Positions 1 to 59,742 of a stretch of DNA of 59,742 nucleotides are shown here, piece after piece. The notes below the pieces were generated by a model. The model worked only from the letters and a program-made list of their open reading frames with translations, did no database searches and was not told the DNA's origin. The stretch covers positions 1-59,742 of the forward strand of contig JACIYF010000004.1 in the NCBI GenBank assembly GCA_014360065.1, in the 5' to 3' direction. This DNA is from Clostridia bacterium. Its GTDB lineage: Bacteria; Bacillota; DSM-521; Neomoorellales; JACIYF01. A program made the position numbers and the translations under genes. Each line of letters begins with the position of its first letter. Position 1 is the first letter of the stretch.

Positions 1-549
1 CGCTTCATAGCTACGACAAATCGTAACCTGGAGTCTCTTGTTAACGCAAAGCAGTTCCGGGAAGATCTTTACTACCGTCTGTGTGTTTTTCCCATTTACT
101 TGCCCCCGCTGCGGGAACGAAAGGAAGATATTCCCCTTCTGGTAAATCACTTTGTCAAGCAAAAGGGATTGCTGCTCGGCAAGCCCTTTGTGGAGGTCCC
201 CGTTGACGTTCTGAGGGCATTCTATAATTACCACTGGCCTGGCAATGTTAGGGAGCTCGAAAACCTTATTGAGTATGCAGTAAGCATTACTACCACACCC
301 TTCATAAGCCTTCAGTCTGTTTTGCACCGCCTCCGTTTTCGAACTGAACTAAACCCTCTTGAGAGCACTGGCAATCTCCGTCAATTGAATGCCAGCCAGG
401 ATTCCATCCTGATCCAAGCCCTGGAAAAATACGGGTCTACAGTAGAAGGAAAGAAGAGAGCGGCAAGGGAATTGGGCATAAGCCTTCCAACTCTATATCG
501 AAGGCTTCGGAAAATGCGGGGTAATCCTGGCCAGGAGGCTACGGAGTAA
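1..549 (+). CDS. sigma54-dependent transcriptional activator, C-terminal part (5' end outside window)
   Basis: Frame 1 is open from base 1. RFIATTNRNL..FREDLYYRL..LPPLRERKEDI and HWPGNVRELEN mark the end of an NtrC-type AAA+ module. C-terminal Fis-type HTH: AARELGISLPTLYRRLRK. Confidence 0.85.
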   Translation, partial: RFIATTNRNLESLVNAKQFREDLYYRLCVFPIYLPPLRERKEDIPLLVNHFVKQKGLLLGKPFVEVPVDVLRAFYNYHWPGNVRELENLIEYAVSITTTPFISLQSVLHRLRFRTELNPLESTGNLRQLNASQDSILIQALEKYGSTVEGKKRAARELGISLPTLYRRLRKMRGNPGQEATE

Positions 550-570
550 GCGCCTAAGCGCTTCTCACAA

Positions 571-606
571 TTATCACTTTTATCACATTAATTTCTCAAA
601 TGATAA
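571..606 (+). promoter_or_regulatory. candidate enhancer (UAS) for the sigma54 activator
   Basis: TTATCAC at 571-577 and 580-586 plus inverted TGATAA at 601-606, about 100 bp upstream of the -24/-12 element. Confidence 0.35.
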
Positions 607-688
607 AAATTGATTTAAGTTCGGCGGTTGATGGGCGGCTGAACCTTACCGGTAAAAGCTTTCTCCTTTGTTAACAGGGGAAACTCTA

Positions 689-704
689 TGGCATCATTCT
701 TGCT
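689..704 (+). promoter_or_regulatory. sigma54 -24/-12 promoter
   Basis: TGGCAT-cattc-TTGCT matches TGGCAC-N5-TTGC(A/T). It lies just upstream of the 714 ORF and downstream of a sigma54 activator gene. Confidence 0.65.
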
Positions 705-713
705 TGCTATGAG

Positions 714-2069
714 TTGTTAGGGGGGGTGAGCTCTATTCCTGAGCCCGGAAGTCTTTTCTGGAGCGAGAGCAAAGAGGCGATCCCTGCTGATGAGCTCAGG
801 AAGCTTGAGTTTTGGAAACTGCGCCAACTGTTGAGCTATGTCACGGAAACTTCTCCGTTCTATCGCCGGATGTGGGATCGAAGCGGTTTTAATCCTGACC
901 AGGTCAGAACGATTGAAGATCTAGCCCGGATCCCCTTAATTACAAAGAATGATCTAAGAAAAAGCCAGGCAGAAGGAGGCAGGTTGGGAGGTCATTGCTG
1001 CGCACCCCTTAGCGATGTTGTCCGAGTCCAGGGTACAAGTGGAACAACGGGACAACTCGTATATACGGGCCTGACCAAGCGGGATGCCGAAGTCTGGGCG
1101 GAGCTTTTTGCCAGGCACGCGTGGATTGGAGGGTTGCGACCTGGAGACTCCATTATAAACCCGTTCAATTTCGCCTTATCTGTGGGAGGGTTATCCGAGT
1201 GTATATCTGCGGAAAAGATGGGTCTCACCGTCATTCCGGTACCTTTTTCCTCGGTATCCATAGAGAAACTGATCCAGATAGTCAAGGATTTGAAGCCAGT
1301 TGTTCTGTGCGCTACTCCATCATTGGCAATATTTTTGCAAGAACAGATAGGGGCTTATCTTGGAGTTGAGCCCATTGAGCTGGGTTTTAAAAAGGGCTTC
1401 ATAACTGGGGAGGTTTTCTCCGAACAGGACCGCAGGAAAATTGAAAATGCATGGGGGATAGATGCACGCAACTACTACGGGCTAACCGAGGTTGCTCCCG
1501 ACTTAGCTGCTGAATGCCACGAAAAAAGCGGTATGCATTTCGTTGGACAGGGCTATGTACTGTTAGAGCTAATAGATTGGGAAACCGGTTCGCCGAAATC
1601 TTTAGAAGATGGAGTAATAGGAGAGCTCGTATTTACTACTCTAGACCGTGAATGTTGTCCGGTAATCCGCTACCGCACGGGGGATGTTGCTCAGGTTTGG
1701 ACCTCCCCATGCAAGTGCGGCAGAAACACCCCTAGGGTAAAGATCATTGGACGGACTGACGACGTGGTGAAAATTGGCGATATCCAAGTGTTCCCCTCTG
1801 CTATTCAAGAAATAGTAGCCTCGTTCGGACCTGAGACTACGGGCGAAATGAGGATAGTTTTAGATAAAAACCCAGTTCATCGGAATACAAGTCGTACTCT
1901 GAAAGTTAAGGTTGAATACGGGCAAGGGGTGAGCAAGAACAGGCTACTTGCGTTGGAGAGTGAGATAAGAGAAAAGGTTGAGACGGCATTGGGTTTAGAG
2001 ACGAGCGTTTTCTTGGTCCCTCCATATTCCCTTCCGCGCTCAAATTTTAAAGGGCGTTACTATGAATGA
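714..2069 (+). CDS. phenylacetate-CoA ligase (PaaK) / coenzyme F390 synthetase family adenylate-forming enzyme
   Basis: 451 aa. The N-terminal FWSE..ELR..Q..L..L.Y....SPFYR..W...GF.P layout and the QGTSGTTG AMP-binding motif are typical of the PaaK family. Exact start is uncertain (TTG 714 or GTG 726). Confidence 0.8.
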   Translation: MLGGVSSIPEPGSLFWSESKEAIPADELRKLEFWKLRQLLSYVTETSPFYRRMWDRSGFNPDQVRTIEDLARIPLITKNDLRKSQAEGGRLGGHCCAPLSDVVRVQGTSGTTGQLVYTGLTKRDAEVWAELFARHAWIGGLRPGDSIINPFNFALSVGGLSECISAEKMGLTVIPVPFSSVSIEKLIQIVKDLKPVVLCATPSLAIFLQEQIGAYLGVEPIELGFKKGFITGEVFSEQDRRKIENAWGIDARNYYGLTEVAPDLAAECHEKSGMHFVGQGYVLLELIDWETGSPKSLEDGVIGELVFTTLDRECCPVIRYRTGDVAQVWTSPCKCGRNTPRVKIIGRTDDVVKIGDIQVFPSAIQEIVASFGPETTGEMRIVLDKNPVHRNTSRTLKVKVEYGQGVSKNRLLALESEIREKVETALGLETSVFLVPPYSLPRSNFKGRYYE

Positions 2070-2260
2070 ATTGATTCGACTCGTGAAGTAAGACGGCTGC
2101 GTAGAGAAGAGAGAATCGAGAATAGTGGGGTGTGCCGCTGTCACAATAGAAAGCGGTTTTGAAATGTAGTCTGTTTTAGGGTGGAAAGGAGGTATGAAAA
2201 TAGAACCGATACTGCGGCTTTTCAGTGTATTATGAAAGCTTGATTGGAGGTCATCTGTAA

Positions 2261-2842
2261 ATGAAACTTGAAATGATGGCAGGAAAGGTAACGTGGGACG
2301 GGCTGAAGCAAGAGCTAATGGAACTGGCGAAGGAGAAGCTTATCGAACTCATTGACATGTGGGTCAGGAACTATTGGACCAACCAGAACTATTGGATGAC
2401 GCTGGTGGAGCGGGATTTTGGATTTGACCAGGCAGCGCGGCTTGACGGCGAAGTTTGGGAAAACACTGCCAGAGCTCAGGCCTATCGGTTAAAAAGAATA
2501 TTAGATCTGGGTAGTGACACTCAGGCGCTAGCGACGGTACTCAAGTTTTGCGCTGCGCAATGGGTAAATGCTGGCTTCGAATGGGAATTCCTGGAGGTCG
2601 GGCGTGACAGGCTGGTCATGAGGGTGGGTAAGTGCCCGATGGGAACCTACCGAACCGAAAAGAATCTTCCGCTTCTGCCGTGCAAGTTCGGTTCTCCTCC
2701 GCTGTACACTGCGCTGGCCAAGGCAATTAATGACAGCTTTCAGGTCAGGTGCCTTCATGCGCACCCCGACCCACCTAGGGAAGGAGTTATGTGCGAGTGG
2801 GAGTTTGTATTGGAAGGAGAAAGCGAGGGGGCAGTGCCGTGA
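2261..2842 (+). CDS. hypothetical protein (Cys-containing, operon member)
   Basis: 193-aa ORF preceded by GGAGG. Its stop overlaps the next start (GTGA). No family recognised. Confidence 0.6.
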   Translation: MKLEMMAGKVTWDGLKQELMELAKEKLIELIDMWVRNYWTNQNYWMTLVERDFGFDQAARLDGEVWENTARAQAYRLKRILDLGSDTQALATVLKFCAAQWVNAGFEWEFLEVGRDRLVMRVGKCPMGTYRTEKNLPLLPCKFGSPPLYTALAKAINDSFQVRCLHAHPDPPREGVMCEWEFVLEGESEGAVP

Positions 2843-4062
2843 ATGACTTAAAGCCTCTATCAGGAGTAAGAGTGTTAGACCTTACATGGGTTTATGCAGG
2901 GCCTTTTGCGACCATGCTGCTGCGGGACTTGGGAGCGGATGTGGTAAAGGTTGAAGGTCCTCCTGTTGGTGACTATACCCGTACTTTCCCCCCGATGCGC
3001 AATAGTTGGAGCGGGTATTTCTATATGCTGAACAGGGGCAAGAAGTCGGTGGCTCTCAACCTCAAGAACGCGAGGGGCAAGCAGGTATTCCTCGAAATGG
3101 TTAAGCATTTCGATGTAGTGGCAGAGAATTTCGTTGCCGGGACAATGGATAGATTGGGTCTTGGTTATGATGCCATCAAGCAGGCAAACCCGAGAATAAT
3201 CTATGCTTCTATTAGTGGTTTTGGTAGTTTTGGACCATACTCTAATCTTCCTTGTGTAGACCCGGTTGCTCAGGCGATGGGAGGCCTCATGAGCATGACA
3301 GGCTACCCCGATATGCCACCGTTGAAGACAGGCCCAGCCATTGCCGATTCGCTTGCTGGACTATACCTGGCGGTTGGAATACTAGCAGCGTTGCGTTCCA
3401 GGGAACAAACTGGGGAGGGACATAAGCTCGAGGTCTCGATGATGGACAGCGTTTTCTCGGTGCTTGAAGAAAGCGTTATCAGGGCTAGCATGACAGGGAA
3501 TGCCCTTCCGGCAAGGGGTAATACTGATCCTCTTGGTGCGCCCTGGGATGCTTTCCCGACGAAAGACGGTAAGTGGCTTATGGTATGCGTGTTGGGGAGC
3601 GATAAGTTCGACAAGATCTTTAGGCATATCGGGCGACATGATATAGCAGATAAATACAAGGGGGATGAGGAGGAAATTATAGAGGCGCGCTCGCGAGATT
3701 TGTTGCTTATTAATCAGGCATTTGCTGAATGGACAAAGACTCAAGATAGCAGAGAGCTGAGAAACTTCCTTCTCGAGTTAAGAATTCCATGCGGAGAAGT
3801 GAAGGATGTGGTAGAGCTGCTAGATGATCCGCACCTGAGGGCAAGGAATATGGTTGTCGATATAGACCATCCCGCCCTGGGTCGGGTGAAGACTTTCAAT
3901 CTGCCGATTAGGTTCTTCACCAGTAATGTTGGGATATCCCCCCAAGATAAGCCCATGGATCCTGATATTGGCCAACACAGTTACGAAGTCCTCCACGACC
4001 TCTTGGGCTTAGAGGACAAGGACATTGAGGTCCTAAGAAGCGAGGGGGCTATCTGGGCTTAG
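2839..4062 (+). CDS. CaiB/BaiF family III CoA-transferase
   Basis: LSGVRVLDLTWVYAGPFATMLLRDLGADVVKVE is the canonical N-terminus of family III CoA-transferases. GTG 2839 is in frame and overlaps the upstream stop. Confidence 0.85.
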   Translation: MNDLKPLSGVRVLDLTWVYAGPFATMLLRDLGADVVKVEGPPVGDYTRTFPPMRNSWSGYFYMLNRGKKSVALNLKNARGKQVFLEMVKHFDVVAENFVAGTMDRLGLGYDAIKQANPRIIYASISGFGSFGPYSNLPCVDPVAQAMGGLMSMTGYPDMPPLKTGPAIADSLAGLYLAVGILAALRSREQTGEGHKLEVSMMDSVFSVLEESVIRASMTGNALPARGNTDPLGAPWDAFPTKDGKWLMVCVLGSDKFDKIFRHIGRHDIADKYKGDEEEIIEARSRDLLLINQAFAEWTKTQDSRELRNFLLELRIPCGEVKDVVELLDDPHLRARNMVVDIDHPALGRVKTFNLPIRFFTSNVGISPQDKPMDPDIGQHSYEVLHDLLGLEDKDIEVLRSEGAIWA

Positions 4063-4097
4063 ATGTAGAATTTCTGATCGAGAAAGGAGTGTGCCGT

Positions 4098-5516
4098 ATG
4101 AGTGGTGAGCCGCGAAACGCCACAGGTGCAAAGAGGGTGCTATCACGGTGGGATCTATTATCGATTGGCCTTGGTGCCGTAGTTGGATGGTCGTGGATCC
4201 TCTACGCAGGGTTGTGGTCGTCGACCCCAGGGACGGTTGGCGGAGTAATTGCTTGGGTAGTAGTGGGTTTATTGTGCACACTTGTAGGACTTGTTTACGC
4301 TGAACTCTCTTCGGCCTTTCCCAGGGCTGGGGGAGAAGTTGTCTTCGCTTTCGAAGGCCTCGGAGAGAGGGCAATGTTTGCAGCTGCTTGGTGCATTCTG
4401 CTCGCCTGGGGATCCCTTCTTCTCTTTGAGACAATAACGTTTCCGATAATACTGGAAGGACTGGGATTCCGCGTTCCCCACGTGGGATACCTATATACCG
4501 TTGCAGGTCAACCTGTATTCATCAGTACCTTTCTGATCTCACTTTTGGGAAATGCAGCGTTTGCCTACCTAAACTACATCGGGGTGCGGTTCAGCGCCAT
4601 TTTCCAAACACTTGCAGTAGCAATTCTTTTCGTTGCAGCTGCATTTTTCTGCCTCAGCGGCATATGCCTGGGCACCCCGGCAAATGCAAAGCCCTTGTTT
4701 ACCAGCCCAAGTGGCTTTTTTGCAGTACTTCTCATGCTACCCGGATTCATGTCAGGGTTTAACGCCATTCCCCAGGCAGCTGAGGAAACATATGTCCAAC
4801 CTAGCGTCCTTGGGAAATCCGTGGTATACACTGTTTGGGGATCGGTTCTGTTCTACGCGCTAATCGTGGTTGGGTTATCGTTGGGCGCCCCCCTGGGCAT
4901 CCGTTCAGGTGAAGGCCTAGTAGTTGTGAAGGCGGTCGACCTCATGTTTGGCGGTTCACCCTACGCGAGGTTTCTCGTACTACTTGCCTCACTCTTGGGG
5001 ATGCTGACTACGTGGAATGCTGTTTATGTAGCTTGCAGCCGACTGCTGTTTGCGCTGGGAAGGGCAAAGATTATACCGAGTTCTGTGGCAGCGTTACACC
5101 CTAAACATGCCACGCCCCACCGTGCAATTCTACTTCTCTTCGGGGTAACTAGTCTCTGCTGCTTACTGGGTACCAGTAAGACTATCTACGTGGGCATAGT
5201 GAATGTCTTTTCATTCTTCCTAGTTGTTCTTTGGTTGCTGGTCTCTGTTTCCTTTATTAGATTAAGGTCTGCTCGCCCTGACCTAGAAAGGCCGTACAGG
5301 GCACCAGCGGGAAAGGTGGTTGGCTTTGGCGCGGTCTTGTTCTCGGCAGCATACCTTCTAGTATACACGCCTGTCACTCCGTCAGGCCTAGCGCCAGGTG
5401 AATGGCTAGCAGTGGCTTTACTTGTGCTCGTAGCCGTGGTTTTGTACTCTCTATGGTATAGAGGAGCAGGTTATCTACCTGCAAGCGAGAGGAAACGGTT
5501 CCTTAGTGGGAATTAA
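4098..5516 (+). CDS. APC-family amino acid/acid permease
   Basis: About 470 aa and highly hydrophobic, with a multi-TM pattern and an AELSSAFPRAGG motif. AAAGGAG lies 8 nt upstream of ATG 4098. Confidence 0.8.
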   Translation: MSGEPRNATGAKRVLSRWDLLSIGLGAVVGWSWILYAGLWSSTPGTVGGVIAWVVVGLLCTLVGLVYAELSSAFPRAGGEVVFAFEGLGERAMFAAAWCILLAWGSLLLFETITFPIILEGLGFRVPHVGYLYTVAGQPVFISTFLISLLGNAAFAYLNYIGVRFSAIFQTLAVAILFVAAAFFCLSGICLGTPANAKPLFTSPSGFFAVLLMLPGFMSGFNAIPQAAEETYVQPSVLGKSVVYTVWGSVLFYALIVVGLSLGAPLGIRSGEGLVVVKAVDLMFGGSPYARFLVLLASLLGMLTTWNAVYVACSRLLFALGRAKIIPSSVAALHPKHATPHRAILLLFGVTSLCCLLGTSKTIYVGIVNVFSFFLVVLWLLVSVSFIRLRSARPDLERPYRAPAGKVVGFGAVLFSAAYLLVYTPVTPSGLAPGEWLAVALLVLVAVVLYSLWYRGAGYLPASERKRFLSGN

Positions 5517-5872
5517 ATGGTGAGAGAAGCAAGAATATGGTGTTTGGCTGAGATTTGGCAGGTGGGCACTACCATACGTACCTGGACACTATTAAATCAT
5601 ATTGCTGTCAACGCGCTTTATACATAGTACTGGAAGTCTGGAAGTGATTGGCCGATGAATCATTAGCTTGATGACACTGAAGTCTATTCCAAGAGTAAGG
5701 CGAATCCTCCTTTTGAAGAGTTAACATGCCCAAATAATTTTAAGGGGGATTCGCATTATTTCTGGGCGTTATTAAGGTTACGGCCCTGTTGCCAAACCCA
5801 TCGACAAGCCGCGCCAATACACGTATACTGGTACCGTAGATTAGAAAGCGGCTTGAGGTGGCTTAATTTCTC

Positions 5873-7180
5873 ATGATGGACAGGAAAACCCCCTCTAGAA
5901 AGCTATTTTACCAGTTTTCGCTGGAAGAACGGGTACCAGAGGATCACTTTTTGCGGCTGGTGGATCAAGCAATTGATTTCCGTTTCGTCTATGACCTGGC
6001 CGCACCCTTCTACAGCCACACAGGCGCCCCCTCAATAGATCCGGTGGTGATCTTCAAGATGGCCCTCATCGGCTATTTATACAACATTACCAGCGAGCGA
6101 AGGCTGGCCGAAAAGGTACGGCTCAACCTCGCCTTCATGTGGTTTATAGGCTATGACATCGGTGAACGTCCCCCGGACCACAGCATCCTTTCCAAGGCAA
6201 GGCGGAGGTTCGGCAAACAGGTTTACGAGCAGTTTTTCTCAAGGGTAGTTGAAGCTTGCCGGAGGGCTGGCCTGATCGAAGGTGATAAAGTCTACCTGGA
6301 CGCCACCCTGGTACGGGCCAACGCCTCGCTTGATTCATTGACCGAACGGGAGAAACTTTTAGATGCCGGGGAATACGTTGAGCGGTTATGGCAAGATAAC
6401 CCGGAAGAAGATGACGCCACATTAAAGGCAAGGACGAGCCTTAAGCCTGGCACCGGCGGCCGGCAACCCAAAACCAACGAGAAGTGGGTTAGCACCACCG
6501 ATCCCGACGCTGCCTTAGGCACCGCATCATCACTGCCGTTTGCACCACCGCCGGTGACTATCCCGAACACAGGATGTTACCTTACCTTGTCGGGCAGCAT
6601 ACCTTCCATGCCCGCAGGAAACCAAAGGAGGTTGTAGCTTTTGCCTCCTATGGAACTCTGGACACCTATAGCTTTCTTGTGGGTCAGGATATGCTTCCTG
6701 CTATTCCGAGACGTACCACTTGGAAGCAAACCAGGAAACGCCGCGACCAGCTCGGGTTTGTTTACGACCAGGAGAGGGACATTTACATCTGCCGCCGGGG
6801 CAAAAAACTTTACCGGGAAAAGAGCGAGGATGCTTCTTGGGGGATACGCCACCACACCCACGCCTATGCCTACCGGGGCTGCGATCTCAAGGGGGTATGC
6901 GCCAAAGGCGAGCGGTGCACCATCAGGTGCAGCGGTAGTGAAGATTTGCTGGGCAAGATACGAAACCACCTTGAAAGCGCGGGCAAAAGAAAATCTTAAG
7001 AAACGGAAGTGCTGGGTGGAAACGGTAAATGCCGATCTGAAAAACAATCATAGCCCTTAGCCGGGCTAGATACCGGGGCAACCCGGCCGTGCATATCCAA
7101 GCCTTGATGGCCGCCTGTGCTCGTAACGTCTGCCAGCTGGTAAAACACCTTAAAACGTTAACGAAACACCCGCCGACTCT
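5873..7180 (+). mobile_element. IS5/IS1182-family transposase gene, decayed (frameshifts and internal loss)
   Basis: N-terminal InsH/DUF772-type region (LFYQFSLEERVPEDHFLRLVD..SIDPVVIFKMALIGYLY). The reading continues in other frames (RIITAV.., ..NADLKNNH.., ..RYRGNPAVHIQALMAACARNVCQLVKHL). Element ends were not identified. Confidence 0.7.
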
Positions 7181-7263
7181 AGCCCAATTGAAACGAGAAG
7201 AGCTAAGGATGTGCTTCGTGGGGTAGTGGGAAGGAGGTATAGCAGCCCGTCCATGGGGTAGCC

Positions 7264-8086
7264 ATGCCTTTATTAACTACTGGCACACTAAGAAAAACAG
7301 GGTTTGGCAACAGGCCCGCAACCAAAAAGGGGACTACTGTGGTAACGAGGATGTCACTTAACAGCCGCCGTGAGTATCTGAACACCATATGTCAACGCTA
7401 CCAGCAAGCCTCTTCTCGCAAGGAGAAGTCAGCGATCATCGATGAGGTGGTGCGAGTATTGAACTATCACCGCAAGTATGCCATTCAGGTCTTGAACGGC
7501 CCTGTACCGGCAACCAAAGGCCTTGTAGCAAACGGAGCTGGCCCCTTCAGTATCTTGAGGCACTCTCCACCATCCAGACGGTCTGGGAAGCCATGGATTA
7601 CCCCGGTGCGGAACGCCCCCACCCGGTACTCCTGCCTACCGCTGAACTGCTGGCCTTACATGGCGAACTCACCTTGACGCCAAAGATCCGTTGCCAGCTG
7701 GCCAAAATCAGCCGGCCTACCCTGGCCCGGTGGCGTTCGCCCAGGGCTAGCCGTACCTTGCCCCTTCCCAAGGTGAAAAGCCACCTCACCTCCCAAACCC
7801 TATCGACCGCTACCAATGGAACGAGGACCGGCCGGAGCCTTGGAGGTGGATTTGGTGGAACATAATGGCGGATCTTCTTTAGGCCACTTCGCCTGCACCC
7901 TTACGGCGGTAGATGTGGTTTCTGGCTACAGCCGCCGCCGGGCGGTCCTGGGGCGGTATATTCTGCGAGTTGGAGACTATCTTCGCCGAGTGGCCCTCAG
8001 GCGTTTGGGGCCTCCATTCCGATAACGGCAGGGAGGTTATTAACGACCAGCTATCCCGCTACTGTCAGCGTCTTCTGAAGTCCTAA
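7264..8086 (+). mobile_element. integrase-core (rve/DDE) transposase gene, decayed and 3'-truncated
   Basis: N-terminus SRREYLNTICQRYQQASSRKEKSAIIDEVVRVLNYHRKYAIQVLNG. Later pieces sit in shifted frames (LEVDLVEHNGGSSLGHFACTLTAVDVVSGYSRRRAVLGR ; LHSDNGREVINDQLSRYCQ). Confidence 0.65.
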
Positions 8087-8280
8087 GTTCAGATTAGATG
8101 TTTTGCCATAAAGGGAATTTTTTCCTGCAACTAGAGAAACATCCCGAAGTCGTCATCGCGATTTAAGGACCGTTCCATTGTGGTTAGCAATTTGTAGAAT
8201 TCATACAGATGAAATAGCGGGACCCAGAGAATGCTGCCGCCCTGACCTCAGGTAACTTCGCTTCCTTCCCGGCCCGGAAC

Positions 8281-8500
8281 CCAGTCGGCAGCCATATTCA
8301 GGAGTGCGTCCTTCGCGCCCCACAGCCGAGCACCGGGTAGGCGTCCCGCATCCTGGTCAGATTGAGGTAGGCGTCAGGCCCGTCGCCGAAGGCGCCGTCC
8401 TTCTTGAGGTAGACCGCGTAGCGGAGCCCGTCGGTGACGATGAGCCTGCTACAGGACCCGCGGGCCGGCTGCTCGGCGTAGGACTGCGTCTGGAGGAATA
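8281..8500 (-). pseudogene. 3' fragment of a paralog of the 10167..11246 gene
   Basis: By-eye nucleotide alignment of 8281-8455 with 10170-10345 shows most positions identical, with a 1-nt deletion. It translates as ..CSRLIVTDGLRYAVYLKKDGAFGDGPDAYLNLTRMRDAYPVL.., versus ..CSRLIVTNGWLYGVYLKKDGIFGNRPDAYLNLTRMRDAYPVL... Confidence 0.8.
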
Positions 8501-8576
8501 GGGGAGGCTTTTGACCCCCCCAAAGGGCACCAGTCAGCCAATTTGATTTCTGACCAATCCACGGGTTGCCGCGCTC

Positions 8577-9179
8577 TCAACGGGCCAGCAACTCCTCAGC
8601 AATCTCAATTAGCATTTCCTGGTTCTTGATGTCAGTCAGGCGTCTTATCTTAAACTCGGCTCGGTTGCACCAGTAGTCTCCCACTGAGGGATCGGTCTCA
8701 AATACAAGTTCTTCGTTGAAGCGATAACACGGACTACAATTCATTTTCTGCAGAATCTGGTCTGGGAGCAGCTTCAGGATGTGGTGAGGCCATGCGCGGC
8801 GGACGTTTAGATCACGGCGAAGGTAATCTTCGTCACGGGGCTGGTAGGCTCCTGTGATAAACAGCAGGGGAAAATAGGGATCAACCCCCAACTCGTTACA
8901 GACAGCGTAATAGTCGCGGCTCTTGAAGGCCACTCTACTGTCCTCGTTGACTTTTACCAGCATGAAGGCAAATTTGTACTTCCCGAGATGCTCGAACAAG
9001 AAGTTTCCCAGGTGTTGGGAGGCTCCATTATGCCATACGGAGTATCCTTTCTCCCACCAAACGAAAGCGTTGTCTGGGATACGACTCCTCACATATGACA
9101 CAAAATCATCGAACAATAGACAGCATGTCTTATGAAAGTTATCGACCTCCCGCAGAGCCTGGACCAAGTTCGCACTCAC
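8577..9179 (-). CDS. hypothetical protein (third gene of the nuclease cassette)
   Basis: 200-aa ORF with protein-like composition, 52 nt downstream of the 9232..10044 gene. No motif recognised. Confidence 0.6.
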   Translation of the reverse strand: MSANLVQALREVDNFHKTCCLLFDDFVSYVRSRIPDNAFVWWEKGYSVWHNGASQHLGNFLFEHLGKYKFAFMLVKVNEDSRVAFKSRDYYAVCNELGVDPYFPLLFITGAYQPRDEDYLRRDLNVRRAWPHHILKLLPDQILQKMNCSPCYRFNEELVFETDPSVGDYWCNRAEFKIRRLTDIKNQEMLIEIAEELLAR

Positions 9180-9231
9180 CGAATCTTCCCTCCTTAAATG
9201 ATACCCAGTTGGGTCTCAAATAGCCTCCTAC

Positions 9232-10044
9232 CTAGGGCTTATAGAAAACTGCCGCGATGGCTTCCACGGCCCCCGGAACTTGCTGTACGTATGTTCTGCA
9301 GTATGCTGGGTGTAAACAGCCTGACAACCCTAGATTCAGAGTGTAAAGCCTTTGGTACCATAACCACCGTAACTCTGTGACGATCCCCGACATTGCGGGC
9401 TGGGGCCAACCGCTGAACCTCGCGTAGCCCTTGAAACGCAAGTAAGTTTCCAGTAGTTGTAGGATCTTGCATTCTGCCGTCCGCGTGGGATACTTCCCGC
9501 TGCGCAGAGCTTCAGCAACAAAATCGTAGACGCTGTGCCAACCCAGCCAGAAAAGGCGCGCCTCGCCACCTGCAGCTCTCGAGCTCGTTTCGAGATCCTT
9601 CCGGGGCAGGATGCGGTGGCCCGTAAGGAAAACAACCGCCTTTCTACAGTTGGGGTACTGCTGAGCGAGACTTTCCCAATACCTGTAGAGTTGGTCCACC
9701 TCACGGTTTTGGATCACGCCGTCCTCGACTTCCTCGGCACTGCCACTCTTTCCAGAGCGATGCTTGACCTCAATGACAATCGCAGCACAGACGCCGGCTT
9801 CGCCCTCCAGCCTTAGAAAAACGTCTGGAATCCCGTACAAGAAACCAGTCTTCCAAAACTCAATGGCTTCAACCCGTGTGCAGGTGCCTATGTGCTTTTC
9901 CAAGCATTCGCCATCAATGCTTCTCGCCCTACCGATAAAGCGGATAAACTCTTCGTCCGGCAGTAAAGAGAGCAACCCGATTGCCGTTGATGTTAAAATG
10001 TCTTCTTCGAAGCCCAGCCTTCCGGCGATTTCCGCGTAAATCAT
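9232..10044 (-). CDS. putative PD-(D/E)xK-fold nuclease
   Basis: 270 aa. GIPDVFLRLEG...AAIVIEVKHRSGK fits the D-(x)n-E-x-K restriction-endonuclease-like core. Confidence 0.55.
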   Translation of the reverse strand: MIYAEIAGRLGFEEDILTSTAIGLLSLLPDEEFIRFIGRARSIDGECLEKHIGTCTRVEAIEFWKTGFLYGIPDVFLRLEGEAGVCAAIVIEVKHRSGKSGSAEEVEDGVIQNREVDQLYRYWESLAQQYPNCRKAVVFLTGHRILPRKDLETSSRAAGGEARLFWLGWHSVYDFVAEALRSGKYPTRTAECKILQLLETYLRFKGYARFSGWPQPAMSGIVTELRWLWYQRLYTLNLGLSGCLHPAYCRTYVQQVPGAVEAIAAVFYKP

Positions 10045-10166
10045 CTAGTTCCCTCCGTCTTTATCAAAGCTCCTCTCACAGTAGCTTCATCACGGAGCAT
10101 TCCCCTTAACTAAATGCACACCCTTACCTGTGAAGCAACTACTGCATTAAACCTACCGCGGAGGGC

Positions 10167-11246
10167 TTAAGCCCACTCGGCAGCCATGTAAAGGAGCGCG
10201 TCCTTCGCGCCCCGGCAGTCGAGAACCGGATAGGCGTCCCGCATCCTGGTCAGGTTGAGGTAGGCATCAGGCCTGTTGCCGAAGATACCATCTTTCTTAA
10301 GGTACACACCGTACAGCCACCCGTTGGTAACGATGAGCCTGGAGCAGGTCTCTTCTCCCACCAGCCCGGCATGGGTCTTCGCCTCGCTCGAACGCATAAC
10401 GAGGAAGAATTCGTCGTACGGCTTTACTTCGACCACGGCCGCGAGGTTTCCTTCCTCCCGTGGCAGGGAGGCGAACAGGGCCACGTCTGCGCCCTCCCAG
10501 TTCACGGCCGTCTTCTCGGGCGTCCACCCCAGGGCGCGCAGAAGCGGCACCACCAGGTGGGCGGTGGCCTCGACCTCCGAAGGGTAGCGGTTGCGCCCAT
10601 ACCACTGCACCAGCCGAAGCACCTCGCCGACCCGTTCCGGCAGGCGCTCTACCACCGCGCCGTCCACCCCGCGCTTGAGAAGGTACCCTGAAATCTCGTC
10701 CAGTTCGAGGTCTCTCGAGGGTGCGGGCAAGTCCCGCAGCGGCCGCCGCCACGCTTCCGGGTCAACGGACAGGCTCTCGAGCCATTCCAGCACGGGTTTT
10801 GCGTCCATAACCTGTACGGTATCGCCGGGCCTTAAGGTATGGCGGGCAAAGCGCCGGGGAGCGTCCCCGTACCTCCACAGCCAGCGCACCCGCCTCACAT
10901 GCCCGTAGTCCCAGCCGTCGATGTCGCGGAACTCCTCGTGCCAGATGTAGCCGCCGGCCACGACCCCCACGCCGTAAACGTCGCTCGTGCCAGCCCGCAG
11001 TACGACGATGTCGCCGTCCTGCACCTCCTCGCAGAAGCGGTGCAGGTCGGAAAGTTTGCGTTCGGCGAATTCCCTGGGTAAGCGCAGGGTTTCCAGGGCG
11101 GAACGCAGGGGTTCCAGGCAGCCGGGCCACGGCCCTTCCGAGCCCGGGCCGTTCAGGATTACGTCCCACTCCAGGCACAGGTCCGCCCAGTGGCGGTCCT
11201 CGTCACCCGCGCTAACATGCCAGATTCTCCTGCCGGAGACGTCCAT
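10167..11246 (-). CDS. two-domain protein: unknown N-terminal domain plus HsdR_N-like PD-(D/E)xK domain
   Basis: 359 aa. The C-terminal part SEVEATAHLVVPLLRALGWTPEKTAVNWEGADVALFA...AAVVEVKPYDE matches the type I restriction enzyme R N-terminal (nuclease-like) domain pattern. The N-terminal IWHVSAG....GDIVVLRAGTSDVYGVGVV..Y pattern resembles reader domains found on modification-dependent restriction enzymes. Confidence 0.6.
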   Translation of the reverse strand: MDVSGRRIWHVSAGDEDRHWADLCLEWDVILNGPGSEGPWPGCLEPLRSALETLRLPREFAERKLSDLHRFCEEVQDGDIVVLRAGTSDVYGVGVVAGGYIWHEEFRDIDGWDYGHVRRVRWLWRYGDAPRRFARHTLRPGDTVQVMDAKPVLEWLESLSVDPEAWRRPLRDLPAPSRDLELDEISGYLLKRGVDGAVVERLPERVGEVLRLVQWYGRNRYPSEVEATAHLVVPLLRALGWTPEKTAVNWEGADVALFASLPREEGNLAAVVEVKPYDEFFLVMRSSEAKTHAGLVGEETCSRLIVTNGWLYGVYLKKDGIFGNRPDAYLNLTRMRDAYPVLDCRGAKDALLYMAAEWA

Positions 11247-11276
11247 GAATCGCCCACCTCGCTCAATTATGGATTC

Positions 11277-11780
11277 TTATGCCCCCGCATGCGTTACGGG
11301 CGCAATTGCGACCGCGCCTCCGGGCCGGCGATCCCCAGGTAATTCCTGCCCCCAAAGTCCCGGCCCGCCAGCTACGCCGTCCTGGGTCTGGGTTCCTCGA
11401 GCCTCACCCCATACTCGGGCCGCCAGGGCCTCCAGTTTCTGCACGTAGTGGCGCTCGGCGGCGTTGCTGCCGGAAAGGAGCTTGTTGGCCGGGGTGATTT
11501 TGGAGAAGTCGCTGGCGTCGATGGCCGCCACCTGATCAAATCTTCATGCACGTCCCTCAGGTCTTTGCCAATCCCCACTTACAGGTCCTCAGCCCTTTCC
11601 GCCAGGTCGCGGGTCTTCGGCATCAACTCGTCCACCACCCGCGTGCCGAACTCCAGGTCGCTGATGCGGCGTCATGGCTTCCTGCTGCAGGTCGTCCCAG
11701 CGCCTGGAGAGTTTCATCACCTCGACGAGAACGGGCAGTTCAGGTGGAAGAAATCTATAACCGCACTCTATGTGATCAGT
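11277..11780 (-). pseudogene. decayed small ORFs (unidentified)
   Basis: Minus-strand reading is broken over several frames (..LPVLVEVMKLSRRWDDLQQEA / RRISDLEFGTRVVDELMPKTRDLAERAEDL* / GKDLRDVHEDLIR / AAIDASDFSKITPANKLLSGSNAAERHYVQKLEALAA..). No intact gene. Confidence 0.35.
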
Positions 11781-11785
11781 AGTGG

Positions 11786-12529
11786 TTACCAGATTTGGAT
11801 CCCAACCGTTGCAAATATCTTTTTCATTTGCTCCACGGCCTCGCTCATACCGTATAGATCATTCTCTTTGAGGGCCTGATCCAGCAGATCAATAGGCTTA
11901 TCCAGGAGGGTGAAAAACTTCTTCCCAGTATCAAAATATTCCCGGTCTCTCGGGTAAACCTTGAAACCATCATTGTTGTAAATATATCTCATCATCTTGT
12001 GGTATTCGGAAATGAAGTCCTGGATTTTTTTCCGGTCTTCATTTTTTAAGGGATGGCCGGCGATCATGAGATCTACTGCCCCGCTAATAATACTTATTTG
12101 AATTGAGTAACCGTCTATCGCCTGTTGTAAGTACGATCCAAAGCCGTCTGTTTTGATTATCTCCTGTGCTTTCTGCACGTAGGCCTCCCTTTCAGCATTC
12201 TCCAGCTTTTGCGCTGATAGAGCCCCTGCTGATGGGTTCGCTTCAACTGCCCGGACAGGCTCCCCCTGGTCTCTGGAACCAGAAGCGTCAGGGACGGTCT
12301 TGGCTAGCTTGGATTGGCTGACCGAGGCGTTGTATTCTGCTTCAGTTTGAGGAGGACTATTTGCTGGAGGCAGGATTGCACCGCCTATCACCATAAGTAT
12401 AAAGCTACCGGCCAGAACTCCCGCTGCTGTCTTTCTGGTATGTATTCGCAGAAACCGCAGCGGCTTGATCAGGCTGATGATTCCGGCCAACATGCCTCCC
12501 AAGCCTACAAGAATGAAAAAGCCAGCCAT
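11786..12529 (-). CDS. membrane-anchored hypothetical protein (2 N-terminal TM helices)
   Basis: 247 aa with FFILVGLGGMLAGIISLI and AAGVLAGSFILMVIGGAIL hydrophobic segments, then a soluble domain. Visibly lower G+C than the gene upstream. Confidence 0.65.
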   Translation of the reverse strand: MAGFFILVGLGGMLAGIISLIKPLRFLRIHTRKTAAGVLAGSFILMVIGGAILPPANSPPQTEAEYNASVSQSKLAKTVPDASGSRDQGEPVRAVEANPSAGALSAQKLENAEREAYVQKAQEIIKTDGFGSYLQQAIDGYSIQISIISGAVDLMIAGHPLKNEDRKKIQDFISEYHKMMRYIYNNDGFKVYPRDREYFDTGKKFFTLLDKPIDLLDQALKENDLYGMSEAVEQMKKIFATVGIQIW

Positions 12530-12572
12530 TCTAATTCCCCCTTTTCACCGGGTCAAATTGGCCTGCACTAGG

Positions 12573-13658
12573 TTACTTCACCCGCCGCAGGTGTGCGGCG
12601 TGGCCGGTTCTTTCCGGCGGCTTCTCTGCCGCTTCTACTGCCAGGTCCGCACATTCCTCGACAACAGCTTCCGCGGCTTCCGCAGCATCTTGGCCGGAGT
12701 ACAGGCCATAGAGGCCCGGGCCGCCGCCTTTTAAGCCTAGGCTTGACACCATTCCCCCCAGGTGCTCTTCCAGAGACAGCCTATCGCCCTGTAACTGCAT
12801 ATAGTAAGGGCCGAAGGAAGGATCGTTTAAAGGTGAGTGGGCGATACGGAGTGACAGCACCAGCAGCCGCAGGCAGTTAGAAGCAAAATGCACTTCGGCC
12901 CCGGCCCCGGCCAGGACCAGAGGAAGGAATACGGGGTAGAGAAAGGGAAGCTCCCTGCCCTTCTTCAGGTCGCGGCAGCCGCACCAGGACCGGTGGAGCG
13001 GGATAAAGCCATCTTCCGGCAGCCCTTCGCCGGCCGCCATGCTCTTAAGGACCCTGGCCTCCAGCATGCCGGCCAGTTTGGCCGCGGCCGCCGGGCAAAC
13101 CAGCCGGTCGCCCGCGGCCAGGGCCAGGCCTCGACCGCGCAGCCGGGAGAGGGGTACGAAGGCCGGGCAGTCCCTGAGGAAGCTGCGTAGCCAGGCCAGG
13201 AAACTTGCTAATGAGTGGCGGGGCAGGGGCTTGGTTACGACCACGGCATCTTCATTGTTCCTGATGATTAAGGGCAGCATCAGGTACCAGACGGCACATT
13301 CCAAGCGCTCCTCCACGGGCGGGTCGTAGAGCAAGGGCATCTGCGCATGCAGGTGGGACATAAGGTCCGGGTCGGCTGCCGCCTCCAGGGCCCAGCGTCC
13401 GTGCCACTGCCTCGGGTCGCCTGGCAGGGACTGGCTGGCCAGCCACCGTTCAAAACAGGGCTCCAGGAAGGGCACATGAACCACCCGGGCCGGACGGCTT
13501 TCGTACCCTGGCATCTTCCTGAGCTGTCCCTGCCTGAGAAGGAGAAAATCTTTAAAGTCCTCCACGGTGCCACCGAACAACCTCTGGAAGGTCTCCGGGG
13601 TATACTCCACCACCGCTACTACGCTTCCGCGGCGGGCTATCGTATGCTCAACGTTCAT
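12573..13658 (-). CDS. unknown protein, paralog B of the WYL-linked pair
   Basis: ATG 13658 is preceded by AAGGAGGG. The longer ORF to 13763 would run through an inverted repeat. Shares blocks with 13834..14817 (YTPETFQRLFGGTVEDFKDFLLLRQ / YGPEEFFRLWGGTPDDYRDFLVARQ; RGLALAAGDRLV / RGLAVVPGDRLV; C-terminal HLRRVK / HLKRVK). Confidence 0.7.
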   Translation of the reverse strand: MNVEHTIARRGSVVAVVEYTPETFQRLFGGTVEDFKDFLLLRQGQLRKMPGYESRPARVVHVPFLEPCFERWLASQSLPGDPRQWHGRWALEAAADPDLMSHLHAQMPLLYDPPVEERLECAVWYLMLPLIIRNNEDAVVVTKPLPRHSLASFLAWLRSFLRDCPAFVPLSRLRGRGLALAAGDRLVCPAAAAKLAGMLEARVLKSMAAGEGLPEDGFIPLHRSWCGCRDLKKGRELPFLYPVFLPLVLAGAGAEVHFASNCLRLLVLSLRIAHSPLNDPSFGPYYMQLQGDRLSLEEHLGGMVSSLGLKGGGPGLYGLYSGQDAAEAAEAVVEECADLAVEAAEKPPERTGHAAHLRRVK

Positions 13659-13753
13659 GGCATCGCCCTCCTTTCCCCGGCCTGCCGGCAGCAGCCGCCA
13701 GGTCCTTGCTGGGTAAGGTTCAGTTCCATACCCAGGGCCATGGTAGCAGAGGT

Positions 13754-13777
13754 AAAGGGACACCCTGGTGTCCCTTT
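13754..13777 (-). promoter_or_regulatory. inverted repeat AAAGGGACAC-N4-GTGTCCCTTT (candidate operator or hairpin)
   Basis: Perfect 10-bp arms. The core GGACAC-N4-GTGTCC (13758-13773) is identical to the repeat at 16051-16066. It lies about 100 nt upstream of the paralog B start. Confidence 0.5.
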
Positions 13778-13833
13778 GCGGTGAGGGAGAAAAATCTTTT
13801 GATCATGGCTTGGGTCTCTGCCAGGGGCCAAAC

Positions 13834-14817
13834 CTACTTCACCCTCTTCAGGTGACTGTGCCGGCGGGAGGATCCCGGCGGTGTCGGGGTCAACTGCTCT
13901 TTGATGGTGGCCGCGAGGCCGCCGGCCATCAAGGCGATCACGAAGCCATCTCCCATCTCCCGGTGGAAGTTGATCCCATGGGCGGCGAAGAAGGATTCCC
14001 ACCTTTCCACCGGTAGTTCGTCCACATCGGCGGCGTAGGCCCGGGCCATGCCGGTATCCACGTCCTCCGCACCGCCCAGGAGCAGGATGGGCAGTCCGAG
14101 GATCTCCGTCCAGGGGTAGAGCCGGCCGGACGGAGGAAGGATGCGGTGGCGGGCGGCGACGGCGAAGTACTCGGGTGTTTCTTTCCCAACCCGGGCGGTA
14201 AACCGCTCCACGGCGGGCAAGAGCCGTCTAGCCCGGGCGGCAACCACCAGCCGGTCGCCCGGTACAACGGCCAGGCCCCGCGCCCGCCTGGCGGAAAGGC
14301 GCTCGAAGGGCGGGGCGTGGTGCCATACGCCTCTAAAGAGGCTACGCCGGATGTCCTGCAGCAATTTCAGGGGCAGGGGGGCGAGGAGGCACCGTGCTGC
14401 GGCGGGTTCGGGCACGGTTACCGGCAGGCACCACACCAGGGTCTCCGCCTTGAGGATCTCCTCGCGGGGGACGAAGTGCTCGAAGGGGTGGCGGGAGCGG
14501 ATGGCTGCCAGGCGCTCCGGCCGCCGCGCAACCCACACCGCCCACTCGCGGTGGGCGTCGGCGCAGAGGGCACGGCGCGGGTCCTCCTCCACCCAGGCCA
14601 GGTAGTCCTCCAGGTCGAACGGTACCCGCACGGGCCAGAACAGGCAAAGGTCGTCGCGCTCCCAGGCCAGCTCCTCCTGCCTGGCCACCAGGAAGTCCCG
14701 GTAGTCGTCGGGTGTGCCGCCCCAGAGGCGGAAGAATTCCTCCGGTCCGTAGGTGAGGTAGATGAACCGGTCGCCGTCGCAGGCAAAACCCGCCTTTCTC
14801 CTTTCCGGGCCCTTCAT
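13834..14817 (-). CDS. unknown protein, paralog A of the WYL-linked pair
   Basis: 327-aa ORF. Its ATG overlaps the stop of the WYL regulator gene (ATGA). No recognisable domain. Confidence 0.7.
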   Translation of the reverse strand: MKGPERRKAGFACDGDRFIYLTYGPEEFFRLWGGTPDDYRDFLVARQEELAWERDDLCLFWPVRVPFDLEDYLAWVEEDPRRALCADAHREWAVWVARRPERLAAIRSRHPFEHFVPREEILKAETLVWCLPVTVPEPAAARCLLAPLPLKLLQDIRRSLFRGVWHHAPPFERLSARRARGLAVVPGDRLVVAARARRLLPAVERFTARVGKETPEYFAVAARHRILPPSGRLYPWTEILGLPILLLGGAEDVDTGMARAYAADVDELPVERWESFFAAHGINFHREMGDGFVIALMAGGLAATIKEQLTPTPPGSSRRHSHLKRVK

Positions 14818-15932
14818 GGCAGCTGCCCTCCTTGAGGGTCCAGGCAGGAAGCCCCCGCGCTTTTCCGGTAGAGACCCAGGGTTTCCTCGAGAACGTCCGC
14901 CAGTGCCTCCCTCAACCAGCCCGGCTCCAGGACTTCAAGGGAGGCACCCCAGCCCAAGAGCCAGGGGATCATCTCTTCCGCGCCGCTCACCCTGAAGCGC
15001 ACCTCCAGGCCCCCGCCGGGCAGTTCCGTTACGGTCTGGCTCTCGTGGTACCTGGTGACGCGGAACTTGTGGGCCAGCCCCGGACCCACCCGCAGGCGGA
15101 CCGTTTCCGGCGGACCCTGATCTTCTTCCGTCCAGACGCCCCACGCGTGGGCATAGGCGTCCCGGAGCGAGAAGCCTTCGGGGATGGTATAGGTGCTGTT
15201 TTCGACCAGGTCAAGGCGCTCTATGTGGTCGAGGCGGAAGACCCGCCTCTCCCCGGCGGTTAGGCAGCGGCCCGCCAGGTACCACACCCCGTGCCGGCAA
15301 AGGAGGCCGTACGGCTCGACTTCCCGCTCGGTTACCCGCCCGTCGTAGGCGCGGTGGTAGGTGAAGCGGACCCGCTTGGCCAGGCGGATGGCTTGGAGTA
15401 TCCTTTCCACCAGGCGTGCGTTCCGGTGCGGGCTGGCCGGGCCGTATCCCGACACGTAGACGTAGCGCTCCATCTCCTGCTTCAGCCTCTGCCACTCCGC
15501 CATCCGCTGCAGCACGTTTTCGAACACGAGCTTCATCAGCACCTCGAACTGATCCGGCAAGAGGTGCCGCTGTTGCGGGTACAGGCTTAAAGCGAGAAGG
15601 AGCGCCAGTCCCGGGTCCAGGCGGGGCGCAGCCAGGTCCCGGGTGAAGACGTAAGTGTGACGGCCGTTCTTTTCCCGGACTTCGATGGCACGGTGCTCCC
15701 GCGGGAGGTCTGCTTCGTCCTCGTCCCGGTCGTAGGCTAAAGGATCGAAAAGGAGGTTCAGGCGCCGGATGATACGCCGGATGGTCCTCTCGCTGGGTTC
15801 CCGGTCCTTCACTTCCCGGTATGCCTCCTTGAGTTCCTCCATGGTGGCCCCGCCTGCAGGAGTCTTTTCGATCACCGTGAGCAGGACCTTGATAACTGCC
15901 TCCGGGTAGTCGCGGTTTGGCGGGTAAGGCAT
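14814..15932 (-). CDS. HTH-WYL-WCX transcriptional regulator (PafBC/BrxR/CapW-like)
   Basis: WYL core VRFTYHRAYDGRVTEREVEPYGLLCRHGVWYLAGRC..RVFRLDHI. N-terminal wHTH (SERTIRRIIRRLN). C-terminal WCX-like segment (LEVRFRVSGAEEMIPWLLGWGASLEVLEPGWLR). ATG 15932 has AGGAGG 8 nt upstream; the ORF track extends to 16043. Confidence 0.85.
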   Translation of the reverse strand: MPYPPNRDYPEAVIKVLLTVIEKTPAGGATMEELKEAYREVKDREPSERTIRRIIRRLNLLFDPLAYDRDEDEADLPREHRAIEVREKNGRHTYVFTRDLAAPRLDPGLALLLALSLYPQQRHLLPDQFEVLMKLVFENVLQRMAEWQRLKQEMERYVYVSGYGPASPHRNARLVERILQAIRLAKRVRFTYHRAYDGRVTEREVEPYGLLCRHGVWYLAGRCLTAGERRVFRLDHIERLDLVENSTYTIPEGFSLRDAYAHAWGVWTEEDQGPPETVRLRVGPGLAHKFRVTRYHESQTVTELPGGGLEVRFRVSGAEEMIPWLLGWGASLEVLEPGWLREALADVLEETLGLYRKSAGASCLDPQGGQLP

Positions 15933-16050
15933 GTTGGGCGACCTCCTTTCCTTGGTAAACCGTACCCAGCCGGGGGATTTTCTCACTTCTTGGCAACCAC
16001 ATCCTACTGCCTTGTCTGGGCCTTCCCTTGCCGAGAATATCACCGGGTGG

Positions 16051-16066
16051 GGACACTAGTGTGTCC
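16051..16066 (-). promoter_or_regulatory. inverted repeat GGACAC-N4-GTGTCC upstream of the WYL regulator gene (candidate operator)
   Basis: Perfect 6-bp arms with a 4-bp spacer, about 120 nt upstream of the regulator start. The same core recurs at 13758-13773. Confidence 0.5.
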
Positions 16067-16690
16067 TGTAAAATAAGATCCAAGCCCGACTCTGCACTAG
16101 CCATTTCCTGACATAGCACAATTAAGCGGTGGGTCAGCAAGTCCCCCGATGCTGAAGCAGTACCAGTGGTCCGGATATTCGAGAAGCTTCTCTTCCTGCT
16201 TCCCCTTCACCAATTCATACCTCTCAAATGATAACTCGCTTCCTCGTTTACCGAATAGCATCTTCTTAAACTCTCCGATGCCCGCTATAGGCGACTTGTT
16301 ATTGGGTACTCAACTACCTCGTTGATATGAGACTTCAACTGGTCAGTGTCCTTCTAAAAGGAAGGACCTTTACGGAGGGCTTCAAGATCATCAGGTAGAA
16401 GTTGCACCGGAATTTGAGGCCTTCACCTTCCTTTTTAATAATTCCATTTGTTTTATTTGCGGTTGAAATTTCGAGGATGTAAACGTTTTTACCTCCCGTC
16501 TGCAGCAATTAAATTACTTGTGATGGCATGCCAGTTCGGGGTTATTGATTTTGCCAAGTCCGAAGACTTTTGACCAGTATCCGCAGGAGTTGGGTCTTTC
16601 CACCTTTCTTTAGCACCTGCTACTCTCGAGGAGGAACCGGCAGGAGGAACAGGTGGTTGAGGCAGACCAGAAAGAAGAAATAACCCGTAG

Positions 16691-17052
16691 GACGGCGAGC
16701 AGGCCATCTCCGTAGCCAGGAAGGAGATCAAGGATTACATAAACGCCCTGGACCCTTACGAGTTTCAGGACTTGGTGGCGGCCCTCCTGCGTGGAATGGG
16801 CTACTACACACCCTTCATCTTGCCCCAGGGCAAAGACGGTGGCTTTGACTCCTGGCCTACCGGGACCCTTTCGGCAGCACCACTCCCAGGATCAAGGTAC
16901 AGGTTAAGCACCGGAGCCAGAAGGTCACTGTAAAAGAAGTGCGGGAGCTGATGAGTTTGCTTAACAAAGAAGGCGAAATGGGGCTGGTAGTCTCCTCCGG
17001 CGGCTTCACCTCCGACGCTGAGGCGGAATCCGCCAGTCCGCCCGTCACCATC
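16691..17052 (+). pseudogene. Mrr-like restriction endonuclease, catalytic-domain part (frameshifted, interrupted by an IS)
   Basis: NALDPYEFQDLVAALLRGMGYYTP..KDGG, then after a frameshift ..PRIKVQVKHRSQKVTVKEVRELMSLLNKEGEMGLVVSSGGFTSDAEAE. This is the Mrr_cat pattern (D..(Q/E)xK). Confidence 0.7.
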
Positions 17053-18470
17053 CTTTCCGCGCCGGATGCTCCTGCCCTTCAGGCATGGAGAGGAAGGCGC
17101 GGTTGATCCTTCCAGAACCTTTTGCTAGACTCGAAGCATGAAACGAACCAACGTCGTCCGCCTTATCCCCGACCAGGAAGCAAGGTCTGTGCTGAGAACC
17201 CTTGGCGACCGGTGCGCAGCTTTATGGAACAGCGCCCAGTACCGGATGCGCCAGGCCTTCTTCTCCGGTCTTCCGGTCCCGTCCTATGCCCGGCTGTGCA
17301 AGGAGTTCCAGGACCACGACGCCTACAGGGCCCTGCCCTCCGACATGGCGCAGGAGATTCTTAAAAAAGCCAGGCAGTCCTGGAACGCTTTCTTCGCCTG
17401 CCTGCGGCTGTACCGGGACGGCAGGCTGGACAGCAGGCCGCGCGTGGCCGGCTACTGGAAGGACCGGAGATCCGGACAGCGGCTTCTCAGGGTTATACCC
17501 GTCAAGTCTCCCCGATCTTACTCCCTAACGGCAAATACCCTTTCCGTGACCCTTCCCGCCGACCTGCGCTCGGGCGGCAGGCTGGCCATCCCCACCAGGG
17601 GCATCCTCCGGTTCTCCGGGGCACCCAGAACCCTGGAACTCAGCTACGACCCGGCCAGAAGACGCTGGTATGCCTCCCAGGTGGTGGAGATGCCGGAACC
17701 CGAGAGAAACCCCAGGCCAACCCAGGCCGCCGGGATCGACCTGGGGGCGAGGACCCTGGTAGCCCTCGCCGTCGAAGGGGTGGAGCGCCAGGTCCTCTTC
17801 TCCGGCAGGGAAGTCTGGAAGGACTTCCTCTACTGGACCAGGAAGATCTCGGCCGAGCAGTCCCGGCTGGCCGGGGCCGGGAGGAGGACTTCCTGGAGGC
17901 TCAAGCTCCTCTACCGCAGGCGGGCCAGGAGGCTCGCTCACGCCTTCCGGGCCCTGGCGAAGGAACTCGCAAGGACCCTCAGGGCCAGCCGGGTGGGCAC
18001 GCTCTATCTGGAGGACCTGACCGGCATCCGGAAGGATATGGACTTCGGGCCGGGAAACCTCCTGGTCCACAACTTCTGGGCCTTCCGGATGCTGAGGAAG
18101 GCCGTGGAGGCGGCCTGCTTAAGAGCGGGGATAGAAGTGGTCCCCGTGGAGGCAGACGGCACCTCCTCGCGCTGCTCCGCGTGCAGCGGAGCCGTACAGA
18201 GGCCGAAAAGGAACAGGGCATACTGCCCGCGCTGCGGCCTGGCGTGGCACGCCGACGCCAACGCCGCCTTGAATATCATGTCTAAGGGCTCCTCGAAGGG
18301 GCACGGGGCGAAGGCCAAAGCCCCCGCGCCGGCAGCCCTCCGGTGGAACCGCCACCGCTGGGTCGCCCGCGCCAAACCTGCGGCCGGCATGTCTCGTAAG
18401 ACAGCGAGCCGCAACCTCGCAGCTTAGCTGCAGGAATCCCCTAGCTTTAGCTGTGGGGAGGAGGAGTCAG
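17053..18470 (+). mobile_element. TnpB-only IS200/IS605-family (IS1341-like) element inserted in the Mrr-like gene
   Basis: The Mrr reading frame stops at ..PVTI (17052) and resumes at I-EKMDLNSLIELW (18471). An imperfect subterminal hairpin CCGCGCC...GGCGCGG lies at about 17057-17100. Boundaries are good to a few nt. Confidence 0.65.
17138..18427 (+). CDS. tnpB: TnpB (OrfB) RuvC-like RNA-guided endonuclease family protein
   Basis: 429 aa. MKRTNVVRLIPDQEA.. N-terminus; RuvC residues in AAGIDLGARTL, TLYLEDLTGI and WHADANAALNI; zinc ribbon CSACSG..x..CPRCG. Confidence 0.85.
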   Translation: MKRTNVVRLIPDQEARSVLRTLGDRCAALWNSAQYRMRQAFFSGLPVPSYARLCKEFQDHDAYRALPSDMAQEILKKARQSWNAFFACLRLYRDGRLDSRPRVAGYWKDRRSGQRLLRVIPVKSPRSYSLTANTLSVTLPADLRSGGRLAIPTRGILRFSGAPRTLELSYDPARRRWYASQVVEMPEPERNPRPTQAAGIDLGARTLVALAVEGVERQVLFSGREVWKDFLYWTRKISAEQSRLAGAGRRTSWRLKLLYRRRARRLAHAFRALAKELARTLRASRVGTLYLEDLTGIRKDMDFGPGNLLVHNFWAFRMLRKAVEAACLRAGIEVVPVEADGTSSRCSACSGAVQRPKRNRAYCPRCGLAWHADANAALNIMSKGSSKGHGAKAKAPAPAALRWNRHRWVARAKPAAGMSRKTASRNLAA

Positions 18471-18551
18471 ATCGAGAAAATGGATTTGAACAGCCTGATT
18501 GAGCTGTGGGAAACATACTACGACAAGATGAGCGAAGAAGACAGGGCCTAG
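18471..18551 (+). pseudogene. 3' end of the Mrr-like restriction endonuclease gene
   Basis: IEKMDLNSLIELWETYYDKMSEEDRA* fits the Mrr C-terminal tail (..I.LIDG..L..L..). An AACACCT..AGGTGTT-TTTT hairpin follows near 18601-18650. Confidence 0.55.
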
Positions 18552-18794
18552 ATGCCTCTGCGCCGGGTGGCATTTCTGGCGCCGCCCAAGGAGTAATTGA
18601 ACACCTGAGTCAGTCTCCGTGAGGCGGCCTAGGTGTTTTTCTTACTCGTATACTGGTTTCCCTGTGCCAAGGCTATTAGGCCTGCGTTGGCCCCACGGCT
18701 GGAACCGGTAGCGCAGGAAGTCCCAAAAACTGGGCTACCGGCGCCCTAAAGTTGCAAAGGGATTACGGGACCTGATCTCGCGCATTACTCCTTC

Positions 18795-19793
18795 CTAAGA
18801 GCAAGGAGGCTGTTGTCTGGGTTCAGGTTTGGGGACAGCCGAGAATTCGTGCAGCAGCCGGGCTTCCATCTCCGCAATTCTTGCCTCGACCGTCCCCAGG
18901 GCGTCCTCGGTGAAGTAGGTAGCTCCGTGCTTTTCCACCAGGACCTTTATCCCTTCGTACTGGGGAAGCTTCATCTCCCTTTCGGGCGGCACCGGGCAGA
19001 ACACCGGCCGCCCGTACCTCTTGGCAAACAGGGCAGTGTGCATGGTGCCGCTGTTTATGCCGGCCTGGACGGCTATCACGCCCAGGCTGAGCCCGGCCTG
19101 GATGCGGTCCCTCCTGATGAAGTCTGCCTTGGTTGCCGGGTTTCCCAGAGGCTTTTCGGAGAGAAGGCAGCCGCCTCGCTCAAGCGCCTCCATCATGAGA
19201 TGCCGGTTCTCGGCCGGATGGAGCTTATCCAGGGGGCCGCCGAGCACTCCCACGGTGATGCCGCCCGCCTCGATGGCCCCCCGGTGGGCAGCAGTATCAA
19301 TGCCTTTGGCAAAGCCGCTCACCACCACGTAGCCCTTGGCGGCAAAATAGGAGGCCATCATCGGTGCCCTGGCCCTGCCGGTGGGGGTGGGCTCCCTGGT
19401 TCCCACTACGGCTACGTTTCTTGTGCTTTTTAGACACTCGGACCTGCCGCGCACGAAGAGGATAGGGGGGAAGTCCGGTATGAGAGAGAGCAGCCGGGGG
19501 TAGCGGGCATCATAGAACGGAACCTCTTCGATGCCCAGCTCCCTGTCCCTGGAGAGCACTTCATGGGCTGACCTATGGGCCTTGTCGAGCGTGGATGGGT
19601 CCGTTACAACTGCCATTACATCGGTTCTGCCTCCCGGGGGGATGAGCGTCCTCACCAGCGCAGGACCGGCAGCCCGAAGCGCATCGACGGAATCAAACGC
19701 CTTCATAAGCCTGGCTATGGAAACGGGGCCGAGGACTCCCATCTGGAGGAGCGTAACCCCCAGGACCAGCCTGCCGTCGGCAGTTTCCTGCAT
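18795..19793 (-). CDS. dprA: DprA/Smf-family DNA-processing protein homolog
   Basis: GIDTAAHRGAIEAGGITVGVLGGPLDKLHPAENRHL...FIRRDRIQAGLSLGVIAVQAGINSGTMHTA matches the DprA Rossmann-fold signature. ATG 19793 has GGGAGGG upstream; the ORF track extends to 19850. Confidence 0.8.
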   Translation of the reverse strand: MQETADGRLVLGVTLLQMGVLGPVSIARLMKAFDSVDALRAAGPALVRTLIPPGGRTDVMAVVTDPSTLDKAHRSAHEVLSRDRELGIEEVPFYDARYPRLLSLIPDFPPILFVRGRSECLKSTRNVAVVGTREPTPTGRARAPMMASYFAAKGYVVVSGFAKGIDTAAHRGAIEAGGITVGVLGGPLDKLHPAENRHLMMEALERGGCLLSEKPLGNPATKADFIRRDRIQAGLSLGVIAVQAGINSGTMHTALFAKRYGRPVFCPVPPEREMKLPQYEGIKVLVEKHGATYFTEDALGTVEARIAEMEARLLHEFSAVPKPEPRQQPPCS

Positions 19794-19914
19794 GCTGCAT
19801 TCCCTCCCGTAAATAGGCACGGCTATAGTATACAGGCAACGCAAAGGCATTGTCCACGGCGGCAGAACTGCGGTGTGCAGGTGATTCCCCGCTGGCTATG
19901 CCTTGCGGCTCGGG

Positions 19915-20568
19915 CTAGCCGCCCATGATCTCCCAGTATTTCCTGGCCAAGTAATCCCGGGTTTTCTCGGCTTCTTTCCAGCCGCCGAAGAGGATGTGCC
20001 AGCGGAGGACGTCCAGGAAGTTGTGGGCCCTGCGGAAAATGCTCTCAAGTCGGTCCTCAAGCTTGATAAGGAGCCTTACCGGCCAGAGGTGCCTTCCGGC
20101 CAGGCGGTCGGCAGCCCGGCCTACAAGTCCGGCCAGGCTGGATATCCCGGGATTCAGGAAATTGGCCACCCGGATCCGGGTAACGGTGGTGTGCTTCACC
20201 ACGTGGTCGGCTACGAACCTGTGCCATTCCTGCTCCCAGGCCAGCTCCCGCAGGCGCCTCTGCTCTTCGGTTTCCGGCTCTTCCTCGTCCACGGACAGCA
20301 TCTCCTTGACCCGCTCTTCCAGCCGGAGGTCCTGTGCTACCGGGGCCGGGAGGTCTACCCTCTGGAGGAGCTCCATCAGGTAGTCGTCTTCATCCAGGCA
20401 GAAGTCCAGCGCCCGGATAAGCTTCTCATACCTCTCGCGGTAATCCTCCTCTTTCTGCCCCAGCGACCGCAGGGCCTGTCTCAGAAACTGATTTCTCTCC
20501 CGCAGGCTGGAGTTGTGCTTCTCCAGGACCAGGATCCTTTCCTTCAGGTCATCGACATCACGGTTCAT
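19915..20568 (-). CDS. hypothetical coiled-coil protein
   Basis: 217 aa with a charged heptad-like N-terminal half (DDLKERILVLEKHNSSLRERNQFLRQALRSL). AAGGGGG lies 8 nt upstream of the ATG. The antisense 256-aa ORF is P/G/L-rich and looks spurious. Confidence 0.6.
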   Translation of the reverse strand: MNRDVDDLKERILVLEKHNSSLRERNQFLRQALRSLGQKEEDYRERYEKLIRALDFCLDEDDYLMELLQRVDLPAPVAQDLRLEERVKEMLSVDEEEPETEEQRRLRELAWEQEWHRFVADHVVKHTTVTRIRVANFLNPGISSLAGLVGRAADRLAGRHLWPVRLLIKLEDRLESIFRRAHNFLDVLRWHILFGGWKEAEKTRDYLARKYWEIMGG

Positions 20569-21181
20569 GGCTGTACCCCCTTAAGCGTAGAAGTGGGCAA
20601 ACCAGCGGGCATTGGGAACCCTGCCAAGCCGGCGGGCAGGTCCCGTTCCCGCAAAAAAGCCCCCCATAAATAGACTCCCCAAAAGCCCTTCAAGCCTTGG
20701 GCGCCAGTGGCTCCAGCGATCGCAAACGGCCGCCCCAGTACCCACCCGGGCTGGCAATCCCGGGTGGTTTCACGGTCAAAGGCAGGCAGGGTTCAGCTTC
20801 TGATGCTATTGGGCGGATGTGTAGCTGTAGCAACCCATATGCATAACCATAATAAATAAATTTTTCTAGGCGGGCACGTGAACTAGGACGGGGCTTAGGA
20901 GCGATAGGCATCGGTGTTACCAATTTATAGTCAGATCCATAATCCTTTCGGTCAGGCGGGCAATTACCGGGCCAGTGCAGGCTGCTGATTGTTGCTATCA
21001 AGGACAGCCAGCTTTCTCGGTAGGCCTAGAGGCAGAACTAGGCTCAAAAAGTTTCCCGGCGACCGTCTGTGTCGTTCTGCTGGGTTATAATGGTTCATGT
21101 GAGAAGGAAAGTCGGAAGGTTCGGCATTCAACCAGCGGCGGCATTGTAACGATACGGCTGGCCGAAGGGGAGGGAAAAGGA

Positions 21182-21424
21182 ATGGGCCGCAGGAAGAGCA
21201 GGAAGCCCCGTGATGAGGTCGTGAATCTGGACGAATGCATAGAAAACGCTGACTGGACAAAGCGAACCTGGGATCTGCATGGGATAAACTCCAAAGAGGA
21301 CCTGTACCGGTGGCTGGGGGAGGGGCAAGAGGGTTTCGAGGAAAGGCTGGAGAACTTCAAGCGCCTGCCAGTCTATAGGTGGAATAAAGATAAGCCGGGG
21401 TTCGAGTGGTTGAAAGATGTCTGA
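21182..21424 (+). CDS. hypothetical small protein
   Basis: 80 aa from an internal ATG preceded by GGGAGGG. The longer ORF from 20975 lacks an RBS. Confidence 0.35.
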   Translation: MGRRKSRKPRDEVVNLDECIENADWTKRTWDLHGINSKEDLYRWLGEGQEGFEERLENFKRLPVYRWNKDKPGFEWLKDV

Positions 21425-22079
21425 CCCGATTCTTCGGAGGTTGCCGGAAACCGGAAGAAGCTGCCCAGCGGGATGAAGAAGTGCTGTTACTGCGCTGAAA
21501 TCATCAGAGGCGGGGCAGAAGTGTGGTCGAAAAAGTATGGTTGTTTGGCTCTTTATTGGAGGAAGGCTTTACGAAGAGGCCGAGCATTGACTTGTTTGGT
21601 CAAAAGCTCGTCCAGCCAGCCAACGTTACTGGCAGGCCTGTCATGAGGTGGAACAGACTGCATCTTCTATCCCGGTAAGCCTGGTACAGTATGAGGTAGC
21701 GGCACCAAATCTGAAACAGGAAGTGGCACCAGAGGGGATAAAGCTGTAGTTTTGCCGGCAATAGTTGGGGACGAGGGAGAGCCGGCCAAAAGCAAGGGAG
21801 CTTGAAGTTGCCGGAAAGACACAAGTCTCTCAGCGATATCCGTATACAAACCAGGGGTTAAAGTCCGGCTTTGCCGAGATAGACATCACTGCACACCGTC
21901 AGGCGGTGCAGCGATTTACTCGGATGCGATGGAATACGATTAATCTCGGTACAGGGTCATCACATCTCGGGAGAGCAGCAGTAAACGCCCTCAGGGTTTC
22001 CAAATCCCTGCGAGGAGGGTGCGGAAAGTCGAAAAGAAGTATTGATTTATAGCGACGTCTCGGTAGGAGGTGAGTTGGG

Positions 22080-22859
22080 ATGAATCTGGACAGGCTGAAA
22101 GAACAACTGAAGACTTTCGAGGGTAAGTTTGTAGCAGTTACTCTGGCAGTAACGCTTATCATGATGGGGATTGTGGGTTTCTTGGCTCTTACCGAAGACC
22201 AGGAAACCACAAAGGCAGGTTTGGTGAACGGTGCTCGTACTTCCGATTCCGAGATTGCGGTTAATTCTCCAAAATCTAAATCGGAACAATACCAGGAAGG
22301 AATTAGACTGCTTGAGCAAGGTGAGTGGGAAAAGGCCATTTATGCCTTTGCCGGCCTGAATCACGAAGCTTCTGAAATACTTTACAACTATGCTTGTGCC
22401 GAGGATAGCTTTAGCAACGAAAACTATTATAGTGCCGAGGTGTATTTGCAGGAGATCCCCGAGACTTATAAGGGTCCACTGTCAGAGAAAGTCCTGGCCA
22501 GGAAACACCAGTTGTTAAGCCAATTACCGGCCTTAAAAAAAGAACAATTAAAGAAGGAATCAGATCTAGAGGTCCTTAGCTGGAAATGGTACAGATCAAG
22601 TAACCACTTCGTGGAAGCAGTAGGGGAAGTCAAAAACATTAGCGGTAGGCCGCTGGAGAACGTCACTGCAGTAGTAAGTTTCTATGCTGGCGACGGAACC
22701 TTTATTACCTCGTCCCATGCGCTAATTGAGTATAATCCAATTCTTCCTGGTCAGGTGTCTCCATTTCGTGTAATTGAAACGTACAACCCGGAAATGAAAA
22801 AAGCAAACCTTCAATTCAAGTTTTTGTTTGGTGGTACGATAGCAAGCTTTCAGCAGTAG
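22080..22859 (+). CDS. membrane-anchored protein with FxLYD-like C-terminal domain
   Basis: 259 aa. AGGAGG upstream, one TM segment (FVAVTLAVTLIMMGIVGFLAL), and a C-terminal EVKNISGRPLENVTAVVSFYAGDGTFITS..LPGQVSPFRV pattern. Confidence 0.55.
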   Translation: MNLDRLKEQLKTFEGKFVAVTLAVTLIMMGIVGFLALTEDQETTKAGLVNGARTSDSEIAVNSPKSKSEQYQEGIRLLEQGEWEKAIYAFAGLNHEASEILYNYACAEDSFSNENYYSAEVYLQEIPETYKGPLSEKVLARKHQLLSQLPALKKEQLKKESDLEVLSWKWYRSSNHFVEAVGEVKNISGRPLENVTAVVSFYAGDGTFITSSHALIEYNPILPGQVSPFRVIETYNPEMKKANLQFKFLFGGTIASFQQ

Positions 22860-23063
22860 GTAATGTCCTAATGGCAGTGTAAGAATTAAGAGGCCCGAGC
22901 GAAGTTTGGAACTGGGAAAAACAAATAATTTCAAAAAGGGGCTCAGCCCCTTGAAATAAGGTACCACCAGTAGAGTCCAGTACAGTGGTGTAAAATCAGT
23001 GACCTTGCAAGAAGGAAAGGCCACTGCCCCTCTGGTATTGGACAAGTACCCGTACTAACCAAA

Positions 23064-23460
23064 TTGGAAGGATGTACAGTGGCCCAATACCAGATTGTTG
23101 CAGACAGCGAGATTCTGCAGCAGTCATTTATGCGAGGTCAGGGTCTTGCGCATCTTGTGAAAGAGATACTGAATCAGGTGCTTGAAGGTCAGGCCACCGA
23201 ACAGGTAGGAACAAAACCGTATGAACGTACCGAAGAGCGCAAAGGGTACAGTAACGGTCACTCACGCAAGGCCGCTTAAATCACGCGTAGGCGAATTAAG
23301 GCTGCAGGTTCCCCGGTCATGGAACGGCAGCTTCTCAACCGACTTGTTTGAACGGTACCAGCGCAGTGAACAGGCGCTTCTTCTGGCTATGATCGAGATG
23401 GTCGTCAACGGCGTCTTTACCTGAAAGGTCAGAGCTGTTGCGGAAGAACTGTGTACCCAA
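23064..23460 (+). mobile_element. IS256-family (mutator-type) transposase, N-terminal fragment with frameshift
   Basis: ..LVKEILNQVLEGQATEQVGTKPYERTEERKGYSNGH / LKSRVGELRLQVPRSWNGSFSTDLFERYQRSEQALLLAMIEMVVNGV / (S)TRKVRAVAEELC, spread over three frames. No DDE part is present. Confidence 0.7.
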
Positions 23461-24059
23461 GCCGAGGCTAATGCAGGAATACAAATGGAACGGAAAGACA
23501 TTTAAGCTTAGCGGTCAGCACGTTAAACCTATTATCAGCAGGGTCCCTGCCGCAGGCAAGTCATGGGATGCCAGCAGCGCACCGGCGGCATGGTGGTAAT
23601 GGCTGCGTAAGCCTCAGGCCTTTAAAACCCGTGGAGAGGGAGATGTACCTTGAGGGAGCAGTACGTCGACTTGGGTAACCCGCAATTCTGGAGGACCTTG
23701 AGGGCGGTGCTGAGAGGGTTAGCAGCCGTGAGGAGGCTCCAGCATAAGAAATACCCCAACGAGTTTCCGAAGGAGCTCCGGATCGTCGTAACGAGAAAGC
23801 GGGAAGAAGAGAAATACTAAGGACACACTTCCAAGAGCACGAAGGTGGCAGGCCCGGTAAAAAACTACGGCATCCCTGATGCAAACCCCTTCCTAGAACT
23901 ACAGCCTTGGCTAAAAGATTCGCGGGGGTTTCTTGTCGAGGACAGCCTGTGTCGCCCTCCTCGGATACAATGGAATTAGGCAGAAGTGGGCCCGGCAAGT
24001 TACGGCTGCTCTGACGCCGGGCCCGGGGTGGCTTGTGAAAGCACGGGAGGAGGAAGGCC

Positions 24060-25823
24060 ATGGGGAGGAGGAACGGGTTTCTTCAGACGGTACTGTTGTT
24101 CCTTGTATGTTTTGTGGTGGCGGTGGTTTTCATCCCGCAGCCGGTTAGAGCTGGGCCCGCGGCAGGAATGTTCTTTTCCGACATTGCCGGCAGCTGGGCC
24201 CGGCCCTACATCGAGGACCTCAAACAGTTCGACGCCATCAGCGGCTTCGCCGACGGAACCTTCAGGCCGAACGACAACGTTACCAGGGCTCAGTTCGCCA
24301 AGATGCTGGTTTCTGTCACCCAGGCCCGGGACCGGGTGCTGGCCGAAGACCAGAACGCAGCTGTCTACTACCCGGCCATAGACGCGGACGCCGGCGCATG
24401 CAGGTTTGCCGACGTGGCCGGCCCAAGCTGGGACTGGGCCCGCCCCTACATCGGCGGGGCGGTCAAGGCCGGGGTGATAAAGGGCTACTCGGATGGGCGC
24501 TTCGGCCCCAATGACTGCATAACCCGGGCCCAGCTTGCGGCCATGATCGGAAGGCTTCTTCCCGACAGGGTGGCCAAGCCTCTGGCCATGAGCGACGTGC
24601 CTGGCTGGTGCCGCGCCGAAGTGGCGAAAGCAGTGGGAGTGGGCGCGGTCTCCGGCTTCGCCGACGGGACCTTCAGGCCGGACGACTATGCCACCCGGGG
24701 CCAGGTGGCCAAGATGCTGGACTGCCTGATGCGGGGATACGACCCGACCAGGCAGAAGGCAGAACCCTCACCTGCACCCCCTTCCGAAAACCTGACTCCG
24801 GCCGAGATTGCCGAGCGGTTCGGGCCGGCCGTGGCCTACATCACCACCGCCGACTCGTCCGGCCGGCCGCTGGCCCGGGGATCGGGGTTTGTGGTTGGGG
24901 GCAGGAAGGTGGTGACCAATTTCCACGTCATTAAGGATGCCTGGTCAGTTTCTCTCGCCGTAGGCGGCAGGAGCTACCGGGTGACCTCTCTCGCCAACTA
25001 CGACGAGAAACGCGACATCGCGGTCATCGACCTGCCGGAGAGCGTCCCTGTCTCGGCGGAGCTCGGGGACTCGTCGGCTGTCAGAGCCGGGGACAGCATA
25101 GTGGTCATCGGGAATCCCCTGGGCCTGCAGAACACGGTCAGCACCGGAGTGGTGAGCTTCCCCGAACGGCTTATGAATGACGGTCTCAAGTGGCTTCAGA
25201 TCTCGGCTCCCGTGTCGCCTGGTTCCAGCGGCGGCCCGGTGTTCAACCTGCGGGGGGAGGTCATCGGGGTGGTGACCTGGGGCTATACCCCTGAAGCAAG
25301 CGCCCAGAACCTCAACTTTGCCGTGCCTGCCGACAGCGTGAAGCCGATGCTGACCACGAGCCGCCCGGTTGAGCTGTCGGCCCTGTTTCCGGCTGCCCCT
25401 CCGGTGTCTTACTCCGGGTTTGCCGGGTACGTTGAGGACACGTACCGATATACGGCCGTCGGCCCCTACACCTTGAGCTTTTACCGGGCAAGCGTGTTCG
25501 AGCTCTCTGATGGCACCATCGCTGTGGACCTTGCCGTAAACCTGGAACAGTCCCTTGAGCTGCTTAATGCGGTGAATGGCGGTTACAGGACAGGTGTCGA
25601 AGACTGGTTGCTGTCGATCTACTATGAGGCCAAAGCTGCGTTTCAGGAAAGAAACGTTGGGGTAGGTGTGACCTTGATTGATTATTTCTACACCTACCCC
25701 ACGTTTATTCCACCTGACTGCCTGACCCTGCAGCCGGACGGTACCTGGTTTGCCATCTATCCGGTGGCAATAGCCGGCAATTTCGGAGGCTACCCCCAGG
25801 TAGTCTGGTTCCCGGTGGGCTAG
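24060..25823 (+). CDS. SLH-domain cell-surface trypsin-like (S1C) serine protease
   Basis: Signal peptide. Three SLH repeats (FSDIAGSWARPYI.., FADV..DWARPYIGGAVKAGVIKGYSDGRFGPND, ..GFADGTFRPDD). Protease triad context GSGFVVGGRKVVTNFHVI / DIAVID / GSSGGPVFN. Confidence 0.8.
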   Translation: MGRRNGFLQTVLLFLVCFVVAVVFIPQPVRAGPAAGMFFSDIAGSWARPYIEDLKQFDAISGFADGTFRPNDNVTRAQFAKMLVSVTQARDRVLAEDQNAAVYYPAIDADAGACRFADVAGPSWDWARPYIGGAVKAGVIKGYSDGRFGPNDCITRAQLAAMIGRLLPDRVAKPLAMSDVPGWCRAEVAKAVGVGAVSGFADGTFRPDDYATRGQVAKMLDCLMRGYDPTRQKAEPSPAPPSENLTPAEIAERFGPAVAYITTADSSGRPLARGSGFVVGGRKVVTNFHVIKDAWSVSLAVGGRSYRVTSLANYDEKRDIAVIDLPESVPVSAELGDSSAVRAGDSIVVIGNPLGLQNTVSTGVVSFPERLMNDGLKWLQISAPVSPGSSGGPVFNLRGEVIGVVTWGYTPEASAQNLNFAVPADSVKPMLTTSRPVELSALFPAAPPVSYSGFAGYVEDTYRYTAVGPYTLSFYRASVFELSDGTIAVDLAVNLEQSLELLNAVNGGYRTGVEDWLLSIYYEAKAAFQERNVGVGVTLIDYFYTYPTFIPPDCLTLQPDGTWFAIYPVAIAGNFGGYPQVVWFPVG

Positions 25824-26054
25824 AGACCATCTGGGGCCGGGTGCCTGAGCGGAAAGGCCGGCGTGCAATTCTCTATCTCCTGTCCGGGTTAAAGGGGGAA
25901 GGAAGGTCAGCCGGCCGTTGACGGGAGGCTGAGAATCGGCGGACGGGACATGATTGGCGTTGAACCGGGCTCCATCGGCATGTTCCCGAGGAGCGGGCCG
26001 CAAGTCGAAACTCGGCATGTTTTCGTCAACTACGTACTGGAGGGATCTCGCGGG

Positions 26055-27860
26055 ATGGCAAGAAAGGTTGTCTCGATGGTTTCTGCGTTCCTGCTGTTTG
26101 CCTTCCTTCTTCTGGGATGGATGACTCCGGCCTCTGCTGCGGGGCCTGGTCTGCCCGTGGAAGTCGGTTTCCAGGATACGACCGCCCACTGGGCAAAGGC
26201 CTACATCTACGACCTCGCGAGCTACGGTGCCATAAGCGGGTTTGCCGACAACACCTTCCGGCCTGAGGCCAACGTCACCCGCGCCCAGTTCGCCAAGATG
26301 CTGGTGGCCGCCACCCAGGCGGTGCGGGAGGCGGCTTCCTACCGGGGAAAGGACCCGCTCTTTGCGCCCATCGCGCTTGACGCTGCCTCCGCGACGTTTG
26401 CCGACGTCCGGGGAAGCTCCATGGACTGGGCCCGCCCCTACATCGGCGGGGCTGTGAAGGCCGGGGTGATAAAGGGTTACTCGGATGGGCGCTTCGGGCC
26501 CAATGACTGTATAACCAGGGCCCAGCTCGCCGCTATGATCGGCAGGCTTCTCCCCGACTCGGCGGCCAAACCCGTAAGCTTCCCCGACGTTCCGTCCTGG
26601 TGCCGCAGCGAGGTGGCCAAAGCCGTCGGGGTCGGGGCAGTGTCGGGCTTCGCGGACGGCACCTTCAAACCCGACCAGCACGCCACCCGGGCCCAGGTGG
26701 CGAAGGTCATAGACGGGCTGCTTAACGGCATGGACGTCGCGCCCACGGTCGCCGAGGTCCACTTCATCGACGTCGGGGAAGCGGACGCCATTTTTGCCAG
26801 GCTCCCCGGAGGGCGCACCATGATGGTCGATGCCGGGAATAACGAGGACGGGGCGTTCCTGGTGGACTACCTCCGCAAGGCCGGAGTCGAGAGGATCGAT
26901 GCCTTCATCGCCACCCACCCCCACGAGGACCACATCGGGGGCGCCGGTGAAGTGGTCAAAAACTTTCAGGTGGCGCGCGCATACCTCCCCGATGTGACCC
27001 ACAGCTCCGCAAGCTATCAGGAGTTCCTGAATGCCCTCATGAGCCGCAGCGTGCCGGTGACCAAAGCCGCCTCCGGGGTAACGGTGTTCGATGCGCCGGG
27101 GCTCTCGGTCAGGCTCCTTGCCCCCTGCGGAACCGCGTACGAGGACATCAACAACTACTCGGCGGTGGCGAAGGTCCAGGTCCGCGAGACCGCATTTCTC
27201 CTTGCCGGGGATGCGGAGGACGTATCGGAAAACGAGATGCTTGCCTCCGGTGCCGACCTTTCCGCTGCGGTGCTGAAGGTCGGCCACCACGGGTCGGAGT
27301 CGCCCACCACTCCCGCGTTCCTTGCGGCCGTGAGGCCGAAGTACGCGGTCATTTCGGTCGGTGCCGGGAACAGCTACGGCCATCCGGCGGCGGAGGCTCT
27401 CGCCCGGCTTTCTGCGGCGGGCGCTAAGGTCTTCCGCACCGACCGGGACGGCACGGTGGTGTTCACCACGGGTGGCCGGTGGATCTCGGTGGCTAAGTTG
27501 CTCGCCGGCAACCCCGACCGGCCGGTAACCGGGCCCCCGGGCGGGACTGAACCTGCGCCTTCAGAAGTAAAAATCACAGGGAAGGACCTTGCAGCCGAGG
27601 TGGTGACCGTCACCAATAAGGGGAGCACGGCGGTCAACCTCCAGGGCTGGAAGCTGGTCAGCGAGGCCGGAAACCAGACCTATATCTTCCCGGCAGTTAC
27701 CCTCCAACCCGGCGCCTCGGTGCGGGTGTGGAGCGGGCCGAACGCCAAGGACAGCCCGCCCACCGACCTGAAGTGGACGACGGCAAACATCTGGAACAAA
27801 AGCGGGGACCCGGCGGCGCTCTACGATGCAGCAGGAAGGCTGGTAGATAGGGTGCCGTAG
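26055..27860 (+). CDS. SLH-domain cell-surface ComEC-type MBL-fold hydrolase with C-terminal lamin-tail domain
   Basis: Signal peptide from MARKVVSMVSAFLLFAFLLLGW. SLH repeats. MBL motifs VHFIDVGEADA, THPHEDHIGG, GDAE, KVGHHGS, YGHP. LTD pattern EVVTVTNKGSTAVNLQGWKLVSEAGNQTYIFPAVTLQPGASVRVWSG. Confidence 0.8.
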   Translation: MARKVVSMVSAFLLFAFLLLGWMTPASAAGPGLPVEVGFQDTTAHWAKAYIYDLASYGAISGFADNTFRPEANVTRAQFAKMLVAATQAVREAASYRGKDPLFAPIALDAASATFADVRGSSMDWARPYIGGAVKAGVIKGYSDGRFGPNDCITRAQLAAMIGRLLPDSAAKPVSFPDVPSWCRSEVAKAVGVGAVSGFADGTFKPDQHATRAQVAKVIDGLLNGMDVAPTVAEVHFIDVGEADAIFARLPGGRTMMVDAGNNEDGAFLVDYLRKAGVERIDAFIATHPHEDHIGGAGEVVKNFQVARAYLPDVTHSSASYQEFLNALMSRSVPVTKAASGVTVFDAPGLSVRLLAPCGTAYEDINNYSAVAKVQVRETAFLLAGDAEDVSENEMLASGADLSAAVLKVGHHGSESPTTPAFLAAVRPKYAVISVGAGNSYGHPAAEALARLSAAGAKVFRTDRDGTVVFTTGGRWISVAKLLAGNPDRPVTGPPGGTEPAPSEVKITGKDLAAEVVTVTNKGSTAVNLQGWKLVSEAGNQTYIFPAVTLQPGASVRVWSGPNAKDSPPTDLKWTTANIWNKSGDPAALYDAAGRLVDRVP

Positions 27861-27928
27861 ACAGAACAGCAGCCCCGGGGCAGCCGACTGCCCCGGGCGT
27901 TCCAAGGGGAAGGCAGTGATAGCTGCTG

Positions 27929-28276
27929 ATGAGCGGGGCAGCAAGGGGGGGCGAAAGTGTGGCGAAAATAATACAGGCATCTGTTACCATAAGCTCTGAC
28001 GGCGAAGTCGTTACTGTTTTTGCCGAGCCGACTCCGCCCTACTGGACGGCGGATCCTTGTGCCGACTGTCTCGTAGCCGTGCTGCGCGAAACTGACGGGG
28101 AGTGCGGAAGGGAGACCGGGAAAATCGCGGGGATTGAGATTATCGGGCTGAAGGATTTCACGCAGTGGGATGAAATCCCGGATCTGCCCGGGCTGTGGCA
28201 GATTGGCGGGGCGGAACCGCTGCCTATAAAGGAGCTGCTGAAAAAGATTCAGAGCTCTCTCAGGCCGCGGCCCTAG
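27929..28276 (+). CDS. hypothetical small protein
   Basis: 115-aa ORF; no motif recognised with confidence. Confidence 0.35.
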   Translation: MSGAARGGESVAKIIQASVTISSDGEVVTVFAEPTPPYWTADPCADCLVAVLRETDGECGRETGKIAGIEIIGLKDFTQWDEIPDLPGLWQIGGAEPLPIKELLKKIQSSLRPRP

Positions 28277-28312
28277 AGGAGACTGCACCGCGAATCTACC
28301 TTGGGCGGCCGG

Positions 28313-28867
28313 CTACCCGAGCTTGACCAGCACGTCGGGTGGCTCTATACCGAGCTGGTCGTCGCTCACATACCAGTCCTGGATTCCAAGCTCATCCAAC
28401 CTCCTGAGCAGTGCCGGCCAGGACACCTGGAAGATTTCCTTCAGCCGTCCCAGGTCCCGAGCGATCAGAAGCTCCCCGTGCGGGCTCAGTATGGACACTT
28501 CCCGGCGCACCCACTCTTCCGGCATGAGGAAGTTCCGCGCGAACCGGTCCGCTTCCCGGTCTTCCTCGTACCGGGTCTTGGGACGCCTTGAGCCGGGCGG
28601 CAGGTGCAGGTAAATGTGACCGAGCTCGTGGGCGGCGGTCCACCGCAGGCGGCCGCCGTTCACTTTCGAGGACAGAACGCTGAAGAATTTGCCCGTCCTC
28701 TTGCTGTAGCTTGTCGATCCGTCTACCTCCGTAAGGGGAAAAAACTCTACCTCGGCGCGCTGCTTGAGGCAGGCAAGCGAATCCACCGGGGGTTTCGCGA
28801 TCCCGAATTCCTCAAGCGCACCCAGCGCGGTCCGTATTATCTCCAGGGTCCGCGGTCGGGGAGCCAT
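28313..28867 (-). CDS. ImmA/IrrE-family zinc metallopeptidase
   Basis: HELGHIYLH (HEXXH) in a 184-aa protein encoded immediately downstream of an XRE repressor gene. Confidence 0.8.
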   Translation of the reverse strand: MAPRPRTLEIIRTALGALEEFGIAKPPVDSLACLKQRAEVEFFPLTEVDGSTSYSKRTGKFFSVLSSKVNGGRLRWTAAHELGHIYLHLPPGSRRPKTRYEEDREADRFARNFLMPEEWVRREVSILSPHGELLIARDLGRLKEIFQVSWPALLRRLDELGIQDWYVSDDQLGIEPPDVLVKLG

Positions 28868-28871
28868 CCTG

Positions 28872-29303
28872 CTATTTCTCCTTGTCGTCTTTCCCGTTGT
28901 CGCTCTTATCCAGCTGCTCTGTCCGCTCTACCCACCTCTGAATTAAGTCGGTAATTACCTTTCGATCTTGTTCCGGTATGTGCCTGGCACGGTACAGCGT
29001 TTCGATCATTTCCTCTCCCCAGGCCTCGCCTATTTGCTCCACTTTGCGGGGGGACTCTACAAGATACATATTGCTCCGGCCGAGCAGGTAATCAACACTC
29101 ACGCCCAGTGCATCTGCGAGCCGCTCTGCTGTATCTATTTTTGGTACGCTCAGCTGGCGCTCATACTGGCTGATAAGTGCAGTGCCCAGACCTGTTATCT
29201 CGCCGAGCTTCTTCTGGCTCCATCCCTTCATCTTCCGGTGATTCCGTAACCTCTCCGCAAAAACGCGCATTTCTGCGACTTTTTCGTCCCGCTGCGGTGC
29301 CAT
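28872..29303 (-). CDS. XRE-family HTH repressor (ImmR-like)
   Basis: FAERLRNHRKMKGWSQKKLGEITGLGTALISQYERQLSVPKIDTAERLADALGVSVDYLLG is a canonical Cro/C1 HTH. Confidence 0.85.
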   Translation of the reverse strand: MAPQRDEKVAEMRVFAERLRNHRKMKGWSQKKLGEITGLGTALISQYERQLSVPKIDTAERLADALGVSVDYLLGRSNMYLVESPRKVEQIGEAWGEEMIETLYRARHIPEQDRKVITDLIQRWVERTEQLDKSDNGKDDKEK

Positions 29304-29377
29304 TTATAACCACCACCCACTCTTATGGTTTCCTTAAGGTATTCTACTACATTGTTCCCAAACCTCCACTAGGGAAT

Positions 29378-29397
29378 AAATTTTTCGAGAAAAATTT
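29378..29397. promoter_or_regulatory. perfect inverted repeat AAATTTTTC-GA-GAAAAATTT in the divergent intergenic region (candidate repressor operator)
   Basis: 9-bp arms read directly from the sequence. It sits between the divergently transcribed XRE gene and the 29473 gene. Confidence 0.5.
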
Positions 29398-29408
29398 GCT
29401 ACGGGGTA

Positions 29409-29437
29409 TTGTATACCTACCCGGAATATGCTATACT
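29409..29437 (+). promoter_or_regulatory. sigma70-type promoter candidate
   Basis: TTGTAT - 17 nt - TATACT, 35 nt upstream of the 29473 start. Confidence 0.45.
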
Positions 29438-29472
29438 AACGCCTGGGTAGTAACGAGAGAGGGAGGGAGACC

Positions 29473-30357
29473 TTGAGCGGACAAGCACCCGCGAAGCAGC
29501 CACCAGACCCGGAAAAGGTAAGGGCAGTGCTCGAAAGGCTGCCGGAAGGTCAGCGGAAGATAGCAGAACTGGTAGTCGAGGGTTTATCGGTCAAAGAGAT
29601 AGCAGGGAAGCTAAACGTTAAAGCGGGTACTGTAAGGAAGCAGATATGCCGGATAGCAGACAAGCTGCGAGACCAGAAAATTGACAGGAAAAAACGCGGG
29701 GCGGAGCCTGCCCTTTTTTCAGCCCTGCGAAAGATACCTCCTGCGGAGCAGTTTCAGTTCTCCTCACAGCAGCAGACCATCATCCAAGCGAGCCGCACCT
29801 GCAGCAGCCTGTTGGAGATTAGCAAGAGCACCGGTATCCCCTATGCTAACGTGTATACCCAGGCAAAAAGGATTCGCCGCATTGTCGAAGCCAAGAAAAA
29901 GGACGTTGCTTTCCGCCAGTCCATCGGCCCCGGCCAGCGCCGCCTGCCCGAGATGACGGCCGAGGAACTACTCAAACAACTCCGGCAGGACCCGGGGCGG
30001 GTCGCAATCCTCTTCAGGCGGTACGCCTGCGCGGAAAAGGGAGACCCCGAGTTCGAGGTCGCCCTCCTGACCGCTGGAGCAGACCGGGACCGGCTCTGGC
30101 GCCAGCGCGGCAAGCTCCAGAAGATCATGGCCGTGCAGGGAAAGGACACTTACATGGCAATGAAGCTCACCCAGGAACAAGCGCGGGAGATACGCGACTG
30201 CCTGGAGTATATGAAAAAACACCCGGTCCTGGTGGACCCGGTGGAGAAGACCGTGACGTACATACTGACGCGCTCGGAGGCCGCGAGGCTCGGGCTCGAA
30301 GCCACCTCGGAGTGGAGCAAGAAGGTAAGGCAGGAGGCCAGAAGGCTCGCGGGATAG
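29473..30357 (+). CDS. HTH protein with sigma70-region-4/LuxR-type N-terminal domain
   Basis: LPEGQRKIAELVVEGLSVKEIAGKLNVKAGTVRKQICRIADKL. The rest of the 294-aa protein is unassigned. Confidence 0.6.
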   Translation: MSGQAPAKQPPDPEKVRAVLERLPEGQRKIAELVVEGLSVKEIAGKLNVKAGTVRKQICRIADKLRDQKIDRKKRGAEPALFSALRKIPPAEQFQFSSQQQTIIQASRTCSSLLEISKSTGIPYANVYTQAKRIRRIVEAKKKDVAFRQSIGPGQRRLPEMTAEELLKQLRQDPGRVAILFRRYACAEKGDPEFEVALLTAGADRDRLWRQRGKLQKIMAVQGKDTYMAMKLTQEQAREIRDCLEYMKKHPVLVDPVEKTVTYILTRSEAARLGLEATSEWSKKVRQEARRLAG

Positions 30358-30379
30358 CAAACCTAAGAAAGTAGAAAGG

Positions 30380-30412
30380 AAGGCCGCTGGGAAAAGCCCG
30401 GCGGCCTTTCTT
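30380..30412 (+). terminator. hairpin terminator candidate
   Basis: AAGGCCGC-13 nt-GCGGCCTT followed by TCTT, 23 nt after the stop of the 29473 gene. Confidence 0.45.
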
Positions 30413-30641
30413 GCTCCAAAGCCTGGACAAGAAAGGGGGCAGTAACAGGTGAAGAGGTTGCTCGTACAGGGGGCAACGACAGCAGATGAGCCCTGGGAGT
30501 CCAGGGTTAGGGTTAGACACGCGGCCCTTATTCTGGCGAAGGGAGCCATACGGGCCGAGAAAGCAGAAGAAGTGAGCGAGGGGCGAAGGGAAATAAGCGC
30601 CGATGTAGAAGCTAGGAAATCGAGCAGAAAGAGGTGAGATC

Positions 30642-32306
30642 TTGGTTAAGAAGCGCACCGGGCCCGTCACGGCCGGAGTATACATACGGCAGTCGGTGGA
30701 GAAAAGGGACAGTTGTTCGCTGGAAATGCAGGAGCGTGCCTGCCGCGAGCTGTGCGAGACCCGGGGCTGGGACGTGAAGATTTACCGCGACAGCGGGCTG
30801 TCAGGAAAGGACACCGACCGTCCTGCGCTCCAGCGGCTCATACGCGACGTGAAGAACGGCGCGATCCAGATGGTAGTGGTCTACAAGCTCGACCGCATCT
30901 CCAGGAGTCTCCTGGACCTGCTGAACCTGCTCCATCTGTTCAGCGAGCACGGGGTTGGGATCCGATCCATAACAGAGACGATGGACACCACAAGCCCTGC
31001 TGGCCGGGCCATGGTCGGCATCATCGGCTCGTTTGCCCAGTTTGAGCGCGAGATGATCCGCGACCGGGTCCGGGATAACATGCTAGACCGGGCCAAAAAC
31101 GGGATCTGGAACGGCGGGGTGCTGCCTTACGGCTACGATAGGCGAAAAACAGTTGTCTGTGTGAATGGCCGGGAAAAAACCGTAACCGAGCTGGTCCGGT
31201 CAGAAGAGGAAGCCGAAAACGTCCTCCGGTTCTTCGAGTGGTTCCTTGAGCCCCAGGGAGCAATCCGAAAGACTGCCAACCTCGCCAACGCCCACGGCAT
31301 ACGCACAAAAGGCGGAAGTCCGTGGGGAACCACGTCCATGGGACGCCTGTTGAGGAATCCGACCGTGTGCATTGCCGACAGAGACGCGCTGGAGTACTTC
31401 ACGAAAATCGGCGCTCAGATAGTCTCCCCTCCGTCGGATTTCGATGGGGTCCATGGGATCCTGCCGTACAACCGCCGCGAAGGAGTCAGGAAGACCTCCA
31501 GGCCGCGGGATGTATCCGACTGGATCATTTCAGTGGGAACCCACCTGGGCATAGTCCCGGGAAAGGTGTTTGTGGCTGCCCAGAAGAAACTGGAAGCAAG
31601 AAAACCGCCCCGTGCCGGCACCGGGTCGAAGGGCCTCCTGGCCTGGCTTGTAAAGTGCGGGTACTGCGGGAAGGCCATGAGTTTCGGCTGGTCGAGAAAA
31701 AAGGGGCGTGAGAAGGAATACAGGTACTATTCTTGCTACGGTCGGCGCGACAGACTTGCTTGCACCAACCGGCCCGTCAGAGCCGATGAGCTGGAAGAGA
31801 AGGTCCTGGATTTGATAAGAAAGGTGTGCTCCGACAGGGAGTTCCTGAACACCTGCCTGGAAGTGGCCCGCCAGGAGATCGCCAGTCAGGCAGGACCGTT
31901 GCAGGAGGAGGAGAGGAGGCTTAAGAAAAAGGCAGCCGGGCTGGAGAACCAGGAAAGGCGGCTGGTTGACGCTTTGGCCAGAGGAAACCTGCCGGTGGAT
32001 CTGGTCGAAGAGAAGATCGCTGCGCTTCGGCAGGAGATAAGAGCGGCCAGAGCCAGGCTGGAGGAGATCCGGGACGAGCTTGAGGCCGTCGGGATCCGGG
32101 ACCTTGATGCAGAGGCTGTATATGCGAGGCTGCGCAGTTTCAACGAGGTCTTTGATAACCTGGATTTTGAGGAGAAGAGAGCTTTAATCCGTGACCTCGT
32201 GGAAAAAGTGGTGGTAACCGACGACCGGGTAGTGGTCCACCTGTACTACATGCCGCAATCTCTGGCCAATGGCGCACCTGCCTCAGTCCTTGCTGAAGCC
32301 GGGTGA
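30642..32306 (+). CDS. large serine recombinase (integrase)
   Basis: 554 aa. Resolvase catalytic N-terminus (AGVYIRQSVEKRD.., VVYKLDRISRS, FAQFEREMIRDRV), recombinase domain, Cys cluster (CGYCGK..YYSCYGRR..C) and C-terminal coiled coil. Confidence 0.9.
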   Translation: MVKKRTGPVTAGVYIRQSVEKRDSCSLEMQERACRELCETRGWDVKIYRDSGLSGKDTDRPALQRLIRDVKNGAIQMVVVYKLDRISRSLLDLLNLLHLFSEHGVGIRSITETMDTTSPAGRAMVGIIGSFAQFEREMIRDRVRDNMLDRAKNGIWNGGVLPYGYDRRKTVVCVNGREKTVTELVRSEEEAENVLRFFEWFLEPQGAIRKTANLANAHGIRTKGGSPWGTTSMGRLLRNPTVCIADRDALEYFTKIGAQIVSPPSDFDGVHGILPYNRREGVRKTSRPRDVSDWIISVGTHLGIVPGKVFVAAQKKLEARKPPRAGTGSKGLLAWLVKCGYCGKAMSFGWSRKKGREKEYRYYSCYGRRDRLACTNRPVRADELEEKVLDLIRKVCSDREFLNTCLEVARQEIASQAGPLQEEERRLKKKAAGLENQERRLVDALARGNLPVDLVEEKIAALRQEIRAARARLEEIRDELEAVGIRDLDAEAVYARLRSFNEVFDNLDFEEKRALIRDLVEKVVVTDDRVVVHLYYMPQSLANGAPASVLAEAG

Positions 32307-32816
32307 GTTAGTAGTTTAGAACCGCACGGTTGCCTATGCGGCTACTTGGGCAGCAAGGTTAGAGACTGTTCCTGTACCCCATTGCAAATCCAGCAGTACT
32401 GGAAACGAGTATCTGGCCCATTGCTGGATCGCATTGATATGTACATTGAAGTACCATGGATCGACTACCAGGAGTTCACTTCCCTGTCTGAACCAGAAAG
32501 CTCGCTGAGCATACGGTCCCGAGTGGAGGAGGCAAGAAAGAAGCAAAGGGAACGGTATGAAAAGGTAGGAGTGCAGTCGAATGCTGACCTGCCGTCCAGG
32601 CTGTTGTCTCGTTACTGTCGGCTGGGGCCGGGAGCCAGGGAGTTGATGCGCCAGGCGTTCAGTAGCTTGGGCCTTTCTCTCCGGGGCCACGATCGAGTCT
32701 TGCGAGTGGCAAGGACTATAGCTGATCTCGATAACAGCGAGCTAGTCCAAGAGGATCATTTGGCTGAAGCGCTTCAATATCGAAGCCTAGATCGAAGGGC
32801 CTGGCAGGTAAGTTAG
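32307..32816 (+). pseudogene. comM: 3' fragment of comM/yifB (Mg-chelatase-like AAA+ competence protein)
   Basis: ..CLCGYLGSKVRDCSCTPLQIQQYWKRVSGPLLDRIDMYIEVP....GHDRVLRVARTIADLDNSELVQEDHLAEALQYRSLDR is the C-terminal third of ComM/YifB. The frame is open back to the recombinase stop. No N-terminal AAA+ part occurs anywhere in the window. Confidence 0.85.
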
Positions 32817-33030
32817 ATTTGCAAAAATTACGGCTGCAGGAATAAATCTCCAATCGCTGGCCAATGCTATTGCAGAGATGAATTGATTTGCTTATACTGT
32901 TAATGCGTTGGCTGGGAGGCATGGGGAGAGCAAAGTAGCTGGTCGGCGGCGGTAAAGAACTAAAATATTTGCCGATATATCTTATAGTACGTGTAGTACG
33001 TGTTATCGACATGCTGAGGAGGTTTCGATT

Positions 33031-33813
33031 ATGCAAACATTGTTGGAAAAGACTCGAGCTCTTAACCGATTGCTGCAAAAAACCGCAGGATTGCCGGTAG
33101 AGTTTGACGAAATGGCTAAGGTTTTGAGCGAAATGATTCAGTGCAACTGTTACATTGTTGGCAAGCATGGAAAGATACTAGGATATGCATTCGGCGAAGG
33201 TTTTGCCTGCGAAGTTATGGAAGACATTGTATACCGCTCTGAGCGTTTCCCAGCCGAATACAATGAGGAGCTCCTTAAAATCAATGAAACCCAGGCCAAC
33301 TTTAGCCAGATATCCAACGCTTGTGTTTTCAACAAGGAAGAAACCTGCGCGTTTAGCAACAAGTTGACCACCATTGTGCCTGTGGTTGGAGGTGGTCAGA
33401 GGCTCGGTACTCTAGTATTGGCTAGGTTTAATGAGCAGTTTACCCCTGAAGATTTAGTTTTAGCTGAGTACGGTGCTACCATTGTGGCTATGGAGATCAT
33501 GCGGTCTAAGGCAGAAAAGATTGAGGAAGAAGCCCGCAAAAAGGCAGCCGTGCATGTGGCTTTAAATACCCTTTCATACTCCGAGTTGGAGGCGGTTAGC
33601 CACATATTCGAGGAGCTAGAAGGTAACGAAGGTGTATTGGTCGCTAGCAAAATTGCTGACCGGGCTGGTATTACCCGCTCAGTTATCGTAAACGCCCTGC
33701 GCAAATTTGAGAGTGCTGGGGTAATCGAATCCAAGTCGCTAGGTATGAAAGGGACTTACATCAGGGTATTAAACGATTATTTGCTGGAAGAACTACAAAG
33801 GCTCCGCCAATAG
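33031..33813 (+). CDS. codY: GTP-sensing transcriptional pleiotropic repressor CodY
   Basis: 260 aa. [17 protein letters not shown].. GAF-like N-terminus and C-terminal w[33 protein letters not shown]. Confidence 0.95.
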
Positions 33814-33889
33814 GCCCAGGGCGAAAAATGACGCCGGTGGGTTGCAGATTTGGGCTAGTCGGCTAGCATCGGCGGTTAGTTGGGGATTA

Positions 33890-33918
33890 TTGCGCCAGAT
33901 TCCCAACTTTGCTATACT
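33890..33918 (+). promoter_or_regulatory. sigma70-type promoter candidate for rpsB-tsf
   Basis: TTGCGC - 17 nt - TATACT, about 100 nt upstream of rpsB. Confidence 0.5.
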
Positions 33919-34019
33919 GATCAAGGCTCATTACGCACCCTATTGGACCATACAGCGGTGCCCAAAGGGTCCTGTACTGGGATGATGAGAGGGGCGGCTA
34001 AACCATAAGGAGGAGTATC

Positions 34020-34805
34020 ATGTCAATCATTACCATGAAACAGCTTTTGGAAGCTGGGGTTCACTTTGGCCATCAGACTCGCCGTTGGAACCCCAAAATG
34101 GCGCGGTATATCTTTACGGAGCGCAATGGCATTTACATTATTGACCTGCAGAAGACAGTAAAAAGGGTAGAAATTGCTTATGAAGTTGTTAGGGAAACAG
34201 TGAGGGCAGGAAAAAGTGTCCTGTTTGTCGGTACCAAGAAGCAGGCCCAAGAATCCATCAGGGAAGAAGCTGAACGCTGCGGGCAATTTTATGTTAACCG
34301 CCGGTGGCTAGGGGGTACGCTGACTAATTTCCAAACCATCCGCAAGCGTATTGAGCGACTCAACCAATTAGAAACCATGGAACAAGAAGGAACCCTGGCC
34401 ATGTTTCCCAAGAAAGAAGCAGCCGCATTGCTGGCGGAGAAGGCCAAGCTAGAAAAGTTTCTCGGCGGAATCAAAGGCATGCGAGAGCTTCCGGGGATTG
34501 TTTTTATTGTCGATCCGCGCAAGGAAAAGATAGCTGTCGCTGAGGCCCGCCGCCTGGATATACCTATCATTGCCATTGTTGACACCAATTGTGATCCGGA
34601 TGAAATTGACTATGTTATCCCCGGAAATGATGATGCTATCCGAGCGGTTAGGTTGTTGTCGAGCAAGATCGCTGATGCTGCTCTGGAAGGGTTACAAGAA
34701 CGAGCTGCCGATGAGGCGGACCAACTGGAATCGAGCGATGAAAAGTCAAAAGTGGCGTCTGCCTCAGATGTTGACGAAGGGATGGATAACGTTGATCTCG
34801 GCTGA
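34020..34805 (+). CDS. rpsB: 30S ribosomal protein S2
   Basis: [38 protein letters not shown]. Confidence 0.97.
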
Positions 34806-35382
34806 ACAGGTCAAAGAGCTTAGAGCGAAAACTGGTGCTGGAATGATGGATTGTAAACAGGCACTAGTTGAAGCTGGTGGTGACTTTAACAAGGCAGTAG
34901 ATATACTTCGAGAAAAGGGCATTGCGGCTGCAGCTAAGAAGGCGGGGAGGGCAACCGGCCAGGGCCTGGTTGAAGCATACGTTCACGGAAACCGCATTGG
35001 CGTGCTAGTTGAGGTAAACTGCGAAACTGACTTTGTGGCTAATACCAAGGAATTCCGAAACTTATGCCATGACCTGGCCATGCAGATAGCAGCGGCAAGG
35101 CCGAGTTATGTTCGGCGCGAGGAAGTGCCGGAAGAAGTGGTAGCGCATGAGCGGGAAGTATTAAGAAATCAGGCGCTAAGAGAAGGGAAACCCGAGAAAA
35201 TAGTGGATAAGATTGTTGAGGGACGGCTAAACAAGTTTTTCGAAGAAGCCTGCCTTGAAGAACAACCCTTCATTAAAGACCCCAATAAAAAGGTTTCTCA
35301 GGTCGTAAAAGAAGCCATCGCACTTCTGGGCGAGAATATAGTTATCAGGCGCTTCGCCAGGTTGCAGCTGGGCGAGGAGTAG
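34792..35382 (+). CDS. tsf: elongation factor Ts (short form)
   Basis: [45 protein letters not shown] 34792 is in frame and overlaps the rpsB stop. The ORF-track start at 34570 lies inside rpsB. Confidence 0.9.
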
Positions 35383-35419
35383 TAGAGACCGGGGAGCGTG
35401 TGGAGGTTTTATAACCTAA

Positions 35420-36698
<1,279 letters not shown>

Positions 36699-36968
36699 TT
36701 GAAGAACGGCCCTATTGCCTTGACAACTGTAGGTCTGCCCGTGGAAGAGAGCCTCCGTAGGTTAGCCAGTGCTGGGATAGCGGCTCGGATCAATCTAACC
36801 ATGCCGCCGGAAGGAGCTCACCGGCAAGCTGGGCGGAGGGTAGGGTTGCGCGGCTGGGTAATTCGCGAGACTGATGCGGGGCAGCTCGAACGGTTGGCTC
36901 CAGTGAGAGTTGTTCTAGTCGCTAGTTTGGTGTACAAGCAGGCTGAGCTGCAGCAAGCCCCCTCCTAA
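36699..36968 (+). CDS. possible small ORF (doubtful)
   Basis: 89-aa ORF with a TTG start directly after the frr stop. No RBS or motif. Ends inside a GC-rich hairpin. Confidence 0.2.
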   Translation: MKNGPIALTTVGLPVEESLRRLASAGIAARINLTMPPEGAHRQAGRRVGLRGWVIRETDAGQLERLAPVRVVLVASLVYKQAELQQAPS

Positions 36969-36978
36969 GAGGGGGCTT
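36955..36978 (+). terminator. GC-rich hairpin after frr (terminator-like, no U-tract)
   Basis: AAGCCCCCTC-CTAA-GAGGGGGCTT, a perfect 10-bp stem. Confidence 0.45.
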
Positions 36979-37000
36979 AGATGTAGATCTGGGGAAGGAG

Positions 37001-37789
37001 ATGCTGGGACTAATAGTGCTTGGTCGCCTATTTCGCCGCCGGAACCAAGGTGATGGCCAGAAATTATGGGATTTGGTCGATCCGGCAAAGTTGCCGGAAC
37101 ATGTGGCCGTAATTATGGACGGCAATGGGAGGTGGGCTGAGCGTCGCGGCTTTCCCAGGTCCGTCGGCCACCGCGCCGGCGTTGAAGCGCTGAGGAAAAT
37201 TGTGGAAGCCAGTTGCAACTTAGGAATTCCATACTTGACCGTGTATGCCTTCTCCACTGAGAACTGGAAGCGACCTCGAGAAGAAGTTGATTTCTTGATG
37301 CGGCTCTTGCTCGAATATCTGGGACGGGAGCTGGAAGAACTTAGGCGCAAAGGTATCCGGCTTTGGGTTTTAGGCGATGCCGAGAGGCTGCCGGCTGAAG
37401 TTCAGCTGCGGGTGAGGGAGGCCATTGAGCGTACTAGGGATAACCATGGCATGCAACTCAATGTGGCTATAAATTACGGGGGTCGGTGGGAAATCACCCA
37501 TGCGGCTAAGGAGCTGTTGAGACGGTGTCTGGCGGGCGAGATCAGCCCCGAGGAAGTGACCGAGGACGTATTTGCTGATCACCTGTTGACCAAGGGGATA
37601 CCTGATCCTGACCTTCTAATCCGTACGGCTGGAGAGCTGAGGTTAAGCAATTTCCTCCTTTGGCAAGTTGCCTACTCTGAGTTTTGGTCAACCTCAACGC
37701 TTTGGCCGGATTTTGGCGAGGAAGAGTTCATGCAAGCAATTATTGCTTACCAAAACCGGCAGCGGCGATTTGGGGCCATTTCGCCCTAA
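37001..37789 (+). CDS. uppS: isoprenyl transferase (undecaprenyl-diphosphate synthase)
   Basis: HVAVIMDGNGRWA..RG..R..GH..G; YLTVYAFSTENWKRP; RTAGELRLSNFLLWQ.AYSEF. Confidence 0.95.
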   Translation: MLGLIVLGRLFRRRNQGDGQKLWDLVDPAKLPEHVAVIMDGNGRWAERRGFPRSVGHRAGVEALRKIVEASCNLGIPYLTVYAFSTENWKRPREEVDFLMRLLLEYLGRELEELRRKGIRLWVLGDAERLPAEVQLRVREAIERTRDNHGMQLNVAINYGGRWEITHAAKELLRRCLAGEISPEEVTEDVFADHLLTKGIPDPDLLIRTAGELRLSNFLLWQVAYSEFWSTSTLWPDFGEEEFMQAIIAYQNRQRRFGAISP

Positions 37790-37804
37790 TGGGAGACACG
37801 TTTT

Positions 37805-38578
37805 ATGCTGAAACAGAGGGTCATAACAGCAATGGTGGGTATTCCCGTGGTGGTAGCCGTTAGTTACTGGGGCGGGATAGTGTTCCATCTGGCCATAACT
37901 TTAGTCCAGCTGGTTGGTCTGCACGAGTTTTTTAATTTTGCCACGCCGCCCGTACGCTCCAAATATGTCAGGGTTATTTTTAGTATTGCTCTTTTCGCTT
38001 ACAGTGTTTTCTCTGTTGGACATGAAGCTCAGCTGAAGCTGTTTTTCTTTACTTTGTTGCTTATCCCATTCCTCTTTGGAGTGGAGGATTGGGGAGGCTT
38101 GACTTCGGCATTTTGGGGGATTGCTTATGTGGGCCTATTAAGCTTTTTAGTAGCCCTGCGGGAGTTGCCTCAAGGTTTTGAGATGGTGATGTGGGTATTT
38201 GGTACCATGTGGGCTAATGATACAGCTGCCTACTTTATCGGAAAAAAATGGGGGCACAGAAAACTAGTTCCCAAGATAAGCCCCAATAAGTCTTGGGCTG
38301 GCGCTCTAGCAGGATGTGCTGTTGGTGTTGCCGTAGCTATGCTTTTAAACTATTTTTTTCAATTATTTCAGCTGGGACAGATGCTGTTGGCCGCTTTTAT
38401 CGTTGTAATAGCCGGGCAGTGGGGAGATATCATTGAATCAGCCATTAAGAGAAATGCTGGCGTAAAAGATAGTGGGAGAATATTGCCTGGCCACGGAGGA
38501 GTACTGGATCGCTTTGATGGCCTAATAATAGCCTCTCCAGCCATATACTGGTATGTAAGCTGGCTCATTAGGTCCTGA
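37805..38578 (+). CDS. cdsA: phosphatidate cytidylyltransferase
   Basis: Multi-TM protein of 257 aa. KISPNKSWAGA and the C-terminal SAIKRNAGVKDSGRILPGHGGVLDRFD signature. Confidence 0.93.
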   Translation: MLKQRVITAMVGIPVVVAVSYWGGIVFHLAITLVQLVGLHEFFNFATPPVRSKYVRVIFSIALFAYSVFSVGHEAQLKLFFFTLLLIPFLFGVEDWGGLTSAFWGIAYVGLLSFLVALRELPQGFEMVMWVFGTMWANDTAAYFIGKKWGHRKLVPKISPNKSWAGALAGCAVGVAVAMLLNYFFQLFQLGQMLLAAFIVVIAGQWGDIIESAIKRNAGVKDSGRILPGHGGVLDRFDGLIIASPAIYWYVSWLIRS

Positions 38579-38599
38579 ATTAGGTCCTGAGGTGAGGTT

Positions 38600-39706
38600 A
38601 TGAAGGAAAAATATTGGCGGGCACTGGTGATTACCGGCATAACCCTTGGAATTCTGACGTCCATTCACTTGACTTATTATTACGTTGGTCCAGCTCTTAT
38701 TAGGACCTTTAGCTTTTTGCTCCGAATTCTTGTTCCGGTAGTGCTGGCGGTAGCCCTGGCAGCCATGCTGGAGCCGGTAGTCAGCTTCTTGCAACGACAA
38801 GTCAAGCTCTCCCGTGGCTGGGCAGCCCTAATTAGCATAGTTTTGCTGGTGCTGGTATTGGGTGGTTTATCATTTATAGCCGTATCCAAGTTAGTTGATG
38901 AACTAGGAATTCTACTCTATAGCTTGCCGAACTACGCTGCTTTGTTAAATCAAAATCTGGACCGTCTTCTGGAGTGGTTCAATGGAATAAGCATTGCTGT
39001 CAACTTTCCTAATACCATCCAGGAGAGCATTCTTGCTAACCTAGATAAACTTACTTCTTTAGCCGGGAATTACCTTTCTCAAGCCATGAACTATTTGGTG
39101 GCTAGCGTTTCCTGGATACCCAATTTCTTGGCTGCTAGCATTTTTCTACTTTTGGCCACCTTTTTCTTCATTAGGGACAAACAGCTGATATTTACTTGGG
39201 CTGGCAAGCTTTTCAATGAAAAACAGTCGCGCAAGCTAGAGGAAGTGTATGAGCACCTGGCCAGCATCCTTTTTGGCTACCTGAAGGCTTTCGCCATCCT
39301 GGTAATAATAACTACCCTTCTGATTATCCTTGGGCTGAGTATCTTGGGTATTAAGTATGCAGTGCTGGGCGGGATCTTGGCCGGCATCGCCGATATACTC
39401 CCTATTGTCGGGCCTGGGCTAGTACTGGTTCCCTGGGGGACATGGTACCTACTTACTGGAGACATGCGGCTTGGCGTATCAATCCTTGTCCTTTATGCTG
39501 CAGTGTCGGTTATTCGTCAATTGATCCAGCCCAAGGTCATCGGCGAGAATATCGGGTTACACCCCCTTTTGACCTTGGTTTCAATGTTTGTGGGCTTTGA
39601 AGTCATAGGCGCATGGGGTTTGATCCTGGGGCCCATTGTAGTAGTGGTTGCACTGGCTCTGTACCGGTTAGGTATGTTGGGCACCCGGCGCGACGGGCGC
39701 CAATAG
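38600..39706 (+). CDS. AI-2E family transporter (YtvI-like sporulation membrane protein)
   Basis: 368 aa, about 8 TM segments. The ..FIRDKQ.., GILAGIADILPIVGPG and IQPKVIGENIGLHPL motifs are typical of the PerM/AI-2E family. Confidence 0.75.
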   Translation: MKEKYWRALVITGITLGILTSIHLTYYYVGPALIRTFSFLLRILVPVVLAVALAAMLEPVVSFLQRQVKLSRGWAALISIVLLVLVLGGLSFIAVSKLVDELGILLYSLPNYAALLNQNLDRLLEWFNGISIAVNFPNTIQESILANLDKLTSLAGNYLSQAMNYLVASVSWIPNFLAASIFLLLATFFFIRDKQLIFTWAGKLFNEKQSRKLEEVYEHLASILFGYLKAFAILVIITTLLIILGLSILGIKYAVLGGILAGIADILPIVGPGLVLVPWGTWYLLTGDMRLGVSILVLYAAVSVIRQLIQPKVIGENIGLHPLLTLVSMFVGFEVIGAWGLILGPIVVVVALALYRLGMLGTRRDGRQ

Positions 39707-39719
39707 GGATGATGGGAAA

Positions 39720-40880
39720 ATGGGCTTAGCGCTCTTCGGATCAACAGGATCAATTGGCAGGCAGGTCTTGGAAGTAGTTGATAGCCTAGACGAGAGAGTA
39801 ACTATAGTTGCCTTGGTGTCAGGTGGTGCCAATTTAGGCCTATTGGCTGAACAAATTAGGAAATACCGCCCTCGCTATGTAGGAATAGCCAAGGATTGCG
39901 TTGCGGAGTTAAAGCAGCTCCTGGGCGATTTTCAGTCCGGCCAACTAGTGTGTGGAGCTGACGAATTAGAAGAGTTGGCCCGGCTGCGGGAAACCTCCTT
40001 AGTAGTGAATGCAGTAACTGGGGCCGTGGGCTTAAGGTATTCATTGGCTGCCTTGCGGGCGGGAAAGCGGTTGGCGTTGGCCAACAAGGAAAGCTTAGTA
40101 ATCGGAGGGCACTTAGTGAGGAGCTATGTTGGCGGCGGTGGGGAGACAATGATAATACCTGTTGATAGCGAGCATTCTGCCATTTTTCGTTGCCTGGAGT
40201 CAAGCGTCTTGCCGCTTGAGAAACTTATCCTTACCGCCTCTGGGGGGCCGTTCTGGCGGTGGTCTACTGAGCAGCTGGCGAGCGTGACTCCAGATATGGC
40301 GCTAACTAATCCTAACTGGACCATGGGACCACGAGTAACCGTAGATTCCGCTACCATGGTTAACAAAGGTTTAGAAGTAATCGAAGCCCATTGGCTGTTT
40401 AATGTGCCCTATGAACAGATTGGAGTCTTAGTACATGAGCAGAGCATCGTTCATTCCATGGTTCAGTTTAGTGATGGCAGTATTTTGGCGCAGCTGGCGG
40501 TGCCGGACATGAGGATTCCCATCCAGTATGCTCTCACTTGGCCAGAAGGGTCTGCGACCAATTGGCCACGGGTTGATTGGTCCCAGGTACCTAACCTCAG
40601 CTTTGCTCCGCCTGATTATGACAGGTTTCCTGGGTTAAAGCTAGGTTACCAGGCTGGCCTGAGTGGTGGTAGCATGCCTGCCGTATACAATGCTGCCGAT
40701 GAAATGGCAGTCAGGCTTTTCCTCGAAGGCAGGATCGGCTTTCAGGACATGGCTCGACTAATCGAGCTGGCCATGGAAAAGCATGAAGTGATCAAAGAGC
40801 CCAGTTTCGATGAGATAGTGCTGGTGGACCAAGAAACAAGGGAAATGGTGACCCGCGAAGCATCGAGGTTCTCGCGATAG
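39720..40880 (+). CDS. dxr: 1-deoxy-D-xylulose-5-phosphate reductoisomerase
   Basis: GSTGSIG.Q.L.V; LANKESLV; PVDSEHSAIFQ-like PVDSEHSAIFRC; NKGLEVIEAHWLF. Confidence 0.96.
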   Translation: MGLALFGSTGSIGRQVLEVVDSLDERVTIVALVSGGANLGLLAEQIRKYRPRYVGIAKDCVAELKQLLGDFQSGQLVCGADELEELARLRETSLVVNAVTGAVGLRYSLAALRAGKRLALANKESLVIGGHLVRSYVGGGGETMIIPVDSEHSAIFRCLESSVLPLEKLILTASGGPFWRWSTEQLASVTPDMALTNPNWTMGPRVTVDSATMVNKGLEVIEAHWLFNVPYEQIGVLVHEQSIVHSMVQFSDGSILAQLAVPDMRIPIQYALTWPEGSATNWPRVDWSQVPNLSFAPPDYDRFPGLKLGYQAGLSGGSMPAVYNAADEMAVRLFLEGRIGFQDMARLIELAMEKHEVIKEPSFDEIVLVDQETREMVTREASRFSR

Positions 40881-40907
40881 TCGACTGGGCTAGAACGGAG
40901 GCACAAG

Positions 40908-41921
40908 GTGTTTACGTTATTAATAGCGCTGGCCGTGTTTGCGGTTCTCATACTGGCCCACGAGCTAGGCCACTTTCTAGTGGCTAAACTAGTAGGCATC
41001 AAAGTCTTGGAGTTTAGCCTAGGGATGGGACCAGCCGTTTGGCAGCGGAGAAAGGGCGAAACCCTGTATTCGATAAGGGCTATCCCTATCGGCGGCTTTA
41101 ATCGTATGGCTGGTACCGAAGGGGAAGAGGAAGATGATCCGCGAGGTTTTAACAAGAAGACTGTAGCTCAGCGAATGGCAGTAATTGGTGCGGGGTCAGG
41201 GATGAATTTTGTTTTAGCCTTTGTTCTATTTTTGGTAATTTTTATGGTCTTAGGCCTTCCATCAACAGAACCGATAGTTGGCCATGTCTCTCCTAATAGC
41301 CCAGCTGAAATGGCTGGTATCCAACCTGGGGACCGGATCTTGATGGTCGACCAGACTGAAGTTGGCGGCTGGAGCGACTTGGTGCAGAAGATTTATAGCA
41401 GCCCTGGTATCAAGCTAGATCTTAAGCTTTTAAGGGGAAGCCAGGTCTTGGATGTTCAAGTGGTTCCCAGGGTTGACGATCAGACCCAGGTCGGCATGAT
41501 TGGCATCGGGCCCCGGTGGGTGAGGCAGGGGTTCTGGGATTCCATCGTTTTAGGGGTTAAGGAAACGGTCCAGATTACCTCGATTTTTATCGTAAGCATA
41601 GTTCAGATGATAACCGGCAAGGCGGAGCCGGAATTAGCTGGACCGGTAGGTATTGTGCAGATGGTAGGGCAGGCGGCTCGTTACGGCATGTTTAACCTTC
41701 TAAGTTTTACTGGTATCCTAAGCCTTAACTTGGCTATCATTAACTTGTTTCCCATTCCTGCCCTGGATGGCAGCCGATTAGTTTTCCTGGGAATCGAAGG
41801 GATCTCTGGCCGGCCCATTGATCGCAGGAAAGAGAACCTTATTCACCTGATTGGCTTTGCGCTCTTAATCGTTCTGATGGTTATAATCACTTATCAAGAC
41901 TTGCTCAAGATCTTTGGCTAG
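40908..41921 (+). CDS. rseP: RIP (site-2) zinc metalloprotease RseP/YluC
   Basis: HELGHFLVAK (HEXXH) in TM1, a central PDZ segment (SPAEMAGIQPGDRIL), and a C-terminal NLFPIPALDG motif. Confidence 0.92.
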   Translation: MFTLLIALAVFAVLILAHELGHFLVAKLVGIKVLEFSLGMGPAVWQRRKGETLYSIRAIPIGGFNRMAGTEGEEEDDPRGFNKKTVAQRMAVIGAGSGMNFVLAFVLFLVIFMVLGLPSTEPIVGHVSPNSPAEMAGIQPGDRILMVDQTEVGGWSDLVQKIYSSPGIKLDLKLLRGSQVLDVQVVPRVDDQTQVGMIGIGPRWVRQGFWDSIVLGVKETVQITSIFIVSIVQMITGKAEPELAGPVGIVQMVGQAARYGMFNLLSFTGILSLNLAIINLFPIPALDGSRLVFLGIEGISGRPIDRRKENLIHLIGFALLIVLMVIITYQDLLKIFG

Positions 41922-41933
41922 GGGTAGAACCAG

Positions 41934-43010
41934 TTGCGGAGAAGATCTATTCCCATCAGACTTGGAAACAAAGTGATTGGCGGGAATGCCCCTGTCTTGG
42001 TGCAATCAATGACCAATACCAGAACCGATGACGTAGCTACCACCATTAATCAGATTCACGAACTGGAGAAGGTAGGGTGTGAAGCGGTTCGGGTAGCGGT
42101 GCCTAATCTCGAGGCTGCCCATGCGTTACCGAGTATTAAGTCGGCTATCGGAATTCCCTTGATTGCCGATGTTCATTTTCGGGTCGAATTGGCTTTGGCT
42201 GCCATCGAGGCTGGAGTTGACGGTCTGCGAATTAATCCCGGTAATATTGGCTCTATTGAGCGGGTCAGGACCATTGTGGAGGCAGCCAAGAAGACCAATA
42301 CTGTTATTCGCATTGGCGTTAATGCTGGGTCCTTAGAGAAGGACCTACTAGAAAAATACGGACAGCCGTGCGCTGAGGCCATGGTGGAAAGTGCTATAAG
42401 GTATGTCCGCCTATTTGAACGATGGAATTTCAAGAACCTCAAAATATCGCTTAAGGCTTCTGATGTGCATACCACAGTAACTAGTTATCGGCTTCTGGCG
42501 GAAAAGGTCCCGTATCCTTTGCACTTGGGCATTACCGAAGCTGGAACTCTTCTCTATGGAGCGGTCAAATCGGCCATCGGACTGGGTATTCTACTGGCCG
42601 AGGGTATAGGTGATACTATTCGCGTCTCCCTGGCCGGGGATCCAGTCCCAGAGGTTCGGGTTGCCTATATGATCTTAAGAGCTTTAAACCTTCGCCATCG
42701 AGGCATCGAGATTATTGCCTGTCCTACCTGCGGGCGTTGCCATATGGATGTTGCTCAGATTGCTGCTAAGTTGGAAGAACAACTAGCCGAAGTCTCTTGC
42801 CCCCTGACTGTAGCCGTAATGGGTTGCGAAGTCAATGGCCCCGGAGAGGCTCGCCAAGCCGATATCGGAGTCGCGGGAGGAAAGGAAATTGCAGTTATTT
42901 TCCAGAAAGGAAAGATCGTGGGGCGGGTACGAAAAGACCAAGTCATAACTGCTATGACAGAGAAGGTCAAGCAGCTCTGCAAGGAGGAAAGTAGGTTTGA
43001 AAGCAAGTGA
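41934..43010 (+). CDS. ispG: 4-hydroxy-3-methylbut-2-en-1-yl diphosphate synthase (flavodoxin)
   Basis: VQSMTNT.T.DV..T..QI..L...GCE.VRVAV; LRINPGNIG; CPTCGRC ... MGC.VNGPGEA. Confidence 0.95.
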   Translation: MRRRSIPIRLGNKVIGGNAPVLVQSMTNTRTDDVATTINQIHELEKVGCEAVRVAVPNLEAAHALPSIKSAIGIPLIADVHFRVELALAAIEAGVDGLRINPGNIGSIERVRTIVEAAKKTNTVIRIGVNAGSLEKDLLEKYGQPCAEAMVESAIRYVRLFERWNFKNLKISLKASDVHTTVTSYRLLAEKVPYPLHLGITEAGTLLYGAVKSAIGLGILLAEGIGDTIRVSLAGDPVPEVRVAYMILRALNLRHRGIEIIACPTCGRCHMDVAQIAAKLEEQLAEVSCPLTVAVMGCEVNGPGEARQADIGVAGGKEIAVIFQKGKIVGRVRKDQVITAMTEKVKQLCKEESRFESK

Positions 43011-44724
43011 ACTAATGGCACCAACCTTGCGGGAGGTATCAGCAGATGCTGAAACTATCAGTCAGCAGCTTCTATTACGGGGCGGTTTTGTCCGCCGAGT
43101 CATGTCTGGAGTTTATACTTACCTCCCCTTGGGGTGGCGAGTAGTGCGGAAGATTGAGGCTATCGTTCGCCGAGAAATGGATCGGGCCGGGGCACAAGAA
43201 ATTATGCTTCCCATTCTACAGCCAGCTGAGGTCTGGCGGGAAACCGGCAGGTGGGATGTGTATGGCGAGGAGATGTTTCGTCTAAAGGATCGCCGCAATC
43301 GGGATCTGTGCCTAGGGCCTACCCATGAGGAATTGATAACTGATTTGGCTCGGCGGGAGATAAAATCGTATCGGCAATTGCCGGTGATGCTCTACCAAGT
43401 GCAGAACAAGTACCGCGACGAATTGCGTCCTCGGGCGGGGCTAATAAGAGGCCGAGAATTTATTATGAAAGATCTATATTCCTTTGACCGGGATACCGCG
43501 GGGTTAGAAGTAAGCTACCGTAAAATGCTTGAGGCTTACCAGAGGGTATTTACCAGCTGCGGTTTGACTTTCCGCGTGGTGGAGGCCGATCCCGGGGCAA
43601 TTGGGGGACACCGGTCACACGAGGTAGTGGCCCTAGTTGATTCCGGCGAAGCTGAGGTTGCATACTGTGATCGTTGTAGTTATGCTGCCAACTTGGAGAC
43701 TGCTACCTCGGGGTCCACTCCTAAATCTTGGCCTGGGGTTAACCAAGGCGGAAAACCAAAGTTGGTTTCTACCCCTGGCGTCAAGTCCATAGAGGAAGTG
43801 TCTGATTTTTTGGGGGTGCCTTCCTGGCAAACCGTCAAGACCTTACTTTTTATAGCTGACGGGGAGCCGGTGGCCGCATTGGTTCGAGGTGACCGGCATG
43901 TCAGCGAATTCAAACTCCGGAGAGTCCTTGGCGCTGCTACCTTGGCTATGGCATCGGACCAAGAGACGGAAAGGTTGGTGAGGACCAAGCCTGGTTATCT
44001 GGGACCAGTTGGGCTCAATGGGATCAAAGTTATTGCGGATGCAGAGGTTCCGGCTCTCAGAAGTGTGGTAGTTGGAGCCAACCAGGAAGGATTCCACTTG
44101 GTCAATGTTGACCCAGGAGAGGATTTTATCTGGGATGAGGTCGCTGATATTCGCATAGTTCAGGCCGGCGATCCCTGCCCGCAGTGCGGTGGCCCCTTGG
44201 CTACGGTACGGGGCATTGAGGTTGGACACCTGTTCCAGCTGGGAACTAAATATACGAGCGCCTTAGGAGCCGTGTACACTGATGAAGCTGGTCGGGAGCA
44301 GCTTTTGGTGATGGGTTCTTACGGGATAGGGATCGGTAGGACTATGGCCGCTGTGGTGGAGCAACATCATGATGCTAACGGGATTATTTGGCCAGTGAAT
44401 CTGGCACCTTTCCAAGTGGTAATTGTTACTACCAACCAACGCGCTCAGGCCCAAGTTGAGATTGCCAAGGAGCTTTATTTCCGTTTGAGTAAATTGGGCT
44501 GGGAGGTAGTTTGGGACGACCGGGATGAGCGGGCTGGAATTAAATTTGCTGATGCCGACCTCATTGGTTATCCAATTCGGGTGACAGTGGGGAAAAAAGT
44601 GGAGCAGGGGCAGGTTGATATTAAGTTAAGGAGCGAGAAGTCCGATACGTCCTGGTCGTGGGAAAGTGCTGTTGGGTATATAGATGGACTGTTACAGGAT
44701 TCCCTTAAAGCCCTGAGTAGTTAA
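42997..44724 (+). CDS. proS: proline--tRNA ligase (bacterial type with INS editing domain)
   Basis: MKASELMAPTLREVSADAE..SQQLLLRGGFVRR; class II motifs FRDE-like YRDELRPRAGLIRGREF; GSYGIGIGR. Confidence 0.95.
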   Translation: MKASELMAPTLREVSADAETISQQLLLRGGFVRRVMSGVYTYLPLGWRVVRKIEAIVRREMDRAGAQEIMLPILQPAEVWRETGRWDVYGEEMFRLKDRRNRDLCLGPTHEELITDLARREIKSYRQLPVMLYQVQNKYRDELRPRAGLIRGREFIMKDLYSFDRDTAGLEVSYRKMLEAYQRVFTSCGLTFRVVEADPGAIGGHRSHEVVALVDSGEAEVAYCDRCSYAANLETATSGSTPKSWPGVNQGGKPKLVSTPGVKSIEEVSDFLGVPSWQTVKTLLFIADGEPVAALVRGDRHVSEFKLRRVLGAATLAMASDQETERLVRTKPGYLGPVGLNGIKVIADAEVPALRSVVVGANQEGFHLVNVDPGEDFIWDEVADIRIVQAGDPCPQCGGPLATVRGIEVGHLFQLGTKYTSALGAVYTDEAGREQLLVMGSYGIGIGRTMAAVVEQHHDANGIIWPVNLAPFQVVIVTTNQRAQAQVEIAKELYFRLSKLGWEVVWDDRDERAGIKFADADLIGYPIRVTVGKKVEQGQVDIKLRSEKSDTSWSWESAVGYIDGLLQDSLKALSS

Positions 44725-44813
44725 GCGGTACTATCTGGATACATATTGGGCTGGGCAATTTGGGACAGTAAAAGGCGGTGAGGTAGTCAGGAGATCTCAA
44801 AAGGGGTTACTTT

Positions 44814-45500
44814 ATGAACGGAGCCCAAAGATTGCTTTTTGTCTCAGTGTTAGTGTGCTGGTTGGTTGTTGGTTGGGCGTGGGCGAGCGGTGACTTGGTG
44901 TGGGCAACAACCAACCCTATCTTCCAAGGTAAGGCCAATCATAAGTCCATAGCTCTTACCTTCAATGTGGATTGGGGACAGGAGTATTTACCGCAAATCT
45001 TGGATGTGCTAAAGGAACAAAGGGTTCGGGCGACTTTCTTCATCACCGGCCGATGGGGTGAACAGTTTCCTGAGCTAGTCAGGCGCACCGCTAGCGAGGG
45101 GCATCAAATTGGCAACCATGGCTACTTGCACCTTCATGTTAATCAAGCTACAGAGGCCCAAATTGTCTCTGACTTACGGCGTAGCCAGGCCGTGCTGGAG
45201 TCGATAGTGGGCAGGATCAGCCCCTTCTACGCCCCGCCTTACGGTGAATGTGAGCCTCATGTCGTTAAGGCGGCAGAGAGTATTGGGTACCGAACCGTCC
45301 TATGGACCATTGATACTGTGGACTGGAGGGAAGGAGCCAAGGCCAGTGAAATCATAAGCAAAGTAACCTCCCGGGCTCAGAATGGCGCCATAGTCTTGGC
45401 TCACCCGACTGCAGTCATGGCCGAGACCTTACCAGGCTTGATTGCAAAACTTAAAACCAGCGGTTACGACCTAGTAACTTTGTCCGAGATCGTAAGCTAG
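44814..45500 (+). CDS. polysaccharide deacetylase (PdaB-like)
   Basis: Signal/TM N-terminus. NodB motifs IALTFNVDWG, ATFFITGRW, GHQIGNHGY, YAPPYG. Confidence 0.85.
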   Translation: MNGAQRLLFVSVLVCWLVVGWAWASGDLVWATTNPIFQGKANHKSIALTFNVDWGQEYLPQILDVLKEQRVRATFFITGRWGEQFPELVRRTASEGHQIGNHGYLHLHVNQATEAQIVSDLRRSQAVLESIVGRISPFYAPPYGECEPHVVKAAESIGYRTVLWTIDTVDWREGAKASEIISKVTSRAQNGAIVLAHPTAVMAETLPGLIAKLKTSGYDLVTLSEIVS

Positions 45501-45530
45501 TTGTTTCAACCACTTTAAGATTGCGCTCAG

Positions 45531-46574
45531 GTGATTATTCTGTTTAGATGGATGGCCTTCCTAATATTGTTATCCCTTTTTTCAGTTTGGAGCACCCCTG
45601 CTTACGCAGGGACCGTTGACGGCCTTAACTTAAGTTCCGACTCCTATCTATTGATGGAGGCCGGGTCAGGGCAGGTTCTTCTCGGGCATAATGTCTTCAG
45701 CCCTCGCCACCCGGCTAGTACCACCAAGATTGTAACTGCCATTCTGATATGTGATTATGAAGAATGTCTACCTGAGATAGCTTTAGTTAACCGGGCAGCG
45801 GCTTTCTGTGCCGGATCAAGTATGGGGTTGAATCCTAACGAAAGAATAACTGTTCAGTCTTTGTTGTTTGGAGCCATGCTGCCTTCAGGTAACGATGCTG
45901 CTACTGCTTTGGCCTACCATATGGCCGGTGGCGAAGAATGGTTTGCCTGGATGATGAACCGCAAAGCTAGGTTGCTGGGAGCTGCTGATGCCTACTTCTG
46001 TAACCCTCATGGGCTCACTTGCTCGCGCCACCTGGCTTCGGCGTACGATTTGGCCACGATTACGCGGTACGCTCTTCAAAACCCGCATTTCCGCAATGCC
46101 GTAACGCGTAAGAGCAAAGTAGTTGCTTCTGTAGATGGAAGTCGAATTCACTACCTAGTCAACACCAATCGGCTACTATGGGAATGGCCGGATATAAGTG
46201 GAGTCAAGACGGGAACTACAGCTACGGCTGGAAAATGTCTGGTAGCATCGGCTGCTCGCTATCCTCGCGAGCTGATTGCGGTTGTCCTTAGGAGCGCTGA
46301 CCGGTTCAACGATGCTCGAGAGCTCTTGCAATTAGGATTTGCTCAGTTTGATAGTATAAGCATCGGTACGGATACTCTGATTCAAGACTCTATCGGTGTG
46401 ACTCAGGACAGAGCACTGGCAGCATTGAGGCCATTTTACTGGGCCTTTCCCATTTCCGAAGCCAAGGCGATAGAGAGAAGATTTCACTATCGACAGCGAA
46501 GGCTGGAGATCTTCTTCCGAGGGCGAATGCTGGATACGATTCCATTAGCCCCCAATCGGTTGAGGGTCAAATAA
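45531..46574 (+). CDS. D-alanyl-D-alanine carboxypeptidase (S11 serine peptidase)
   Basis: Signal peptide. SxxK (PASTTKIVTA), SGN (LPSGNDAA) and KTG (VKTGTT) motifs. Confidence 0.88.
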   Translation: MIILFRWMAFLILLSLFSVWSTPAYAGTVDGLNLSSDSYLLMEAGSGQVLLGHNVFSPRHPASTTKIVTAILICDYEECLPEIALVNRAAAFCAGSSMGLNPNERITVQSLLFGAMLPSGNDAATALAYHMAGGEEWFAWMMNRKARLLGAADAYFCNPHGLTCSRHLASAYDLATITRYALQNPHFRNAVTRKSKVVASVDGSRIHYLVNTNRLLWEWPDISGVKTGTTATAGKCLVASAARYPRELIAVVLRSADRFNDARELLQLGFAQFDSISIGTDTLIQDSIGVTQDRALAALRPFYWAFPISEAKAIERRFHYRQRRLEIFFRGRMLDTIPLAPNRLRVK

Positions 46575-46597
46575 GGGCTAGCATAAGGAGGTAAGGT

Positions 46598-47869
46598 ATG
46601 CATAACCGAGTAGTCCTTGACAACGGAATTAGAATCTTGTGCGAAGAGATCAAATCAGTACAGTCAGTTGCCATTGGCATATGGGTAGCTGCTGGCTCGC
46701 GATATGAGAAAGAAGAGGAGCAAGGAATATCTCATTTCCTTGAGCATATGTTCTTCAAAGGTACCCACAAACGTTCAGCTTTTGATATTGCCCAGAGTTT
46801 GGAATCAGTCGGAGGGCAACTCAATGCGTTTACGACTAAAGAATATACTTGTTACTACGCCCGGGTACTTAAGGAGCACTATCCACTAGCGGTGGACGTG
46901 CTCTTCGATATGCTCTTAAATTCCAAGTTCGATCCCGAAGACATTAGTAAGGAACAAAAAGTGATTCTTGAAGAGATCAACATGTACGAGGATTCTCCTG
47001 ACGAGACTGTTCACGATCTTTTCGCCCAAGCCATATGGGATGGTCACCCGCTGGGGCGGCCAGTTCTGGGTTCCAAGGATTCAGTATCGCATATAAGCAG
47101 GGAGGACCTGCTGGCTTACATCGAAAGGTGCTACCAACCCTCGAGATTGATAATTTCTGTAGCTGGCGACACCACACCCGAAGAAACGTTGTCGCTTCTA
47201 GTACCCAGAGTAGAAGCTCTGGCTCCTCGCCTTCACGACTCCCATTCTGAGAGGCCCCAATCTCAAGGCCAGGTCAAAATAGTAAAAAAACCGACCGAAC
47301 AAGTACAGATATGCTTAGGGGTTCCCGCCTTTTCTTTAAATGATGAGCGAATCTATGCCTTACAGGTCCTTAACAATGTTCTTGGCGGAGGAATTAGTTC
47401 TCGCCTATTCCAAGCTATCCGTGAAAACCGGGGTCTTGCCTACACGGTTTACTCTTATCATTCTGGGTATAGCGATTCTGGACTATTGGCCGTTTATGCT
47501 GGCACTAGCCCCCAAAGCGCTGTGGATGTGATTACTATGGCCCTAGACCAGATTAAAGACATCAAAGTCGACAGCATTAGCGATTCGGAACTCAAGCGAG
47601 CTAAGGACCAGATTCGGGGCAGTCTAATCCTTGGGCAGGAAAGTGTTACCAATCACATGAGCAGGCTGGGCCGAACCGAGTTGACTCATGGGCGGGTCAT
47701 AACTGTCGAGGAGGTTATAGACCGGATACACTCAGTAAGTCTCGAGGATGTGGCCCAAGTAGCCCAGGAAGTTTTTGTTCCCGATCTTCTTTCGTTGGCT
47801 TGTATAGGCCCCATTAAGGATGAAGATGCAGGGCAAATGCAAGCTTTAGTCAAGGACGCCCCAATCTAA
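46598..47869 (+). CDS. M16-family zinc peptidase (pitrilysin-like, YmxG/MlpA type)
   Basis: HxxEH inverted zinc motif in GISHFLEHMFFKGT; 423 aa. Confidence 0.88.
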   Translation: MHNRVVLDNGIRILCEEIKSVQSVAIGIWVAAGSRYEKEEEQGISHFLEHMFFKGTHKRSAFDIAQSLESVGGQLNAFTTKEYTCYYARVLKEHYPLAVDVLFDMLLNSKFDPEDISKEQKVILEEINMYEDSPDETVHDLFAQAIWDGHPLGRPVLGSKDSVSHISREDLLAYIERCYQPSRLIISVAGDTTPEETLSLLVPRVEALAPRLHDSHSERPQSQGQVKIVKKPTEQVQICLGVPAFSLNDERIYALQVLNNVLGGGISSRLFQAIRENRGLAYTVYSYHSGYSDSGLLAVYAGTSPQSAVDVITMALDQIKDIKVDSISDSELKRAKDQIRGSLILGQESVTNHMSRLGRTELTHGRVITVEEVIDRIHSVSLEDVAQVAQEVFVPDLLSLACIGPIKDEDAGQMQALVKDAPI

Positions 47870-47969
47870 ATCTTCTATGACTATGATAATTAGGATAAAA
47901 GGTGCCCTAGCAACCTTGACGAATACTTACATTGGTAACCGCAATTAAAACAGAATGGAGTGAACCGCC

Positions 47970-49241
47970 ATGAGCAATGTACTTTACGACCTACTTTCTA
48001 ACGTACCTATTCCTCCAGTTATCAAGATTAGGCAGCATTTTCCTGCTCAGCGTATAACCGATGTCCCTCAGGCGGTTAGAGAACAGCTGCAGCGCCCTGA
48101 GGTGCTATCAACGCTCAAACCGGGGCAACGAATCGCAGTTACCGTAGGCAGCCGAGGCATAGCCAAGTTGCCCGAGATTGTGGGGACGGTGGTGCAGTTT
48201 TTGAAGGATCAGGGTACCTCCCCCTTCATTATTCCCTGTATGGGCAGCCACGGTGGAGCCACCGCCCAAGGGCAAAGAGAGGTACTTGCCGGTCTGGGCA
48301 TAACCGAAGATACTATGGGCGTGCCTATTCGGGCTAGCATGGAAACGGTAGAAATTGGCGTGACTACTAAGGGAATACCGGTCTACGTTGATAAGTTCGC
48401 CCATGAAGCAGATGGGATAGTGGTAATAAACCGGGTTAAGCCGCATACAGCTTTCCGCGGCCGTTATGAGAGCGGTCTCATGAAGATGCTTACCATTGGT
48501 CTAGGAAAACAACACGGGGCAGAAATCTGTCATGCAGCGGGTTTTAAATATATGCACGAAAATATGCCGGCTGCGGCAATGGTTATACTGGCCAAGGAAC
48601 CAATTCTGTTTGGAGTGGCTACAGTAGAAAACGCTTACGATGAACCAATGTTGATTCGAGCCCTGACCAAAGAAGAGATTCCTGATCAAGAACCAGGGCT
48701 TTTAGAATTGGCCCGCGAAAATATGCCCCGCCTTCCTTTTGAACATATGGATGTCCTCATAGTCGACGAGATAGGAAAAAATATCAGCGGGGATGGTATG
48801 GATCCAAACGTAACCGGACGTTATGCTTCTCCCTACGCGTCAGGGGGGCCGGAAGTTGAAAAGATTGTGGTTTTGGATATAACCGATGAATCCCACGGGA
48901 ACGGCAATGGTCTGGGCATGGCCGACTTTACTACCCAGCGGGCGTATAGGAAGTTTGATTTTCTTATGACTTATCCCAATGCTATTACTTCCACTCTAGC
49001 TAATACTGTTCGGGTTCCTATGGTTCTGGACAGCGACAGGCTGGCTATTCAGGCCGCTATCAAGACCTGTAACCGCTTAAACCATAGCCAAGTGGAGATG
49101 GTGAGAATCAAGAACACGTTGAAAGTATCAGAGATGCTGATTTCACCACCGCTTGTGGAGCCGGTTAAACAGTTACCCGACGTAGAAATTGTCTCCGGAC
49201 CACAGCTGCTCGAGTTTGATGCCCAAAGCAATCTGTTGTAA
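47970..49241 (+). CDS. LarA-N/DUF2088-like domain protein
   Basis: 423 aa. The KPGQRIAVTVGSRGI....IIPCMGSHGG layout resembles the lactate-racemase N-terminal domain family. Assigned from memory of the family pattern only. Confidence 0.45.
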   Translation: MSNVLYDLLSNVPIPPVIKIRQHFPAQRITDVPQAVREQLQRPEVLSTLKPGQRIAVTVGSRGIAKLPEIVGTVVQFLKDQGTSPFIIPCMGSHGGATAQGQREVLAGLGITEDTMGVPIRASMETVEIGVTTKGIPVYVDKFAHEADGIVVINRVKPHTAFRGRYESGLMKMLTIGLGKQHGAEICHAAGFKYMHENMPAAAMVILAKEPILFGVATVENAYDEPMLIRALTKEEIPDQEPGLLELARENMPRLPFEHMDVLIVDEIGKNISGDGMDPNVTGRYASPYASGGPEVEKIVVLDITDESHGNGNGLGMADFTTQRAYRKFDFLMTYPNAITSTLANTVRVPMVLDSDRLAIQAAIKTCNRLNHSQVEMVRIKNTLKVSEMLISPPLVEPVKQLPDVEIVSGPQLLEFDAQSNLL

Positions 49242-49553
49242 GGGTTGCGGCTGCAAAACAGTTTACCTTTGCGCATGCACAGGTTTTGAGGCATTGCTTT
49301 TTCCTAAAGCATGCTTACGACCAAGCTGACGTACTCGTGGGGTTGGGAATATTGCGGCCATTGTAGAGGGTCATACCTTATGTCTGGGCCAATCTGCTTT
49401 TTAGCAGCTGCTTGTCCCAAGACGAAGGAAGAGAGGTGAGCAGACGGAAGGCCACGAGCCTCTCGGCCCAGCCGAAAGAGTCTTCATTATTCTAGCTACC
49501 AAGCGAACTTCTTCAGCGACATTCTGAAGGAGGAGAAGTGTCAAACCTGTTTA

Positions 49554-50345
49554 CTATTGGCTACTCTGAACAAGTTGCGGGCTTGTGCGCTTCAGGCGGT
49601 TAGAAATATCGGTTGCCGTCTGCAGAAGATCATCTACCATCGCGGGGAGATTCTCATTCCGAAGCCTGGCTTTAGGAATAGTCATACTTATTGCGGCTAC
49701 GCTTTCGCCTTGCGCATTCTGTATTGGGGCACCGATGCAGAACAGCCCCTCCTGAAATTCCTCGTCATCTATGGCATAGCCATTCTGCCTTACTTTCTCC
49801 AGTTCTGCCTTAATCTCCTTGATGGATGTTTTGGTCTTTCGCGTGCATGCCGGTAGCCTCTTCGAAATAATTCTCTCTGCCACCTCAGGCTGCATGTAGG
49901 CTAACAAGGCTTTTCCCAGTGAGGTGCAGTGGGGTGGAAATCTGGTTCCAACATCAAAATGGGGGCGCAAGATATGGCTGGAATCAATTTTGGTGATGTA
50001 AATAATGCTTTGACCCTGAAGATAAGCCAGGTTCACAGTTTCATTGTACTTCTTGACGAGCTTCTCCATATAGTACTTGGCTTCTTCTACCCAATGGAAG
50101 CTTTCCAGCATGGCCTTGCCGACACGGTACAGTCCAAAGCCGAGTCTATACTTATTGGTTCTTGGATTCTGTACCAAGTAGTCCTTTAATTCTAGGGTGT
50201 TCACTATCCTTTGCACTGTGCTTGGAGGAATACCAGTTCTTGCGCTCAGCTCATGAATTCCCAGTTCTGTGTTACTGGTGAGGAATTGCTCCAGGACCAA
50301 GAGCGTCTTTAGCGTGGATTTTATGTGCAGGCGGCCGTCGTCCAT
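49554..50345 (-). CDS. IclR-family transcriptional regulator
   Basis: N-terminal wHTH (LKTLLVLEQF......GIHELSARTGIPPSTVQRIVNTL) and C-terminal IclR effector domain (GYAIDDEEFQEGLFCIGAPI). ATG 50345 has AAGGGAG upstream. Confidence 0.88.
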   Translation of the reverse strand: MDDGRLHIKSTLKTLLVLEQFLTSNTELGIHELSARTGIPPSTVQRIVNTLELKDYLVQNPRTNKYRLGFGLYRVGKAMLESFHWVEEAKYYMEKLVKKYNETVNLAYLQGQSIIYITKIDSSHILRPHFDVGTRFPPHCTSLGKALLAYMQPEVAERIISKRLPACTRKTKTSIKEIKAELEKVRQNGYAIDDEEFQEGLFCIGAPIQNAQGESVAAISMTIPKARLRNENLPAMVDDLLQTATDISNRLKRTSPQLVQSSQ

Positions 50346-50732
50346 TGAGCACGCTCCCTTCTCAAGAGTTGCTCGTTCTACATCGCGGTATGCCCACCGG
50401 TGAGAATAGTATACCACTCCTGCGCGGAGATCCAGAGAAAGTTTCTGGGTTTTTAGCAGGAATTCCGCTGAGGGTGGCGAACATCAACACATAAATGGAA
50501 CATATGATACCGCATCGCGGAATACACTGAATGGGGACGTGATTTTAAAGAAGGGGCGAGAGTCTGGGTAAATATGTCTTCAATGAAAGGGGTTATTGAG
50601 CCGGCAAATAGCCAGGAAGAAGCAGGCGGAGAGCCTGGTTAGAAAGGGAGTCCTGTGTAGAAGTTAGCCAGGTGCATTGCCAAAGATATTGCCGCGCTGA
50701 CAAGACAAGACCACGGACGGAGGTGTATCTGA

Positions 50733-51311
50733 TTGATTGAGATCAGGATCCACGGCAGAGGCGGTCAAGGCTCGGTAGTGACAGCGGAAATGCTGGCCAT
50801 AGCTGCGTTCAAGGCTGGCAGATACAGCCAAGCTTTTCCATATCTGGGAGGTGGCGGAGAGCGAAGGGGAGCACCGGTCCAGGCCTTTTGCAGGATAGAC
50901 GATAAGCCCATTCAACTAAAGTGCCAGATTAAAACGCCCGATTACCTGATAGTCCAGGATGTCAGCCTGTTTGAGGTGGTGGACATATTTGAGGGTTTAA
51001 AGGCGGGGGGCACGGTTTTAATTAACAGCACCAAAAGTGCCGAGGAGCTGGGCATTGCCACCAAGCAATTCAAGATATATCATTTTCCAGCCACCCAGGT
51101 AGCCCTGGAAACCCTGAAGCGGCCGGTAATGAATACGGCTATGTTGGGCGCTTTTGCTGCCCTCACCGGTCTTGCCGATCCGGACTCTTTGCGCTATGCA
51201 ATCCGGCGGAAATTCCCTGACGAGATTGGCTCACGCAATGTTCTTGCGATGGAAAAAGCTTTCGAGCTTGCCCGGCAGAGTTTCGAGGGGGGTGTGGCTG
51301 GTGTCGCTTAA
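50733..51311 (+). CDS. 2-oxoacid:ferredoxin oxidoreductase, gamma subunit
   Basis: IEIRIHGRGGQGSVVTAEMLAIAAFKAG.Y.QAFP.....RRGAPV.AF.RI. Confidence 0.88.
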   Translation: MIEIRIHGRGGQGSVVTAEMLAIAAFKAGRYSQAFPYLGGGGERRGAPVQAFCRIDDKPIQLKCQIKTPDYLIVQDVSLFEVVDIFEGLKAGGTVLINSTKSAEELGIATKQFKIYHFPATQVALETLKRPVMNTAMLGAFAALTGLADPDSLRYAIRRKFPDEIGSRNVLAMEKAFELARQSFEGGVAGVA

Positions 51312-51561
51312 TATCGGGGGCATCACCGAGGCAGGGCTGTCGAAAGGAAACAGGACCGGGGACTGGCGCTACTTCCTGCCGGTTGTCGACAGTAATAAAT
51401 GCAATGGGTGCGGGACCTGTGAATTGTTTTGTCCGGACAGCAGCATTGAGATAAAGGAGAAAACGTGCGTAATTAACGTCCTTTACTGCAAGGGCTGCGG
51501 GATATGCGCTAGAGAATGCCCTCGATCCGCCATAACCATGCAGGCCGAAAGGGGTGCTTGA
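51292..51561 (+). CDS. 2-oxoacid:ferredoxin oxidoreductase, delta (2x[4Fe-4S] ferredoxin) subunit
   Basis: CNGCGTCELFCP and CKGCGICARECP cluster motifs. Start is GTG 51292 or 51301 (the ORF-track start lies inside the gamma gene). Confidence 0.82.
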   Translation: MWLVSLNIGGITEAGLSKGNRTGDWRYFLPVVDSNKCNGCGTCELFCPDSSIEIKEKTCVINVLYCKGCGICARECPRSAITMQAERGA

Positions 51562-52759
51562 GTTGAACGATAAGGTGGAGAGCCGAGAAATCATGCAAGG
51601 CTCTGTTGCCATTGCCGAGACTGTACGTGCTGCTAAACCAGGAGTAATTGCCGCCTATCCCATCACTCCGCAAACCCACATTGTGGAGCACCTGGCGCGT
51701 TTGGTGGCCGCCGGCAGGTTGAAGAGCCAGTACATCACCGTCGATTCCGAGTTCTCGGCGGCATCGGTGCTCTGGGGTGCGGCCGCTGCCGGGGTGAGAA
51801 GCTACACCGCTTCCGCTTCCCAGGGGCTGCTCTTGATGACCGAGGTGATTTTCAACATGGCCGGGACCAGGCTTCCGGCGGTGTTCACCGCGGTTAATCG
51901 CTCCATCTCTCCCCCCATTAACATTCAGGTTGACCACCAGGATGCGATGACCGTGCGCGACTCCGGGATAATCCAGCTGTACGTAGAAAGCATTCAGGAG
52001 GCGGTGGACACTCACATTCAGGCCTTCAAAATTGCCGAAGACCGCGAGGTCTTGCTTCCAGCCATGGTTTGCATGGATGGTTGGATCTTAAGCCACGCTT
52101 ACGAGCCGGTTACCCTCTGGAAAGAGGAAGCGGTGCAGGAATTCCTACCTCCCTTTGATCCGGTCTTCAAGGCCGATCCCCAAAATCCGGTGACCTTCGG
52201 AGCTCTGACCGACCCTGATAAAATCACGGAGTTCAAGTTCATGGTGCACGATGCCCTGATCAGGAGCAAGGAGAAGATCAGGAGGGTGGCCAGGGAATTC
52301 CAGGAGACGTTCGGCAATTACTACGGCGACCTCATCGAGGAAACCTACACTGAGGATGCCGATGTTATCCTGGTGGCCATGGGGTCCGTGGTCGGTACCA
52401 TCAAGGTGGCCCTGGAGAGGATGCGCCAGGAAGGAAAGAAAGTGGGCCTGGTCAAGGTGAGGTCCTTTAGGCCTTTCCCGGACCAGGAATTAAGATCGGC
52501 TCTCTCCAAGGCCAAGCTGGTTTTAGTGCTAGATCGGAGCTTCTCCTGCAGTTCCGGGGGTATCCTGGGCGGGGAGATAAAATCCTGTCTATATGGCCAG
52601 GCTGGTCCTTTGGTGATGGACTACGCCATCGGCATCGGCGGGCGGGAAATCTTTCCGGAAACCGTAATCGATTTGGTTAACCAGAGCGAACTCTTGGCTG
52701 AAAAGGGCCAGATCCCTTCGAGCACGGTTTTCTACGGCCTCAACCAGGCGCTGTTATAG
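51554..52759 (+). CDS. 2-oxoacid:ferredoxin oxidoreductase, alpha subunit
   Basis: 401 aa. GSVAIAE.......VIAAYPITPQT.IVE.LA; TASQGL.LM.E. Confidence 0.9.
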   Translation: MLELNDKVESREIMQGSVAIAETVRAAKPGVIAAYPITPQTHIVEHLARLVAAGRLKSQYITVDSEFSAASVLWGAAAAGVRSYTASASQGLLLMTEVIFNMAGTRLPAVFTAVNRSISPPINIQVDHQDAMTVRDSGIIQLYVESIQEAVDTHIQAFKIAEDREVLLPAMVCMDGWILSHAYEPVTLWKEEAVQEFLPPFDPVFKADPQNPVTFGALTDPDKITEFKFMVHDALIRSKEKIRRVAREFQETFGNYYGDLIEETYTEDADVILVAMGSVVGTIKVALERMRQEGKKVGLVKVRSFRPFPDQELRSALSKAKLVLVLDRSFSCSSGGILGGEIKSCLYGQAGPLVMDYAIGIGGREIFPETVIDLVNQSELLAEKGQIPSSTVFYGLNQALL

Positions 52760-52763
52760 GAGG

Positions 52764-53669
52764 TTGGTCGATATGGAAGCACAAGCCCAAGCAAATTACT
52801 TGGCTCCTGGCCACAACGCCTGCCCGGGCTGCGGGGTGGCTATCGGGACAAGGCTTATTCTTAGGGCGGCCGGAAGAGATACCATTGTAGTCAGCCCCAC
52901 CGGCTGTCTGGAAACGTTTACTTCCACCTACGGCCTTTCGGCCTGGGAGCTGCCCTGGGTCCATCCCCTTTTTGAAAATGCGCCCGCGGTGGCCAGCGGC
53001 ATTGAGGCGGCACTGAAATACAAGGGCAATGACCACACCCACGTGGTAGTCATCGGCGGCGATGGGGCCACCTTTGACATCGGCTTCGGCTCCCTTTCCG
53101 GGATGCTGGAAAGGGAACACGATATCCTCTACGTCTGTTACGACAACGAAGCCTACATGAATACCGGCATCCAAAGGAGTGCGGCCACGCCCTACGGAGC
53201 GGTCACCAATACCACCCCCCTGGGCGAGCTGTCGCGCGGCGAGGCCCACTGGAAAAAGGACATGGTGGAGATAGTTCGCTCCCATAATATCCCTTATGTG
53301 GCCAGCGCTACCATTGGCTATCCTCATGATCTGATGAAAAAGGTAAAAAAGGGGATGCTGGTTAAGGGACCGGCCTACATTCATGTGATTACTCCTTGTA
53401 ACCTGGGATGGGGGATTGACCCCGAGGAGACTGTGGCCTTAAGCCGCATGATTGTAAACACCGGCCTCTTCCCGCTGGTGGAGTACGAAAACGGCCGGCT
53501 CACCAGCGTGAGGAAGCTCAAGCAGGTGCTTCCGGTGGAAGAATACTTGAAGAAGCAGAAAAGGTTTGCCCACTTGTTTGAGGACGAGAATGCGGAAATG
53601 ATCAAGGCCATCCAGACCTTCGCCGAGGCCAATATCCAAAAGTATGGTCTGGCCGGTGAGGAGCTATAG
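52764..53669 (+). CDS. 2-oxoacid:ferredoxin oxidoreductase, beta (TPP-binding) subunit
   Basis: GH.ACPGCG; GGDG...DIGF..LSG..ER..DILYVCYDNEAYMNTG. Confidence 0.9.
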   Translation: MVDMEAQAQANYLAPGHNACPGCGVAIGTRLILRAAGRDTIVVSPTGCLETFTSTYGLSAWELPWVHPLFENAPAVASGIEAALKYKGNDHTHVVVIGGDGATFDIGFGSLSGMLEREHDILYVCYDNEAYMNTGIQRSAATPYGAVTNTTPLGELSRGEAHWKKDMVEIVRSHNIPYVASATIGYPHDLMKKVKKGMLVKGPAYIHVITPCNLGWGIDPEETVALSRMIVNTGLFPLVEYENGRLTSVRKLKQVLPVEEYLKKQKRFAHLFEDENAEMIKAIQTFAEANIQKYGLAGEEL

Positions 53670-54267
53670 GAGGATAATGGTGCCATGGCCCCACCGCCAG
53701 AACTACGGCGGCTGTAAAGGGGGCCTAGCCGACATCATCATCGGTGCCACCTATGCCCTGGCCGAGGCCAACGGGGTGGCCAAGGCCTCCCACATCCGGG
53801 ACAAGCTGGCGGAGATGATCCACCTTACCGAGACCATGTACCAGGGTTCCATCGCCTGCTCCGCCGAAGGCCATAAGCTCTCCTGCGGATCCTACTTCGT
53901 GGATCCGCTTCTGGCCAACGTCACCAAGCAGAACGTCACCCGTCACGTTTATGAGATTGCCCGCCTCTCCCACGACCTGGCCGGGGGCCTGATTGCCACC
54001 CTGCCCTCGGAGAAGGACTTTGAGCACCCCGAAATCGGCCCCTACCTGAAGAAGTACTTCCGGGGCAAGGCCGACTTTAGTACCGAGTACCGGGTCCGGA
54101 TTGCCCGGCTCTTAGAGAACATGACCGGGGGCACCGCCCTGGTGGAGAGCATGCACGGGGCCGGCTCCCCCCAGGCCCAGAAAATTATGATGCTTCGCCA
54201 GGGAAACCTGGAGCAGAAGAAGCGCTGGGCCTTGGAGCTGGCCGGACTCCGGGCTGACCAGGGTTAG
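53644..54267 (+). pseudogene. C-terminal roughly 40 percent of a 4-hydroxybutyryl-CoA dehydratase/4-hydroxyphenylacetate 3-monooxygenase (AbfD/HpaB) family gene
   Basis: ..AKASHIRDKLAEMIHLTETMYQGSIACSAEG......GSYFVDPLLANVTKQNVTRHVYEIARLSHDLAGGLIATLPSEKDF..PEIGPYLKKYF.G...STEYRVRIARLLENMTGG matches the C-terminal helical domain of this family. Those enzymes are about 480-490 aa, and no N-terminal part lies upstream. Confidence 0.65.
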
Positions 54268-54357
54268 ATGGCGGCAACGGGAGACCAGATAGCCGACAAA
54301 GGGCTGGGTGCGCATGTGAGTGCTTGTGAAACCTAATCGTTCTTAGAGACGGAGAAT

Positions 54358-54620
54358 CTAGGTAGTGGGGCGGTTGCCGTCGGCCATTGCCGCATCCCAG
54401 GTCTTTCGCTCTTCAAGCTCCTCCTGCCAGGCTTGGGGATTGTTTCTTACTTCCGCGAAAGCCCGGTTGGCCTCCTCCAGGAAGAGCTTGCACCGGTTTC
54501 CTCCAGTGCCTTGTCAACAATCTCCTGCATCGTTTCTCCGCGCCGTTCGGAGAGGTCTTTCGGGGTGCGCCATGCCGCTTTGCTCACCCCAACTATGGTC
54601 AACTTGTCACCTGACTGCAA
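54358..54620 (-). pseudogene. RHH-type antitoxin gene with frameshift (orphan)
   Basis: Minus strand reads ..DKLTIVGVSKAAWRTPKDLSERRGETMQEIVDKALEE, then shifts frame to ..KLFLEEANRAFAEVRNNPQAWQEELEERKTWDAAMADG. The span is 263 nt, not a multiple of 3. No cognate toxin lies downstream. Confidence 0.6.
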
Positions 54621-54833
54621 ATCTTACATTTTAAGCTTACGCAAGAACAAGCCTGTTTGCAGCCTTGGCTTCCTTTCTTTCCTGCAAGAGGCCTGCTTAA
54701 GAGGCTGGCGAAGAATGCGGTTGCGAGCCCGGACGGACTTCAGCCGTGGCGATGGGGCCGCTCCTGCCTCTTGTAGCACACGGCTACAGGGAATATATTA
54801 TCACCAGGTAAAACAAAACAAGGAGGTAAAACC

Positions 54834-55085
54834 ATGTTGCGGGTTACGATTTCAGAAAAGGGTCAAATCGTTATCCCGGTCGCCCTCCGGAAGCGCTACG
54901 GGCTGTCTCCTGGCGACAAATTGGCTGTGGAAGATAAGAACTGCGAGATTGTGCTCCGCCCCCTGCCGCGTCATCCGTTGCTTAACCTGAGGGGCAAATA
55001 CAAAGCAGCCGGAAACGACTCCTTAACTGCCGAATTGCTTTGCCAGCGGCAGGCAGAAAGAGCCCTGGAGAAGGAGAGGTCATGA
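54834..55085 (+). CDS. vapB: AbrB/SpoVT-fold antitoxin (VapB-like)
   Basis: MLRVTISEKGQIVIPVALRKRYGLSPGDKLAVE is a swapped-hairpin AbrB/MazE motif. The stop overlaps the toxin start (ATGA). Confidence 0.85.
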   Translation: MLRVTISEKGQIVIPVALRKRYGLSPGDKLAVEDKNCEIVLRPLPRHPLLNLRGKYKAAGNDSLTAELLCQRQAERALEKERS

Positions 55086-55504
55086 GTCAGCCAAGTTACG
55101 TCCTTGATACCTATGCGCTCTTGGCTCTGGTCGAAGATGAACCTGGCGCCGAAACTGTAGCCGGCATCCTGGCCGAGCCTCAAAATATAGGGAAAGTCCT
55201 GATAAGCATGATGAACCTGGGCGAAGCCTACTATATTCTCCTACGGCGGAGGGGCAGGGCCGCTGCCGATGAGCTTGTCGAAGAAGCGTTTGCCGACGAA
55301 GCTCTGACTGTAGTTGACCTCCCCTGGGAACGCGTGAGGAGGGCGGCGGAGATCAAGTCAGAAGGCGGCTTGTCCTATGCGGATTCGTTTGTCCTGGCGC
55401 TGGCGGCCGAGGTGCGGGGACCGATCGTGACCGGCGACCTGGAAATTAGAACTGTGGCTTCCCGGATGGGAATCGCTGTAATCTGGATTGGTCCTGGCGA
55501 TTGA
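55082..55504 (+). CDS. vapC: PIN-domain toxin (VapC-like)
   Basis: YVLDTYALLALVEDEPGAE.. (first acidic residue); later ..YADSFVLALA.. and IVTGDLE. About 140 aa. Confidence 0.85.
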   Translation: MSQPSYVLDTYALLALVEDEPGAETVAGILAEPQNIGKVLISMMNLGEAYYILLRRRGRAAADELVEEAFADEALTVVDLPWERVRRAAEIKSEGGLSYADSFVLALAAEVRGPIVTGDLEIRTVASRMGIAVIWIGPGD

Positions 55505-55677
55505 GGGTTTAGCGAATTCGCCTCCCCGGTCGTAGAGCCCAGGATCCGCGGTGGCGGGATGGTCCCATATGCCAGTGATTCAGGTCGCCGGAAACGGACG
55601 TTGACGGTGACAGCAAAGAAACGCCTAGAGTATCACCATCTGCACGAGCAGAGAATGGCGCCAGGGCAGGTGACTGC

Positions 55678-55706
55678 TTGACAGTTCGAAAACGTTGGAT
55701 TACTAT
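55678..55706 (+). promoter_or_regulatory. sigma70-type promoter candidate
   Basis: TTGACA - 17 nt - TACTAT upstream of the 55820 operon. Confidence 0.6.
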
Positions 55707-55718
55707 CAACAATATAAG

Positions 55719-55733
55719 CCTAGATGGTCTAGG
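55719..55733 (+). promoter_or_regulatory. inverted repeat CCTAGA-TGG-TCTAGG just downstream of the -10 (candidate operator)
   Basis: Perfect 6-bp arms 13 nt after the -10 hexamer. A PadR regulator is encoded in the operon. Confidence 0.45.
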
Positions 55734-55819
55734 TATTGGTATTATCACTGGCAGCTAGCGCTTGATGTGCGGGAAACTAAACGTCGTGAGAAGATAAAAA
55801 GCTGAGGAGGCTATTTAAA

Positions 55820-56374
55820 ATGGCCAGGAGAAAACTGGAAATCGAATTGCTTTATCTGGATCTAGACGTCTGTCAAAGGTGCCAGGGAACGGACAGGAAC
55901 ATGGAAGAAGCCATAGCTGAGGTTTCCCAGATCCTCGAGGCCACAGGTACAGAGATAGAAGTAAAGAAAACTCACGTTGAGACCGAGGAACAGGCCCGGC
56001 AACTGGGTTTTATCAGTTCCCCCACCATCCGCATTAACGGTCGAGATATCCAGCTTGATGTCAAGGAAACCCGGTGCGAATCATGCGGCGATCTTTGCGG
56101 GGAAGAGGTTGATTGCCGCATTTGGACTTACCAAGGAAAGGAATACACCGTCCCTCCTAAAGCCATGATTATCGAGGCTATACTCCGGGAGGTTTATGGA
56201 AGCCCACAAGAAATGCAAGAGCCAAAAGAGCCAGCGCATGATATACCGGAGAATCTCAAGCGATTCTTTGCCGCTAAGCAGAAGAAGCAAGCGCAGGCCG
56301 ACCGGGCAGTATACTCGGCCACCAGTTGTTGCCTGAGTAAAGACTTTTGCTCGCCCGGCGGATGTTGTGGTTAG
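55820..56374 (+). CDS. DUF2703-like Cys-rich protein
   Basis: MARRKLEIELLYLDLDVCQRCQGT...SSPTIRINGRDI..CESCGDLCG pattern, with a C-terminal CC/CC tail. Confidence 0.5.
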   Translation: MARRKLEIELLYLDLDVCQRCQGTDRNMEEAIAEVSQILEATGTEIEVKKTHVETEEQARQLGFISSPTIRINGRDIQLDVKETRCESCGDLCGEEVDCRIWTYQGKEYTVPPKAMIIEAILREVYGSPQEMQEPKEPAHDIPENLKRFFAAKQKKQAQADRAVYSATSCCLSKDFCSPGGCCG

Positions 56375-56410
56375 CTCTAAAAGCAAGCTGTTTGCCTAAG
56401 GGAGTAGTGA

Positions 56411-56779
56411 ATGCCAGATATGGACTTAACTAATCGCGAGTATTGGAACGGACTGATCAAGATGAGCCTCTCCAAGTTTTTTATCCTTCGAGTCCTTTAT
56501 GCCCAGCCCATGCACGGCTATGAGATAGCGCGTACGGTGGCTGAGGTGACCCGGGGTTGCTGCACTCCCACGGAAGGAACCATTTACCCGGTGCTGCGGG
56601 AATTCGAGGAAGGAGGCTATGTCACCGCTAGCTCAGAAGTAGTAAACGGCCGGGAACGCAAGATTTATGCCCTCACCCCTTTGGGCCGAAAGGCCTTTGA
56701 GGTGGCCATGGAGGCCTGGCAGGAGGTTACCACCTATATCCTAGAAGCGGTAGAGGCGCGCCAAGGGGCAGAAATCTAA
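56411..56779 (+). CDS. PadR-family transcriptional regulator
   Basis: ILRVLYAQPMHGYEIARTV.......TEGTIYPVLREFEEGGYV......VNGRERKIYALTPLGR. Confidence 0.88.
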   Translation: MPDMDLTNREYWNGLIKMSLSKFFILRVLYAQPMHGYEIARTVAEVTRGCCTPTEGTIYPVLREFEEGGYVTASSEVVNGRERKIYALTPLGRKAFEVAMEAWQEVTTYILEAVEARQGAEI

Positions 56780-56839
56780 ATTTTTTGCTCCTATACATTG
56801 CCCATCTATGTATTAAAGAAATGGAGAGGAGCTTGAACC

Positions 56840-57736
56840 ATGGGCATTAACTCACTACAGCAGAGCTTACATTTTTTTGTCACAATAATGGCTGAACTGG
56901 CAGCCCTATTCATTGGCATCAGTTTTCTGGTGGAGCTGCTTCGCCAGTTCATTCCAGAGGCCACCGTCCGCCGAGCACTCAGCAGCCGCGGGGGTCAGGG
57001 AAACCTTCTTGGGGCGGCTTTTGGTGCCCTTACGCCCTTTTGCTCCTGCTCTACCATTCCCATTATGGTAGGTTTGTTGAATGCTGGAGCTCCCTTTGGG
57101 GCCACCATATCTTTTCTGGTCGCTTCACCCTTACTTAACCCTGTCATCCTGGGCCTCTTTTGGGCTATGTTGGGGTGGCGGGTAACGGTCACCTACGCGC
57201 TGCTCTGCTTTGCCTTGGCAGTGGCCAGCGGGGCCATATGGGAAAAGCTGGGCTTGGCAGCTTATGTGAAGCGTGTGAGGGTGTTGGGCGGACAGAACCT
57301 ACAGGAGCAAAGCCACCACCTGGGTGTTCGTCTTATCCGTGCTCTGTCAGGCTCCTGGCAACAGTTTCTTGGCGTCCTGCCCTACTTGCTGGTTGGGGTG
57401 GCAATAGGAGCAGTAGTTTATGGCTTTGTCCCCGCCAACTGGATCGCCGGGGTAGCGGGACCGCAAAATCCCCTGGCCATCCCGGTGGCAGCGGCCATCG
57501 GTGTTCCCCTGTATATCAGGGTGGAAACCATGATTCCCATCAGCATGGTGCTTCTCGAGAAAGGTATGAGCCTAGGAGCCATCATGGCCCTTATTATCGG
57601 AGGAGCCGGGGCCAGCATTCCTGAGGTTAGTCTCTTGGCCAGCATCTTCAAACCACGGTTGGTAGCGGCCTTTGTGTTAACCATTCTGGCGGTAGCTACG
57701 CTGGCCGGATATACCTTTAACATTGTCTTTGCTTAA
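56840..57736 (+). CDS. ArsP_1/DUF318-type permease with CxC motif
   Basis: 298 aa, multi-TM. LTPFCSCSTIPI motif and LVASPLLNP. Confidence 0.75.
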   Translation: MGINSLQQSLHFFVTIMAELAALFIGISFLVELLRQFIPEATVRRALSSRGGQGNLLGAAFGALTPFCSCSTIPIMVGLLNAGAPFGATISFLVASPLLNPVILGLFWAMLGWRVTVTYALLCFALAVASGAIWEKLGLAAYVKRVRVLGGQNLQEQSHHLGVRLIRALSGSWQQFLGVLPYLLVGVAIGAVVYGFVPANWIAGVAGPQNPLAIPVAAAIGVPLYIRVETMIPISMVLLEKGMSLGAIMALIIGGAGASIPEVSLLASIFKPRLVAAFVLTILAVATLAGYTFNIVFA

Positions 57737-57749
57737 GGAGGGGTTCCTT

Positions 57750-58115
57750 ATGGCGGAAAAGAAAGGATTACTGTCCAGGATCTTTAGCAAGCAGGGAAGC
57801 GACTGCTGTAATGTGCGGATTGAGGAGATTCCCGAGGAGGAAAACCAGAAGCAGGGTGAGGGGAAGAATCTCGGTGGCAGTTGCTGCTGCGGGGGACCGG
57901 TGCCCAACGCCGAGATCGTAAATATCGATGGTCTTGAAACAGGCATTGTGGGGCTGAACGAGGCTATCGCCGAGGTCAAGAGGCTTAAGCTTACTGATCA
58001 GGAGCAAATCAAGGATGAGCTTCTTGCCCGGGTGCGGCAGAGAAACTACATTAGTCCGGGCCGAGAAGAAGCTTACCGGGAAGCCATCTGGCAGGAATAC
58101 CGCGAGCGCGCATAA
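57750..58115 (+). CDS. small Cys-cluster protein (unknown)
   Basis: 121 aa from the ATG preceded by AAGGAGG. Contains CC and CCC clusters (GSDCCNV, GGSCCCGGP). Confidence 0.55.
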   Translation: MAEKKGLLSRIFSKQGSDCCNVRIEEIPEEENQKQGEGKNLGGSCCCGGPVPNAEIVNIDGLETGIVGLNEAIAEVKRLKLTDQEQIKDELLARVRQRNYISPGREEAYREAIWQEYRERA

Positions 58116-58450
58116 TGCCGGTTGGCGCAGCCGGTGTATTGGCCCTGGCTACCTTTCTATGAGATTCGGGGCCTCAATTCTCACTTCCTTGTCAGTGCCT
58201 AAAAAGGCAAACTGAAAGTCAGGGGCTGCTTCCCGAACTCTCCTTTTGGGACAGCCTCTATTGCGTGGCGGGCCCTAGCCAGAACAGGACTCTGAGCCTA
58301 TTTGCCCCAGAGACAACTATTCACATACTCAATATTCATGGTCATGTCTGATTGGGGAAGTGCTGGAAGTTTGAATCGCATCCGGTCTTAACTGCCAATG
58401 CCTGTAACTAGCGAAAGCATGTCTTCCAGGACTAACCCAAAAACATTAGG

Positions 58451-58479
58451 TTGACACTCAGGAGCGTTTGAGCCATAAT
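58451..58479 (+). promoter_or_regulatory. sigma70-type promoter candidate
   Basis: TTGACA - 17 nt - CATAAT upstream of the ArsR-family gene, followed by an AT-rich imperfect dyad. Confidence 0.55.
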
Positions 58480-58542
58480 AAAATTATCATATAGCAATAT
58501 AAGAACATAAAAAGATAGTCGCAACTCAAGGAGAGCGAAAGC

Positions 58543-58902
58543 GTGGAGCGATTAATAGAATATCTCAAGGTTCTAGCTGATCCCACACGCATGAAAATAA
58601 TCAAATTCCTTCTAGAGCGCGATATGTACGTCTGTGAGCTGGTATCAGCCATGGACATTGCTCAACCAACTGTATCCCAGCATCTTAGAAGGTTAAGAGC
58701 GATCGGCCTGGCGCAGGAAAAAAAGGAAGGCCAGCGCGTTCGTTACCGGTTGGCCAAGGATGTGTTGGATAAATACAAAAAGGAATTAGATTTGTTCCTG
58801 GCCGCTCCCATTAAAGACATCTCCCAGATGCAAGAAGAATGGGAGCGCTACGAAGCTCTTGTAGCCAGCGGAAAAGCGCTAAGTTCTTGTCCCCCTCCTT
58901 AG
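58543..58902 (+). CDS. ArsR/SmtB-family metalloregulator
   Basis: LKVLADPTRMKIIKFLLERDMYVCELVSAMDIAQPTVSQHLRRLRAIGL. Confidence 0.9.
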   Translation: MERLIEYLKVLADPTRMKIIKFLLERDMYVCELVSAMDIAQPTVSQHLRRLRAIGLAQEKKEGQRVRYRLAKDVLDKYKKELDLFLAAPIKDISQMQEEWERYEALVASGKALSSCPPP

Positions 58903-58977
58903 GAGTTGTAAAACTTCACATGATGGAAGATACGCATAACCTTTTGCCTTTGAACCTTAATTGAAGGAGATGTTCCT

Positions 58978-59742
58978 GTGAGCAAGCAGACCAAGTTACT
59001 GCTAATTGTAGCCGCATTCCTGGCAGCCTACTTTCTGCCCTTCCAGCACCCCAGGATGCAGAGCGCTATACTAGAAGCTTTTTATATGCTGCAGGAATAT
59101 GCTAGGGAGCATGTGCTGTTCTGTCTAGTACCCGCCCTTTTTATAGCCGGGGCCATGAGCAACTTCCTTTCCTCCCAGGCGGTCATTAAGTACCTGGGGC
59201 CGGATAGCCCCAAGGTGACGGCCTATGGAGTAGGTGCCGTTTCGGGAGCTATACTGGCTGTTTGCTCCTGCACTGTACTGCCCTTATTTATGGGCATATA
59301 CAAGCGGGGAGCGGGCCTGGGACCAGCCATAGCCTTTCTTTACTCCGGGCCGGCCATTAATGTTTTGGCCATTATCCTTTCAGCCCGAGTCCTGGGTTGG
59401 CAGATCGGCCTGGCCAGGGCCCTGGGAGCGGTCCTGTTTTCGGTAGTCATCGGCCTTATTATGGCCCTGCTCTTCAGAGGAGAAGAGCGGGAGAGGACCA
59501 AAGGACTGCTCGTGCCTGAAGGAGAGGGGGGACGCCAGCGGACTTTGGGCCAGACCACGCTATACTTCCTGGTCCTGGTCTTGATACTCGTCTTTGCCGC
59601 CTGGGGCAGGCCCCAAGAAGATGCAGGCTTCTGGTACGCTGTCTACAGCGTAAAGTGGTATTTGGTAATTGGCCTGCTCATAGCCCTGGCCTTAATTCTA
59701 AAGGCTTGGTTTAAGCGCGAGGAGTTGTCTGCCTGGATGGAT
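58978..59742 (+). CDS. ArsP_1/DUF318-type permease with CxC motif (3' end outside window)
   Basis: GTG 58978 opens a frame that appears open to the window end (end of frame checked; full span not scanned for stops): VSKQTKLLLIVAAFLAAYFLPF...AILAVCSCTVLPLF..GAGLGPAIAFLYSGPAINVLAI. It is not in the ORF track because there is no stop. Confidence 0.75.
   Translation, partial: MSKQTKLLLIVAAFLAAYFLPFQHPRMQSAILEAFYMLQEYAREHVLFCLVPALFIAGAMSNFLSSQAVIKYLGPDSPKVTAYGVGAVSGAILAVCSCTVLPLFMGIYKRGAGLGPAIAFLYSGPAINVLAIILSARVLGWQIGLARALGAVLFSVVIGLIMALLFRGEERERTKGLLVPEGEGGRQRTLGQTTLYFLVLVLILVFAAWGRPQEDAGFWYAVYSVKWYLVIGLLIALALILKAWFKREELSAWMD

What the first reader, a model, noticed from the sequence alone, without database searches (positions are those of the whole stretch)
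11786..16066. WYL-regulated operon encoding two divergent paralogs of no recognisable family: candidate novel defence or stress module
The block is on the minus strand. An HTH-WYL-WCX regulator (14814..15932) has a stop that overlaps (ATGA) the start of a 327-aa ORF (13834..14817). A roughly 361-aa ORF (12573..13658) follows, and it is a divergent paralog of the first. Shared blocks include Y.PE.F.RL.GGT.DD..DFL..RQ, V.VPF, RGLA...GDRLV and LP.LL.G. I can see no P-loop, HEXXH, PD-(D/E)xK, TM segment or other known signature in either paralog. Regulators with this architecture (BrxR, CapW, PafBC) are established damage- or phage-responsive switches placed directly upstream of defence systems. 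The neighbourhood here consists of defence and MGE items: an Mrr-like remnant, TnpB, PD-(D/E)xK genes and transposase wrecks. A 2-TM protein gene (11786..12529) lies 43 nt downstream, but it is visibly less G+C-rich and may not belong to the module.
Basis: partly seen in the sequence, partly recalled or inferred. Interest (0 to 1): 0.85.

Follow-up and report, generated by a model that had tools for sequence, protein, structure and literature searches.

The report
WYL-controlled proteins with ClpX-docking-like tails
A DNA-damage-type (WYL) regulator, whose operator I could pinpoint, controls two old paralogs of a rare, unannotated protein family whose conserved C-terminal tail resembles the peptide that tethers the SspB adaptor to the ClpX unfoldase, so this looks like a new ClpX-linked protein family, not a demonstrated anti-phage system.

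Summary
On the minus strand, an HTH-WYL-WCX regulator (14814-15932) overlaps by ATGA a 327-aa ORF, A (13834-14817). A 361-aa paralog, B (12573-13658), follows; A and B are 32% identical (E 5e-18). Neither matches Pfam, NCBIfam, PADLOC or PHROGs.

New findings:
1. The family is real but rare: 67 clusters among 1.84 billion representatives. It folds confidently (pLDDT 91.5) with no PDB or BFVD match.
2. The palindrome GGACAC-N4-GTGTCC occurs exactly twice in the window, upstream of the regulator and upstream of B. The block is therefore two regulated units. The same site sits at fixed spacing from a -10-like hexamer in related genomes.
3. The regulator's nearest solved relatives are PafBC and DriD, which are ssDNA-sensing.
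4. 41 of 50 full-length family members end in L-[R/K]-R-[V/I]-K after an acidic linker and a basic patch, like the SspB ClpX-binding tail (LRVVK).
5. One metagenomic element has two ClpX paralogs, each directly followed by a family member.

Best reading: a damage-responsive regulon whose products dock on ClpX (inferred, about 0.45). The defence reading is not supported. Distant family members lie beside dnaE or ytxC-thrS, or in ParB/RecU/HNH modules. The 2-TM gene is not conserved.

The parts
16051..16066 (.). Operator O1: palindrome GGACAC-ACTA-GTGTCC, about 120 nt upstream of the regulator's ATG
   Evidence: One of only two matches in 59.7 kb (0.04 expected). The same motif lies upstream of the WYL gene in L003, L001 and L007.
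16034..16042 (-). P1 extended -10-like element TGaTATTCT, 11 nt after O1; no -35 consensus
   Evidence: Read. The same spacing is seen at all related sites. Promoter function is inferred.
14814..15932 (-). HTH-WYL-WCX transcription regulator (372 aa)
   Evidence: Pfam WYL 3.5e-19 and WCX 1.1e-17. PDB relatives: PafBC 6sj9 E 1.4e-19 and DriD entries E about 1e-11.
13834..14817 (-). Paralog A (327 aa), member of a new family; start overlaps the regulator's stop (ATGA)
   Evidence: AF2 pLDDT 91.5, pTM 0.87. No PDB or BFVD match. Family of 67 clusters.
13837..13851 (-). A's C-terminal tail L-K-R-V-K (SspB-XB-like putative ClpX-docking or recognition peptide)
   Evidence: tail in 41 of 50 full-length representatives. 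The last ~20 residues have pLDDT 50-66. ClpX binding is inferred.
13758..13773 (.). Operator O2: GGACAC-CAGG-GTGTCC (11-nt perfect arms AAAGGGACACC/GGTGTCCCTTT) in the A-B intergenic region
   Evidence: Homologous sites lie upstream of B in L003, L002 and L006, and upstream of the TPR gene in L004.
13740..13748 (-). P2 extended -10-like element TGcTACCAT, 12 nt after O2
   Evidence: Promoter function is inferred.
12573..13658 (-). Paralog B (361 aa), from a different clade of the same family
12576..12590 (-). B's C-terminal tail L-R-R-V-K
11786..12529 (-). 2-TM protein gene, probably co-transcribed with B (43-nt gap, own RBS, no terminator predicted) but a low-GC, non-conserved passenger
11375..11753 (-). 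Frameshifted remnant of the C-terminal part of a TPR lipoprotein gene; in L004 the intact gene sits directly behind the O2-type operator
   Evidence: tblastn 45-47% identity, E 7e-22 and 4e-18.

Best explanation
This is a small regulon controlled by a DriD/PafBC-like HTH-WYL-WCX regulator.

Regulation. The regulator binds the palindrome GGACAC-N4-GTGTCC. This site lies where a -35 element would be, 11-12 nt upstream of an extended -10-like hexamer. It occurs at two promoters. P1 drives the regulator and the translationally coupled paralog A. P2 drives paralog B, the passenger 2-TM gene, and possibly genes further downstream. By analogy with every characterised relative, single-stranded DNA from DNA damage or from replication of an invading element switches the regulator. 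Activation is slightly favoured over de-repression.

Products. A and B are old paralogs of a rare, uncharacterised two-domain alpha/beta family. Each has an acidic body, a disordered acidic linker, a basic patch and an extreme C-terminal L-[R/K]-R-[V/I]-K. I propose that this tail docks on the N-terminal zinc-binding domain of ClpX, as the SspB XB tail (LRVVK) does. Induction of A and B would then either bring bound client proteins to ClpXP or compete with other N-domain-dependent clients. Alternatively, the tail makes A and B short-lived ClpXP substrates.

Shown here: the gene anatomy, the paralogy, the family and its tail conservation, the operator and its geometry, and the ClpX adjacency in one element.

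Inferred: operator binding, the ssDNA signal, ClpX binding, and any client.
For: Operator.
- Exactly two matches in the window, both at the predicted promoter positions, against 0.04 expected.
- The same motif is found upstream of WYL in L003, L001 and L007; upstream of B in L003, L002 and L006; upstream of the TPR gene in L004; and upstream of a 129-aa gene in L001.
- The spacing to TAYYMT is constant at 11-12 nt and there is no -35 consensus. Degenerate copies lie in the divergent intergenic region of D. kuznetsovii.
- This geometry matches DriD promoters, where the target site overlaps the place of the -35 element at a fixed distance from the -10 (PMC13004042).

Regulator.
- It matches PafBC and DriD in the PDB.
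- WYL regulators of this architecture sense ssDNA (PMC9186387, PMC11804915, PMC11662680).

Tail.
- 41 of 50 full-length representatives carry it: -5 is L in 37/41, -3 is R in 41/41, -2 is V or I in 40/41, -1 is K in 41/41. The pre-tail is 43% basic and the linker 22% acidic. Overall family identity is only about 22%.
- The tail region is low-pLDDT.
- E. coli SspB ends ...DDEPPQPPRGGRPALRVVK (checked against PDB 8et3). Its last 10 residues, the XB peptide, bind the ClpX N-domain (PMC3983244; PMC9963277). SspB also works with ClpX of bacteria that lack it (PMC12373786).
- Among about 1,700 stop-to-stop ORFs in the window and all loci, the motif occurs in family members, in one neighbouring ParB_N protein in L008, and in one weak match (VLKLK, L011 2970-3863).

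ClpX adjacency.
- In L014/L015, two ClpX paralogs are each followed within 35-88 nt by a family member. Both have an intact zinc-binding domain and an IGF loop. The ZBD matches 1ovx and 2ds5-2ds8 at E about 1e-16.
Against: - No binding or degradation data exist. AF-Multimer could not be run.
- The tail differs from SspB at -3: invariant Arg in the family, Val in SspB.
- 9 of 50 full-length members lack a strict tail. These include the WYL-linked D. kuznetsovii member, which has an internalised LARL followed by 9 further residues, and P0014 in L013.
- The truncated member behind ClpX1 in L014 has no tail.
- ClpX adjacency was seen in only one element type.
- The body shows no similarity to SspB or to any known adaptor.
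- Whether the regulator activates or represses is undetermined.
- No LexA boxes or other damage-related sites are found at family members outside the WYL clade.
Confidence: 0.45

Rival explanations
1. First reader's reading. This is a WYL-gated anti-phage or anti-MGE defence module. A and B are novel effectors, acting by abortive infection or another mechanism, that are switched on by infection.
For: - HTH-WYL-WCX regulators of the BrxR and CapW type sit upstream of defence systems (PMC9122601, PMC11662680).
- The window neighbourhood holds TnpB, a DUF772 transposase and PD-(D/E)xK-like genes with weak PADLOC PDC hits.
- The module decays in some genomes, as accessory genes do: L005 has a frameshift, L013 has deletions.
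- In L001 it lies beside a large serine recombinase.
Against: - No PADLOC model hits A or B. Neighbours in related loci give nothing solid.
- The regulator is nearer to PafBC and DriD than to BrxR and CapW.
- Distant family members sit in housekeeping contexts or in MGE replication/partition contexts.
- The WYL link is confined to one taxonomic clade, so the synteny may simply be inherited.
- No enrichment statistic could be computed from about 15 loci.
Confidence: 0.2
2. The family is an accessory replication, recombination or partition protein of integrated mobile elements. The C-terminal tail binds a partner other than ClpX, such as a ParB-type protein, DNA or a clamp. The WYL regulator acts as the element's damage-sensing switch.
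For: - ParB_N genes recur next to the family in L008, L014 (twice) and L018. RecU and RRXRR-HNH genes are nearby in L014 and L016, a DnaN paralog in L018, and an ImmA/HTH/Cro-like switch in L016.
- The L008 ParB_N protein carries the same tail.
- A serine recombinase lies beside the module in L001.
Against: - No relatives were found in 50,697 phage records, 72,556 plasmids or IMG/VR.
- The body is acidic (median pI 5.0), so it is not an obvious DNA binder.
- The tail does not resemble the clamp-binding motif (from general knowledge).
- L010 and L017 are plain chromosomal contexts.
Confidence: 0.15
3. A and B are divergent Cas6/RAMP-like RNA-binding proteins. The suggestion comes from the UniRef name of the D. 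kuznetsovii member.
For: - UniRef names Desku_1039 'CRISPR-associated protein Cas6 C-terminal domain-containing protein'.
- WYL domains were first noted next to CRISPR-Cas. The PADLOC WYL models that hit the regulator are CRISPR-associated ones.
- Foldseek lists Cas6 chains among its weak hits.
Against: - No Cas6 Pfam hit for that protein even at E <= 10, and no PDB sequence hit.
- The Foldseek Cas6 hits have E 0.7-1.4 and TM 0.11-0.12.
- The window has no CRISPR array and no Rfam hit. No cas genes are seen in any locus.
Confidence: 0.03

Closest known systems
DriD (Caulobacter) and PafBC (mycobacteria): ssDNA-sensing HTH-WYL-WCX transcription activators of SOS-independent damage responses
   Same: WYL and WCX domains, and best PDB sequence matches. 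The binding site overlaps the position of a missing -35 element at a fixed distance from the -10, as at DriD promoters. The regulator controls a small set of neighbouring genes.
   Different: The operator sequence differs (GGACAC-N4-GTGTCC). The host is Bacillota (Desulfofundulus-like). The regulated genes are unrelated to didA, bapE or the PafBC regulon. Activation versus repression was not determined here.
CapW and BrxR: HTH-WYL-WCX repressors upstream of CBASS, BREX and other defence systems
   Same: The same three-domain architecture, placement directly upstream of the controlled genes, and a palindromic operator at the regulator's own promoter. CapW also senses ssDNA (PMC11662680).
   Different: No known defence system lies downstream. 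Neither is hit in the PDB sequence search at E <= 0.01. No PADLOC BrxR-type hit.
SspB, the ssrA-tag adaptor of ClpXP in proteobacteria
   Same: The layout is the same: a folded body, an acidic/Pro-rich disordered linker, a basic Gly/Pro patch, then a terminal L-R-x-V-K-COOH. Compare ...RGGRPALRVVK in SspB with, for example...SRGGGRPGLRRVK in P0021.
   Different: The body is unrelated (no SspB Pfam hit; about 300 aa, two domains). Position -3 is invariant Arg in the family and Val in SspB. The taxon is Bacillota. Neither a client nor ClpX binding has been shown.
Other ClpX N-domain clients and Bacillota ClpXP adaptors (UmuD, MuA, lambda O; YjbH, CxaR)
   Same: All depend on ClpX for delivery or remodelling. 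MuA and lambda O are mobile-element replication proteins recognised through the N-domain (PMC3983244). Few ClpXP adaptors are known in Bacillota (PMC12443321).
   Different: There is no sequence or fold similarity. YjbH and CxaR are not known to use an XB-type tail (my knowledge, not tested here).

Membership tests
HTH-WYL-WCX transcription regulators (regulator gene 14814-15932) | WYL domain | tested here: met
   Pfam PF13280, E 3.5e-19, residues 174-241.
HTH-WYL-WCX transcription regulators (regulator gene 14814-15932) | WCX (C-terminal extension) domain | tested here: met
   Pfam PF25583, E 1.1e-17, residues 274-351.
HTH-WYL-WCX transcription regulators (regulator gene 14814-15932) | N-terminal winged HTH | tested here: inconclusive
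   No Pfam HTH hit at E <= 0.1. PADLOC WYL model PDLC01457 covers residues 38-338 (E 1.5e-25). A DeoR/HTH_11-like motif '...SERTIRRIIRRLN' is visible by eye.
HTH-WYL-WCX transcription regulators (regulator gene 14814-15932) | Palindromic operator at its own or the target promoter | tested here: met
   GGACAC-N4-GTGTCC occurs twice in the window against 0.04 expected, and is conserved in position in 6 related loci. Binding itself was not tested.
HTH-WYL-WCX transcription regulators (regulator gene 14814-15932) | ssDNA (or other nucleic-acid) ligand bound by the WYL domain | not testable with these tools
   Inferred from DriD, PafBC and CapW.
SspB-type tethering adaptor of ClpXP (paralogs A and B) | SspB substrate-binding domain | tested here: not met
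   No Pfam or NCBIfam hit. No PDB sequence or fold hit to SspB. A and B are not SspB homologs.
SspB-type tethering adaptor of ClpXP (paralogs A and B) | Disordered linker ending in a C-terminal ClpX-binding (XB) peptide, LRVVK-COOH | tested here: inconclusive
   The tail L[R/K]R[V/I]K-COOH is in 41/50 members. It follows a basic patch and an acidic, low-pLDDT linker. It matches the E. coli SspB tail at 4 of 5 positions and differs at -3.
SspB-type tethering adaptor of ClpXP (paralogs A and B) | Binds the ClpX N-terminal zinc-binding domain and stimulates degradation of a bound client | not testable with these tools
   Only indirect support: two ClpX-then-family gene pairs in L014/L015.
Known anti-phage defence systems (PADLOC-DB v2) | Match of the effector proteins to a defence-system model | tested here: not met
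   No hit for A, B or the 2-TM protein at E <= 0.1.
Known anti-phage defence systems (PADLOC-DB v2) | Enrichment next to known defence genes | tested here: inconclusive
   Only weak PDC, GajB-fragment or mad8 hits in neighbours. About 15 loci, too few for a statistic.
Cas6 / RAMP | Cas6 profile match or RAMP fold | tested here: not met
   No Pfam hit at E <= 10. Foldseek Cas6 hits have E 0.7-1.4 and TM about 0.11. No CRISPR array in the window.

The most novel reading that the evidence does not exclude
A and B define a new family of proteins that tether to the ClpX zinc-binding domain through an XB-type C-terminal peptide. They would be the first SspB-like tethering adaptors in Bacillota, with a fold not seen in the PDB or BFVD. 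They are deployed in two ways: by ssDNA-sensing WYL regulators, and by mobile elements that carry their own ClpX. In both cases they would re-target ClpXP proteolysis when DNA is damaged or an element replicates. That would be a natural, inducible targeted-degradation switch.
Probability: 0.3. Interest if true: 0.8.

Novelty: new variant of a known kind. Interest (0 to 1): 0.62.

Why it matters
Few ClpXP adaptors are known in Bacillota. In S. aureus only YjbH was known until CxaR in 2025 (PMC12443321). E. coli SspB nevertheless works with ClpX of bacteria that lack SspB (PMC12373786), which implies a conserved docking groove with no known native user there. A family with an XB-like tail would be a candidate native user.

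The finding also adds a well-defined operator and a two-promoter regulon for a WYL regulator in anaerobic thermophilic Bacillota. It links WYL-type damage sensing to regulated proteolysis. It gives a confidently predicted fold with no solved relative.

Every step is cheaply testable: EMSA, peptide-ZBD binding, and protein stability in clpX mutants.

Tried and rejected
- Profile libraries (Pfam, NCBIfam, PADLOC, PHROGs) on A, B, the 2-TM protein and 47 family members: nothing.
- Word-indexed homolog searches found only 4 relatives of A and 1 relative of B besides B's own entry. The search with the 47-sequence profile found 5, none new to the family. Only the exhaustive profile search opened the family up.
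- AF2 with 6 sequences failed (pLDDT 43). With 47 sequences it succeeded.
- Foldseek against PDB and BFVD, and PDB sequence profiles: no hit with E <= 1e-3. The best are ferredoxin-like fragments with TM < 0.21.
- The Cas6 lead from UniRef was not reproducible.
- Phage, plasmid and IMG/VR searches with A, P0024, P0039 and two sub-alignments: no relatives.
- The genome and metagenome pattern scans yielded only 5 extra loci. The full alignment was too diverse for the pattern scan.
- LexA/Cheo boxes upstream of family members outside the WYL clade: none.
- Rfam and CRISPR/tandem-repeat scans of the window: nothing relevant.
- The sigma-70 match at 12556-12528 was rejected because its -10 overlaps the 2-TM start codon.
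- The O2 hairpin was considered as a terminator and rejected. It has no U-run, and it is conserved as a promoter-proximal site even where no gene precedes it in the same unit.
- Literature searches for the tail sequences, for WYL together with ClpX, and for phage-encoded ClpX adaptors: nothing describing this family.


Full report
**1. What is in the sequence**

On the minus strand there are three ORFs in series.
- Regulator: a 372-aa ORF at 15932-14814, with a WYL domain (Pfam E 3.5e-19) and a WCX domain (E 1.1e-17).
- Paralog A: 327 aa, 14817-13834. Its ATG overlaps the regulator's TGA as ATGA and is preceded by AAGGAGGG.
- Paralog B: 361 aa, 13658-12573, after a 175-nt gap. It is preceded by GGAAAGGAGG.

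Forty-three nt further on lies a 247-aa 2-TM ORF (12529-11786). Its G+C drops to 0.44-0.51, against 0.60-0.72 for the three genes upstream.

None of A, B or the 2-TM protein hits Pfam, NCBIfam, PADLOC or PHROGs.

**2. The family**

Word-indexed searches found only a handful of relatives. An exhaustive profile search of 1.84 billion representative proteins found 67 clusters at E <= 1e-3, 54 at E <= 1e-10 and 27 at E <= 1e-30. Most are 300-350 aa. Where named, they come from uncultured Bacillota, Clostridia and Desulfotomaculales, and from Desulfofundulus. None of 47 members hits Pfam.

With the 47-sequence alignment, AlphaFold2 gives a confident two-domain alpha/beta model for A (pLDDT 91.5, pTM 0.87). 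Only the first 6 and the last ~20 residues are of low confidence.

Foldseek finds nothing at E <= 1e-3 in the PDB or BFVD. The best hits are ferredoxin-like fragments with TM < 0.21. A PDB sequence-profile search also finds nothing. AFDB was not available, so the claim is 'no solved or viral structural relative', not 'new fold'.

In a neighbour-joining tree, A and B fall in different clades. They are old paralogs brought together, not a recent duplication.

**3. Regulation: two units, one operator**

The palindrome GGACAC-N4-GTGTCC occurs exactly twice in the 59.7-kb window, against 0.04 expected.
- O1, 16051-16066, lies about 120 nt upstream of the regulator's ATG.
- O2, 13758-13773, lies in the A-B gap, about 100 nt upstream of B's ATG.

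The same motif is found at these positions in related loci:
- upstream of the WYL gene in L003, L001 and L007;
- upstream of B in L003, L002 and L006. In L002 no WYL gene is nearby;
- upstream of a TPR-lipoprotein gene that occupies B's place in L004;
- upstream of a 129-aa gene in L001.

In all ten oriented sites the palindrome is followed after 11-12 nt by a TAYYMT hexamer, usually preceded by TGn. No -35 consensus is present. The site therefore spans roughly -40 to -25.

The divergent regulator/family intergenic region of D. kuznetsovii carries two degenerate copies with a GACA-N6-TGTC core.

By sequence, the regulator's nearest solved relatives are PafBC (6sj9, E 1.4e-19) and DriD (E about 1e-11). 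BrxR and CapW are not hit at E <= 0.01.

DriD-dependent promoters have just this layout: a target site overlapping the position of the missing -35 element, at a fixed distance from the -10 (PMC13004042).

DriD, PafBC and CapW all sense ssDNA through the WYL domain (PMC9186387, PMC11804915, PMC11662680).

I infer an ssDNA-responsive regulator acting at P1 (regulator plus A) and at P2 (B plus the 2-TM gene). I lean slightly towards activation, but repression is not excluded.

No intergenic terminator is predicted on the minus strand between B and the genes at 11246-8577. Read-through from P2 is therefore possible but not shown.

**4. Conservation of the neighbourhood**

| Locus | Arrangement |
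|---|---|
| L003 (near-identical strain) | WYL 93%, A 97%, start of B 96% identity |
| L001 (Desulfofundulus sp. TPOSR) | WYL, then A; a short B-like remnant follows |
| L007 (Desulfovirgula MAG) | WYL, then A |
| L004 | WYL, then A; then operator, TPR gene, p359 homolog |
| L006 | WYL, then directly B |
| L011/L012 (D. kuznetsovii) | divergent WYL and family member |
| L013 | internally deleted WYL, a fragment of A, and a tail-less paralog |
| L005 | frameshifted A |

The regulator-family link is thus conserved in several arrangements, but only within this one clade of Desulfotomaculales. The module also decays in some genomes.

The 2-TM gene has no homolog in any locus. Window 11375-11753 holds a frameshifted remnant of the L004-type TPR gene. 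So B and the 2-TM gene were inserted behind O2 in this lineage.

**5. The tail and the ClpX link**

Overall identity in the family is about 22%. Even so, 41 of 50 full-length representatives end in [L/I/F]-x-R-[V/I/L]-K-COOH.

| Position | Residue | Count |
|---|---|---|
| -5 | L | 37/41 |
| -3 | R | 41/41 |
| -2 | V or I | 40/41 |
| -1 | K | 41/41 |

A segment that is 43% K/R/H precedes the tail, and a linker that is 22% D/E precedes that. This part of the model has low pLDDT.

The layout is that of SspB. E. coli SspB ends ...DDEPPQPPRGGRPALRVVK (checked against PDB 8et3). Compare ...SRGGGRPGLRRVK in P0021.

The last 10 residues of SspB, the XB peptide, bind the ClpX N-terminal zinc-binding domain and tether the adaptor (PMC3983244; PMC9963277). 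SspB also works with ClpX of bacteria that lack it (PMC12373786).

Independently, one metagenomic Bacillota element (L014/L015) carries two ClpX paralogs, 77% identical to each other. Both have an intact C4 zinc-binding domain and an IGF loop. Each is followed within 35-88 nt by a family member. The zinc-binding domain matches 1ovx and 2ds5-2ds8 at E about 1e-16.
- ClpX1 is followed by a 224-aa member truncated after the first domain (HMM E 7e-69). It has no tail.
- ClpX2 is followed by a full 329-aa member ending IKRIK.

Among about 1,700 stop-to-stop ORFs in the window and all loci, the tail motif is found in three places: in family members, in the ParB_N protein next to the family member in L008 (...PRIKRVK), and in one weak match (VLKLK, L011 2970-3863).

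I therefore propose that the tail is a ClpX-recognition peptide. It would be either an XB-like tether, making these proteins adaptors or competitors at the N-domain, or a degron, making them short-lived.

The caveats are real.
- Position -3 is invariant Arg where SspB has Val.
- Nine of 50 full-length members lack a strict tail, including the WYL-linked D. kuznetsovii protein.
- The ClpX adjacency comes from one element type.
- Nothing was tested physically.

The body is acidic (median pI 5.0), so it is not an obvious DNA binder.

**6. Wider contexts and the defence question**

Outside the WYL clade the family lies in varied contexts:
- divergent from dnaE, next to pfkA-pyk (L010);
- upstream of ytxC-thrS (L017);
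- after a DnaN paralog in a ParB/HTH element (L018);
- before a ParB_N gene (L008);
- in an ImmA/HTH/Cro-like element with HNH and RecU genes (L016; L014).

No relatives were found in 50,697 phage records, 72,556 plasmids or IMG/VR.

PADLOC gives nothing for A or B, and only weak candidate hits for neighbours.

The evidence does not support calling this a defence system. It fits better a DNA-damage or mobile-element-replication theme (WYL/ssDNA, DnaE, DnaN, RecU, ParB, SbcCD in L003) coupled to ClpX. Defence is not excluded.

**7. Verdict**

The regulator is an ordinary member of a known kind, now with a defined operator and two-promoter architecture. The regulated proteins belong to a genuine, rare, unannotated family with a confident structure that has no solved relative. 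They carry a conserved terminal peptide that points to ClpX.

I rate the composite mechanism at about 0.45, the defence reading at about 0.2, and overall interest at 0.62.

Noticed in passing
window 8577-11246 (minus strand): p359 10167-11246, p270 9232-10044, p200 8577-9179: Three genes downstream of the module recur with it. p270 and p200 are 93% and 91% identical in L001, and 60% and 58% in D. kuznetsovii L011, where p270 is split by an IS. p200 alone is in L013. p359 (DUF8426-like in relatives) is in L004, L005 and L001. p359 and p270 show PD-(D/E)xK-like '...EVK' motifs by eye and weak PADLOC PDC-S02, PDC-M15A and PDC-S26 hits. They are co-directional with P2 and no terminator is predicted in between. 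They may belong to the same regulon.
   Followed up: partly
window 8281-8492 (minus strand): A partial second copy of the C-terminal ~70 residues of p359 (65-85% identity) lies just downstream of p200.
   Followed up: no
window 11786-12529; L002 4355-4696 and L006 1449-1787; L004 2085-2744: Whatever follows the O2-type operator includes an envelope protein, but a different one each time. The window has a 2-TM protein. L002 and L006 have a 113-aa protein that looks multi-TM by eye. L004 has a TPR protein with a lipoprotein-type signal (LLAAC). This recalls the damage-induced membrane division inhibitors, such as didA under DriD. It is untested.
   Followed up: partly
L014/L015 1-8990: The module appears duplicated: ParB-like gene, 277/278-aa unknown gene (45% identical pair), ClpX paralog, family member. 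The ClpX copies are 77% identical while the family copies are only 41% identical.
   Followed up: partly
L008 1759-2838: A ParB_N protein directly downstream of a family member ends in ...PRIKRVK. This is the same terminal motif on an unrelated protein.
   Followed up: partly
L001 6133-8563 and 17988-18386: In Desulfofundulus sp. TPOSR the WYL-A pair lies just downstream of a large serine recombinase and a 287-aa P-loop gene. A deleted second copy of that 287-aa gene (92-96% identity) lies about 10 kb further on in the same orientation. This may mark an inserted element.
   Followed up: no
L001 16636-16651 with gene 16197-16586 (minus); L013 9581-9985: A further operator copy with the same -10 spacing sits upstream of a 129-aa gene of unknown function. 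Its homolog in L013 lies next to the p200 homolog. The regulon therefore extends beyond the family.
   Followed up: partly
Desku_1039 (P0081), L011 10001-10909: UniRef calls this family member 'CRISPR-associated protein Cas6 C-terminal domain-containing protein'. I could not reproduce any Cas6 match. The origin of the name is unexplained.
   Followed up: yes
window 17138-18427 (+), 18795-19850 (-), 5873-6637 (+): A TnpB/Cas12f-like gene (OrfB_IS605 4e-25), a DprA/SLOG-like gene (DNA_processg_A 3e-56) and a DUF772 transposase flank the block, so it sits in a mobile-DNA-rich stretch. Beyond 24 kb lie SLH-domain protease and MBL genes typical of Bacillota envelopes.
   Followed up: no
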